Source: Utricularia gibba (Eukaryota > Plantae > Magnoliophyta). From it: DNA of 64,000 bases. The notes under the pieces were generated by a model, which made no database searches, was not told the DNA's origin, and saw nothing but the letters and a program-made list of their open reading frames with translations. This document shows positions 1-64,000 of this stretch, piece by piece (position 1 is the first letter of the stretch; each line of letters starts with the position of its first letter). Both the position numbers and the translations under genes were made by a program. The DNA lies in contig CM007989.1 of NCBI GenBank assembly GCA_002189035.1, forward strand, positions 6,758,001 to 6,822,000, given 5' to 3'.

Positions 1-590
1 TACACAACTCAGTCGAGTTCAGCCCTAGGCGTGCATTATAAATCCATCCTATATTCATTTTTTAGGATTACACATAACGTGTCCAACCATTATCAGACCG
101 GCAGATATACCAATTGACTAATATGAATGGTCGCATCTAGTTCCCACCTTCATAAAAATACATCAATAAATAAATAACAAAAATCACACGTGGGGCAGCA
201 GTGGGCACCTCCAACCTACCTACGTGTGAGAACGAAGCAGCGCAGCAGATGGTGTTGTATTACACAACTAACTGTCGTGGGCTTAGGGGAAAAAAAAAAC
301 ACAAGGAGTTGTCGCAGTCGCGGTATTTAAAGAAACCCTCCCCCCGTAACTGCAAATGATAAGGCGCATGGTCCCGAAGTGGGTGCCCTGCAGTCACGAC
401 TGGTGACCCGATCCATCCGTCGCACCGCCCGCTGCTGCCCGCCGGTCGACCGGACCACCCCGAGGAGGCCAATTCCGTCATTTCCTCTATTTCATATTAT
501 TAAAAATGAGTATATAAATGGACTGCATTTGAAGAGTAGAATTGCGGGCACGTAGGTAGCGATTATAGGGATGATAATTTAGTAAATATT

Positions 591-811
591 GAATGTGTTT
601 TGTACATGAATAATTTTTACTTGAGATAAAATGGGATATATTTAAAATAAGATATATAACAGTATAATTTTATCATAACATTTCTCATCTAATTATTTTA
701 TTGCATATTCATAGTATAAATTATTTAGAATATAATTTATTTCAACTATCAAAAATCATGTTTTTTTTTTCTATTTAATTATACATTTTATAATTTCTAC
801 CAAACACACTC
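591..811. mobile_element. Tourist-like (PIF/Harbinger) MITE remnant
   Basis: Imperfect 14-bp terminal inverted repeats GAATGTGTTTTGTA (591-604) and TACCAAACACACTC (798-811), 12/14 matching. ATT flanks both sides (possible 3-bp TSD, non-canonical). AT-rich non-coding interior. Confidence 0.4.
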
Positions 812-3111
812 ATTGTTTATATAAAATACTTTCGTATAAAATCAACATCTAACTAATCTCATTTAGTTTTTGAATAATAAAAGAATAATTATGTCTAATG
901 TTCAAGTCATGGAAGATAAAAAAGTATACAAAAAAATATAAATTTGGTAATTAATTATATTCGATATGTAAGATTTGGGAAATTGATTTTACCAACATAG
1001 ACGAAATATCAAATTTATATTTAAAAAATTGGGGATGTAATATTATTGAGATTAATTTGTGGGATAATGGGTTTAGATTTTTTTTCTATAACTTTTTGGT
1101 TGGTAAATAAAAATTAAGATGAAATTAGAATTATTTTTAAAATATCATATATAATATATATCTTTCAGTAAAATATATTAATATTACAAGTAAAAAAGGT
1201 GAAATCTATATATAACAGGTAACTGCAACACACTAATATATGGGAAAAGAAAAGAAAATGAAAGTTGTGCATTTTAGTGGCTTTAGAGTTGTAAAAGCAA
1301 CTTTTAAGCATTTTTTATTTTTTGGAGGGGAGGATCATGATGAATATAATGCACTTAGTTAAGTAAATATTCTCTTTCTTTAATGATTGCGCTTTAAATA
1401 AATAAATGACACGCTAATGATGATTAGTGGAGGAAGTAAATGCATTATGATTATGGTGTCTCGCAACCAATTACCTTAATGCCCTCTTTGTCTTGTTTCT
1501 AAATGATGACCAGGGGCATCCCCTTTTTATATTATTTAATGTATAAATTGACTAGCTTTTTATAAATTACAAAATATTTCTCTTTTTTTCCTTTCTAAAA
1601 TATTAGATTTCACGTACGGTCATGCCTGAACCCTTAATTAAAACACTTTTAATATAAAAACTGTAAATAACAAAAAACAGAAAAAAAAAAAGCTTTGTCC
1701 CCATCCTTGTGTCTGCCACCATTTTGGGAACCAGATGGAACTGCCGGTCCGATGGGCTTAAACCGTGAACCGGCCGAAGAAAAGAAAACGGTTCGATTAA
1801 AGCATAACCAATCAAAAGCCATGAAAAACACCGATTTTTATAGTATTTTAGGTTGTCCATTTCTATCATAATTTTCAACTCGTTAGACATTCCTCGCCAT
1901 GTCTGAATAAATAACGCAAATTATGTTGTTATTTTGTGTTATAAAATCAGCATTATTAGTGAGTAAATTGTTATTCTTAAACATGAATTAGAATTAAATT
2001 TAACGCTCAAAAAATACATAAACCTAGTAACTATCATTGTAATAGACTTTTTGTGATCGATTTCGATTCTATTATGGTCTTGTTTTATTTTTCAACTTTT
2101 GCATTATATTACATAGAATGCAATCACCTTTAAGATTTTCTAAATAAATTTAATTTCAAATTGGAAAATTATATTATAGATTTTAATATATTAAATTATA
2201 TATTGTAAACTTTAATAGATTAATTTATTGCATAATTTAATATGATAATATAAATGTCTTTTTGAAATTTATTGAAAATGAATAGTATAATAGTTTAGTT
2301 AATTTTTATTCAATCATTAAAATAAGATTTAAGAAATTCAATTATTTCAAAGTTAATCGTATCATCTGAATCCCTAATTTTTTTAGATGGATTTAAATTT
2401 ATAAATTTTATTTATACATGAATTTTTTTAAATTGAATTTATATAAATAGATTTTAATTGTTTAAGAACAGATCTTCCCTCCAGTTTTACTGACCATTTT
2501 GTATATTCACGGTTTAATATCGATTTTTAAATGGTTTTTTATTGTCTTATTCACGATATTATTTATATATATTTAATATTTTCGATTTAATATTATGTCC
2601 ATGTTCAGTTTTTGATAAATTTTATTATTTTTTCATTTAATTTAATAAAGCGATTGAGCAATATGCAAATTAAATAAATTTGGGGCTCCATTGCAATTGC
2701 ATCGCTTTAAAGAGGAGGAACCTTTAAAAAGGTTTAAGAAGGCTTTTTGGTAAAATAAAATAAAGGGATAATAAATAATAACGACGAGGCCTCAACTCAA
2801 ACCATCCATCCCACTCGACATATACATACAAAATATCGCTGTATCTATATCCGTACATTTTTAAAATTGCTATTAGACCCCAAAACTAACGTAAATTGCA
2901 TAATCGTCCCACTCTAAGCTGCTGTTATCTTTCTGTAGATAGCAGATACTGAACGCTGTGCAGTAAAAGCAGGGAAGCCTAGCGCTCTGCCTCTCACTGT
3001 GGACTGTCTTTGTTCGTCTGCAGAACGGCATATCTCTCTGCTCGTACTTGCCTTTCCCATCACCCAAAGTCGTCTCACTTTTCTTTCTTCCTTGAAAGAA
3101 AAAAGAAGCGG

Positions 3112-5337
3112 ATGGAAATGGTCAAGTACCTGATCGGCACCGCCGGTCCGAGCGGATACGGGTCGAAATCGACGGCGGAGGAAGTCACGGAAATGTGCCC
3201 CGATCTCCGGGACATCACCGCCGTCATCACAGGTAAGGGTAACTCTCCCAAAAGCGGGACTAATCCAGTCCGGGTGTGACGGGGTGTTGAAATTCCGGGC
3301 AGGGGCGACGTCGGGGATCGGGGCGGAGACGGCCCGCGTGCTGGCGAAGCGCGGCGCGAGGCTGGTGTTCCCGGCGAGGAATCTGAAGGCGGCGGAGGAT
3401 ACACGGGAGAGGATCGTGAGGGAGACGCCGGAGGCGAGGATTCACGTCCTGGTTCTGGATCTCAGCTCCCTTCAATCCGTAACAAGATTCGTACGGGATT
3501 TCAACTCTCTCAATTTGCCTCTTCATCTTCTCATGTACATCCACCCATCCCCCACAGCCCAAAACCCCCCTTTACCTTTTTTTTTTCTTTTTTTTTTTAG
3601 ATTTTAATGCCATTTTTTAAAAAAAGATTATTTTTTTATCTTACTTTTGCAGAAATAATGCAGGGAAAATCTCCTACAATCATGCTGTTTCCGAGGATGG
3701 ATTTGAGCTGACCTTTGCAACGAATTATTTAGGTATTTATTTTTATTTTTAAAATCATAGGAGTAATAAAATTAAAAAAATTCACAATTTGTGGTGAATA
3801 AACTCCTTGTTTTTAGTTGCGTGACATGTGCGCCATATTTTTATTCACTATTTTTTAAAAAAGTTGAGGAAAAAAACAAATAATTAATTACTTCCACATG
3901 GACGCCGACCGTACAATTCGGTAGGTAACTCGAGTCATCTCCGGTGCAGGGCACTTTTTACTCACCAAGTTACTGCTGAGGAAGATGGCGGAGACGGCGG
4001 AGGAGACCGGCGTCCAGGGGAGAATAGTGAACGTCACCTCCCATATCCATCGCTGGGTCTCCGGCGACATCCTCCGGCACCTCGCCGCGAATCCGAGGTT
4101 CGTTAAATTTAACAAGTAGACAGATGGGGTGGGGGATACCTTAAAAAAGAAGCATGTCCTTTGTTATGTAAGTTTTTAAAAATCATTTAATCGCATTAAT
4201 GCCACCGGCGGGGACCGCGAGGCAAGTGCGTGGGTGGGTTGAGAGTGTTCTGTATGAAGCTTGTTTGACATTTGGCATGGACCTGGAGTAATTCGTTTGT
4301 ACGGTCTACGAACATGCACCAGCCAGTACGATGGAATACGTGCCTATGCTCTTTCCAAGCTGGCTATCGTCCTCCATACAAAGGAGCTTGCTCGCAGGCT
4401 GCAGGTGATTATACTGTTTCTAGGTGTCAAATTCCGATGGGTTGAACCGGATGTGATTACTTGGGTTCTGGTTTTTTGTGTTGGAAAGTGAATTCTCTGG
4501 TTGATATTTACAGTCTGGGGTTGGATCTTGAGTTTTTACTTGCTGTCAAAATTTAGTGTAATGGGGAGGGGGAAGAAGCCACTTGAAGTGTGATCATGTC
4601 CTGATTTATTGCATGGAATAGACTGATTTGGAATGGGGGCTTGTGGTGTTAATCGTTGCCAACAAAAGGCAGCAGTTCGGGGTTTTGACTGCTGGTTAAA
4701 ACTGAGAGAGGAAGGCGCTACTGCTGCTTTTCGTGGGGTGAAAAGTGAACTGATGCCGTTCACCTCTTTTACACTTGAAAAGATTAGATTTTTATGGGTA
4801 GAATTCGATTCCCAGGAAGATCCGATCTGAACCCAGAACATTGCAGGAAACGAAGATCAATGTGACGGCGAATTGCGTCCATCCTGGAGTCGTCAGAACT
4901 CGGCTCAACAGAGAACGCGACGGGTTTCTTACAGGTACCACTCGCTGCGCTCATCTCAAATCATCTCTGGAAGAGAATGAAGCCCGCTGGTTTTCGAGCT
5001 CATTTTTATTCACCGCGCAGATCTGGCTTTCTTCCTCACATGCAAGCTCCTGAAGACGATACCTCAGGTCAGTGCAAGAGAGAATATGCTTGTACTTTTT
5101 TCTTCCCTTACTCGAATGCGCGCATGCATGTAGGCGGCTGCCACCACATGCTACGCCGCAACAAGCCCGGGGCTGGCAGACGTCACCGGAAAATACTTCG
5201 CCGACTGCAACGAGACATCCACCTCGAAAACCGGTTCCAATTTATCGGAAGCCGCAAGGCTGTGGGCTGTCTCCGAGATCATGATCTCCGGTGATTCCAA
5301 CAAAGCCGCTGGGCTAGAGAACCCGCTTGAATCATGA
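3112..5337 (+). CDS. Short-chain dehydrogenase/reductase, TIC32/retinol-dehydrogenase-like
   Basis: Eight exons with GT-AG borders and consistent phases: 3112-3232, 3303-3534, 3653-3732, 3950-4098, 4323-4404, 4847-4934, 5021-5067, 5134-5337. Motifs: ITGATSGIG (TGxxxGxG), NNAG, catalytic AYALSK (YxxxK), HPGVVRT. Confidence 0.93.
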
Positions 5338-6931
5338 CAGCAGCCCAACTTCCGATCAAATAAACGGCATTTTCCGGCATGCTAACGTAACGAAATGTGA
5401 AGTAAGAATGGCGTGACATGTTATGGATTGTTATACAGTAAGATTAACATCTTTAAAAGAATTTTGATTTTTCACCATATGTGAAGTCAGCTTCTTCTTC
5501 TTGGATATGTTGGATACAGACAAGAGGACAGTGTTCTAACACTATGTACTAGGAACTGCTCATGCGCTGAACTGCGCTAATCATATTGGAAGAAGACAGC
5601 TTAAATGCATTGTTTTTCTTCCTTTTTCTTCTTATTTCAACAAACAAAAACAAAAATTATGTACACATTTAACCAGAAAATAAGAATTAATATTTTAGTG
5701 TGAGTGGAATTCACATGATGTTAGGAACTGTCAATGTTGTTGGTTTTGAGAATAATGTTGCCTATGGATAGCTTGGACCCAATATTAAAGGCTCCATAGT
5801 GGTATAAAATGAATAATTATTTTTTAAAAAAACAAATTTTATTTTTATAAAAATAAATAATGCATAATTTTGTTATTAAAATACAAAAAAAAATTCATTT
5901 AAAAAGAAAAAAAATGGAATCACCTTTATTTTTAAATAAATGCAGGCTCTTAATTTCTATTTTATTAAAATCATTTTTTTCAAAAAATAGAATTAAATAG
6001 CTTTAAGAAATGATTAATTAGTTGATTTAAAAAGAAATATCACTTTCCTTAATAGATTGAAAAACTATTTATTTTTAGTCTTGACGATTGATTTGATTTG
6101 CATTGCAATCATTTGTTATAAAATTCTGCTATTATATGTGAAAGTGCAAGAAAAAAATACAAAAATGTATTCTATTTCTCTATCTTAATCAGATATCTAG
6201 ATTGATTTTTGGTACATCATGACATTGGATTGAGACATAATATATATATACAAAATTCTATTTTTCATTGTGATGATTGGAAAATTTACTCAATCTACAT
6301 AAAAGAATATTATGAGAGATGATACGTTAGGCCAAATGAGGGTCATATTATAATTTTTCAACATGACTGTAGCGAAATCAGGATCTCATGTGCCATCTAA
6401 ATATAAATTAAACTTAAAGGAAGGCTACTATTATAAAATTCTAGTCCACAATAAAGACAACTAACCCAAAGTCCACAATTTCAAATTCACAACGAGCATA
6501 TAACCGTTATATAGTTTTTTGTGTATAAATAGGAGAATATATATACAGATCTAAAATGAAAAAAGTACTATTTTTACACAAATCATCTTACATCAACGGT
6601 TCTTAAAATCCTCAATTTCGGAGGATAATACTTTGAGTTTGGACAAGATAAACAGATATAATCTTAAAATCCTTTCAATTCTTTTTATTGCTTTCTTTCA
6701 AAATGCAATAACAGTCTGATACCAACTTAAAAACTAGTTCATTGCATTCTTGATGATTGATATGATTATATTGCAACTATTAATACATCAGATTGAGCAA
6801 CCAATTATATGATCACTGTAAGTAGGGATGGAACATAAAGAATTTATTAGGAGGGGGAACATTGTCCAATTTTTTTTAGCTATTTAAAAAAATTATTAAT
6901 TATTTACTTTTTTTACTCGATCAAAGTGTAA

Positions 6932-7130
6932 AGATCTGTTTATTTCAGGTTCTTCTTCAGATTAAGTGATTTTGAAGTGATTTTTATTGAAAACATAAAC
7001 AACTTCTAATTTTTTTGAAATAGAAATATTGAAGCACTTCAATTTTTTCTGAAGTAGATTCATACCCGTTTCTATAAATTTTGAAGCACTTTTTTGAAGT
7101 GCTTTTAATGAAGTGGAAATAAACAGAACC
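6932..7130. mobile_element. Tourist-like MITE (about 199 bp)
   Basis: TIR core TCTGTTTATTTC (6935-6946) and GAAATAAACAGA (7116-7127). TAA on both flanks (6929-6931, 7131-7133), the canonical PIF/Harbinger TSD. Internal GAAGCACTT/GAAGTGCTT inverted subrepeats. Confidence 0.6.
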
Positions 7131-8386
7131 TAAAATACACTTTTATCCTAACTATGTTCTATCATTAGTTGTAGGATTGAACCATTAATAAATGGACTCC
7201 AACATCCTACCAAAAAGGTGTGGCCCAACCATTTACACCTCTACATTAATATCAATCTGTATTATTAAAATAAACAATCTCACATTAGTAAATTTAAGTA
7301 ATTATACATTATGAATAATTGGTTGAATCTATTTTTTTAATATGATTCATATTCTTTATTTACTTAGATTTTATATACATAATCGGATCATTAATTTCAA
7401 CATTCGTGGCAAATTGTAATCATTTGCCTGTGGGATGGATGCTATGCTATGCTACACAGTTCGCATCGGCTATGGAGTGTGAGGTTAGAGGGTGGAGATC
7501 ATGTCTCATTGAATGGGATCATGGAAATGTTTTCTCAGCGGTGAGGTGACCAGTGGACCGGGCTTCGGCCCCATGACACATACATACATACATACACACA
7601 TGCATGATGCATGAGCATGGGTCGCCCAGGTCCGTCAAGCACTTACTACTCATTGCCTTTCTCTGTTACATTAACAGCAAAATGATAGAGCTTTTCTTAG
7701 TGAAACAGCCGTGAAGTAGACATTCCCTAAAGTGATTCATATCATACACTTTCCAAGGCAGGACCGCATTTCAGGGCTTGGAGTGTGATTGTATGTTTGA
7801 TAGTATAGGATAAAAGATTTATATCCAATTTTACATATACATCGTCATTTGATTAATTAGTATATATATATATATATCAATCTTCTTTGATTATATCATT
7901 TATATACTTATTTTTGACAATATAAGTAATATATACAAATGAAATAAGTTGCTAATTATATCTATACTACTTACATACTTATATCTTTATTCTCGAATAT
8001 CAAATGTTATATACAAATAACTTATACCTTGATGGAAATTGATTCCGAGAATTCATTCCCTTCTTCAAAAATGGAGTTCTAACCCCGAAAGTTGTTGAGT
8101 CCAGACCCATTGGTTCCCAAAGTGGTTCCATTCATGGGACTCGAGAGTCTAAAGAACGAACTTTGTGACTTAATGGAATCAAATATGAAAAGCTAACTTT
8201 GCAAAACGTATCTTTCACCATGTTGCTTTTTCAAAGCAAAAAAACATCTATGAGGATACATTTGCCGCACCCCCACTACATGTAGGGAACCCTTCTAATG
8301 ATTCCTTTCTCTGCTTTATAATCGCCACTTCCAAAAGAAATAGCTTCTCTTTTAAGTCTTGAAAAATTTACCTCTCCTCCATCTCC

Positions 8387-9340
8387 ATGGATGCGCCACC
8401 ACCTTCTACTTTCTGGCCTCAGGTTTGGATCCAAAGCTTCAGTCATCTTTTTCCAATCGGTTTCCATTTTTTTAAAACGTCCAATCGAAAGCTGAGTCTG
8501 AGAATCTGGTTAAGATCTTGAGGTGAAGAGATTTTGACAATTGAAAGATCAATGAAAAACTTGTCTTTTGTTTTTTTTTATCAGGAGAGATCCATGAAAA
8601 GTTGCTCAGTTGAGAAGAAAGTGAGCAGGCCTCAGAAAGAGCAAGGAGTCAACTGCCCAAGATGCAGTTCAACCAACACAAAGTTCTGCTATTACAACAA
8701 CTACAGCCTTTCACAGCCAAGGCACTTCTGCAAAACCTGCAGAAGATACTGGACTGAAGGAGGGTCTCTGAGAAATATTCCAGTTGGAGGAGGATCAAGA
8801 AAGAACAAGAAACCCTCTTCTGCAAATACCCATCATTCGACTACTTCTTCTTCTTCATCTAGAAAAATCCCTGAGTTTCTAGCTCATCAACAAAACCCTA
8901 AACCCCTTGAAGCCCAAGATCTCTCCTTAGGATTCTCCGCTAAGAATTTCCACGTCCCCAGTTTTGGTAACGCATCAAAGCTGGAGTTATTGCACAAGGA
9001 TCCCCCACCTCCTCCGCCGCCGCAGATGATCGGATCATCGCCGTCCCATTACTCGTTCGTCCCGCTGCCGTTCATCGCCTGCGGCGATCCGGCGGTGGTT
9101 TACTCCTCAGGGTTCCCTTCCTTGCCGGAGTTGATCAAGCCGACACTCAACTTTTCACTGGATGCAGGACTTGGGAGCAATTATGGAAGTTTCCAGGGGG
9201 GTCCGCCCACAAATATGAAGGAACTCGTCTTCCCTTTCGAAGGCGTGAAGCAGGGTTCCAGCCGCGGTGATCAGAACGGAGATCAAAATGCAGATTCCAT
9301 TGGCATTTGGAATGGAGTTTTAGGTGGAGGCTCCTGGTAA
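8387..9340 (+). CDS. Dof zinc-finger transcription factor
   Basis: Exon 1 8387-8422 ([12 protein letters not shown], typical short Dof first exon); exon 2 8585-9340. Dof domain [50 protein letters not shown]; C-terminus [12 protein letters not shown]. Confidence 0.95.
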
Positions 9341-11594
9341 AAATAAAAAATATAAAAAAATGGATAATTCACTACAGAAGTTAATTATCCCTTCCACCCT
9401 ACTTTAATTTCCAAGATTGTAACTATTTTTCTGCAATGTGACTTGGAGCTTGACCAATTATATTATTTGCTTTCCCTTGTAAAAAAAAGGGTAATTTTAT
9501 TGTTTTGTTTTTTAATTATATTATAAAAAAGAAAGGATGGTGGAAAAAAGGGCTTTTCAGAGGTCCTTTGATGTGTGTCCAATCAAGCCCTTGAGGGACA
9601 CATTTATTTTGTAAAAAAATGATAAAATAATTATACAAGCAAATCATGTTGAATGGAATCACATACATTCATATGCCAAGCAACCATAAAGAAGTGTTTT
9701 ATATAATTATAAATTTGAATTGAACCTAAATTCATTTTTTTTAAAAATAAATATTATTGTTTTATTATTTTTAATAAATAAACTACATTCAATTTAGGAG
9801 AGTTGGGATAGAAGAGGGAGGGCATAAATGGGAATGAATGAGTTTTTTTTTTTTTAATTATTGGGAGAGGAGGAGGAGGATGATGATGATGATGAGGTAT
9901 AGCATGCCATGTCTCCCTCCCCACACTCCTTTCCCTTTCAGCTCTGAAATTTTGACTCCGAAACCCCTTTTTGCCCCCACAAACATTCCTCATGAATCAT
10001 CTTTTTCCCACTAATCCACGCCATGATTCCACTTCAGCGTGTGGATCAAGCTTGTCATTTCACAAATTTTTAATAAAAAGGTATTTTTTAAACAAATTAA
10101 TACTGATTCTTGATGTTTAGCTGGATGTCACAAGCAGTCTCTTGATCTCATTATCATATGCTTTTGGTATCTACCATATGTTAGCAGTTGATTAATTGAT
10201 AAATATCACAACCCACGCTCGCATAATATGATATTTATCACTTCGAATATTCAATATTTACAATTTCACATTTCTTACTTCTAATGAAAATGACTCATGC
10301 AAGATTTACATTGTCCCTTCCTTGGGTGGGCATCACATAAATCAAATATCACATTTGGTACATGATATAATAAATAATATGATATTTTAAATATTGGATT
10401 GATGGTACTTGTGTATATTAACTTATCCCCGAAATATAAAATCAGAATAATTTTAAGATTATTATATCTTTCATTTTTATTATAAAATTACTTTTTATAC
10501 AAATAGTTATATATCAATTTCATTAGAAAAAATCATGTTTTTTGAAGCATATTATAAGTTGGTCCTTTCATAAATTTCGTTTCGTCACTATTGGTTGTGA
10601 GTGTGACAAACACGAATTCTATATAATAATCACATGAAATTCATTTACTAAATGTTAATTTTTGTTTTATGTAATCATTTCCACACACAACTGATTGAAT
10701 GATTATTATCATTATTTTTATTATATTCCTATTTTTAAATAATACCGACAGAGGGGACAAGGCAACTGCTCACCGCGTGCCGGGAGCTGCTCTTTAACTA
10801 CCAACGTTTACCAGATATCAGTTCTATGAAGAATATCAATTATGTTTTCAAACCTAAAAACCGAACCCGGATTGGGTCGGTTCAAAATCCGGTTTTGATC
10901 AACCATACTAAAGCAACGTTTTGTAAATTTTTTAGAGTAAAATATTTTAAAGAATTAAAAATAACCTTTAAAAATTTTCCAGAATATAAACTAAGTAACC
11001 CGATATACTACCCTGATTGAAAACTTGAATGGCCTTTAAACAGAAAGGTATTGTATTCTTCAAAATGAAGACAAGTAGGTAGAGAATATTTGTAATCCAA
11101 TTCGACTTGTCTGTTAACCGATCGATTTGAAAATATTGAATATTTTTACATTCGTTATTTTAATTGATAAAATATTACAAGACACTAAAAACATGAAATT
11201 CTATTTATTGAATAAAAATTAATTAATTTTTTGTAAAGTAGTAAAGTACATTTTATAAAGAATTATTTACAGGGAAAGGTATTTTGTGTATTTTTTTTTG
11301 TTAACTTATACTATCAATCAAATACATTTTGTCATTTATGTTACACAATTCACCTCATTTATATTACATTTTACAATGTCACACCAAAAATCCCTAAATG
11401 TGGATTGTGTGATTTTTGCATAAAAAGTCTGGAAAAGAAGAAATAAGCTGTGTTTTTGTGTGTGTGGTAGTGCGGTGAAGTTGGCAGGCAATTGCTTACA
11501 CGTAAAGAAGTTTTCTATTAAGGAAACCCCTGCCCGACGCGCACAAAAGCAATGGGCGGTCCGGTCCGGTCCATAGCATCATCATCTCAGAGCC

Positions 11595-11783
11595 ATGGAG
11601 CCGGGCCAGTTCGTCTCGCCGGAGGGATACAACATCATCGGCGGAGATGGGATTCCGTTCAACAATGTCCCCATCAGTTCAACAATGAACCCTAACTACA
11701 CACAACAACAACAACAGCAACAGCAACAGAACCAAAGCTCCCCCAGAGCATGTCATGTTGTGTTCACAAGAGACCCTGCATAG
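11595..11783 (+). other. Unassigned 62-aa polyQ small ORF in a GC-richer island
   Basis: GCCATGG start context; MEPGQFVSPEGYNIIGGDG...QQQQQQQQQ; CAA/CAG repeat at about 11703-11729. No family recognised. Confidence 0.25.
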
Positions 11784-12510
11784 TCTAGTGGCATGCCTTC
11801 CAAAGGAAACATGGATTCACAGATAAGCTTAGCAGAAAAGAAGAGCTTAAAATCATTCAAATGGAACTGTCGGATAATCGAAAATGTTTCAGGTGAAAAG
11901 AGAAACCGAACAAGCCGTGCAACACATGTGCACAGGACATCTAACTTTGCACACCACTCCTTCAGACAGAGGAGGGACCACAGGGAACAAATGTGAGGCA
12001 TGCCTAAATGAAAAGGAACCCCCCCTCAGTCCCCACGGCCACAAACTTGTAAACCAGAAGAGTGAAGAAGTGAAAAAAGAGTGTGTACCTAACAATCATT
12101 TAATGTCTCTAAACATAAAAGGGGCATTTTCCAGTTATCATGACCGAGCTGCCCCACCTGCAGGACATCTTCTGTAAAGAAACTTTCACTTTCAAACCCA
12201 ATCAGAAGCTAGACAAAACCTGGTGATTCAAATGTATGTACCATTAGATGGACAAATGTTGTAACAAAGCATGTGGCAATGAAAAAATATCAGGGTAGTT
12301 GAATCGCATCTAAGAAATGAAATAAGATCATAGTGTAGCCGGCATGAGCCTGGTACATATATTCATAGGTTCAAATCCAAGACGTTGGGGCTCTAGTTGC
12401 TAAGAGATGTAAGATTTCCAAGTGCTCATGCTGGACAGTGGCATTCCTCTAGCTTTTAAAGTGGCATTCCTCTAGGTTTTGATGTGGATGGGGATTCTTA
12501 GGGCCAGAGC

Positions 12511-14372
12511 TCATTGATCTCCATTGATTCCAAAGACACGAACCTTGTGCATATTTGGGAACTTTGCAACAACCAGAACGCAAACAGCGAGAGTGTTGAT
12601 GACGAGCATGGGGCTTCGATAGCTGGTTGTGTGAGAAGCAATAAGGAACCTGTCATAGAGGGGAAATAGAGAAAAGAAATTATAATTTAGTTATAATTAA
12701 AAAACAAAGTCATTCATGGACAAAGGTTCGATCTGAAAACATCAACTATTTTAGGCCCCGGGAAAACTACAAAAAATGATCACCATCAATAGCCTGGAAG
12801 CATAACACATAAAGAAGAATAGATGCTGACTGCCTTTAGGGGAAGAAGAAAACAAGGCCAGTAAAGACTATAAAAAGCATTCCTTTAAGTCGCCATAAGC
12901 GTGTAAAAAGTTGAGAAAAAGAAAGATTGGGATATATGAGCATATATATCAATAGTGCGCTGTGTAGATGGTCAACTGAATGGAAAGGGTTCAAATTACT
13001 GATTTAGACACGGGTTCCATTATCTAGTGAGGTTCTATGACGAAAAAAGTGAAGCAATAGTATTTACTTAAACGCTAAAAGCTATCGAATGCAGCATTAA
13101 CAATTCAATTGGTAACTTGGCAGATTGAGCTGAAAGATAGTTCTTCTCAAACCAATTCATTAAAGGTCGCTGCAGAAGAATGCACCCAGAAAGACTACCA
13201 CATTTTGAATGCACGAATGATGACTTTAGTATAACAGAAAAACAACGCCACACCAGAAGATAGTGACGAATTTTAACTAGAAATCGCTCACACCAATGGG
13301 AAGACAGAAGAAGGATCAACGAACTTCGGATTGGATAACAGAAAATATAATGTACAAATCAGTAAATAGGCACAGCCAGTGGGAAAAAGCTAAAGATAAG
13401 AACCCAAACAGACTTTACAGATACGCTCCTACAGGGGAAAGTATTGACACGTTATATCTTAAAATAGTTAAAGTTCATTGCTAGCCACTAGCTTCATCCT
13501 TCCAACTTTATACCTGATTTCTCAAATTCCACCTCCCTATCGCATTACAGAAATTCACTTGACCAGATGTATTGTGCACAAACAAGACAGCATTCACTCG
13601 AAGTAAAATTACAAGCTGACGAGATGATATGTAATACTTTGGGTGGATATTGCATAACAGCCAAAAGATACAGAACGAACCCCATAAGTCATAAATATAG
13701 ACTGCCCCAAAGGGAAGGAAATGGTCAAGAGGAATTATCACAAACGCGAAAGCTTACAGTAATACAGGGATCACTGTTAGAAACTTCCTGTTATGAGTAA
13801 GTTGCTTGCCATTGTCGATTTGCTCCCACCAAGTTAACCTATTGTAAATTCCTTGATCCTCTGCAAAAGGTGTTCCTTTTTTCCAGTGGAAGAAGTGAAA
13901 AGTCACCTGAACCAAACAAAGAATCGCCTAGTCAACAAAATTCATCACAAGCGCATTCCCACAATTACGTCATCAAAGAAAGCAAATGATCTGGAAAACG
14001 TTAGAAAACAAAAAAGCCTGCAACCATGTCAGAGTTTTAATTATACAAAATCAAGAATACAATACTTGAGCGGCGCGTCCACATTTAAATCAGCATACAT
14101 TTACTTGAATAACTGGAAAATGCATCAGGCAACCATTTTAAAGCAACTGTGGACATATTTATGTTTTAAGGAATACACTGCTAAAACCAGCAGTTAATCA
14201 CATGGTTTTCTAGAAAATGTACCCCTAAAATCTTGTTACTCAATATGCAGCAGTAGAAGCTTTAAGGAAAGTCATCTAGAGTCGACGATTGCTCAGTTAA
14301 TTCGCATAAAAGGCACACCCTCACTGAATTTGAATCCCACGGTCACTTCATATCACAAAAGCTTCAACGGTG

Positions 14373-14411
<39 letters not shown>

Positions 14412-15093
14412 TGAAAAAAGTTAAAAGCAAAGGTTTTAGCCGTGGAAGAATTATAATTTCTCATGAAACAACTGAACAAGAGGACCCCTTTCAAGAAAGC
14501 GGGTTGAGAGTCTGCTTTCCCTACTCCAAATGCTAATTAATGCGTTTGTTTCTCATATAACCAACTCAATCTCACAAGCGCGAATCATCTAATAAGCTTC
14601 AATTTAGGGAGTTTTGAGACACTCTATCTAGTTTTTTGCTTATACTTTACAGAAGTAGGTTCAAACCATATCAGACCACGTAAACGAGCATAGCTCCTAA
14701 ACAACCCAAAAGATAGAACTAACGGATGAGACAATATGTCATACAAAAGCGCATCAAATCACTCATCTAAATAAGAAGAAAGAGTAAAACCATCTATTCA
14801 GTAGTATTACATTTATGAGTTAACTTTCCAAAAGCATTCATCAGCACAAACGATTCCATGATAGATAAGAAAAATTCTTTTTTAAAAGAAGGGACAAGGA
14901 CACGTACAGCGGAATGGAATAGATGAACAATGGTCCACGCCACACCGGCGGAGCATCCAAAAACGGAAAGCACCACGAGCCATGCGAAAAGCAGTATCAG
15001 AACGTAGGCCGTCCACACACCCGGGTACATGAACCACTCCGTATTCCGATTCAGATCCGTCGGCGGATCCGCCTGCACGTACAAATTCGCCAT
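12511..15093 (-). CDS. ORM: ORM/ORMDL protein (negative regulator of serine palmitoyltransferase)
   Basis: Three exons: 15093-14908, 13906-13758, 12649-12511 (474 nt, 157 aa). MANLYVQADPPTDLNRNTEWFMYPGVW; FHWKKGTPFAEDQGIYNRLTWWEQIDNG; AKFPNMHKVRVFGINGDQ*. Confidence 0.96.
14377..14406. repeat. (TA)15 microsatellite in ORM intron 1
   Basis: Read directly from the sequence. Confidence 0.9.
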
Positions 15094-15787
15094 AAAGGAA
15101 ATCCCTTCGCACAAACGAACTTGTTTCTAACACGAATCAATCCTTGGCCGATTTCGATCGAACAGGTTAGCGTCGAGAACGATTAAAACTTGGAAAAGCA
15201 ACTAATGGCCCCTCAGCTGTTCACGCCGGTAACTCTGTAACCATATTCCGGCCTGCAGTGTCCCCGCTCCCTTAAACTGTGAAAACAATTCGCATTTGTT
15301 TCGAGTTTCTCAGATGTGGATTGGACTCAGGTACAACCTGGTCTGGGCCAAGCGGCGTTGGGCCCATGACCTGAGATATTCAATTGGGATTGCAATCTGA
15401 TATACAATCCTATATTTTATTTTAAATTTATATTTCATATTATGTATAATAGAATTAATTTTCAAATTATATCAATAAAATTAATAAAATTATTTTATAA
15501 AATAGTATAAAAAGTAAATTAAATCAAATTTGATCCCAACTTCAAGTCTAATTAAAATAAATTCTATCATGTTAATATTTACAATGAAAAATATTTGATT
15601 ATATAATTTAAATATACTAGAAATATTTTAATAATAATATTTGTATGGAATAATAATATGTAGATATAATGAAATCTACACTTCATATATTATAAGAATA
15701 ATGTATGTGTGGTGGCGTAGTAAATATGTATTGAACGTTTAATATTCTAATACGTAATATGACATATATTGAAATATTATATGACAT

Positions 15788-15848
15788 TAGCTTAGTTGAC
15801 TAGATAGTATTTTCAAAATTGCAAAGGTCAAGAGTTTGAATCCTCACT
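15788..15848 (+). mobile_element. Degenerate tRNA-derived (SINE-like) remnant
   Basis: A-box-like TAGCTTAGTTGA (15788-15799) and B-box-like GTTTGAATCC (15834-15843), preceded by AAGGTC as in tRNA variable/T arms. No complete cloverleaf. Confidence 0.3.
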
Positions 15849-16934
15849 AAGTCAAATTATTTTTTATTTTTTAAAAATAAAATCAATTCAAAAAATATTT
15901 TAAAATTATTAAAAATAATTAAATCATATTTTTTTAATAAAATTGTAACATGAAAATATCTCAAGTCTTTTTTTTTTGTTTCTTTGCTACATCAATTCTT
16001 GTTACCAATATTTACACTACATATTTACTTAGCATTATATTTACTCCATTACAATATAATATAAAATATATTTGATTGATTAATTTTAATTAGAATAATA
16101 AATATTTCGTTCTTCTAAAAAATTAATTATACTCATGATTTTTTTAATATAAATAAAAATAAAATAATATATTTTGATTGAATTTATCTATTATAAAATT
16201 CATGAATATTTAAATTCTAATCCTTGATAAATATTACTTCCACTTATCAAATACAAAATTTTAATATATCTATTAGAGCATCTTTACTAGTTTCTGAAAA
16301 TCTTGATGTGACATTTCCGAAAATGAGGTAAATGTTTTGGAAATGATTAAACTTATTTTTCATTTTTTTTCATAAACGAAAATAAGGAAACTTGGTTTAC
16401 TTTTAGAAATGATTTAAAATGTAGTTTATAATATTTATTTTAATATTACAATTTTTGAAAATTGATACAAACGTAATAGACACTTAATAAAATAAATCTA
16501 ATAACTCAATTCTCGTCATGTGAGCATTTCGGAAAATGAGGAAATATGATCTTAATATTTGATAGGGTTTCCAAAATACTTGTATTTATTGACGGTTCAA
16601 TCCAATCAACGTGGGTTGGGAAGAGCCGCCGGGTTTAACCCGAACCGACCAAGTTCTAGCACTTTCCGCTGGCGCTGGGTAGACTTTTTCGGTGGTTTTG
16701 AGTCAGACGATTAGAACGGCAAAACCCGTAGATCCTTCTTTGCTTTTCTTCTTCTCAGTGCTTTTTGCCGGCGTCGGTATTCCGAGGGAACAGAATGATA
16801 TTCTTGCACTGAAGTAGCTGCGCCGGCCCACGGAAATTTGGCTCTTCTGTAAAACGTTCAGCTTGGGTTAATTTCTGATTCGTATAGATTCCTCATTTAT
16901 TTAGGGTTGGGGAATCGTGGTTTTATTCGCAGAA

Positions 16935-19229
16935 ATGGGGGATGTAGCGAATAAGGTTGCGTATTTTCAAGCTATTACGGGTATTGAAGACACGGATTTA
17001 TGCACAGAGATTTTGTCTGCTCACAATTGGGACCTGGAGTTGGCGATTGGATCGATTACTGCTGCTGAAACGCCCCGCGCTTCTTCATCTTCCGTCACCG
17101 CCTCTGCTGTTCCACCATCGGTCCCTTTAGTTTCAGGCGCATCTTCTGAAAACCAGGACGCGGGCCTCGTTCTGCCTTCTAATGGTAATAATTCTCCGGG
17201 TTTGGCTTGGAGAGTGATTACCCTCCCATTTTCTATTATTTCTGCTAGCTTGGGTTTGGTTTCTGGAGCGGTTGGGCTTGGTGTGTGGGCGGCAAGTGGG
17301 GTGTTGTCATATTCATTGAGCATGGTTGGGTTGGGTGGACGGGATCGTGGTGGAACCACGCCTCTGGTAACTCTTTCACAGTCTGTGGCGGAGGCAACAG
17401 ATTTCATTAACAGTTTCGAGAGTGATTACGGGAGATCAAGACCTAATTTTGTGGCTGAGGGTTTCATGGACGCATTGCAAAGGTCAAGACGCGAATATAA
17501 GCTGCTGTTTGTGTATTTGCATTCTCCAGAGCATCCTGATACACCTACGTTCTGTCAACAGAGTCTATGCAACGACATAGTTGTGGCATTTTTGAATGAA
17601 AATTTTGTGTCATGGGGTGGTAGCGTTAAAGCTAGTGAAGGGTTTAAGATGAGTAACAGTTTGAAAGCATCAAGGTTTCCATTCTGTGCTGTTGCAATGG
17701 CAGCAACAAATCAAAGGATCGCATTACTGCAACAGGCATGTATCTTTTTTTTCATTGCTTTTGGATCGACTCCTTGTTTTGTTCGTCTGTCATATTTTTG
17801 TGGATGCCTGTCACGCATCCCAATGGCGGGTATCTTTTCGTGTGGGTCCATGACTCATGAGATATACTTATCTGCTCAATGCACCACTGAAACATGCATA
17901 CATTGATTTGATACTGAAGGCTTTTAAATATACTAGGCTGTTATCTGATCTGAAGCATTAATCTGTTGCATTTGGTTGTTTTTACGTGTTTGAACTATTG
18001 TGCTACTTAAATAATTTTATAACAACGGTGTTTGAAGAATTCTCACTATGTTTAATATTTGTTAATGTGTTCAAGCTCTTCAGTGGAAAAACAATATGCC
18101 ATAGAAGTAATGATTTAGTATATGTTATTCTGAAGAATCATTTCACTTGTTCACTTTCAGATGATTGTTCTTATTCGAGTATGGTTTTTTCAGGTTGAAG
18201 GACCACAGTCGCCTGATGAAATAATAAGTTCATTGCAGAGGGTTCTTGATGAAAGTGCACCTGTACTTTTTTCTGCACGGATTGAAGCTGAGGAAAGAAG
18301 AAACAATATGCGTCTCAGAGAAGAGCAGGATGCTGCATATCGTGCAGCCCTTGAGGCTGATCAGGTATTACTCTATGATGGTTCTCTCTTTCTTGTACTC
18401 TATGTTCCTAGTCCGTCTAAAAAAGGGTCGCCTTAAAGGGAACCTTGCTAAGTCGGATTTTCTCTTCTTTCTTTCTCTTATTTGGTTCTAGGCTAGAGAA
18501 CGTCAAAGAAGAGAAGAGCAGGAAAGGCGGGAACATGAGGCTGCCGAAGTAGAAAGGAAAAAAATGGAGGAGGAGGAGGCTCGTGAACGAGCAGCCAAAG
18601 AATCTGCCCAGAAGGAAGCTGCATTAGCGAAGCTGCGTGAGGAGAAAGCATTGTCGCTAGGTCCTGAACCTGAAAATGGACCTGATGTAACCCGAGTAAG
18701 TTGCTCTCTTATATATCTCTTATCAATCCGAACAACACTGTGGCAGGGGTTAGTATTTTAAACCTTTTTCAATAGCCTTTTCATCAAGAGCATTTTTATC
18801 TTCTATTCGCCTTTTATTAGGATGTTGTAAAACCAAGCAGGACTTTATTTTACTAGAAGAATAGGTTGAAGAATGTTATATTCTCTGGTATTGTGAAGGA
18901 TGTAGTATTTGCAATTGGTTGCCATACAACTGATCTAGCAGTGTGTTTGGATGGCTAGTGTCGTTTCTTGTTATTTTGTATAACAGACGCACTTCTCCCA
19001 GGTCTTGGTACGATTCCCCTCTGGCGAGCGTAAAGAAAGGAGGTTCCACAGCGTGTCTACTATACAATCTTTGTATGATTACATTGATTCTTTAGGTTCC
19101 TTGGAACTTAACCGCTACAGACTTGTCTCCAACTTCCCTCGCTCTGTTTATGGTGAAGATAAGCTCTCCTTGACACTCCATGAAGCCGGTTTGCATCCAC
19201 AGGCAAGCCTTTTTGTTGAGTTAAGTTAA
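16935..19229 (+). CDS. PUX10: Plant UBX-domain protein (UBA-like, UAS, coiled coil, UBX), PUX10-like
   Basis: Exons 16935-17735, 18194-18364, 18492-18695, 19002-19229. AYFQAITG, LFVYLHSPEHPDTPTFC, LREEQDAAYRAALEADQ, VRFPSGER...NFPR, AGLHPQASLF. Intron 1 needs a GC donor. Confidence 0.94.
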
Positions 19230-19623
19230 CAGATGCGGCTACGCATCCCGAAAATGCTTCTTCGTCATGTATGAACCTCTCCCTTTCAAATTGCTTGTGT
19301 AAAAAGAAGAACAAGTAGTCCTGGGATGATGAACCCATGTCCAAGGTTTTGATTTGAAAATAAAACATGTTTAGTTATTACATTTGATATATCTCATATT
19401 TGTGCTTTTTGTCATGCTTTACCCTTTTTGCTATATGCTTGCTGAGCATCCTTGTTGCTGATCATAGAAATGCTTTTCAATGTATGTTTTTATTTAACTT
19501 TGAAGTTGCTGGTTACCTTCAAACAATACAAAATCAAAGTTATTGTTCGAAAATAATTCTGTGATGCATCTCCCATTCAACAAAAAGAGGCTTCCTGGCT
19601 GCCATGCCACGACCTTGCAGCAT

Positions 19624-20291
19624 CTACAGCACAAGAACCAAAATCACAGCAGCAGCTCCGGTAACAATTTTGTGAACTCTGGGCGACTCCGATGCCGAAG
19701 CCTGAACCGGAATCGATCCGAAAACTGTAGGATAAGAGGCACCAGGAGGAGGGCTAGAAACCGAAGAATCAGGAGAAGATCCGTTTACACCCACTGCAAC
19801 TCGAAGCTTCTGCAACTTCTCACAGCGCCCTTGAGTTCCACTTATGAAGTAAAACTCCCCTGTGTTTGTGATGTTGAACAGGGAATTCCCATTGTTCATA
19901 CTCAGAATGGGATTTTCAATGCTGCAACTGTCGTATGATTCCTTGGTCACCTGCAGCACGGAGTCTTCGCTTGGAGGGTACAAAAAGACTGCCCAAAAAC
20001 ACAATGCTCTCCTCTTTCACCCATCCATGCAGTTAAACTAAACTGTAAAAGAAATGCACAGCGCTGGACTGGAAGCTGTGGAGGAAGGTAAGTGAACTTA
20101 CAGATGGAGTCTCCAACTTTGAGATTGTTGTACTTTGCCCATAAGGTGTAGAGTTGTTTGTTTGAAGAAGGTGGGAGGCCCCATGAACTCAAATCTCCGA
20201 CTTTGTAAATACTGCACAGAACTTCTGATTGGAAGGAAAAAAGAAGGAGAAGAAGAAGAGGAAGACAAGGTGCTGGTGAAAACTGCACCAT
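19624..20291 (-). CDS. Early nodulin-like protein (phytocyanin domain, likely GPI-anchored)
   Basis: Exons 20291-20102 and 19988-19624. Signal peptide; YKVGDLSSW, GDSI|FFLY, DSVLQVTKESYDSC, FYFISGTQGRCEKLQKL; Ser/Pro-rich linker and hydrophobic C-tail. Confidence 0.9.
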
Positions 20292-21031
20292 TTGGAATCG
20301 GAGAACTCTTCCCATTTGCTCAGAGTTCAGATTTCCGTAGAGGCTTCTGGAGAATGTTGGCAGAGCAAAACTGGGGAGCCAGGAAACAGATGATGGGCAG
20401 AGGCAATGAAATACCAGAAGAAACCTGTGGAAAAAGTCAAATGAAAAGGTGTGCAGGGTGTTTATGGTAATTTCCTTTCCATGTTACATTGAAAAAGGTG
20501 GGGGCATCCTTTACATGGAGTCACGTGCCCATGCCATTGACAACCACACCACGGTTGGCAACCATATGCTTTGATATCCCCTTCCACAAGTGCACCTCCA
20601 TTTCCATCACCCTATTTATGATGATCATGATTCTAAAATCATGTATTCAAATGCATGAATAAATTGGAGAATGAGTTTTTCATTTAAAATATAATTAAAA
20701 ATTTAAACCCTAAAATTTTGAACCCAATTCAATCGAAATCCATAGCTAACCAAGAATAGATTCAACCTACTTTGAAGAAACGTGAACATCTTATCTTGTT
20801 GAGGCAATGCTGGGCTACTAAGTGGGCTAGAACATCTCCGCCCATTGGGCTTTCGAAAAAAGGGTTTCAAAAATCAATTTATAGAACTGGACGGATTTCA
20901 AAGTGGAGCAACTTTCGATGTGGGATTAGCGGTGGCCACGAAACGGCGCTGTTTCACATGTTTACGTACTATAAGATGATGGTAGTATTTGCACAGTTTA
21001 TCTCATGTGTACTCGATAGGCTATCATGGTT

Positions 21032-21655
21032 TCACACTTCAGTGCTTGGCGGTGACGTGCCGGTGTTGTCGCGAGCACCTACCGGAGTCGGTATCCCGTG
21101 CCGGACGTCCGTACCGATTCCCCTACGACGAGAATGGAAAATGGAGAAGAAGAAGCCGGCGAAAACCCCGGCAGCCATGGGCAAATTGACGACCAGGACT
21201 CGAAGATTTTCGCCGGCGTGACGGAAGAAGCACTTGAGCACATCCTGATCGCTCCAAGCGAAGGCCAAGTAGACGGATAAGGAAACACATGCGCGAACGA
21301 AGTCCAATGCCTTGATCCTGTACTCCGACAAGTCGCCTTGCATACTGTTGTTGCTGTCCCCATTGAAGACGTAGAATCCTTTGAACGTCGCGATGCCATA
21401 CCGCAGCGTCCCGTCGGAGTCCACGAAGCTGTCAGTGAACGACGACACGAAGCATATGATGGAGGACACCACGATCAGCGACGCCGTGAGGCACTTGTTC
21501 GAGATGAGACACGTGCCGTTGTTGGAGAAGGAGGGCGTCAGGGTTTGGAAGGCGAACACGACGCCGGTGGGGAGAAGGTGCGCGAGGTTGGCGGCGGTGG
21601 CGAAGGGAGAGTGAGTGGCGCTTTGTGCAGGATGCTGGCCGGCTACGGCAGCCAT
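21032..21655 (-). CDS. DMP (DUF679) membrane protein
   Basis: Single exon. AANLAHLLPTG, FSNNGTC, SSFTDSF, YGIATFKG, DFVRA, HSRRRGIG are DMP-family hallmarks. Confidence 0.9.
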   Translation of the reverse strand: MAAVAGQHPAQSATHSPFATAANLAHLLPTGVVFAFQTLTPSFSNNGTCLISNKCLTASLIVVSSIICFVSSFTDSFVDSDGTLRYGIATFKGFYVFNGDSNNSMQGDLSEYRIKALDFVRACVSLSVYLAFAWSDQDVLKCFFRHAGENLRVLVVNLPMAAGVFAGFFFSIFHSRRRGIGTDVRHGIPTPVGARDNTGTSPPSTEV

Positions 21656-24274
21656 GGAGTTGTAAAAGGGTTTCTGTCTGTTTGAAAATCCGGGGAGTTC
21701 AGTTTTCAAGAGACATTCCGAAAAGTTAACAACGTGCACACAATCAACATATGATGCATTGCAACTGTGCAGAATTCCCCTTTCCAGAGAGTTTCAAAGG
21801 CATGGATAACAAAAGGGTTGGTATTCCAGACGTTGGAACGTGCGTCAACCACATCTAACATGTCCCTAAAGTGATTCAGGAGATGAAAATCAACCGCAAA
21901 ACACCCCCCACTTTATTCCAGACTTGCATGCAAACCTCTATCAGAAAACCCTTTTGAGAAGTTGGAGTGTGGCAAGTCTCCAGGCCATGGTCCCCGACAA
22001 CCCCAGCAATCAAAGGCTTGGAAACACAGCATCTTCCTTGATTCTTGAATCGTGTATATGGAATTGGAAAGCAATAAAAGGTAAGAACAAATTGATAATT
22101 GGAAAAACAAGATTTTCACTACAAAAAATGGAAAAAGTATGCAGAGAGTTTCAATAACTCAAGAACACTGGTTTGCTTAGAAGTTTGAGGATGCATTCAT
22201 TATACTAAAAGTAGGTTCTTACGTTACTTGTTTCTTCTTGATATGGCTATGAGATGAGACATAATTTTCCTCTTTTACCATATCTTCTGTACATCACCTC
22301 TTTTTCAGAAACGTATCTGATTGACCTCGAACAACGTGAAAGAACATAAGCCCCAGATTGTTTTTCTCTTTGAAGAGCACCCTCTTGGGAGGCTTGCTCA
22401 TTGTAGGCGTGCAGAGTTTCATGCCATCTTCTTGTTGCGTAGGCCTTCTAAAAAAACCTCTTTGTTGAAGGTTGGATCTAATACTCTTCTGACTGCTCTT
22501 GTTGGGCAAGGTTTCCCAGAATATTACTTGAGATAGTTTTTCCTTCTCCCTAACATGGGTAAAAGCAGTCATCATGTTGCCCTAAATCAGAGGCCAAGAT
22601 TCTTGGAAACTCCTTTTTCTAAAGAATGAGTTCATTGCGAGACCACCATGCATCCAACTTCCTCTTCATAATCAAGAATCAATGAAGTTGCATCAAATGC
22701 TCAAATCAACAAACTTTGTGGTAAATATCATAATTTGGGTTAGCCTCATTTAAAGCGCATCTGGTCTCATGCTTTAAAGTTGATAGTTCAAAATTTCAGA
22801 CTTTAATGTTGAAATTAAAAATTCGATAAATCAAATAATACATATGAAATTCAAGTATATAAAAAAATATAAATTATATTAAAAATATTAAATTCAAAGA
22901 TTCACAATCTCTTATATACTTAGTTATTATACTTTCATTTTATTTATAACTACAGACCCCTCTCGAATTTCATAAATGGGAACCTAAATCGTCCGATAGA
23001 TTTTACAACTAGTAACTCGGCGGTTTAGTTCCTTGACACCATGTATTTCTGCATATCTCAACTCTCTTATCATCAACTGTGAGTCAATTTTGTTGTTACT
23101 TTTTTTCCGAATAAAAATTAGTCTGAAGTATTTACTGTAGTGGATAGATGTGTGTGGCTTGGTGGGGCGAGGTGAAATAAATCTGGCTGCTGAGGGCTGG
23201 GCTGGCCTGGCCTGGCCTGAGAGAGAGCGTTCGTTATCAGGCGTAGTAAACAGCAGAGGGAATCCTACCTGCAAGAAAGGACATCATAAAATCCTCATTA
23301 TCATCTAAATGGACCTCCTCGGTCGCTTTTATTCTAATAAAACTCCCATATCAATGCCCCTCCTTTGTTCCATATTCCCTTTGCTTCCAGTTTCCAGGTT
23401 TCCCTACTCGCTCCTTCCACCCACAAAACCAGATCTGCTTCCATCTCGAAAACGTTTGTTTCCAGGATCATCCCATCCCCCCCTTGTGATCTGCTCCACT
23501 GTTTCTTTGTTTTTCTCTTTTTTTTTTTTAGAAAATTGCTGTAGTAAATCTCAAAAGTGATGATGGGAACAGTGCAAGTTGGTAACAGTTGTGCTTGCTT
23601 ACTTGAAAAGCTTTTTGTGTTGAAGCAAGTGGAGATTCCACTGCCATGAATGCCTCCTTTTTGCGCAGTCATTTATAGGGATCTCTCAATTTAGGGTATT
23701 TTTGTTAGGAGATGGGATACATCATATACCAATGTACGATAAACCAGATAAAATATTGATATTATATACAAAAAAATAAAAAATTAGTAAATAAGATTGT
23801 TGTGTTTGGATCCCCCTTTTTTTGGCCTTGGAAAGTTTGCAAGATTTGGGATGGTTTTGTTATGTTTGGTATAACTTTTTTTTCATACAAGTTTTTCAAA
23901 AATATTTTTTTATGATTTATGTCCCAAAGAATTTGAAAATAAGATTACCCCAACTTTTATTTTATGATAATAAATTATGAAAAAATGATTTGTGGGGGCC
24001 AAATTTGTATTTTGGATTTTGGAATTATCGAGTTGATGGATCACTGAGATTGTAATAATGAGTTTGAGAAGGACAAAATCTATGACATAAATCTCTTGCC
24101 TTTGCAGGAAACCGAACTCTCATGTCATTTTTGGTTTCCTCGTCATGTCTTCTTCGTTCCAACTCACATAGCTCTTTGTCCCCATCTCCTAATATTGTCC
24201 CAACGCCTTCATTCGTCCATTCATACATAACCTGCACGCATGCTCCTGGATCCTGGCTCCCTCCTTCCACCACC

Positions 24275-25162
24275 ATGATGAACCACGGCGAAGTCCGATG
24301 CCTCCCCGATCCTGTCTCCGGCCATCGCATGCAACTCCACGATCCACAAAACCCTAATATTTTTCCACTCCACGGTATGGATTTCTTGTTATTGCAAATT
24401 GGATTATTTCGGTTTTCAGATACCCAAGATTGTGACGTTGGCATTGTGGATGGGTTTCAGGGGAAGCGAAGGCGGCGGCGCCGTGTGTGGTGAGCACGCG
24501 GTGGAACCCTACGCCGGCACAGCTAGAAGCATTGGAGGGGATCTACCGGAGAGGGACGCGAACGCCGACGGCGGATCAGATCCAACAGATCACCGCGAGG
24601 CTGAAAAGACTAGGCAACATTGAGAGGAAGAACGTTTTCTACTGGTTTCAGAACCGCAAGGCCAGAGAGAAGAAGAAGAATCGCCGCCTTTTCGAGCTTT
24701 TCCCCGACGAGAAATGGATTCTTCCTTCCAGAAAGAAGCAGCCCGGTACACCCAATCATCGTCATGCTACAACAACCCAAAGTTTCAGTCCCTCCTAAAA
24801 TAAAATGTGCTTCCACCATTTTCAGGCTCCGTGGATATCGCAGAAGATGGGAGAGATAAGCTGTCCAGATTAACAGGATCCTCTTCCATTTACAGCAGCA
24901 GCAGCACACCCACAGAGGTAACTTTTCTGCGCTAGTTCCACAGACTACACGATTCTAGTATCACACAATCAGGCTCTTTTACATATCATCCCACTTCCGA
25001 TTCCCTCCGGAATGACTGGGGTTTCCGATTCAGGGTCGAGCAGTGAAAGGCGAGGGCGATCATGAAGCAGAAGCATGCCAAGAGAGTGGGAACCCGTTTG
25101 CGTGGAGAAGGATCGTCGCCCCTCCTCACGAGTTCATTGAGTTTCTGCCCACCAAGAAATAA
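24275..25162 (+). CDS. WUSCHEL-related homeobox protein, WOX1/WOX6-like, divergent
   Basis: Exons 24275-24374, 24461-24745, 24826-24917, 25034-25162 with compatible phases. Homeodomain [10 protein letters not shown]...[14 protein letters not shown]; C-terminal FIEFLPTKK* resembles the WOX1/WOX6 EFLPLKN tail. Exons 3-4 are less certain. Confidence 0.85.
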
Positions 25163-25711
25163 GTGCCATTGAGTGGCTCCTTCTCCTCATGACTTGTGGA
25201 TTCCATTAATGAATGACTGCGTAACTAAGGAAAAGTTTGTATGCATTTTCAGTGTGGAGGAAGATTTGTGGAAATGATTTAGTGAAAAAGATGCCACCAG
25301 CACTTAAAAACGACGTCGTCATGCCGCTATTTTATTTACAATTAGATGATGGATGACAAGCTTTTTGTTGAGGTGTGTTTCTTGTGAGTGTTGCCCTGTA
25401 GACAAACTGGACAAGGTTATTATTATTATTTTTTCCATTTATTATCAATTTATATCAACTCAGTTCTATCCTTATATAATGTAAAATCATGAAAATTGAA
25501 TGTTTAAAAAAGACAAAATCGTATTGTAAAATAGAAGATGGGTCCTTACAATTTTAAATTAAATATTTTTTATTACTAATTGAATGGGATTTAATAATTT
25601 TTAATTATATATTAGAAATAAAAATAATTGTTTAAATTCAACATTTTCAATCATTATTTTAAAAGATGGGATATGATTGGGGAGGCTGGCTCCTCCCTAA
25701 GGTAGTGCGGT

Positions 25712-26453
25712 GGTCAACAAGACCCCTCAAGTATTCCTAGTCAACGGCAGCCATTAGTTGACTTCATAATTTTTAACACATTTCTCTTTTATGCGGTTAG
25801 ATATCAATTTGGGTTCATAGTAATCGGAATTTCAAAACTTGAACCAACCTAACCACAAAGTTTCAATTCAAGTTACGGTTCCAAAAAACCACACGAGTGA
25901 TTATTCTACAAAATTTGCTATGATCTTTTTTAGCATATTATTAAGAAAAAGATTTTCAACTATTGAAAGCCAAAATATAATTATGATTGTCTGGGTTATA
26001 ATAAGTTTTTTTTTTTTTAATGAAAAAAGTATACTCATTCCTGTTTGACGGGGTACAAGGTCTCGAGATGTGTGCGAGCCGAAGCCAGTAGACGTATGTG
26101 CGTATTGAGAATGGGTAAGCCGGTCCGGCGACCAACTGCCGTGACGGCAAAGAAGTTGAGAGAAGCTTTGAAAGGTGACCGACGCTTCTTTTGTCGATTA
26201 CATATCTGGTCAAGCTGAAAGGTTTCGTCCCCGCACTCAACACTCGAGTGTTTTTTTGAATGAAAATGATGGATCATGATCTGATCTGATCTAATGGGGC
26301 TTAACAAGTTTCAGGCGGCCGTAAAACATATCCATTTAGAGGCGCTGGGCATATCTCTGGGCTGTAGATAGACAGACACAGACATGCCATTCCATTGATT
26401 TTCTGTAATTGTATCTTCTACGATTCGAAAAGCCTCAATAGGTAAAGGGTCAA
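25712..26453. promoter_or_regulatory. W-box (TTGACY) cluster upstream of the CTNIP/SCREW-like gene
   Basis: GGTCAA 25712, AGTCAA 25739, TTGACT 25758, GGTCAA 26208, GGTCAA 26448; TATATATAAG at 26571-26580. Confidence 0.5.
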
Positions 26454-26618
26454 TGCAAGAAAGTGATACGAACATTCCCTCCAAGGAAGGCATTCCTGCC
26501 ACTGACTTGATTTCCTGGTCTGATTCAACAACTACGAGCATTCTTGGAATGGAGGGTCTAGTTTTCTGTCTATATATAAGAATACAGGGTTTATTATCTT
26601 TCTCTCATTCTCCTAGAA

Positions 26619-26980
26619 ATGACTACTAAAGTTCTTGGAACCATCTGCTTCACACTTGTCCTTCTCACTGGAGCCACGGCTTCAAGGGTCATCCCAACCC
26701 TGCAAAAGGGTTTGCTCGTGGAGACTCAGCTGCGAGGCCTCCCGCCGCCATCGGCGTCATCTTCCTGCACGTATATCCCCGGCATGGATGGCGGCAATCC
26801 GTGCACATTGAGTGAGAAAAACTACGCCGGAGGTAAGGGGAAGGCCGGCGGTTCAAGGGTCGTGGAGGTTGAGCAAAGCCTTTTGGGGAGGCCCTGCCTA
26901 AAGGGCTTCCGCCGCCATCGGATTCCTCGCCGTGCACATACATCCCCGGCGACAATACCAACCCCTGCCCACTGAACTAG
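26619..26980 (+). CDS. CTNIP/SCREW-like secreted peptide precursor with two tandem modules
   Basis: Signal peptide MTTKVLGTICFTLVLLTGATA. Module 1 RGLPPPSASSSCTYIPGMDGGNPC. Module 2, in a shifted frame, ALPKGLPPPSDSSPCTYIPGDNTNPCPLN* (TAG 26978-26980). Confidence 0.75.
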
Positions 26981-27360
26981 GGGGAAAAAAAGACTGCAGA
27001 TAGCCATAGGAGTTCTTCAAGTGGAGGAGAACAATTCTCTTCTCTGCTTTTCTTTTCGTTTTTTATTCTTGTAGAAATATTTCTTGATTTGTTGGTTTAT
27101 GATGATTATTGCGCCATGAAACTTGGTAGCTGAAAACACCTCATTTGGACACTCTAACCATCATCTTTGCAACAACTACGTGGGTTGGTTGGGTTTCACC
27201 TTTGACTTTGGACCTTCCCTTTTGTTTGATGACTTTTCTGGGGGGGCGCCTTACCAACCAGCCGTGTATGACTTCGGTTGCAAGTAAAATAATAGGAAAA
27301 AAGGGGGGCAAGTTGAGAATTTCACAAAATTGTCTTGTAATCGATTTTGCGAAGAATAGG

Positions 27361-27485
27361 AGGGTCGGCCAACGAGCCAACCCTATCGAGTTTCCACAAA
27401 TTATGTCGGCCATATGTCTTGATAGCCATACAGCACCAGCCAATAACCAGGGCTAGCGTGGCATATTTAGCCAACCGACCCTTTT
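27361..27485 (-). ncRNA. U11: U11 minor-spliceosomal snRNA
   Basis: Minus strand begins AAAAGGG. GTCGG/CCGAC closes a multi-hairpin junction; ATCAAGA loop at 27423-27417; Sm site AATTTGTGG at 27402-27394; terminal hairpin AGGGTTGGC-TCGTTG-GCCGACCCT. About 125 nt, directly downstream of a USE+TATA promoter. Lacks the U1 5' end ATACTTACC. Confidence 0.85.
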
Positions 27486-27511
27486 AAGATGACGGGTGCG
27501 ATCCGAGGCGG

Positions 27512-27563
27512 TATTTATACCCGCCTTCCCAAGGTAACCCCATCTCAGCAACCGATGTGGGAT
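27512..27563 (-). promoter_or_regulatory. Plant snRNA promoter: USE plus TATA with Pol II spacing
   Basis: Perfect USE ATCCCACATCG (27563-27553) and TATAAATA (27519-27512), 33 bp apart. This fits Pol II snRNA spacing (about 32-36 bp); Pol III spacing is about 10 bp shorter. Confidence 0.85.
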
Positions 27564-27574
27564 CGGCAGAAGAA

Positions 27575-27615
27575 ATTTCCCAAAATTGATTTCCCAAAAT
27601 TGATTTCCCAAAAAT
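27575..27615. repeat. 14-bp tandem repeat ATTTCCCAAAATTG, about 3 copies
   Basis: Units start at 27575, 27589 and 27603 (third imperfect), immediately upstream of the U11 USE. Confidence 0.8.
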
Positions 27616-27789
27616 ATTTGAATTTGCTTTTAATTTGTATTTTATTAAGGAAAAAAAACACCAATGAATGCCCTCTATCTGGGAAGACTAAAATCGACAT
27701 TTGTGTATAAATGAGGGGCAAAAGTCAATTCCAGTATTCTTGTCACGTTGCAAAATGGATTATCCGTTTGATTAATTAAAGCCCGAAAA

Positions 27790-27797
27790 GAATATTC
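27790..27797. promoter_or_regulatory. P1BS (PHR1-binding site, GNATATNC)
   Basis: GAATATTC about 610 bp upstream of the PHT1 start. Confidence 0.5.
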
Positions 27798-28407
27798 TTA
27801 TTTTAGAGCCTCATCTACTTCTAGCCTGAGCTACATGTGACTAATAAAAAGAATTCAGGCGTTTTTTTAACCTTATAATAAATTACATTTTTTTCTTTTA
27901 CAACATCAAATAATTATATTTAGGTTGAACTCAAGTTAGATTCGCTTTTGAATTCGATTCAATAATTTTTTAAAAATATGAAATGTATATGTGTGATTTT
28001 ATTTTTTAAATATTTTTACAATAGGTTTAATTCATCTTTAATTCAAGATCATGAAAGAAGAATGGATTTTAAACCACTTATTTTTTCACTGTATTGTTAT
28101 TTAATTTTAGAAAATCTAACGAAATCTTAGCAATAAAAGGTAATGGTTTAGGGTTTGGACCATGGGGAATATTGAAAAAATTCTCAACGGAGCTTTCAGT
28201 TCCGCCACGTCGAAATTTCTGTGGCCAACCGGAGAAGTAGACGTGGGAAGACGGCGGAGCTTGAAGTAAGACGTACGTGGCGTTATTTATACCTTTCTGT
28301 AACGCCTTTATAAGCACTGGTGCGCTCTGCTTCATTGTCTGCGTCGGTTTTTGCTCGACTCCCCGCTGTCCTCCGTTGGTTTGTGATTTTACTGAAACTT
28401 TTTGGAT

Positions 28408-30107
28408 ATGGAGGGAGAGGGGACAAGCTGAAAGTACTGACGGCTTTGGACTCGGCGAAGACGCAGTGGTACCATTTCACGGCGATCATTATCGCCGGAA
28501 TGGGCTTCTTCACGGATGCATACGATCTGTTTTGTATTTCGGTAGTAACCAGGCTTCTTGGCCGGATTTACTACCACCACGAGGGCTCTGCGAAGCCGGG
28601 AAGTCTACCTCCGAACGTCTCGGCGGCCGTTAACGGTGTCGCATTCTGTGGAACTCTGGCCGGCCAGCTGTTTTTCGGGTGGCTCGGTGATCGGTTAGGC
28701 CGGAAGAGAGTGTACGGCATAACGTTGCTGTTGATGGTGTTAGCTTCCATTGCATGTGGACTTTCGTTGGGCGATAAGCCGACGGCCGTGATGGCGACGC
28801 TCTGTTTTTTCAGGTTTGCTTTCTTTCAGGCAAGTCAGAGTTAGTTACAGTAAAATTGCCGGGAATAATAAGCCTGTATGCATAACAACAGGTTCTGGTT
28901 GGGATTTGGGATTGGTGGTGATTACCCGCTTTCCGCCACGATCATGTCGGAGTACGCCAACAAGAAAACACGAGGGGCGTTTATCGCCGCTGTGTTCGCG
29001 ATGCAGGGGTTCGGGATTCTCGCCGGAGGAGCGGTGGGGATAATCGTCTCCTCTGCGTTCAAGGCGGCCTACCCTGCTCCTCCCTACTCCGTCGATCCGA
29101 TCGGCTCCACTGTCCCTCAAGCCGACTACGTGTGGCGGATAATTCTCATGTTCGGCGCGCTACCGGCAGCGTTAACATACTACTGGCGAATGAAGATGCC
29201 GGAAACCGCGCGGTACACGGCGCTCGTCGCGAAAAACGCTAAACAAGCCGCTGCGGATATGTCGAAGGTCTTAAACGCGGATCTAGAGTCGGAAGAAGAA
29301 ATCGCCGATCCGAAACAGGAGGGAAAACGAAACGAATTCGGTTTATTTTCAAAGGAATTTCTCCGGCGCCACGGGCTACATCTCATCGGCACGACTACGA
29401 CGTGGTTTCTCCTCGATATCGCGTTTTACAGCCAAAATCTCTTCCAGAAAGACATATTCAGCGCGATCGGATGGATCCCGAAACCCGCAACAATGAGCGC
29501 CCTAGAAGAAGTATACAAAATCGCCAGAGCACAAACGTTGATCGCACTCTGCAGCACCGTTCCCGGCTACTGGTTCACGGTGGCGTTCATCGACAGGATG
29601 GGGCGGTTCGCAATTCAGCTGATGGGGTTCTTCTTCATGACCGCCTTCATGTTTGCTCTGGCGATACCGTACAATCACTGGACGCATAAAGACAACAGAA
29701 TCGGATTCGTGGTAATATACTCATTCACCTTCTTTTTCGCTAATTTCGGCCCAAACGCCACCACCTTCGTCGTTCCGGCGGAGATTTTCCCTGCGAGGTT
29801 CCGATCCACCTGTCATGGAATTTCCGCGGCGTCGGGGAAAGCCGGGGCGATTATCGGAGCTTTCGGCTTTCTTTACGCCGCGGAGTCGCCGGATCCGACG
29901 AAGAGAGACGCCGGATATCCCGCCGGAATCGGAGTAAGAAACGCGTTGATTGTACTTGGGTGTGTTAATTTCCTGGGAATGGTGTTCACGCTGCTGGTTC
30001 CGGAGTCGAAAGGGAAATCACTGGAGGAAATGGCGATGGAAAACCTGGAAGATGAAGAAGCCAAGCACACAGAACCCACCAACAGAACAGTTCCTGTTGG
30101 CGTTTGA
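28408..30107 (+). CDS. PHT1: High-affinity phosphate transporter, PHT1 family (start ATG appears frameshifted)
   Basis: Exons about 28408-28813 and 28892-30107. [35 protein letters not shown]; signature [13 protein letters not shown]; [31 protein letters not shown]. The natural-looking ATG at 28408 is out of frame unless one G is added to GGGG 28419-28422. Confidence 0.95.
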
Positions 30108-32312
30108 AAGTATGATTAATTAGGATGCTAATCCGAGTTTAGCAATAATAAAACCTTTGTATTAATAGTTTGCAAGTGGAAAAATCTTCGAAATAGTGCT
30201 CATTATTTCTCCAAATATCATAATTAATCTCCAAATCATTAATATTCAATGTAGGATAAAATAAATTCCTAATATTTAATAAAATTAATTTTCATTATGA
30301 AACCCTAATTTCTATATAAATTTCAACCTAAACTTATCAATTTTATCAAATAATATAGATTAAGTGTCTATTTTTTATTTTGAATATGTATTTGAAAAGA
30401 TGCAGTTTTAAAAATAATGTGAATATAGTTAATTTATAATTATAAAACTATTTTATTATAAACTATAAATTCAACATATTCAATTATTACATAATTTAAC
30501 ATTATAATATAAATATATTTTTAGATTATATAAAAATAATATAATTTTCATAATAATTATTAAAACATATATTTAATGAATTCGATAATTTATAAAATTA
30601 CATTATTTGTATGATATTATCTGATTTAAATATTTAAATTTCATAATTTTATGTTTTATTCTTTTGGATAAAAGTAGTGGCACAAAATTAGAAATATTCT
30701 TTTATTTAAACATATTTTTTTTCTCCATTCGTAATTAATATGAAATATCGTAATTAAATTTTTAAACTTACATTCTTTTCTTTTTTTATACTAAGCATCC
30801 TCATTGAATATTCACTTATCCTAACATTGGTATGTGCTCAGATTTAACTTTGATTATAGAATAGAATAATTAAAAATCAGAATTTTTAGAATTAATCACA
30901 ATTATTTTGAAAGTTATGTAAAGAATTTGTATACCTTATTTTTATTGAATAGCATAAATTGATTTTGACACCAACCGACTACTCGTTGGCAATTTGGGTA
31001 AATTGAAAACGATAGATTTTTGCATTGTATTTTTTGTTATGAAATGGAATAAAAAAACAAAATATTTTAATAGTGTGAGATGTCAATATTTTACAGGCTT
31101 GAGTTAGGGATTTGATTCAGCATTATTCCCACCTAGCGACTTGAATGCCCATCGCCCTCATTAAAATTTTGCCTTCAAGAAGCCCAGTCATAATAACCCT
31201 ATCCAGCCTTCTTAATTGAAATATACTCCATAAATATTCCAAAATATTTTATAGGATATTATGCACATTTTATTTTTATTAAAATATATAAAAAAAAAAC
31301 ACAAACCATCAGTTTGGGATCGGCTTCAATTCAAGCTACTTTTTTTAATATTACATTTCCTGCATTAAAGGGATAAATAATAAAAAAACGGAGTACGTAA
31401 AATTATAATTTAAACATTTTTTTGGTATTTTTCTTACTATTTTTGTTAGGTTTTTTTGTTGCTTTTAGTAAATTCTGTTTAATAAATATTTAATGTAAAT
31501 ATAAAATGCGCTCTAAAATATGAATTAATGTACACTGAGCAGTCAAAGTTTCTAAAAATAAAAAAGATGGGTTTTTACTCTTTAGCCCCTCTAAGGTGAT
31601 GCACTATTATGGATGTGGAAAATGATGATATTATTAAAATAATTACATAAATCTTGTACGATGTATTTTTATGAGTATGATAGAGAATTTTTGATATAAA
31701 CTTCAAAATTAAGAATACTTAACTTAGGGCAATTTGAGAATTAGTGATCCTAGAAAGATAACTTAAATATGAAAAAAATATAAAATCGTAAGAATTAAGT
31801 ATATGAAACGGATAATATCAACTAATATGAATTGTTATAAAAATAAAAGGTGATTGGAAAGGATGGGATGGTAAATTTTGTTTAGGTTTACGTACGTTTG
31901 AAGTGGGGTCCCACCTGTGTTTGCAAAAGCCACGATATAACAGCGTGGGTGAGAATAGAAAAATGGCGTCCTGTCTGTAGAATCCAAAGTGTGCTCGCTC
32001 TCACTGAAGAACACACGAGTTTTGTCTCTATTCTCAGCCACAAATCTCTCTGTCTCACCTTTTCTTCTCTCGCCGTTCGCCCTGCTGAGAATACCAACAA
32101 GATGTTGTTGGGTCGGATTCCCATTTGGAGATAGATAAATGTGAACTCTGAAACCCATTTGACCTTTTTTTTGTCTGTTGAATGTTGCTGCCTTGAATTT
32201 CGGGAAATGGAGCTCTTTTTCCAGCTGCATTACCGTATTTGATTATTGATTCCCAGGCATTGGGTTTTTTGGGGTAGATCTCTGAACCTCTAGCTGTGAA
32301 ATCAATTGAAGA

Positions 32313-35300
32313 ATGAAGCCTAGTACGCGGCTTTCCTCCGCTGTTTTTCAACTCACGCCAACGCGTACGAGGTATTTGTTTCTTCTCTGGGTTGTTTTTT
32401 TGTGCCATTTGGTTTGCATTGAACTGATTCGTGCGCGTAGGCCGACCCCCAGTTTTAGATCTTTGTGTTGTTTTTCACTTGGTGGGTGCATTTTTGGTTG
32501 ATGTGTATATTTGGAATTTGGAGTAAATCGATGGGATCTGTAAGGGAAAAAAAAAAAACAGAGCTTTCTTGTGGTGCATTCATTGATGATCACATGGGCG
32601 ATAAGGAGTGGACATTTGCAATGATATCTATAGTAGGATATAAAGTACCAGTGACCTAAACTTATTAAAATGTGTCTATATTTTATTGCTCGTACTACAG
32701 TTTCTTCCTGACTTCCGGTGATGATGTGATTCACTTTCAAAACTGCTATTCGCATATTGTGATGAATCTGAGAGATTTTTGGAGTTCCTTGCTTTGCAAA
32801 ATCCCAAATTTCATAGTTTTTCGATGTTCAGGTGTGAATTAATTATAATTGCCAAGGACAAGAAGGAGAAAATTGCTTCTGGACTGATAAATCCGTTTCT
32901 AGTACACCTCAAGACTGCTCAAGAGCAATTCTCCAGGGGTGGTTATTCTATTTTGCTCCAACCTGAAAATGCCAATGATGCTGCCTGGTTTACAAAGGCA
33001 ACTTTGGAAAGGTTTGGTTGGATCTTATCATATTGATGAGTTTACAGAGATGACACTCATTTTCACAGTTCATTTCAACCTCCTGGTCCTTAGTCTAAAT
33101 GAAATCTTGTACTTTTATTTGATTTCTGTTTGTTGCATTCAATTGATATTTGGTATGGGGGTTGGGTCCCGTTTATTATTTATGAGCGAATCATTTATGA
33201 ACTGAATTTACTGGGGGATGCTGAATCACTTCTTTGTATGGGAATTTTTGCGGTCCATTTCCATTGATGCTGACTTTCATTTGGATGGTGTTACAAAGGG
33301 AGATGCAATATGATGATGAACACCAGGATGTTCATGTAGCTCACGACTTAGTTGCAAAACAACATTAACACTGTAAACTATGAACAGGTTTGTCCGTTTT
33401 GTGAGTACTCCAGAGATTTTGGAACGTGTCTACACGGTAGAGACTGAAATCTTTCAGATTGAAGAAGCAATTTTGATCCAAAGCAGCAATGATAGGCGTC
33501 ACAGCAGACATGATTTTGGAAACAATACTGTAATTTCATTGGGAAATTTATTTTTTTGAGATTGTTACTTTGCTAAATTTCGTTAGTAATATTATCAATC
33601 ATTGACAGGTGGAGCATCTTCATGAAAAACCTATGGGTGTCAACACAGGTAGCTGTAGCGTAGTTTCATGATTTTTTATGATTTAAAAAAATGATTGTAT
33701 CCAGTTCATGTGTGCTTCTATTCCCTGCATCGTTTCCTTTTGCATCATGTTTCAATTGTAATAGAAACTTTTATTGGTGTAAGCATTCTGATGGAACCAC
33801 TTAATTGTCTTTTCTTTCAAGTGATGGACTCCATCTTGGCCACTGGGTTAAAAACTTTTAGTTATTTCTATATGGATTGGATTTCACCTAAGCATTTCTC
33901 AAATTTGCTTCTTCTTGACTGGTCATTTACTTTTCAACACTGATCTCTTGAAAATAATGGGCAGGTGACAAACCAATCTCCAATTGTGATGAGAAAGCTA
34001 TTGTTTTATACACGGTGATTAGTTGTTTAGCTTTCATTCTCCTCATTCAATTACCATGCGTTTGTTTACTATTATCTTTCTCAACAGCCTGGGCCGCTGC
34101 TGCCCGAAGCTAATGGGTCATGTCACCATGAGGAGGACCCGAAGTATGTGATGCATTTTTAATATAGAACTTGAGATTCCTTCTCTGAGAATTATTTGGG
34201 ATTTGTGATTACTAGGCTGTCCAGGAAAACCAGCTCAGTTATTTCAGTTTATGTTTGTTCCTCATGACTGTTTCCATGTGATGTTGTATGAATGTTCAAT
34301 GCTTGATCTTTCAGCAAATACAAACACTATAAATGACATATGTATATTTGAAATCTAAATTTGTTAATCTTCATTTCCAGAATAAAACTTTTGAAAGTCC
34401 TTGAGACCCGTAAAAGTATCCTACAGAAAGAACAAGGAATGGCCTTTGCTCGTGCTGTAGCAGCTGGATTTGAACTAGATGACATGGGTCCTCTGGTCTC
34501 TTTTGCAGAATGCTTTGGTGCCACTCGAATGAAGTAAGTTTTTTCTTTCTGACCATCTGACAATGTGTCGCTGAGATCAATAATGCGGTATGCAGCTCAG
34601 TTTGTTAAGCTTGCATCTGAGTGGCTGTATCTTCTAAATAGGGAAGCATGTTCAAGGTTTGTGGAACTTTGGAAGAGCAAACACGAAACTGGCCAATGGC
34701 TTGACATTCAACCATCAGAAGCATTGGCTGATCAGTCCGATTTCTCAATGAAGAATACATCCGGAATCATCCTCTCTGATACTCTTTTGAACAATGGTGA
34801 ACCTAATCTTATGCAGGGATCTAAGGGGAATTCAGGTCCACCAAATGAGGCAGGTATGCAGCAATTCAATGTCAGTGACCAGTTGATGTTGTTACTTATG
34901 AGTATCTTCATGCTATTACACATACTGTTTTCTTTTTTTTTTACTTCTGATTCCTTTACCTTCAAATCTGAATCAGCATCTTAGATAAGCCTAGCATTCC
35001 AACTGATAATATTTCGTGAGCATTTCAGGTGAATTGTAAAGTCATGAATGTGTGAGGATAACACTCGGTCTTAGTTTTTACAAAAAACCATACTTTCAGC
35101 ACCATTGCTCATTGTTCATTTTCTGCAAGGAGCATTTACATTTGTCCAGTTCGCTATCTTGTAATTTTCGTGTTTATTTAACTGCTAACAGGAGACAGCA
35201 TGGTCCCGAATGGTCAACAAGAGTTTTATCAAGCTCAGTTTCCCCAGATTGCGTATCCCCCATGGCCTATGCATGCTATGCCTGATGGTCAACCACCTTT

Positions 35301-38300
35301 CCAGGCATATCCAGTTCAAGGGGTACCACTATACCAGCCTTATTCAAGTGGTCAGTTCTTTCAGCCAAATCGCCATCCTGTAGAGCTTTTTGCATCAAAT
35401 TTTAGTCCTTCCGATATTCAAAAGCACTCCTATGATAACATTGATGGTAATGCTACAAGAAAGGCCAGTGAGATTAGCAGAACAGGAGCACATGATGATG
35501 TAGCATTGGATGGTCCTCAGAGTGTAACATCTCAAAAGAAAGTCGGTAGTTCCAGGAAAAAGAAGTCAGATACAGTAGTTATACGGAATATTAACTACAT
35601 CTCTTCTAAAAGGAGAAGTTCTGGAAGTGAGACAAGTTCTGGTTCTCATTCGGATTCTGATGATAAAGATGAGTTTGGTGTGGCTAATGATAATTACGAC
35701 CGAATTCAGAGTTCTTCAGGGGCAGGAGGAAGCAGAAAAGATCCTGATGACAGGCAGTGGCAGGCGTTTCAAGAATGCTTATTGAGAAAGAGTGACGAAG
35801 AAAATTTTGCTGAAAAAGATGCAATTTTTGCAGCAGAGAAGGATGCTAAGATAAAAAGGCAGGCTCTTCCTGCAACTGACGGTGCATTAACTCAAGTTAT
35901 ACGGGATTCACTTGGAATACAAAATGGTAGGGACATCAGTAGATACAATGAAAGCACTTCTTGTAGGCCGTTGGGATCAAGTGATGAAACCTTTATCCCT
36001 AGTGTAGGGAATGAGTTAATTGATAGAAACCATGAGAGAAGTATTCAGTTTTTGGAGGCTAATGGGAGGAGAGTTCTACGTAGAACAATTCATGAGGATT
36101 TTATGTTTGATGGTCCAAGGAACCAAGACGATTTCAGGAATTCTTATGATCCTCAGTATGCAAATTCTTTTCATGACGCTTCCAATAAGGAAGAGAGGCA
36201 TTGCTCAAGTGGAGTTCCGGATGAATTGCTTGTTCCATTTAGGTCTCAGTCATTAGCTCCATATGATGAAACAAACAGAGCTGCTGTTGATGTATGCTCT
36301 GAGATTCCAGGCAAAAACCTCAAGATGGGGGATGCGAGACAGCAGAACGAAGTGAATTACGAGCCTAATGATTTGGGTTTGCTGCCTGAACGAGGCACCG
36401 AGAGTAGATCTTTAGAATGCAATCCAGCCCTTGACTATGAAATGCAAGTGTGTGCAGAGGGGCCAAAGGGAAAGTTGAATAGCAATGTAAATAGATCTGA
36501 AAAGGGTTCAAAATCAAAACCGAATTCAGACATGTCACATAAACACAGAACTGGAGGGCCTGTTAGAAAGGGCAAGAACATGAAGGTGAGTCCTCCTGCA
36601 GATGCTCGAGCACGAGCTGAGAAATTGAGATCTTACAAGGAAGATTTGCAGAGAATGAAGAAAGAGAAGGTATGTGTAGTCCTTATTTCAGCCATGTCAT
36701 GCTGCACTCAAATCGATATCTGCTTAAAATTTGTGCCATTAAGCTCTCAACTCTTTCTTGAATTTCTGAAGTATGTGACCTCTACCTCGAACTTTCATAT
36801 ACATTGTGAAATTTAGAGACCCATTTCTTATAATGCCTTCAGCTTTTTCTTCCCCTGTTTTATAAACACGTGTTCTATTGTGAATTGTGCACAGGAAGAG
36901 GCAGAAAAAAAGAGGCTTGAAGCTTTAAGGGTTGAGAGACAAAAGAGGATCTCTGCTAGAGGCAGTTCCTCAGGCAAGCCCTCACCCCTCCTTCCGCAGG
37001 TAAAGCAGCTGCCATCCAAACTTTCTCCAGCAAGTAGTAGAGGGTCAAAGTTCAGTGATTTGGAGCCGCAGTCATCATCACCTCTTCAAAGATCCAAAAT
37101 CAGAACTTCACTCAGATACAGTGAACCGAATACAGTCATGAAATCGAGTAAACTAAGTGACGGTGTCCATGCCTCTGGGAATAGGTTAGCCAGGTCCTCA
37201 TCATCATTGTCTGGGGCAAAAAGAGAGGAAGACAACGCCACGCCTGATTCTAAGTCCTCTTTGCCCTGGATAAGAAGGCTTTCAGAGCCCAAAACGGTAT
37301 CAAACCCCCCTTCAACAGCAACCAAAGCACGAAGTGCTGAGACTGCATTTGCCCGGAAATCAGTCAAGGGGCCTGATAAAAGCAAGGTATCTGCTATCAT
37401 CAACCTTGATAAAAGCAAGGGTGAAAGTCTTCCTGAACTGAAGATAAAGGGTTCAAAGTTTCCTATAAACATTCATGATCAAACACCGTCCTCAAAGGAA
37501 GTTGAAAATGCAAATAACTGCAATGTGCCTCAGAAGGTGGATGCAGATGATGGTCATGTAGTTGAGAAAATTGTTGTGGTAAGTGAAGAGGAGAATCCTT
37601 CTTTTCTGACTTCGTCTGTGTCAAAAAGGCCTATGATTTGTGATGGGCATAGCACCCAAGAAACAGTTCAAGAGGCGGCTCTTCTTGTTCCTAATGTACA
37701 GCAAGAGATGCAAAGCATTTCCAAAACAATGGTTAATGTCCATCACTCTGTGGGAGGCCGTGGCAATCATCAGCCAGACTATGAAAGGGCTAATAAAGAA
37801 AGATCTGAAACAGTGTCAAGAGCTGAAGAATCTGCTAAAGAACTTCCGCCTTGCAATATGGAAGACAATGTGGATCATCAAAAGGGAATTGATGAGAAGG
37901 CTTCAATAAAGGAGACATCAAAAGGTTTGAGACGTCTTCTCATCTTTGGAAAGAAGCATCATGTTTCCTCAACTGCTGATCGAAGTGTTGACTCGGAAGG
38001 TGGTGGAGAAGCCAATGACACGAAGAAAATGACTTCACCACCAGAAGGTAACTGCATTTCTCATCTCAAGTTTGTGTGATGACAATGCATTAACTCTATG
38101 CCTGGCTAGCCATTGCTACAGTGAACTTGAAGCTCTCTTCCTGTGGTTATTATCTATGCCATGTTGCCCTCTCATGTCACCTAATTTCCTCTGTATTCTT
38201 CCTGGTTCCAGCTCAGACTCTGAAAAATCTAATCTCAGAAGATGATAATTCAGCAGCGGCAGGTGCTCCTCGAAAGGGTAAGTCCTTTGGCTTCAAAATG

Positions 38301-38428
38301 ACTTCTTCTAGATAAATGATGTTCATGATTCGTTTTACATGCTGGGGATGGGGAGCTCAGCCTCTCGAAATTTCTCGTTACTGTCATCATTCCGATCCAA
38401 AATGAAAGGAAAGAAGCACACCGAGTAA
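32313..38428 (+). CDS. COP1-interacting protein 7-like large coiled-coil protein
   Basis: Exons 32313-32371, 32832-33011, 33388-33529, 33609-33648, 33965-34014, 34088-34143, 34381-34533, 34642-34853, 35192-36669, 36895-38047, 38212-38277, 38361-38428. VFQLTPTRTRC, WFTKATLERFVRFVSTPE, QKEQGMAFARAVAAGF, VVIRNINYI, KGLRRLLIFG, FSLLSSFRSK. Confidence 0.85.
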
Positions 38429-38774
38429 ACACTCCAGATGCTCCAGCTGCAAACTACCCTTTCAAATGGCAAGCAACAACATGAGATCTACAATCCGTGC
38501 AGTAGATTCATTGCCTTGTAGTTGGTTGATGTTCCAAGCTTCCCACGAAAAGCTGCAGTTGTGTTTCCACGAGTGGAATAAGTGTGAAGTGCTTCTGTGT
38601 TTCACAGCGGTGGATGATGCTGTGATTCTCCTCCATGTACTGTGAACCTCGAGTCCCCCTACCCCCTCCTTTTTTCAAGAGCAAGTGCTTATATTTTTTG
38701 GCTATGCTTCAGACAAAAACAAAGTGCAAGGCATGGCAGTTGGAGGTTCAGACAAAGCCTCAATGCAGTTAGTT

Positions 38775-38848
38775 GTGTCCGAGCACGTGGAGTATAGATA
38801 ATAGAAGCAAAAACTAGTTATATTATATAGCACCACGTGCTCGAAGAC
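38775..38848. repeat. Short inverted repeat with a G-box in each arm
   Basis: Perfect core CGAGCACGTGG (38780-38790) and CCACGTGCTCG (38833-38843), extending imperfectly to about 23 bp per arm. Confidence 0.7.
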
Positions 38849-39227
38849 AAACAACAAACAATTTTGTGCCACGAAAGAAAAATATTATTTCAATAATTTC
38901 TCGGGAAAATAGTTAATTTTTTTCAGATGAATTAAAAATCTAGCTATGTGTTAGGTATTATGTGAGAAAATTGATTATTCATTACACAAATTTTTTAACT
39001 ATAAGAAAGATTGTTAGAATGATCATTTTTCTAAATGAACTTAATTTTTTCATAATAAAATACCACAAAATAAACCAATTGTTTTTCAAATTAGAAAAAT
39101 GAAATAAAATTGTGTTCTTTCTGAAATACAAATTTTTAATTCGAAAAAAAGAATGTAAAGATGCACCACCTAACACGTATTTGCGTCCTAATCTCTCCGT
39201 CGGAAAATGGGGCGTAGCGTACAGCAA

Positions 39228-39479
39228 CTAATGAAGGATGTAGGTGAGAGCCAGCGCCAGCAACATGAGCCCGTACGCGATCCCCTGATCAATGGCTACC
39301 CCTGCAACCACCGAACCGGAGCACATTCAACCACAGAATGAAGGAATCTATGAACAGACAGGGGAGGCCGAAGAGAATCCCTTCATACCGTCGCTTGGGG
39401 AGGAATAAATGGGTGCAGCCGCTTCGTCGCCGACCGGCCGGAAGCCGCGACCGCCGAACCCTAATCTCGGAATCTCCAT
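39228..39479 (-). CDS. Arabinogalactan-peptide-like gene (AGP16/20/22/41 type) with atypical N-terminus
   Basis: Exons 39479-39389 and 39301-39228; SPSD|GVAIDQGIAYGLMLLALALTYILH* with the family-typical intron in SD|G. Confidence 0.75.
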
Positions 39480-39882
39480 TTCGTGTATGAACGTGTCTGG
39501 GAACCCAATATATAACTGCAGCTTCGCAGAGGAATGAAAAGATGATTGCGCGTTTTGACTCGTCAATTCAAATACCATGGATTGTTGTGCCTGAGAAAGG
39601 TATTCCAGAAATCGGACACGTGATCCCTCCTTTTATTCCCACGTTTTGATAATATGATTCGACGGTGGGGCCAAGGTTGGAGAAAGATTGGATCTTGGGG
39701 GAAAAAACATGTATTATCTAAGTACCCTGGAGCCTGTACATCTGACAAACTTTGAATGCATCATCTTCTTTCAAAACGTTCTGGTTTCTGAAGCCATCTG
39801 GAATTATCTGAGAGTAGTTCAGGAATCCCCTTCCTTGTTTATAAGAATGTTACAACGATCTATCTGACATACAGAGCTTCCT

Positions 39883-42573
39883 TCATCTGCCATTGATGCT
39901 CTCGACCAAGCTCACCTCTTTACCTCCACTCTTGTTCTCCAGCTCCTCCTTGAGAATCTCCATGGAGTCCGAGATCTCCTCCTTGTAAGTATAAAACCGC
40001 GAAAGCAGCAGAAAAGCCACGAGGTTGATTGCGTTCAGAGCCGCCAGTAAGGCGTAGTAGTAATCTAAATGCGATGCATTTAGATTGTTCCTGATCCACC
40101 CTCCACTGCCATTTCCTCTGGTGATCTTCTCCACGGTTGACAAAAGGCAGCTGCTCAGAAAATTCCCAACTCCCAAGCTGGTCATGGAGTAGGAAGTCCC
40201 TAAGCTCTTCATGCTTTCAGGGGCCTGATCGTAGAAAAATTCGATCTTGGCGACCTCTAGAAAGGCGTCGGCGACCCCATTAGAATGAACTGCGGAAGGA
40301 GTACGAAGATGGACAAAGGGACTACGCTTAGATTCCCTTTGATGTCATCTCCGTGAGCTCTGGCTACGTGAAGCCTGTGCCTCTCAGTGAGTGACGCCAC
40401 TGTCATGATCATGATGTGGATCAGCATCCCGATCCCCATTCTCTGCAATAGGGTGATTCCACGTGGGTTTTTGGTGAACTTTCTGACGAACTTGACGAAC
40501 CATTGATCGTAGATGACGACGGAGATGAGCATAGATAGTGTCACGAAGCCGGTGAGGCTGGCAGGGGGATTGTGAATGAGCCTAATTTCCGGTCCAGGGT
40601 GGTACCTTGTTTAACGAACAGGGTCCCGATTTGTGCGATCATCGTGCTTGGGATGAAGGTCGCCGCCAAAATCGGAAGCATTCGGAGCATCTGCTTCGTT
40701 TCTTCGACTTCGGTCTGACTGCACAGCATCCATCGTTTCGTCGAGCCGGTCTCTGTTGCAGCTTTGTTCAAGAACCTGGAAAAAGATGTGTCAACGCTCG
40801 GCGCCAAAATGACAATCCAGAGAAGCTTGATGTGCCACTACCTCAATGACGTGGAGGCCACCGGTTGTCCGGCAGGATCACCGCCGGACGGAACAGGGAG
40901 TTTCCATTTCCTAAGAGAGGCCACAATGACTCTGGCCATTTTACTAAAAGGGCTGCCAGTAGGTATTTTATGTCTATAGAAAGGCGTTCCGGCCAGAAAG
41001 ATGGCAATCGAGACGGCGAGGCCGATCGTCGGGAGGGCGTAGCCGAGCGACCAACCGACGTTATCCTGAATGTAAACCAGGACGGTGTTGGCGAAGAGGG
41101 TTCCCATGAAAATGCTAAACATCCACCAGTTGAAGAAGGAGAGCTTGTGGGATTTCTCTCTGGGGTCGAATTCGTCGAACTGATCCGCCCCGATGGTCGA
41201 AATGTTGGGCTTCGTTCCGCCGGTGCCGACGGCGAGTATGTAGAGAGCTCCAAAGTAGACTCCTAGTTGTAAAGTCGTGGCCTTTGGGCAGTTCACGCCC
41301 CTGGGATCGGAGCATACCGCCGGCTTCAGTGGGCTCACCGATACTGACAGAGTGAGCAACGTCATTCCCTGAGAATCAAGACAAAAGAGTTACACACGGC
41401 CACAAGATTCCAAGTCAACGGCGGTCGGCTTGTCGGAAGCCCCACAAGTAGAGTTTATCGGTTACCAGGAGATAGATCGCGGAGGCGACGATGAAAGTCC
41501 AGTAGCGGCCGAGGATGGCGTCGGCCACATACGCGCCCAGTACAGGAGTCAGCCAGATCGTGCCGACCCAATTCGTCACGTTGTTCGCCGACTGAACCGT
41601 CCCCTGGTGCAGCCGCGTCGTCAAGTAGATCACCAGGTTCGAAGATATGCCATAGTACGCCATTCTCTCGAACACCTCGTACACTGTAACAGAAACACAT
41701 TGTAAGAAGAAAGCAGCCCGGTTCCTCGATTGCTCCCTGTCCTAAACTTTAGCCCGAAAACTAAACTCCCACATTAATGCATGAATCACTCTCAACTGGC
41801 GCCGCCATTACTGGATACTCAAGCATTTAAAGGAGAAGACTTGACTTCCAGACACGACACAGTTATTCGGCTTCGTACGCAGGAGGCTCAACTCAACTAC
41901 TTTCCGGGCTGCTCTGCTAGTGCGGTGGAATCATACATCAATGAGGCAACCACCCTCATTAAGGAGTAATTAATCACAAAACTTAGCATAGTTGCATCTA
42001 CTCGTCCTATTCTTTAATCCCAACCAGAAAAGCGAGTTAACTGTCCGACAATTTCATTTCTTATCGGCATCCTGCATTCTACCCACTTGCGTTGCAAGAG
42101 CTGGTTCAAAATGAAAGCAAAGCAGGCTCCAAATTTAATGTCTTTTGGCGGTATTAAATAGCAGTAGATGAGTGAAGCTGTCAACAGACAACCAGCCCCA
42201 ACGTGTGGAGCCATGTCCACAGAGCAGGCGCTGCGGATCCGGAGCTCTTACTTCAATCTTCCATCACTCTGGTATTCACCAGACACACCATTACTCAAGC
42301 TAAGGAAACCAAGCCAAGCCACACGGGACTCTGTCGTTACCCTTGGATTCTACTTTTTTTACCCCAGTCAAAAAAGCAGGTCCAAACCACAACACACCGC
42401 ATACGAAAATCTCAAAGAAAGAAAAAGGGAGGGAGTGAATGAGAACGAACCGACTACGAAGGAGCAAGCAGTCCATCCCCAGTTTTGGATCGGAGAACAG
42501 GCCTCCCTCTCAGGTCAACAGACCCATCTTTAGTATACGCGCCGCCGTTATCTTCAACACCAGAGGCGTCCAT
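39883..42573 (-). CDS. NPF5: NRT1/PTR family transporter, NPF5.2/PTR3-like (three apparent homopolymer frameshifts)
   Basis: Exons 42573-42451, 41683-41466, 41368-40842, 40775-39883. YTKDGSVDLRG, EVFERMAYYGI, GTGGTKPNISTIGADQFD, FFNWWMF, EVEETK, LQRMGIG, FFYDQAPESMKSLG. The frame is restored by adding one base at each of 42477-42480, 40564-40568 and 40275-40278. Confidence 0.93.
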
Positions 42574-43331
42574 GAGGGCGACAGCAGCGGAGGAAGAGAG
42601 GAGTCCTTGCGTGATGGGAGGAGGAGGAGGACCATGTCTTTATAGAGCCAATGAGTTGGAATTTCGTGTATTTTATTCCCATGAGTAGAGCATTCAATCT
42701 TTTATCAACTTGCACCAACGTAGAGATAAAACCATCAATTGGTATATTCCTCACCTACCATACATTTTTAAAAACTAACCATAGTGACATTATCTCTTAC
42801 ATATTAATATTAGATTTGATATATGCATAAATTATAATCGGGATAAGTTTTATTTGGAATAAAAGAAGTATATAACAATACTTCTTTTTTTTATTATTTT
42901 ATTCCATGTTCATTAGATAAACTATTCGAACTAATCAAACATCATGGGTTTATTTTTTTTATTTAATTATTCACTTTATATTTTCTATCAAACATATTCT
43001 AAAAATTTAAATATAAAATGATTATTTTTCACTAACAATATGACAATTACTTCTCAAAATCATCCTCACACTCCACCCCAATGAACTCCTTGTGTGAAAG
43101 CATTCAATTTGATTTTTATTTTTAAAAAACATTATTTATCAAATAATAGAACACTCATTTAATTTAATTTTTTTCATGGGTTCTTTTTATTTTTAATGAT
43201 TGAATATTATTTGATGTTAACCTTTTATTTATATAAAAAAGGTAGCGGCAATTTGAAAAAAAGGATGAATCTTTGCATCTTTAGCCAGAGTCACAATCAA
43301 AAAATGCCATTTTTAAAACACGCAGAGGGAC

Positions 43332-43634
43332 ACGCGTCAGTTTCAAGGACGTTGAAGATAATACGATTTTTTTTTTCAAAAAAAAAAAGAACAGATAAGA
43401 TAAACACAGTTCAGGTACAAAGCGAAGGAGCGTTGTTCGTTGTGAATTGGATAATATGCGAATTTGTTTAAGTGATTTTGTTAAAAAAATGTTAAATCTA
43501 ATTACCGGGGGGAATGGACACGTGTCGGTAGTGTTCACAATAGCTTTTGACTTCATTCAACAGGGTCCAGGTAGCCGTGTGAAACGTAGACCGCGTGAGG
43601 TTTGAAAAGTCAATAAGCGTCGCTACCGACGTGG
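43332..43634. promoter_or_regulatory. Stress cis-element cluster upstream of NPF5
   Basis: ACGCGT 43332, CACGTG 43519, TTGACT 43547, CCGCGT 43591, AGTCAA 43608, ACCGAC 43625, ACGTGG 43629, within a GC-richer island. Confidence 0.45.
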
Positions 43635-44880
43635 CATTCCGCGGCTATAATTTCCGTCCAAGTTTAAAATTTGTTTAAAAAACATTATATTGTATTCATG
43701 ATTAAACTCTCAATACTTGAATTAATTATATATTTGAATATTTAAATAAATACATGTCATACAGTCGAAATTAAAATAATAAAATATATGGATTTTTTAT
43801 GTACATTTTACATATATATTTAAAATAATAAAATATAAAAATCACTTATGTGTTGTAATTAGATTTTTTATAGATGAGTTTGTATATTTTTTTTATAAAA
43901 CATATCTATCAAACATTTATTGTTTAAGACATACGTGTTTGAATATTTAAAAGTCAATCGCAATCGAGAAATATTATTATTATTTAAAAATTTTATTGAA
44001 ATAAAATTTAATTTTTTACTGGTGATGGATTAGGACCGCAGTTTCAAAACTAGTGCAGGGGTGTGGAAAAATATGGCAGCTTCATACTTTGTGCATCGTT
44101 TTCCATCGTCTAGATGATTAGGACAAGCCACCACAAATCCAACGAACAAGACTTTCCTAAATAAAATGTCAACATTTAGGGACAATTTGGTACCAGGATT
44201 TGAATTTAATTTATTTTAATATATATAAACTGGATTTGAGGAATAAAATATTTTTGGAATTATTAAACTGCAAGCACAAATAGTGAGGACACGGACTGGG
44301 TGGCGCTTCTTGTCCCGAAGGACATGCACCAGCCTCAACCAGCGAGTCAAGAGGGCAATTGAAGTTGTGGAGAATAACAGGCGCTGGATCAGGTGAACAA
44401 GAGGTCAAGCTTGATTTGTTGGAATAATGGTATTGAAGAAGAATTGACCATTGCTAATTAAAATGATTTTTAATTAGTTTATATATGATATAAATTCATT
44501 AATTTTGATGATTTTAAAAGTAAGTTGGACCTTGTACATACATAAAGTTTAATTTATTAGATCGAGTTAAGTTTTCAAAAGATCCCAAAACCTAAAAAGC
44601 TAATTGCAATAGGGAGTGCAAACCCATCTCAAAATCCTTTCACGTGTATGTAGATCAAGTTCATATTTTGATTCATTTTGTCTCGAATCCATCAGGTTAT
44701 AGGATTTACATATATAATCAACTGATTTATGAAATTTAAAAAATAGTTCTCAAAAAGATTCTTGAATTTTGAGGAATTGAGAAATTCTTTAGAACAATGT
44801 TTTAAATATCCAAGTTTTTAATTTTTTATTCTTTTTTGTGATCTATTTACAACATGATTAATGATACAATAGTCTTCCAT

Positions 44881-45835
44881 TGCAGATTTTTCTCTCTTTG
44901 AATCATTCCATGTTCACAAAGAAAGAGTGATATGACAGCGAATGGGAGTGTAGGAGGCATTAGTGTTGCATTGAAAGACATCCATGGAAGCTGTATGAAA
45001 GCTTAACTATACATTAGCGGGCTGCACAGAACAATGTAATTGACAGTAACAATAGATAACAAGAGGATATGCTACAACATGGGTGTCGGAAGTAGAGAGC
45101 AACAGTGGTTTTCTGTGTTTGGAATAAAGCAAGCACGTACACGATGCCATTCATGATGCAAATTAGGTATCTAGAAACGTGGTATAGTAGGATAACTGAT
45201 AAGAGAAAAGCCGAATAAATTCACTGAGAGATGCTTCATTATGGTCCATAATAACGGGATACTTGATTGACCTGAAAAAGTACCTGAGCAGCTTCATTTG
45301 CTGCATTCTTGGTCCACAATGTCATTTTATCTTCTCTTTGACGCACAGAAGCAGCCACGCCACAAATCTCATCCGCCTCATCAAATTGCTCAGAGACAGC
45401 CATTAACTGGTGGCCATAAGATCAAAAGTTCCCTGAGTTGAGAAGAATAACAAAAGGAACGTGCCTGAGATCCTACCTGTAATGAATCATCAAGAGAGAG
45501 TAATCTTACAGTTTCAAGCCACATTTTTTCCTGACTGGATACATCAACAGAGAGTAATCTTAACATTATGCTCGGTTTGAATACTTGATCGTATGAGCTG
45601 CAGCACAAACAACCACTTTACCTATCAGACCGAAAAAAGATTAAATCTTTCAGGCAAGAATACAGGGATTAGCTCAAATTCTTTAAACCATAAGAAACAA
45701 AGAAAAGGCGAGAAGAGACAACATTTACGAAATTGGATCTTGCCCTTAACAAAGCGAGAAAAGTTGCAAAGAACGAATGGTCGAATCACCTCCCCTACAC
45801 TCTCCGCCGCCGTCGCCGCCACTTCAGTCTGCCAT
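44881..45835 (-). pseudogene. eIF(iso)4E: eIF(iso)4E pseudogene
   Basis: Broken start ATG GCA G ACT GAA GTG (MA/TEVAATAAES). Exon 2 remnant 45597-45510 (YDQVFKPS...KMWLET, 88 nt). Exon 3 45406-45284 (LMAVSEQFDEADEICGVAASVRQREDKMTLWTKNAANEAAQ). Exon 4 remnant KLSYSFH near 44985-45005 with a mutated donor; exon 5 remnant DSKREKSA at 44904-44881. Confidence 0.85.
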
Positions 45836-46024
45836 TTCCGGAGGAAGAGAACTAGATTTGGTAACAAAAAAGAAACCACGGACTGCACTTCAGCCGGCTC
45901 TTGTTTTATTCATTTTTGTGACATAATTTTAGAGGGAAATTTGCTCATAAGGTTTTTAATCTGCAAAGAAAATCCTAATAAGGGTTTTTTAATTCCACAA
46001 ACCGCTAAATCGCCCCTTCCGCCG

Positions 46025-46345
46025 ATGGCTTCTTCGTCAGCTAAACGTTCTTCCAATAAAAAATCCGGCAGCGGCGGAGACGGAATCCTTTCTCGAATCA
46101 ACGAGTCTTCCATAGTTAAGAAGGGAAAGTCCGCCGCTAGCGACGTCGGGTATGTAGCCAAGCGCCTACTGAAGAGCACAGGCAACGCGGCGTGGATTGC
46201 TGCCACTACGTTCATCGTTCTAGGAATTCCCCTGATCATCGAGATGGATCGGGAAGCACAGTTCAACGAAGCCGCGATGCAGGAGGCATCACTTCTCGGC
46301 GGCCCCACAACTGGCCAACCGGCGTTTATGGCCCAGCCTAAGTGA
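46025..46345 (+). CDS. TOM9: Mitochondrial import receptor subunit TOM9 (plant TOM22 homolog)
   Basis: Single exon, 106 aa; KRLLKSTGNAAWIAATTFIVLGIPLIIEMDREAQF. Confidence 0.92.
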   Translation: MASSSAKRSSNKKSGSGGDGILSRINESSIVKKGKSAASDVGYVAKRLLKSTGNAAWIAATTFIVLGIPLIIEMDREAQFNEAAMQEASLLGGPTTGQPAFMAQPK

Positions 46346-46705
46346 TTTGTCGGTTTCCGAGGTATTGCATTGGTGCAGCGGATCTCTGGCTTTATCCTAG
46401 TCTCCTTTGAATTTCATTTATTCTGTTTCTTTTGCAGCAGTTTTAACGTGTTAGCCGTTGGTGGTGCTGTTTCTCTTCTGCCTTGTGATGCTTGATGACA
46501 TTGCTAGAAATAACATGATCTTACATGCATTGGACATTGTCCAAAGAAATTAGCTTTTTACAGAGTTTAGTATGGGGCTGCTTCAATTTAGTAGCAGTGC
46601 GCGGCTTTTGCCACTGCCCTGTTCTTAAATCGCTTTGTATTTTGCTTCTGGCATTGAATCTGAAGCTTGCTTCCAATGCTTAGTTCAAAATCCTTTCTTC
46701 TTGAT

Positions 46706-48391
46706 TCACCAGGTATCACCACAACTACACTTTCCATTTAAGAATCTATGGTATCTGTGAGCATCCCTTACTATGATTTCCCTGTTTTCTATTGTACTGA
46801 TATACCTGAATACTTGATGACAGTCTCTACAGATCTTCAAATTTTTCACCACTCTCAGAGGCTTTCCATTTGGGGTTACACCGGGTAGTAACCCGAAAGC
46901 CACAGCTAGTTTTTCACTATGACCCCAGAGCATCTCCTTCTTGTCTTCCTTATTTACATCATGTAGTGCTTCATTCATATGCGGAACATACCCTAGCTTC
47001 TCAATCTTCACCATTAACTCTGATAGCTTTGCGTATACCTCCTCCATCCTTTCATGCCGCCTGTCTCCAGCAAAGAACACATGAACCCTTCCCTTTACTT
47101 CAATCCAGCTTCTTCCCACTTCCTTTCTTACTCTCATGTCCCTCATCATCTTCCATATTTCCTTAACTTCGTTCCATCTTCTATCACTTGCAGAAGCATT
47201 AGCTAAAATAACATAGGCCGATTCGTCGTCTGGGTTGATCTCACGGAGTTTCTTGCTGATCCTAGTAGCAAGTTCAGGGTTTGTGTGGTTCACGCAGCTA
47301 GACAGCATTGTCCGCCACACTGCTGCATCTGGCTGGTAGGGCATTGTCAAGGCAACTTTCTCTGCTTCATCCAATCTCCCTTTTCTCCCCAGTGCACCCA
47401 CTAAACATGTGTAGTGCTCAATCTGTGGCTCTAATCTGTGCTGCAGTTTCATTTTGTCCAGCCACTTCTCTGTTTCAGATACCATCCCTGCATTGCTCAA
47501 CGCCGTCAGAACTGCCAAGAAACTGTAATTGTCTGGTTCTATTTCTTGTCTTTCCATGGACATGAAAAGCTCAATAGCAGATTCATGGCTTCCTTGTTGC
47601 GCATATGCAGCCATAATTGCATTCCAAGCGGCAATGCTTAGTTCCACTCTGAAGAGCTTTCTTGCATCCTCAACTAGTCCACACTTCCCATACCCGTCGA
47701 TCAATGCCGTCTTCACGTATTCATCGGAATCCCATCCACAAACGAGAGCATGCTCATGAATAACCATACACTGATCGAGCATCGCCGTCGCCGAAGCTGC
47801 ACGCAGCACCCCGGAAACGCTATGAGGAGTCGATCCCACGCCCTGCCTTCTCATCTCGACAAAATAACGCAAAGCATCAACGGGGCGATGGTTTCTCGCG
47901 AACCCATTAATCATAGCCGCGAAGCAAACCTCATCCCTCTCAGGCATTTCATCGAACACCTTAACTGCAGCATCCATATCCGGAGTCCGGCAATACACTG
48001 AGACGAACCCAGAGGCGACAAAAGGGTTATAGTCCACAGCGAGCTTGAATGCGAGAGAATGAAGTTGTGGGCAGAGAGAAGTAGATGATAAATAGGCGCA
48101 TGTTCTGAGCACCGTGGCGAATGTACGTGCATTGGGAAGAGATGGGGGGTTGTGGCGAAGCATGGAGAGGAAGAGGGAAATGGCGGTAGGAGAATTGGCG
48201 AATGCGGAGATGATGGAAGTCCATGTGACTGTATTTGGGCAAGGAATAGAGAAGAAGAGACTTAGAGCAGAGGAATTGAGATTGAAATTGGAGTAGAGGG
48301 TGATGAGGTGATTGAAGAAAGCTACGTTTTTTGGGGAAGGAACCAGTTCCTTGATAGCTTCGCCATGGATGACACGCGGATCTTTCACCAT
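46706..48391 (-). CDS. PLS-class PPR protein with E/E+/DYW domain
   Basis: Intronless. PPR repeats (VTWTSII, VFDEMPERD, ALIDGYGKCG, AWNAIM, HYTCLVGALGR), VWRTMLSSC, HSEKLA, KNLKICRDCH, RDAHRYHRF, CSCGDTW*. The start may lie further upstream. Confidence 0.95.
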   Translation of the reverse strand: MVKDPRVIHGEAIKELVPSPKNVAFFNHLITLYSNFNLNSSALSLFFSIPCPNTVTWTSIISAFANSPTAISLFLSMLRHNPPSLPNARTFATVLRTCAYLSSTSLCPQLHSLAFKLAVDYNPFVASGFVSVYCRTPDMDAAVKVFDEMPERDEVCFAAMINGFARNHRPVDALRYFVEMRRQGVGSTPHSVSGVLRAASATAMLDQCMVIHEHALVCGWDSDEYVKTALIDGYGKCGLVEDARKLFRVELSIAAWNAIMAAYAQQGSHESAIELFMSMERQEIEPDNYSFLAVLTALSNAGMVSETEKWLDKMKLQHRLEPQIEHYTCLVGALGRKGRLDEAEKVALTMPYQPDAAVWRTMLSSCVNHTNPELATRISKKLREINPDDESAYVILANASASDRRWNEVKEIWKMMRDMRVRKEVGRSWIEVKGRVHVFFAGDRRHERMEEVYAKLSELMVKIEKLGYVPHMNEALHDVNKEDKKEMLWGHSEKLAVAFGLLPGVTPNGKPLRVVKNLKICRDCHQVFRYISTIENREIIVRDAHRYHRFLNGKCSCGDTW

Positions 48392-48791
48392 TTCTTCTTC
48401 TTCCTCTGCAGTTGTAGTGTCGTTCCACCCCCGCCATGGGAGGGAGAGGGACAAATTTGGAGTAGAAACAAGCACCAGTTTTTCACCTTTTTTTTAAAAA
48501 AAAAGAATTTTGGTTTTTTTTCTCCAATTTTTTTTAAAATTTTATAATTCATATTCTACGTAATCTACTTTTTTGTTCTTTTAAATCCACTGGCTCTCTT
48601 CCTGCGGAGAGTGAAAGTCCAAAGGTTCCTCCTTTTGCATCACTTGTTCCCTCTGTAACCCAATTTGGATACGGGGGGCGAAGGGATAATGTGGAAGAGT
48701 GACGCCGGATTGGGGCTGTATTAGATTGTAACTTATCCTACTCCTGCTGCAGATCTTGCGGGTTGGGGTTTATAGATCTGGGGTTTCTTCA

Positions 48792-51700
48792 ATGGCGGCG
48801 GCGTTTCCTCTACCGGTCACTGCTGCCCAGGTTCTTATTCATGGTTTTTTTGGATTTAAAAACTTTGGGTTCTTCTATTTCTCCATGATGTGCGAAGGGT
48901 GGGTTGTATTTGAATTTTGAGTGACGACAAAACACAGTTGAGACGTGTTTAGACCTTGAGGGAGGATGCGTCGTTACTGGTTGGAGTAGCTGAGGATTTA
49001 GTAAACTATTGTCATTGTAGGAAGAATCCTTTTTACTTAAGCGTATGGATAATTGGATTGAATTTCGTTTGTGGTTGTGAAGGGCAGAAAAGATGCATAT
49101 TTCGTGTGATATTTACTGTTCATAAATAATTTGTTGATCAAATTTTCGTAGGTGGGTACTTACTTTGTCGGGCAATACTACCAGATGCTCCAGAATCGGC
49201 CTAGTTTCCTGCATCAATTTTATAGTGATGCCAGCACCATGCTGCGGGTTGATGGAAACTTGATGGATTCTGCTAGTGACGTCCTGGTACTTCTTTTATG
49301 GCATATTTTTGTTTTTCGCTCTGACTTTTCATGCATCTAAATGTGGAACAAGAACCTATTATGAATGTTATCCTTTGTGGTTCGATTTGCCTATTGCACC
49401 ATAAAAGAAGATGACTGTTGGTGGAATGTTCTTTTGTCTCTGTATAGAAATGTTCTTTTGATGCATGAAATGACTATGTTCTCTTAGGGTTCACAATATG
49501 AGATGGAAAAATATAATCATATCTGGTAAGTAGCTTGAGTGTATATGAGACTAGTTTTTCATGTGGGTTGAACCCAAAGTTAAAGTAAAACTGGTACATA
49601 GTAATTGTAGCTTAGACAGATGGCATTTCTCTCTCTCTCTCTCTCTCTCTTTTTGAACTCAAGGCTTGATGTGGTGCCGTTTTTAAAAAGAGTGTGCCAA
49701 CGATGCATTAGTTATTAATTTGTTTTTTCATGATGCTCTGTTTAATCGTTTGGAACTAGGCCGTGTTAATTTTTATCATTATTAACTGCAGCAAATTCAC
49801 CAACTTGTAATGTCCTTGAACTATGCGGAAATAGAGATTAAGACTGCACATTCCTTGCAATCCTGGAACCATGGTGTTCTGGTAATGGTTTCTGGTTCCG
49901 TGCGCCTAAAAGGGTTCAGTGGAAGAAAGCAATTCATGGAGACCTTCTTTCTTGCTCCTCAAGATAAAGGATACTTTGTTCTTAATGACATGTTCCATTA
50001 TGTCGAGGAAGAACAAATTCTGCAGCATCCTACAGCGTACATGCATAAGAGCAATCTTGAATCAAACCTTCATTCATCTGCTACGTTTCAGGAACAAGGT
50101 TCATTCTCAAAGCCACCTTTTCTGACGTGATTCTTTGTTAATGATAACTTAGTACCTTGAAAATAAATTTTATTCTTGTTGGAAAAAATAGTGCACCTGG
50201 AAATGATTTTTTAAAATACAAATTCAAGGGAATAAGTAAAATGATTACAAAATATGTTGACTGAATTTTGACTAGTGGTTGTGCATGGTTACTGAATTTT
50301 GATTTCCTTACTGCCATCCACGTGTTCTAAACCATTACATGTGCAGGATATGTGGCATATGTGATTATTTATGCATAAAATTAGAGTTAAAATTTTGCTT
50401 TGGAGATTCGTGTGGTAACACTGCGTGCATGTACAATGATATTTTCAGCGCCCAATTACATTCTAGGCGAAGATGTGCATTCCAGAGAATTTCAGCCCGC
50501 TGTTGAAACTGAAACTGGTATTCATCTCAACAATTATGGTTATCATGAGGAGCAAAATCAGCAAGTGGCTGAATCAAGAAATGTTTTGGAGGATAGTTTT
50601 GCGGTCCACTCAAATGGTTCAGTTGGAACTGCTAGTTCCCTCCCAGATCGTTTCGCTTCCCCTGCCCCAGAGCTGGCTGGAGAGCCACCTAAACATACCT
50701 ATGCTTCCATAGTATGGCATCACTATTCTTTCTGTGGATTTTGTTTTTTTGTTTTTAATGTTTGGGGCTATCTTAATTTATCATTTTCTTGATTATTTGA
50801 AGTTACAAGTTGCAAAGGCACAATCTGTACCAGCTGTGACCTCTCAGGCTAACAAGCCTTCGGCCCCATCAGAATTGCAGCAAATCCCCGAAGCTCCATT
50901 GATTGAATCATCCAATCCTTTGGAAAACTCCGGTTCTGAGATTCTGGATGAAACAATACCGTTGGATGATGAAGGTGAGTTTACTTCATTGGGATTTCTG
51001 CTTGTTTTTTTCATTATATAGTGACCTCATGCCAGCGTGCTTGTATTAATAGCATTCATTTTTGTTGTTGGTCCAATTTTACTGGTATTTTTTTTTCTGC
51101 AGTTGAAATAAAATCAGTGTACGTAAAGAATGTTCCAACAACTATGGCTGCTTCGGAAATTGGGGAGGAATTCAAGAAGTTTGGTAAACTCTCTTCGGAA
51201 GGAGTGGCCATTCGGACACGAAAGGCATGGTCTTTTTATCTGCTTCTTTCTCTGTCTACAGTTCATGGTCTTTTTTTTCCCTCGATATATCAGCAATATT
51301 GTGGACAATATTTGCAGGACATAGATGTATGCTATGCCTTTGTCGAATTTGAAGATATCTCTGGTGTCCAAAACGCTATCAAGGTAATTCCATTTGCTGT
51401 TAAGTTTAAGATTACCTCTCCACTATTCGAAATCATCCTCTGTATGGTAAAGGCCTTGTTTGATGAACTAATCTGTCTTTATTTTTGATGCGTTACAGGC
51501 ATCCACCGTTCAAATTGGAGGCCACCAGCTCTATATCGAAGGCCGGAGACCAAACAGAAACACCCCTTTTAGAGGCGGAAGTAAGCATTGCATTAAAACC
51601 AATTTTCCCATGAAATCTGAAATGTCAGTTGGATCCGAACCAATGATCTCTGACTTCCATGCTTTTCTGTCTGTGCATTGTCTTTGTTGGTTCATGTTAT

Positions 51701-51929
51701 CTTCAAGCAAACTTGGTTTTGAACAGGAGGCAGGGGCAGAGGCAGGGTAAGTTACACGACGGACGGCGCAAGGGGACGGTTCGGGGGGCGCAGTTTTGGG
51801 AGGTTCGACGGCCAAGACGGCGAGTACGTTCGGCCACAAAGAGGGAATGGGTTTCACAGGCCACCTGCTCAACGGAGCTACTCGACGACCCACCAAGGCT
51901 CAAGGAACGAGCAAAACTTGTACGAGTGA
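48792..51929 (+). CDS. G3BP: G3BP-like NTF2-RRM-RGG protein
   Basis: Exons 48792-48830, 49152-49286, 49792-50098, 50449-50711, 50803-50974, 51103-51224, 51318-51383, 51499-51580, 51727-51929. VGTYFVGQYYQ, FMETFFLAPQDKGYFVLNDMFHY, SVYVKNVP, CYAFVEFED, RGG tail. Intron 6 has a GC donor. Confidence 0.93.
49629..49650. repeat. (CT)11 microsatellite in G3BP intron 2
   Basis: Read directly from the sequence. Confidence 0.9.
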
Positions 51930-52134
51930 AAATGGATGCGAACATGAATAGTGTTTCTCGCATTGGTTGGTATCCATTTAGATGAGTATGCTGGCATTGT
52001 TCATGAAATAACTCTGAACTTGTTGTACCCAGAAAACACAGTGGCCTCAAGGCTCAGGTACATAGGCCCTTTTCATTTGTAGTGTGCACTGCATTGTGGT
52101 GTCGGAATTTCAGGGAGTTTGAAGTTCAGAGTCG

Positions 52135-52277
52135 ACGTGTAGGTTAGCAGGCTGGATAAAATGGTTACAGGGCTTTAAGAAAAGTGCAGCTGCGAGACAG
52201 GTGTCCGACACGTGCAGACAAAACAAGCCACGATGCGGACACGTGTTGCTCATTCCATTCTCATTCTCGGTTATATA
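52135..52277 (+). promoter_or_regulatory. ABRE/G-box cluster and TATA box of the AWPM-19 gene
   Basis: ACGTGT 52135; GACACGTG at 52207 and 52238 (ABRE ACGTGTC on the minus strand); TATATA 52272; ATG at 52350. Confidence 0.6.
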
Positions 52278-52349
52278 TGTTTCTCCCGCAGTGAAGCAAC
52301 TGATAGATAATCTTCACAGCAATTGAAGGAGACACGCTGTTCTGCAAAA

Positions 52350-53041
52350 ATGGCGAGGGCAGTAGCGAGAACGTTAGCAGCCCCGCTGCTGTTTCTGAAT
52401 CTGATCATGTACTTCATTGTTCTCGGCTTCGCTAGCTGGTGCCTTAACAAGTACATCAATGGACAAACCAATCACCCCAGTAACGACATTCTCCTTTTCA
52501 CCCTCTTCTTCATCACCACGCTTCTTATGTAGTAGATGTAGAAAACCTTTGCCGTCCCTGTCTGCAGATATGGGAGGCAATGGAGCGACCGGGGTTTTCC
52601 TGACGTTCGCCATACTGGCGGCGGTGCTCGGGATCGTATCGAAGGTGGCCGGCGGCAACCATCTCCGAGCGTGGCGCAACGACAGCCTCGCAGCTGCTGG
52701 TTCAACTTCCATTCTAACTTGGGCGGTCACCGCGCTCGCCTTCGGGTAGGAGCGCCGTTTTCCGTTCAGTGCCTTTCAGACATACTAAGAAACGGCCTTG
52801 TGGGTTTTCTTGCAGTTTGGCGTGCAAGGAGATCAACGTCGGAGGTTACAGAGGGTGGAGACTGAGAGTTCTGGAAGGATTTGTGATAGTTCTGGCCTTC
52901 ACTCAGTTGCTGTACGTGATCCTCCTCCACGCCGGTTTTATCAGCAGCAGATACGGACCGGGTTACAGGGACTCGGACTACGGTTTAAGGGCCGGTCCGG
53001 AGGCTGAACCCAAAACCGGGGTCACCGCGGGCCGTGTCTAG
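52350..53041 (+). CDS. AWPM-19-like plasma-membrane protein
   Basis: Exons 52350-52479, 52568-52745, 52816-53041. LLFLNLIMY, GGNGATGVF, AGGNHLRAWRNDSLAAA, LACKEI, RGWRLRVLE, YGPGYRD. Confidence 0.93.
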
Positions 53042-53902
53042 GTGTCGTGTGTAGTACTGCGTGTAGTATGTATATGGTAGCAAGGACACCGCTTTACCTA
53101 CTGATTGTAATAATATTTGCTGTAAGATGGAGTTACTATTCCCCATTCTTCCACGTGCTATTTAAAAACAAATTAAATGATTATTTTAATAATGGTAAAA
53201 TGTCCTCTATACGAAATTAGTGCAATTTTGGAAATTAAATTAATTTTCTATCGATGAATATGAGCTATAATTAATCTTCAAAATTTAAAAATCTAATATA
53301 TTTTGTTCTCATTTTTTATAATTTGATAAATTAATCCTTATTTTTGGCCAATTATAGTAAAATTGAATTAGAGAAAACATTAAAATGTATAATTATGAAT
53401 TAAATATTGAGCGCTGTTTTTGTTTAAAGATCAATTATGAATAATTTTGAAATAATGAAGATTAAAGCACCGTTAATAAAGATTAATTATCTCATTTAGA
53501 TAAACAGTCGGTATTATTCACGTAATTTTCATGGTATCAATTTTAGATATAATTAATTATGGCGTAATGTAATATATTCTTGTTAATTTTTTATTAAAAA
53601 GATAATTTGAATAGCTAGGGGTTCACCGGTGCAGCGCACATAGAATCATCCATCGTTTCTGTAGATGTGATTGATTCTGTGGATTAGGTTTCTGAGGAAG
53701 CTGTGATCCATCGCCAGAAGCCCATGGCAAATATGCTATCCGCGCGGAGCGGCCGCATTGGGCGGCGGTTTCCAGCCCGGTAGTTTTCCCAGGCGGTTCA
53801 CGCATTCCCATGCTCGACAGAGACAAAAGCATCAACATCTATTAAACTTCCTTGAGTGTTCCCTGTTTTTTTACTAGCTTCCCTCGTTCTCTGGTAGGTG
53901 TT

Positions 53903-56900
53903 ATGGATGATGATGAGTGTGTTGGTGAGGGAGGGAAATACGAGATTATGGGGGTATCGGCAGATTGGCCGTCTGAGGTAGCAGCTTTCGGTGATTATGG
54001 CGGTGGACGAGGAATTGAAAGGGTCACGGTTGGGGAAGAGTCGCAGGACCCGTTAATGGCTTTTGGTTCAGGGATTATGCTGATGATCCTTGGCAAGCTT
54101 GACGCACGCAGCGTGGCACAAGCTCGGCTGGTATGCCGTAAGTGGATGTTTATTGCTTCCTCGGACTATGTTTGGGCTCCAAAGGTTCCAACTTTCTCTC
54201 TCTTGCGCTTTTTTTCTTTTTCGTTCCAATCCTATTCTTTGATATTCCTTTGGCATATTTTGGTTATCCTGCTTTGAATGTTTGTATTCAATTTTGTAAT
54301 TACTATTTACTTCACTTGGTTTGCACATTGGAGGTGTTGAGTTCTGAGTAGGTTCTATGGGAAAGAGTACATTCGACAGATAATTTTAATAAATATGGAG
54401 TGTTTACTACCTTCGGCTGCGAATCGTCTCTGTCTTTTGTGTTGCAATTTTGTGGGTGCCAAGGTGTACTTGTTTGCAGTAAAATCTAAGAATTGTAAAG
54501 TTCATTCGCATTTGAGCATCTAATTGAGGTTATCTAAAGTTCGAGGAGTGAATTTGGAGAATATGTAGCCCGGCTTCTTAGAACAAATATAACAGCGTTA
54601 CAGTTTGAACACTACCTTGGCAATCTTTCGTATTTTTCAATATTTTCTAGTTGCTAGGGGATATTTTTCCCATGTAAGTAGTCAAATAACCTAGTGGCTG
54701 TAAATCTGGATATCCGAAGTATTCTGTACACCTAAAGCACAGCAGGGTACTCCCCTTCTTTCCATTCATTGGAGCGTTTTTGGATTAGTCCTAACATTGA
54801 GGTACCTAATTGCTCTAGATAACAACAATTTAGTGTACATTTTATGTACTCTGGAAGAATGTTTCTGATCAACTGCTCTTTGTTTCTTAAGCATAGGAGG
54901 GTATTCTTGATGCCTTTACTTTTTCTTCCTAGAGGTGCTCTATATCTTCTGGTTCTTTTGCTTCCAATGCATCTCTTTTACATTCCTGTGCATGCACCTG
55001 TTTCAGGATCTCTTTTGTGTGTAGAGAGATTACGTCTTAAATGGTGGTCCGATCCAAAATTTTACCTTCTGTTTCCCTGTGGAGGCAAAGCTGCTATCAT
55101 TTTGTGAAGATGAGGAATTGGATGACAGAGGTTTTGTTAGGTTGATTTGTTTTCATTCTTCTGCAAAAGAAGTTTACTTTGTTATATCCTAAGAGGCTTT
55201 GTACTTCATGTTTAATTTCTTTTAAAGAGCATGTAAACGTGAAAAAGGCAGGTAAATTTAAAATTCATGAGTCAGTTTTACTCCTTGCATTGAAATTGCT
55301 TCGTTTTATTTATGCGCTTGATCATGGAATAATTATGGTGCAAGAGGAGATCTTTTCATCTGTCAACTTGGGTTTTTTTTTTGGTACTTGTCCTTTGCTT
55401 TTAATTTTTACTTCAAGCATCAGAAATGGAAACGTATCAGGTAGAGGGTTCTTACATTAGCGGCATGCTCATATCCCTTTACTTAATGTGGTCGGCGGAT
55501 AAGGCATTGTTACATTGTTTTAATAGCACAATCTGCTTCTGACGCGGCCAGCATATAAGCTGTTATTCCCTCTTGTGTAATGGGAGAGATAGTGCCGTTT
55601 TTGTGCCCAGAATGGAGTTACGATTCTCCATATTTTTGGCTTCAGAAAGTTACCAGTGACTTAACAGTTCCACAGGAGATGAGGCAAAGCAAAGTATATC
55701 TTGCAATCAGCCCCCTTGCAGAAATTACACCTGAACAGATGACTGCTGGTCCAGTCAGCCGTTTTCCAGTTGGAATCACGAAGGCTTGATTATCCTTGGT
55801 GTTTCAGCCGGAAACTGTATGAAGACGATTGGTGCCTATATTTGCCGTGCTTTTGAAATTGAGGATTTCATTGCCAAGGGGCCTGTGAATTGATGGTAAG
55901 TTGATTTTCAGGAGGGAGAAGGACCAGATGCAGTTGTGCGTAAGAGATGGAACAATTTGGTATTTTCCAACGTTAAGTTTAAACGCTTTACAGCGTTGGA
56001 GTAAACACAAGGGTGTGAGAGTGAATTTCCAAATCTGTTTAGGCAACTCCTCTTGAGATGGATATTTTCCGCACGGGCAGATACATGGGATGATCTGTCT
56101 ATCTTGCATGCAGACTTGGTCTTTTTTGTTGGAGGGTGCTTTAAGTGCGAGGGGGATTTATGCTAACAAGGAATCATTTGGGGAACACCTTGGAATATGC
56201 ACGTAGTAGGTAAGTTTCAGTTTCTCAACAGGAGTTACAGCACCGCTGTTCTGGCTGGAGAAACTCGAGGTTTGTCATGAATCCCAAGGCACTGAAAAAA
56301 GCCATCCGTTAGCACTCCTTGCATGTTAATAATGTCACTAGGATTTTGATAATGGAAGAATGTTGTCATGAATCCCTCTGTCAAGTGGAAAAGCGTCTGG
56401 ATATTTGGTTTGTGTGAAGTACCACAAGTACCTACAATTGCAGCGTGTTAAGAGCTGCTGTTTATGCGAGGGATGTGAAGGCCATTTCCCCTGGTTGACG
56501 GAATTGAACCAGAGCTTGCTTTGAAACTGAATGCCATGTGTATACTTATAATATGTTGCTACCTCAGCTACATCATATCCCTGAAGTTCGATTTGTGCGT
56601 AGGTGGTCTTGAGTTCTGTATGAGACTGGGAAAACTGCCAAAAATCGCAGATTGTTGACATTCAATGGATGAGGAATCAGTGTACTATTGGATGAAGAGC
56701 TACGAGCAGAGATGCTCAGGAGCTTAGCGTAGCCTTCCGTTGAATCGTGAAAACCAATACTCTCCCAAGTCAAGGCGTACACAATAATTAAATAGAATGA
56801 AAAACCGAGTTTTAGCTCCTCCGTGGGAACAAGTTTGGGGCTTGGAAAGCTGTGGGTCTTGGAGAACCGCTCTCACTGTTGCTGCTATTCCTTTAATCTT

Positions 56901-58994
56901 CGATTCATTCACAACTGAGATGGGAAGTTACAAGGCTGAAAAGAGAATTACGCCAGCTCATTAAATTAAGGTAACCTCAATGCAGTACTCTAGGCAACAT
57001 ACTAAGGTTGGGGAGAGGCGCACTAGCTTTTGCACAAGGTCATTGAATATGGTCTGCTCAATAAAATAATTAGGTAATAAATCCAACGTTAGCAGCTCCC
57101 ATTCTGTCTTTGAAACACCTAAGCTAGTTGTCCAGGGTCACATCCAATGGTCTACATGGTTATTAAGGAGAAACTCGTCCTCTAAAGCATCAGAAAGGTG
57201 GAGCACGTTGATAGAATCAGACTAAAGACATTATTATGTCCGAATTCAACTGATTACAATAACCCATTTAGCTTGAATCTAACGGCTTGTTGCATCAGGT
57301 TCATATCAACCCCACATAACTGAAAATTTGCATGTTTTTTCCTAGTGAAATTTTCTTACAGTATTGGAGTCGTGCATCACAAATTTATGGTAATTCATAA
57401 TGTGCAGCTGAGCTCCCAAAGGTGTTATTTTTCTAGTATCCAGATGAAAACAACGATTTTTTTTCCTTTTTTCTTTGGTTTCTTAGACAAGTCAAAAAGG
57501 TGTTTATTGTTTTGGAAAAGCCATAATGAAGAATGTTGATAAATTTACTTTTAGTACATTCTAGTTCATAATAATCTGCTTTTGTTGAATGTACCTACTA
57601 GCCTCTCGTTAAAGTGGATTACTTACAGTGTTTATCATGATCATCCTACTGTTTGCAGTGTGATGATTTATGGTCTGGAAAGGCTTACATACCTCAGGAG
57701 TCAAAAGAAAGGGGGATTCCAAAGTTTTCTGCTTACTTGCACTCTGTCGTGGATGGCAAACGAGTAATACATCCTTCAATAATGTTTTTACTGGTCAAAA
57801 AAGGTATTTAATTATTTTCTTGTATCAGACCAGGATACAGCAGCGGGACCTCTGTGACCATGTATGGGATTTCCATTTCAATGAGGTATATACTACTGCA
57901 TTTCCATTTTGTTTCAATATGGCTTTTGTTGAAGCATAAATGCAAGGGTTATGTCGCCCCTGACATTGGAATTTAGTCCATCAAACAATGTACTCTCTTC
58001 ATTTGGATGTCACCTGCCGCATTCTTATATTGACCAGAAGTCTTTAAGTTTATATTAATATGAGTCAAGTCAGCTTGCGTGTTCAGTTATTTATTTCGTT
58101 CTTGCGTCTCATATCAAGCACTCAGAAGTCGTTAAATTTATATTTATCAGAATCAAGTCAGCTTTCCTGTTCATTTTTATTTATACAATTGCTGTATCTC
58201 ATTCGATTGCCAATATCAAGGACTTACAAAGAAAGGGGGTGTCCCGGGAAGAATAAGCTCTCTTTTGTTGGAAATCATGTGCAACGTTTTATACTAAAGC
58301 CTGCCTTTTTTATTCATCTGTCATTGCCTCGTCTTAGAAATGCTTTACCTATGAGAGGCTTCGGAATCATGCAGCTTATGTGTGTGCTCCTCCACTGCTG
58401 CTAGGAAAACTTCTCGTGTGAGGATTAGATTATGTGATTAAGTGGATACTGGTTTATAAATCCATGTTAACCCATAGAAAACATTATCCCAAATTCCTGA
58501 GGCAAATGCAGAAACGAGTTTCAGATCTACCTCCTAGTTTGCCTGAGGCAACCCTGAGGAGTTCTTAGAAATCTGAAACTTTTGTTTGTTGAATGGATGA
58601 AATCATGTTGGCCACCCACGCAAATAGTTTCTGATGGATGTTCCTCTTGTCCTCCTCCACTCAGGATGCCCCTGACTACTGGAAAAGTCTGGATCCGTAC
58701 TGGACTGGGGCAGGTAGCCCAATGAAGCGTTATTTCCAAATAGATGGTAGCATAACCGCCGACCCGGATGACAGGGTGTGGGGTGGCCATGAATCATGCT
58801 ACACCGTAGTCACAGGTTTGCTGCATGATGGCACCATGAGGGAGCACTACGTTCGAATCAACAGGTGGTTAAAGCTGTCTGTGCGCAGAAGAGAAGACTG
58901 GGGCTGGGAGTTGTATTCCAGTCTCTGCTCCTACAACAGCCTCCCAGATGCTGGAAAGGTAGAAGCTGCCGGTCCATCCTCCCCAGGATTCTAG
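53903..58994 (+). CDS. F-box-like protein with conserved plant C-terminal domain
   Basis: Exons 53903-54184 (DPLMAFGSGIMLMILGKLDARSVAQARLVCRKW...VWAPK), 57659-57763 (CDDLWSGKAYIP), 57829-57885 (DLCDHVWDFHF), 58665-58994 (APDYWKSLDPYW...RRYF...VWGGHE...RINRW). All junctions are phase 0; intron 1 is about 3.47 kb. Confidence 0.85.
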
Positions 58995-59401
58995 ACCAGA
59001 GTTCAGCAGTTTTTGCTTTTCCTCTGTGTGCTGTCTCTTTTGTTGACTTTTATGTTACTTGAGTACTCCTCCAGTTTGTGCGGCGGCACCTGGGTTTTGT
59101 TCCATTCAGCGCTTACTGCCAGAGCTAATGTTCCATGCAGTCTTCGCTGAAGAATTTCGGTTCTTGTGCATTGTTCTCATAGTGAAACATTCAACCATCG
59201 CCTTTATGAAGGTAACTGACTCCACAAGTAAGCTAACTAATCGTCGAAGCCAACAATGAACTAATTGGGATGCGTTTGGGTGCTGAAGATCACTAAAAAC
59301 TGTAACTCGAATGTGGGTTTTAAGTGCTGCTCTGCAAAATGAAAGGAGGTCGAATGCTAGATTTCTCGAACTGGAAAATCTGATCAGAAGGTGAAGCTCT
59401 A

Positions 59402-61060
59402 CTAAACACAACCTTCTGTCAGCTCCTTGTCGAAAAAAGTCTCTATCCACGATAAATAATGCCTAGTCTTTTTGTGGGAAATGTTCTGTCCTAACAACCA
59501 CCTACCCCCTAAATCCTTCATCCTGCGGTTACTGCACCTACTGCACAATCCTACATGATCACAGTTAAAACTATATTCCATAAGTGTTCTTCACAAGTAT
59601 AGTTGCTGCAAATAACTTGGTCTCCTTTTTCACGAGCAGAAGAAACAATAAAACCTACACCAAGTCCCACCTTTTCCCACACAAATCCACCATACCAAAA
59701 AGTTCATGTCCATTCAAGAAAAAAATCAAGTTGTAAATGCAGAAAAAAACCCACATCGAAACATTTCTCTTGCACGTGTTCATTCTATCTAGAATCCATA
59801 GCATGTGAACTAAGCTACGGCAAAGAAAGAGACAGATCGTGCACTCTTCTGGGTCACAAGAAACAACCTTTCATAGAATGCAAAACAAACAATCACGATA
59901 ACCAAATCATGCATCTTCTTGATGTCCGTCGAAGCAACACCAACAAGCTACACATGTTCCCAAAATATGGGACCAGAGAATCACGAAGCATGTTTTCAAT
60001 TTTGCTACCAATGGAAGGACTCAGTTGGAAACATTCACGAATGACATTATAGCATATTTCCACATCCTATAAGAATTATTTCTCACTTGCTTACTCAAAT
60101 TACGACTTAAAAAGCTCCTCCTAATCTATCCAAAGCATACAATGACCTATCAGCAACACGGGCATCATTAACTATAGTGCAGAGTGACTTGGACTTATTC
60201 TACCCCATCCGTACAAGGAAGATCAAATTTAATGATCATGTTGCTCTTCCGCAATAATTGCCTTTTTAATAAGCAGTATTTTTTTCCCTTTTCTAATCTT
60301 CCTAAAGTGCCTGAATTACTTAACCATTTGGCCACCGTTCTGCAGGCAATGATATGGTTTATAATATGATGTACAGCTCATGTACGCATCCCTAAAATAT
60401 GTTTCACACTGCGTAGTCAAAACGCATCAACCATCAATCCAAGGAAAATAGGTACGGTGGTGATGCGGCGGCTTTTTGGGTTCAAAACGGCTATTTCTCG
60501 TGTTTTGATACTTGATCATCATGTCGAGAATGCGATGATAACAACAAAATGCATTCATAGGAAAGCTAGTCTTTACTAGGCCTGGACGGCAAATAGATAC
60601 CTGATTTTTTTAGAGGCTGAACCCGAAATACCAAGAGCCGCAACCTGCTTCCCCAAACTCCAGCCCTTTTTATCCCTATCTCAAAAAGAAGATAAAACAA
60701 CTGAGGCTTCCGAACATCAAAACAAAGAAAAGGAAGAAGAAATGATTGCAAGTATCTTGCAAACAAACAAACTTCCCAAATAGGTTCCCTACACTACACC
60801 ATATGAATGACCACTCTCACCCTTCCAACACAAACGTTTCTTGTTTTCTCATCGTCACGAATCACACACATTCAACGCAACATCACTCCATTTCGAAAAA
60901 AACAGAACAAAACTAAGACCTTAAGCAAGAAAAAGTACCGTTTCTTCAAACGCTCAGAGCGGATAGGGTTCCGATGAAGAACAATAAGAAGACGCGGGAG
61001 TGACCTTCCTGGGGAGCAAAATATCAGAGTTCCTTTATCGCATCGGGATCGCCAATTTTC
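59402..61060 (-). other. Candidate unannotated spliced transcript (lncRNA or sORF gene)
   Basis: CT-rich leader-like segment ending at donor CG|GTACTT (60939/60938). T-rich interior, acceptor TTATTTGCAG at 59606, then a 39-aa ORF at 59521-59402. No family recognised. Confidence 0.25.
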
Positions 61061-61603
61061 TAGTGCCGCGAGTCCTCCCATATCGTCAATATTACTAAAA
61101 TAATTCAATTTTTAATTATTAAATACTTATTGAATATATAATATTCATTATAGCATATCCCATATCATCAAGATATACTTAACCAATTGAACACGATATA
61201 TAGACTTCTAAAATTCATAAATTTTTGAATTAATTATTTTTATATGTGAATTATGTATTATTAAACAAAGAATTTGTAGATATTTTATTGATTAAAGAAA
61301 TCACTTTCTAGTTTTCTATATTCAAAATAGCAATTGGAAGATATTTATCCTGCGGATGCGGCCGCCGCAAATGGAAGCCGACAAGATCAGTTGCGCTGTG
61401 AGAAGATATTTATGTCAATACTCTGAACTGTCATTACATTACGCACGATTCCTCTACTCATCCTTAGAAAAAAACATACATATCTTCTCTAGAACTCCTT
61501 TTGGATTTTGTAGGGATTCTCTGGAGTCTGATTAACAGGGAGAATGCACAAAGTCCGAGAGGAAGATGTACGGAAGGGCAAGTTCAGTAACCCTTATGGG
61601 TGG

Positions 61604-63821
61604 CTATGGTGCCATGACACCTTCCAGTGTGTGGTACAGAGAATCTGCCAAGTCGACTTTGAACAGAATAGCTTTCAGTGTTTGCATCACGTCATATGTT
61701 GGATCAAGCTTGCGCTGCCAACCCTGTAAAATGTACAGCACTTGCTAAACTGCATGATTTTTGTAGGCATGCACTCTGCTCTTCGAGACATTACTTACCT
61801 CTAACACCATGGTTGTGACAATTACAGCACAGATATTGCCATCTATGTTTACTTTGTGGCGCCGGACTTGCTCCAGCAATTGTTGCATGCAATCACTGGG
61901 ATGGACGAAGCCAGCTTCGATGGAGTTCCAAGCCTTAAAAGTTACGTCCACTTCCTAAATGATTCAAGTATGAGACTAAATTTTAAGAGGAGAGGAGAGG
62001 TTTCAAACCAACAAAATCAACCACCTTTATGAAAGCCTCTGGAGATGGACAGTTCTGATCATCGGATAACTTCAATGTGCATTCTGCTGCTGTTCTACCA
62101 TCACGGAGGGCCACCGCCTTGAAGAATTTCAGTAGATTGTTTCGGTCCTTTTTGGAAAGTTCAGCTGTCATCCCAACATCAAGTAGGATGATGCTTGGTT
62201 TTGAATTAAACAGGGGTTTTCCGGAACCTCTGTTCTTCAATTCTTTGACAAGGATGTTTCCTGGATGCAAGTCGGCATGAATGAAATTATCCACCTGAAA
62301 ATTGGAAACATTAAGTGCAACATATTCTTAAGGAACGAGGAAGTTGCTTCTGCCATTGTGATCATTCCAGTTCGTGAAAAAAACCTTGAGTCATATTCAA
62401 GACATGTAATGAAAGTGATCTATTCACGTACAACAAGAATTGTTGTATTATTATGAGCACAAGCACCTCCTCTGACAGTACTAAAAAATCTGGTAAATAA
62501 TCAAAACGTTACCAGAAGCATCTTCAGAAGTGTGGTAGTCCCAATATGAGCTAGTGCAGTTTTGACTTGGCCCTGCCCTTCAAATTTGTCAACATAATAG
62601 AGGATACTAGATCCGCTCTCATATGATTCAACCAAAACAGCAGGATGCACAAGGGGATAAATTGGCTTTGGAAACGATACATCTTTTGAGTGACGGAAAT
62701 TGTAGATGAAACGGCTCAAGTTAGCTGCTTCCCTAGCAAGGTCAACCTGTGACATCATAAAAACTGCAAACTGTTGTGCGCTTTCATCCAACCTTAACCA
62801 TTTCAAATTAGGGATGTATCTCGAATATTTTGCAAATAGATTAATGAGAACAAAATCTCTGTGGATTGCTTCTCTAACACCTGGATGTCTAACTTTAACT
62901 GCAACAATATGCTTCGCCTGCTGTCCATGATGTCTTGATCTTAGTGTAGCTTTATGAACTTGAGCTATGCTTCCTGATGCCACAGGTTCTTCTTCAAACT
63001 GGTCAAAAAGTTCACCAAGCTCATGCCCGAATGCTTTCTCAATTGTGCTTTTTGTATACGAGAAGCTATGAGCGGGTGCTTTAGAGTGAAGTTGGCAAAG
63101 CTCATTACAAAGATCCTTCGGGAACAGATCAGGCCTTGCTGCAGCCCATTGGCCCCATTTGATAAACGCAGGACCAGCTTTTTCTAATGTTACACGGACA
63201 CTACGTATCCATGACCTCCTGAACTCAATGCTCAGGGAATCAGCAAATGGAGCCATTAATATGCAAGGAGAAAACAAAAATGCCAGGTACAAGGCTCTCA
63301 CAATCAATCTCAAACCCTCGAGGATAGAATGCAAAACCCGCACCACATAAAACTGCTGATCGTTAGGATGTCTGTAGAATATATTCTTCGGAAAATAATC
63401 TGCCTGAGCATAAGTTCCTTCATTCCATGCTAGTTCTCCAATGATAAGAGCTAGAATGCCAGGTGCTACCAGGTGCGAACGAGTTAAAGAAAGGCTCACG
63501 GCACAAGCCATCCTACTTATCGGTGGCAAAGTTGGTTTGTTGTGACAATACATTTCAGAAAACCATCTCCAAACGGCTTTAACAGGATAAGAAAGTCTGT
63601 AACTTGTATACGAAACATGAATGGCCCTTAGTCCACTGTTTTTCAGTAACCCTTTAACATTACGTGACATATGTGAAGAACATCCTCCACCACGAACAAT
63701 GCAGTATGAGTGAAGGAATTTCGCAGAAGATGACGCCTGATTATGCATCATCTTATTGCAGAGACTCCTCCAATGTTTGGAGGACCGTGCCACCCGCCTC
63801 GAGCAGTCATTTGAAAAAAAC
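61604..63821 (-). CDS. ABC1/UbiB atypical kinase (5' exon probably outside the window)
   Basis: Exons 63821-62513, 62294-62025, 61954-61799, 61723-61604. GPAFIKWGQWAAARPDLFP, PVASGSIAQVH, VAVKVRHP, QVDLAREA, DNFIHADLHPGN, LDVG, GWQRKLDP. Confidence 0.92.
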
Positions 63822-64000
63822 CTGCACTTTACATAATGGTATTATATCTTAAATCCATATAAAAAGAAAATCTCAAAATTAGCACATTGGTGTCGACACA
63901 AATTCTCCGGCTCAATGCAACAATGACCATCAAATCCAGAAAATTATCTTAAGATAGATAAGATGTTCCCAGCAGCATGTAGTTTCGTTAAACTCAGGTA

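Follow-up and report, generated by a model that had tools for sequence, protein, structure and literature searches.

A probable two-module CTNIP/SCREW precursor gene in Utricularia gibba and the likely artefactual nature of its frame break

Does a short open reading frame (ORF) of Utricularia gibba encode one phytocytokine-like peptide or two, and if two, why are they found in different reading frames? The ORF (26619..26975, + strand, 118 aa) lies in the window analysed here, by which we mean the whole 64-kb stretch of DNA. Its translation starts with a signal-peptide-like N-terminus and continues with one CTNIP/SCREW module consisting of a PPPS stretch, Cys50, a CTYIPG core, Cys62 and an EKNYAG tail. 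The N-terminus is hydrophobic, ends in ATA with SRV following, and aligns with the signal-peptide region of the family profile described below. A second module, again with PPPS, a Cys-CTYIPG core and a second Cys, is read in frame +3 within 26873 to 26977, with a TAG stop at 26978-26980; in this frame there are 35 codons without a stop at module 2. Since frame +3 is closed upstream by a TGA at 26870-26872, any switch of frame would have to occur within 26873 to about 26888, or via splicing. A degenerate pattern back-translated from the core matched twice in the window (at 26766 and 26933; 0.01 matches are expected by chance), and this core-pattern search found no further CTNIP genes in the 64 kb. 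The two units can be aligned as DNA and share long identical blocks, including CCGCCGCCATCGG and ATCCCCGGC, while TTCAAGGGTC, from the linker (26832-26885 region), is the same in unit 1. The two Cys are separated by 11 residues in module 1 and by 10 in module 2, and the PPPS of each follows an anchor, which is L-R-G in module 1 and P-K-G in module 2. The precursor is 118 aa long as assembled and would be about 120 aa long if read through; CTNIP/SCREW precursors measure about 60-120 aa. Judged by its sequence, the locus is most likely an unannotated gene for a secreted-type CTNIP/SCREW precursor of stress-signalling peptides, with two tandem modules (Table 1).

Table 1. Coordinates of the features discussed, numbered from the first nucleotide of the window.
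Feature	Coordinates	Strand	Basis or remark
TATA-like box, putative	26571..26579	+	about 40 nt 5' of ATG; read from the sequence
Signal peptide, predicted, about 21 aa	26619..26681	+	predicted cleavage between ATA and SRV; family-profile alignment
Unit 1: propeptide and module 1 (anchor LRG, PPPS, Cys50-CTYIPG-loop-Cys62, EKNYAG tail)	26682..26831	+	family HMM
Linker = unit 2 propeptide, frame 1, Gly/Lys-rich, then SRV..EQSLL	26832..26885	+	family HMM alignment
GGGG run, proposed one-base shortfall, frame 1 to frame 3	26885..26888	+	frame logic and like lesions in NPF gene
Module 2, frame 3 (anchor LPKG, PPPS, Cys-CTYIPG-loop-Cys, PLN end, TAG stop)	26888..26980	+	family HMM and dN/dS
Proposed 71-nt intron, disfavoured	26833..26903	+	GT..AG borders; coding composition
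Control lesion 1: C5 run one base short	40564..40568	-	Pfam PTR2 coordinates 182-242, then 241-332
Control lesion 2: G4 run one base short	40275..40278	-	Pfam PTR2 coordinates 241-332, then 330-391
Dof zinc finger	8534-9340	+	
UBA/FAF1 exon	16917-17906	+	
DUF679 protein	21032-21739	-	
Homeodomain exon	24436-24795	+	
DYW-type PPR, intact, intronless	46706-48391	-	
ABC1 kinase exon	62501-63793	-	

An exhaustive phmmer search with exon 1 returned small plant proteins, the best being a 100-aa protein of Salvia divinorum (P0005; E = 1.9e-8, 52% identity). The five top matches (P0001-P0004 and P0008), each longer than 1,300 aa, proved to be unrelated Cys-rich repeat proteins and were discarded. A profile search gave 347 homologs. 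All are small plant proteins annotated as hypothetical, with Lamiales contributing many of them; this set overlaps the published CTNIP alignments in both species and motifs. When scored against a family HMM made from 118 single-module plant homologs, with the window sequence excluded, exon 1 gave 61.6 bits with its signal peptide and 54.6 bits without it, and the frame-3 piece with module 2 alone gave 43.8 bits, whereas the out-of-frame tail of the 118-aa ORF and a control frame gave -1.2 and -2.6 bits. On these scores, there is good sequence-level support for placing both modules in the CTNIP/SCREW family. The first-pass annotation had proposed both a homologous second module hidden in another frame and a match to the CTNIP/SCREW pattern; the module is confirmed, and the match is borne out as far as sequence can tell.

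The alignment of the Lamiales homologs spans the signal peptide, anchor, PPS, CTYIPG, second Cys and EKxxAG tail, the anchor being mostly P-R-G. Like motifs, with a CT[NYH]IP core, are found in Arabidopsis CTNIP1-5 and in the cacao sequences of eLife supplementary files 8-10, and the long-tailed published CTNIPs carry an x-L-x-E-K-x-[FY]-A-G tail that is also present in module 1 (PMC9191895). Both Cys are required for the published Cys58-Cys68 disulfide loop (PMC9191895; PMC13585564). A Pfam scan of both modules gave no match, the Pfam copy used being apparently without PF27884; this entry (named IDL5) has precomputed weak matches on some CTNIP homologs, including P0005, P0022 and P0023. A word-indexed protein search with the window ORF found no match, and no gene call or transcript product for the locus in the protein collections searched; in a comparison with the Salvia P0005 locus for synteny, the 119-nt module alone matched.

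Module 2 has been conserved as protein. Comparison of module 1 with the post-break part of module 2 by the Nei-Gojobori method gave pS = 0.67, pN = 0.21 and dN/dS = 0.14 (Fisher p = 9e-5), showing that purifying selection acts on both modules. Since the differences are mainly synonymous and frame 3 has no stop, module 2 must have been read as protein in frame 3 over most of its past. The two modules are 67% identical, a divergence about equal to that between separate Lamiales CTNIP genes, which makes the duplication an old one. As module 2 has not decayed, the frame break, if real, must be very young.

We then looked at the break itself. Placing the linker, read in frame 1 (26832-26885), in front of module 2, read in frame 3, raised the HMM score from 43.8 to 50.9 bits, the read-through being scored only with an X at the break, and the linker stretch S-R-V..E-Q-S-L-L aligned to the family propeptide after signal-peptide cleavage. 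This homology across the break indicates that the duplicated unit comprised a whole propeptide plus peptide. It also indicates that the proposed intron derives from coding sequence, with frame 1 in use before the G run and frame 3 beyond. The first-pass suggestion that one missing G at 26885-26888 would mend the frame is supported, as this gives a family-like reading. Formally, a base missing from the TTTT run at 26881-26884 is still conceivable and would repair the frame equally well; we favour the G run because the family consensus has Leu-Leu before the anchor and because of the G/C bias of the lesions described next. We think it rather probable that one G is absent from the assembly at this position and that the gene is intact.

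We screened the 64-kb window for neighbouring ORFs that share a strand but not a frame, and comparable lesions appeared in another gene. The last exon of an NPF/PTR2 transporter gene (39886-40837, - strand) is read in three frames, with breaks 13 kb from the CTNIP gene that lie at a C5 and a G4 run, each one base short (Table 1). At both breaks the frame moves the same way as at the break in the CTNIP gene, and past each of them translation recovers well-conserved stretches. The breaks in this exon are almost certainly an assembly artefact and not the mark of a pseudogene. The remaining adjacent-ORF chains of the window gave no clear case of another frame-broken gene. The comparison exons, about 8 kb in all, contain 33 G/C runs of at least 4, and 2 of these showed a one-base shortfall; 5 runs of this kind are present in the CTNIP gene. 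We infer that the base missing from the CTNIP gene is likewise an assembly error rather than a very recent mutation. Since single-base shortfalls in G/C runs make false frameshifts in this assembly, a seeming pseudogene or 'hidden' module in it should be read through first and interpreted biologically after.

Several other genes surround the locus (Table 1). Downstream of the peptide gene, at a distance of 380 nt and on the other strand, lies a full-length U11 minor-spliceosome snRNA gene (27358-27486, - strand; Rfam RF00548, 74.2 bits). It is followed by a PHT1-type phosphate transporter gene (28425-30107, + strand) with a 78-nt AT-rich intron (28814-28891) inside an F-F-R-F-W-L stretch. The best matches of the DYW-type PPR protein, at about 70% identity, are from Rehmannia, Paulownia, Perilla and Sesamum, which puts this DNA in core Lamiales. 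Two long same-frame ORFs (538 and 399 aa; 35200-38079, + strand) had no Pfam match.

Splicing offers a different way of restoring the frame. The first-pass annotation had proposed a 71-nt GC-rich intron whose use could switch between one- and two-peptide products. Its coordinates, length and GT..AG borders stand, but its status as an intron is not supported, given its coding composition and family-homologous codons, and the proposed switch is disfavoured with it. The interval has a GC content of 0.61 and a T content of 0.18, like the flanking coding sequence (GC 0.56-0.62), whereas the PHT1 intron, 1.9 kb downstream and verified by the conserved F-F-R-F-W-L junction, has a GC content of 0.38 versus 0.54 in the PHT1 exons. 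The interval thus has the borders of an intron and shows neither AU-rich contrast nor a lack of coding constraint. Moreover, it carries propeptide-homologous codons and the LPKG anchor, including the module-2 counterparts of the CTNIP4 Gln46/Arg47 anchor, and splicing would remove L-P-K from module 2; CTNIP4 without Gln46-Arg47 has an about 200-fold lower affinity for HSL3 (PMC13585564). The homologous genes checked (Salvia P0005, Thalictrum P0023, Melia P0052 and the ENA contig P0015) are all single-exon ORFs, and an annotated 75-nt 'intron' in an Asimina homolog, which merely spans an in-frame stop, is a cautionary parallel. Exitrons of coding-like composition are nevertheless known in plants, and an exitron at 26833-26903, perhaps alternatively spliced, would join module 1 directly to a module 2 without its LPK anchor, and upon retention give a one-module product. 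Its donor (GAG/GTAAGG) is near consensus, removal of the 71 nt restores the frame, and very short introns such as that of PHT1 are in use in this genome. The acceptor (CTAAAG/G), on the other hand, is weak by plant splice consensus. Weighing these points, we find splicing of the interval quite unlikely, and short GC-rich 'introns' that fortuitously mend a frame deserve distrust.

Alternatively, the sequence may be correct and the frameshift real and very recent, so that the gene would now make only module 1 and, out of frame, an Arg/Pro-rich tail of 47 residues, with module 2 left as a fresh relic. Taken at face value, the letters of the window say just this; genuine slippage mutations, too, are frequent in homopolymer runs, and no two-module precursor is found among the Lamiales homologs listed. 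However, the undecayed state of module 2 would require a very young lesion, and two like one-base shortfalls occur nearby in the otherwise intact NPF exon, so we consider a real frameshift unlikely. Programmed -1 ribosomal frameshifting at U_UUG_GGG (26882-26888), which would produce a mix of one- and two-module products, is scarcely credible: the heptamer matches X_XXY_YYZ in form and slippage by -1 yields the family-like reading, but Y = G does not give a canonical slippery codon pair, the RNA downstream of the heptamer has no more folding potential than shuffled controls (z = -0.71), and the pattern of homopolymer lesions is a simpler account of the break. A genuine four-G sequence with a one-/two-peptide switch, operated by the 71-nt exitron or, far less likely, by -1 frameshifting, is to our minds very unlikely; if it were true, the dose or type of a phytocytokine would be set after transcription. 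The best explanation, and one that we regard as likely, is an intact single-exon gene for a two-module CTNIP/SCREW precursor in which the absence of one G is artefactual.

How might such a gene act? An intact nuclear single-exon gene would encode a precursor about 120 aa long, in which a signal peptide precedes two propeptide-plus-peptide units in tandem. Each unit begins with an [L/P][R/K]G anchor, followed by PPPS and then by the Cys-T-Y-I-P-G-loop-Cys core. By family precedent, the precursor would be routed into the secretory pathway. By analogy with CTNIP4, excision near the anchor would release each unit in the apoplast, one disulfide bond would close each peptide, and each peptide may bind the HSL3/NUT ectodomain with recruitment of a SERK co-receptor. 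For CTNIP4 itself, both HSL3/NUT binding and SERK recruitment have been shown (PMC9191895; PMC13585564; bioRxiv 10.64898/2025.12.22.696113). Of the published interface positions, Gly48, Ser53, Thr59, Ile61 and Pro62 are kept in both modules, and Gln46 of CTNIP4 is kept in neither. Module 2 ends three residues past its second Cys, which predicts that C-terminal trimming would not be needed. If the read-through model is true, one transcript would deliver two different disulfide-looped ligands of the HSL3/NUT type.

The closest known system is that of Arabidopsis CTNIP4/SCREW2 (AT2G31345) and CTNIP1-3, which are ligands of HSL3/NUT. They share with the Utricularia gibba gene a small precursor, predicted to be secreted in Utricularia gibba, a [Q/P/L][R/K]G anchor, the Ser at position 53 and a Cys pair flanking T-x-I-P. 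They differ in that the Arabidopsis precursors have one module, ending 1-2 residues past the second Cys, and a loop of 9 residues, as opposed to two modules with loops of 10-11 residues. The remaining interface positions also differ: the Utricularia gibba modules have Pro or Ser in place of Arg51, Arg55 and Asn56, and Tyr in place of Asn60, the latter as in most non-Brassicaceae members. Module 1 more closely resembles CTNIP5 (AT3G23123) and the long-tailed CTNIPs of Lamiales, cacao and poplar, with which it shares the CT[HY]IPG core and the long tail; these precursors are single-module, and module 2 instead stops right after Cys-P-L-N. CTNIP5 was reported to be inactive in Arabidopsis assays (PMC9191895).

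The first-pass annotation knew only of precursors with one module, a generalisation that fails, as a search for multi-module homologs found them in public data. A two-module Aquilegia sequence (Aqcoe5G034200) is present in the 'relaxed' alignment of eLife supplementary file 9 (PMC9191895). Two modules are likewise found in contiguous single-exon ORFs of Thalictrum (KAF5 entry P0023) and Melia (P0052), and three in an ENA sequence (P0015). Such precursors carry at least two in-frame CTNIP modules behind one signal peptide, as the read-through model predicts for the gene described here. A Melia paralog (P0105) carries an extra degenerate module. Asimina triloba (P0011; L003:1501-2352, GCA_049466995.1) has five tandem degenerate modules whose I-P core is lost. 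All five share a genomic frame that a single in-frame stop interrupts; in the deposited 258-aa protein this stop and one module are bypassed via the annotated 75-nt intron. Four other candidates (P0006, P0029, P0030 and P0045) contain an internal signal-peptide-like segment and were rejected as probable fused annotations of tandem genes. In the CTNIP literature searched we found no discussion of multi-module precursors. The sources of the multi-module sequences include Ranunculaceae and Meliaceae; as these are unrelated lineages, multi-module CTNIP precursors probably arose independently. The two-module architecture is thus uncommon, but not unique, in the known CTNIP/SCREW family, and the recurrence of multi-module precursors in several angiosperm lineages raises questions about precursor processing and ligand dosage. 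Multi-copy precursors are familiar from CEP, some CLE and HypSys peptides, where one secreted precursor likewise holds several copies of a receptor-kinase ligand; those peptides belong to other families and are linear and post-translationally modified, rather than loops closed by a disulfide.
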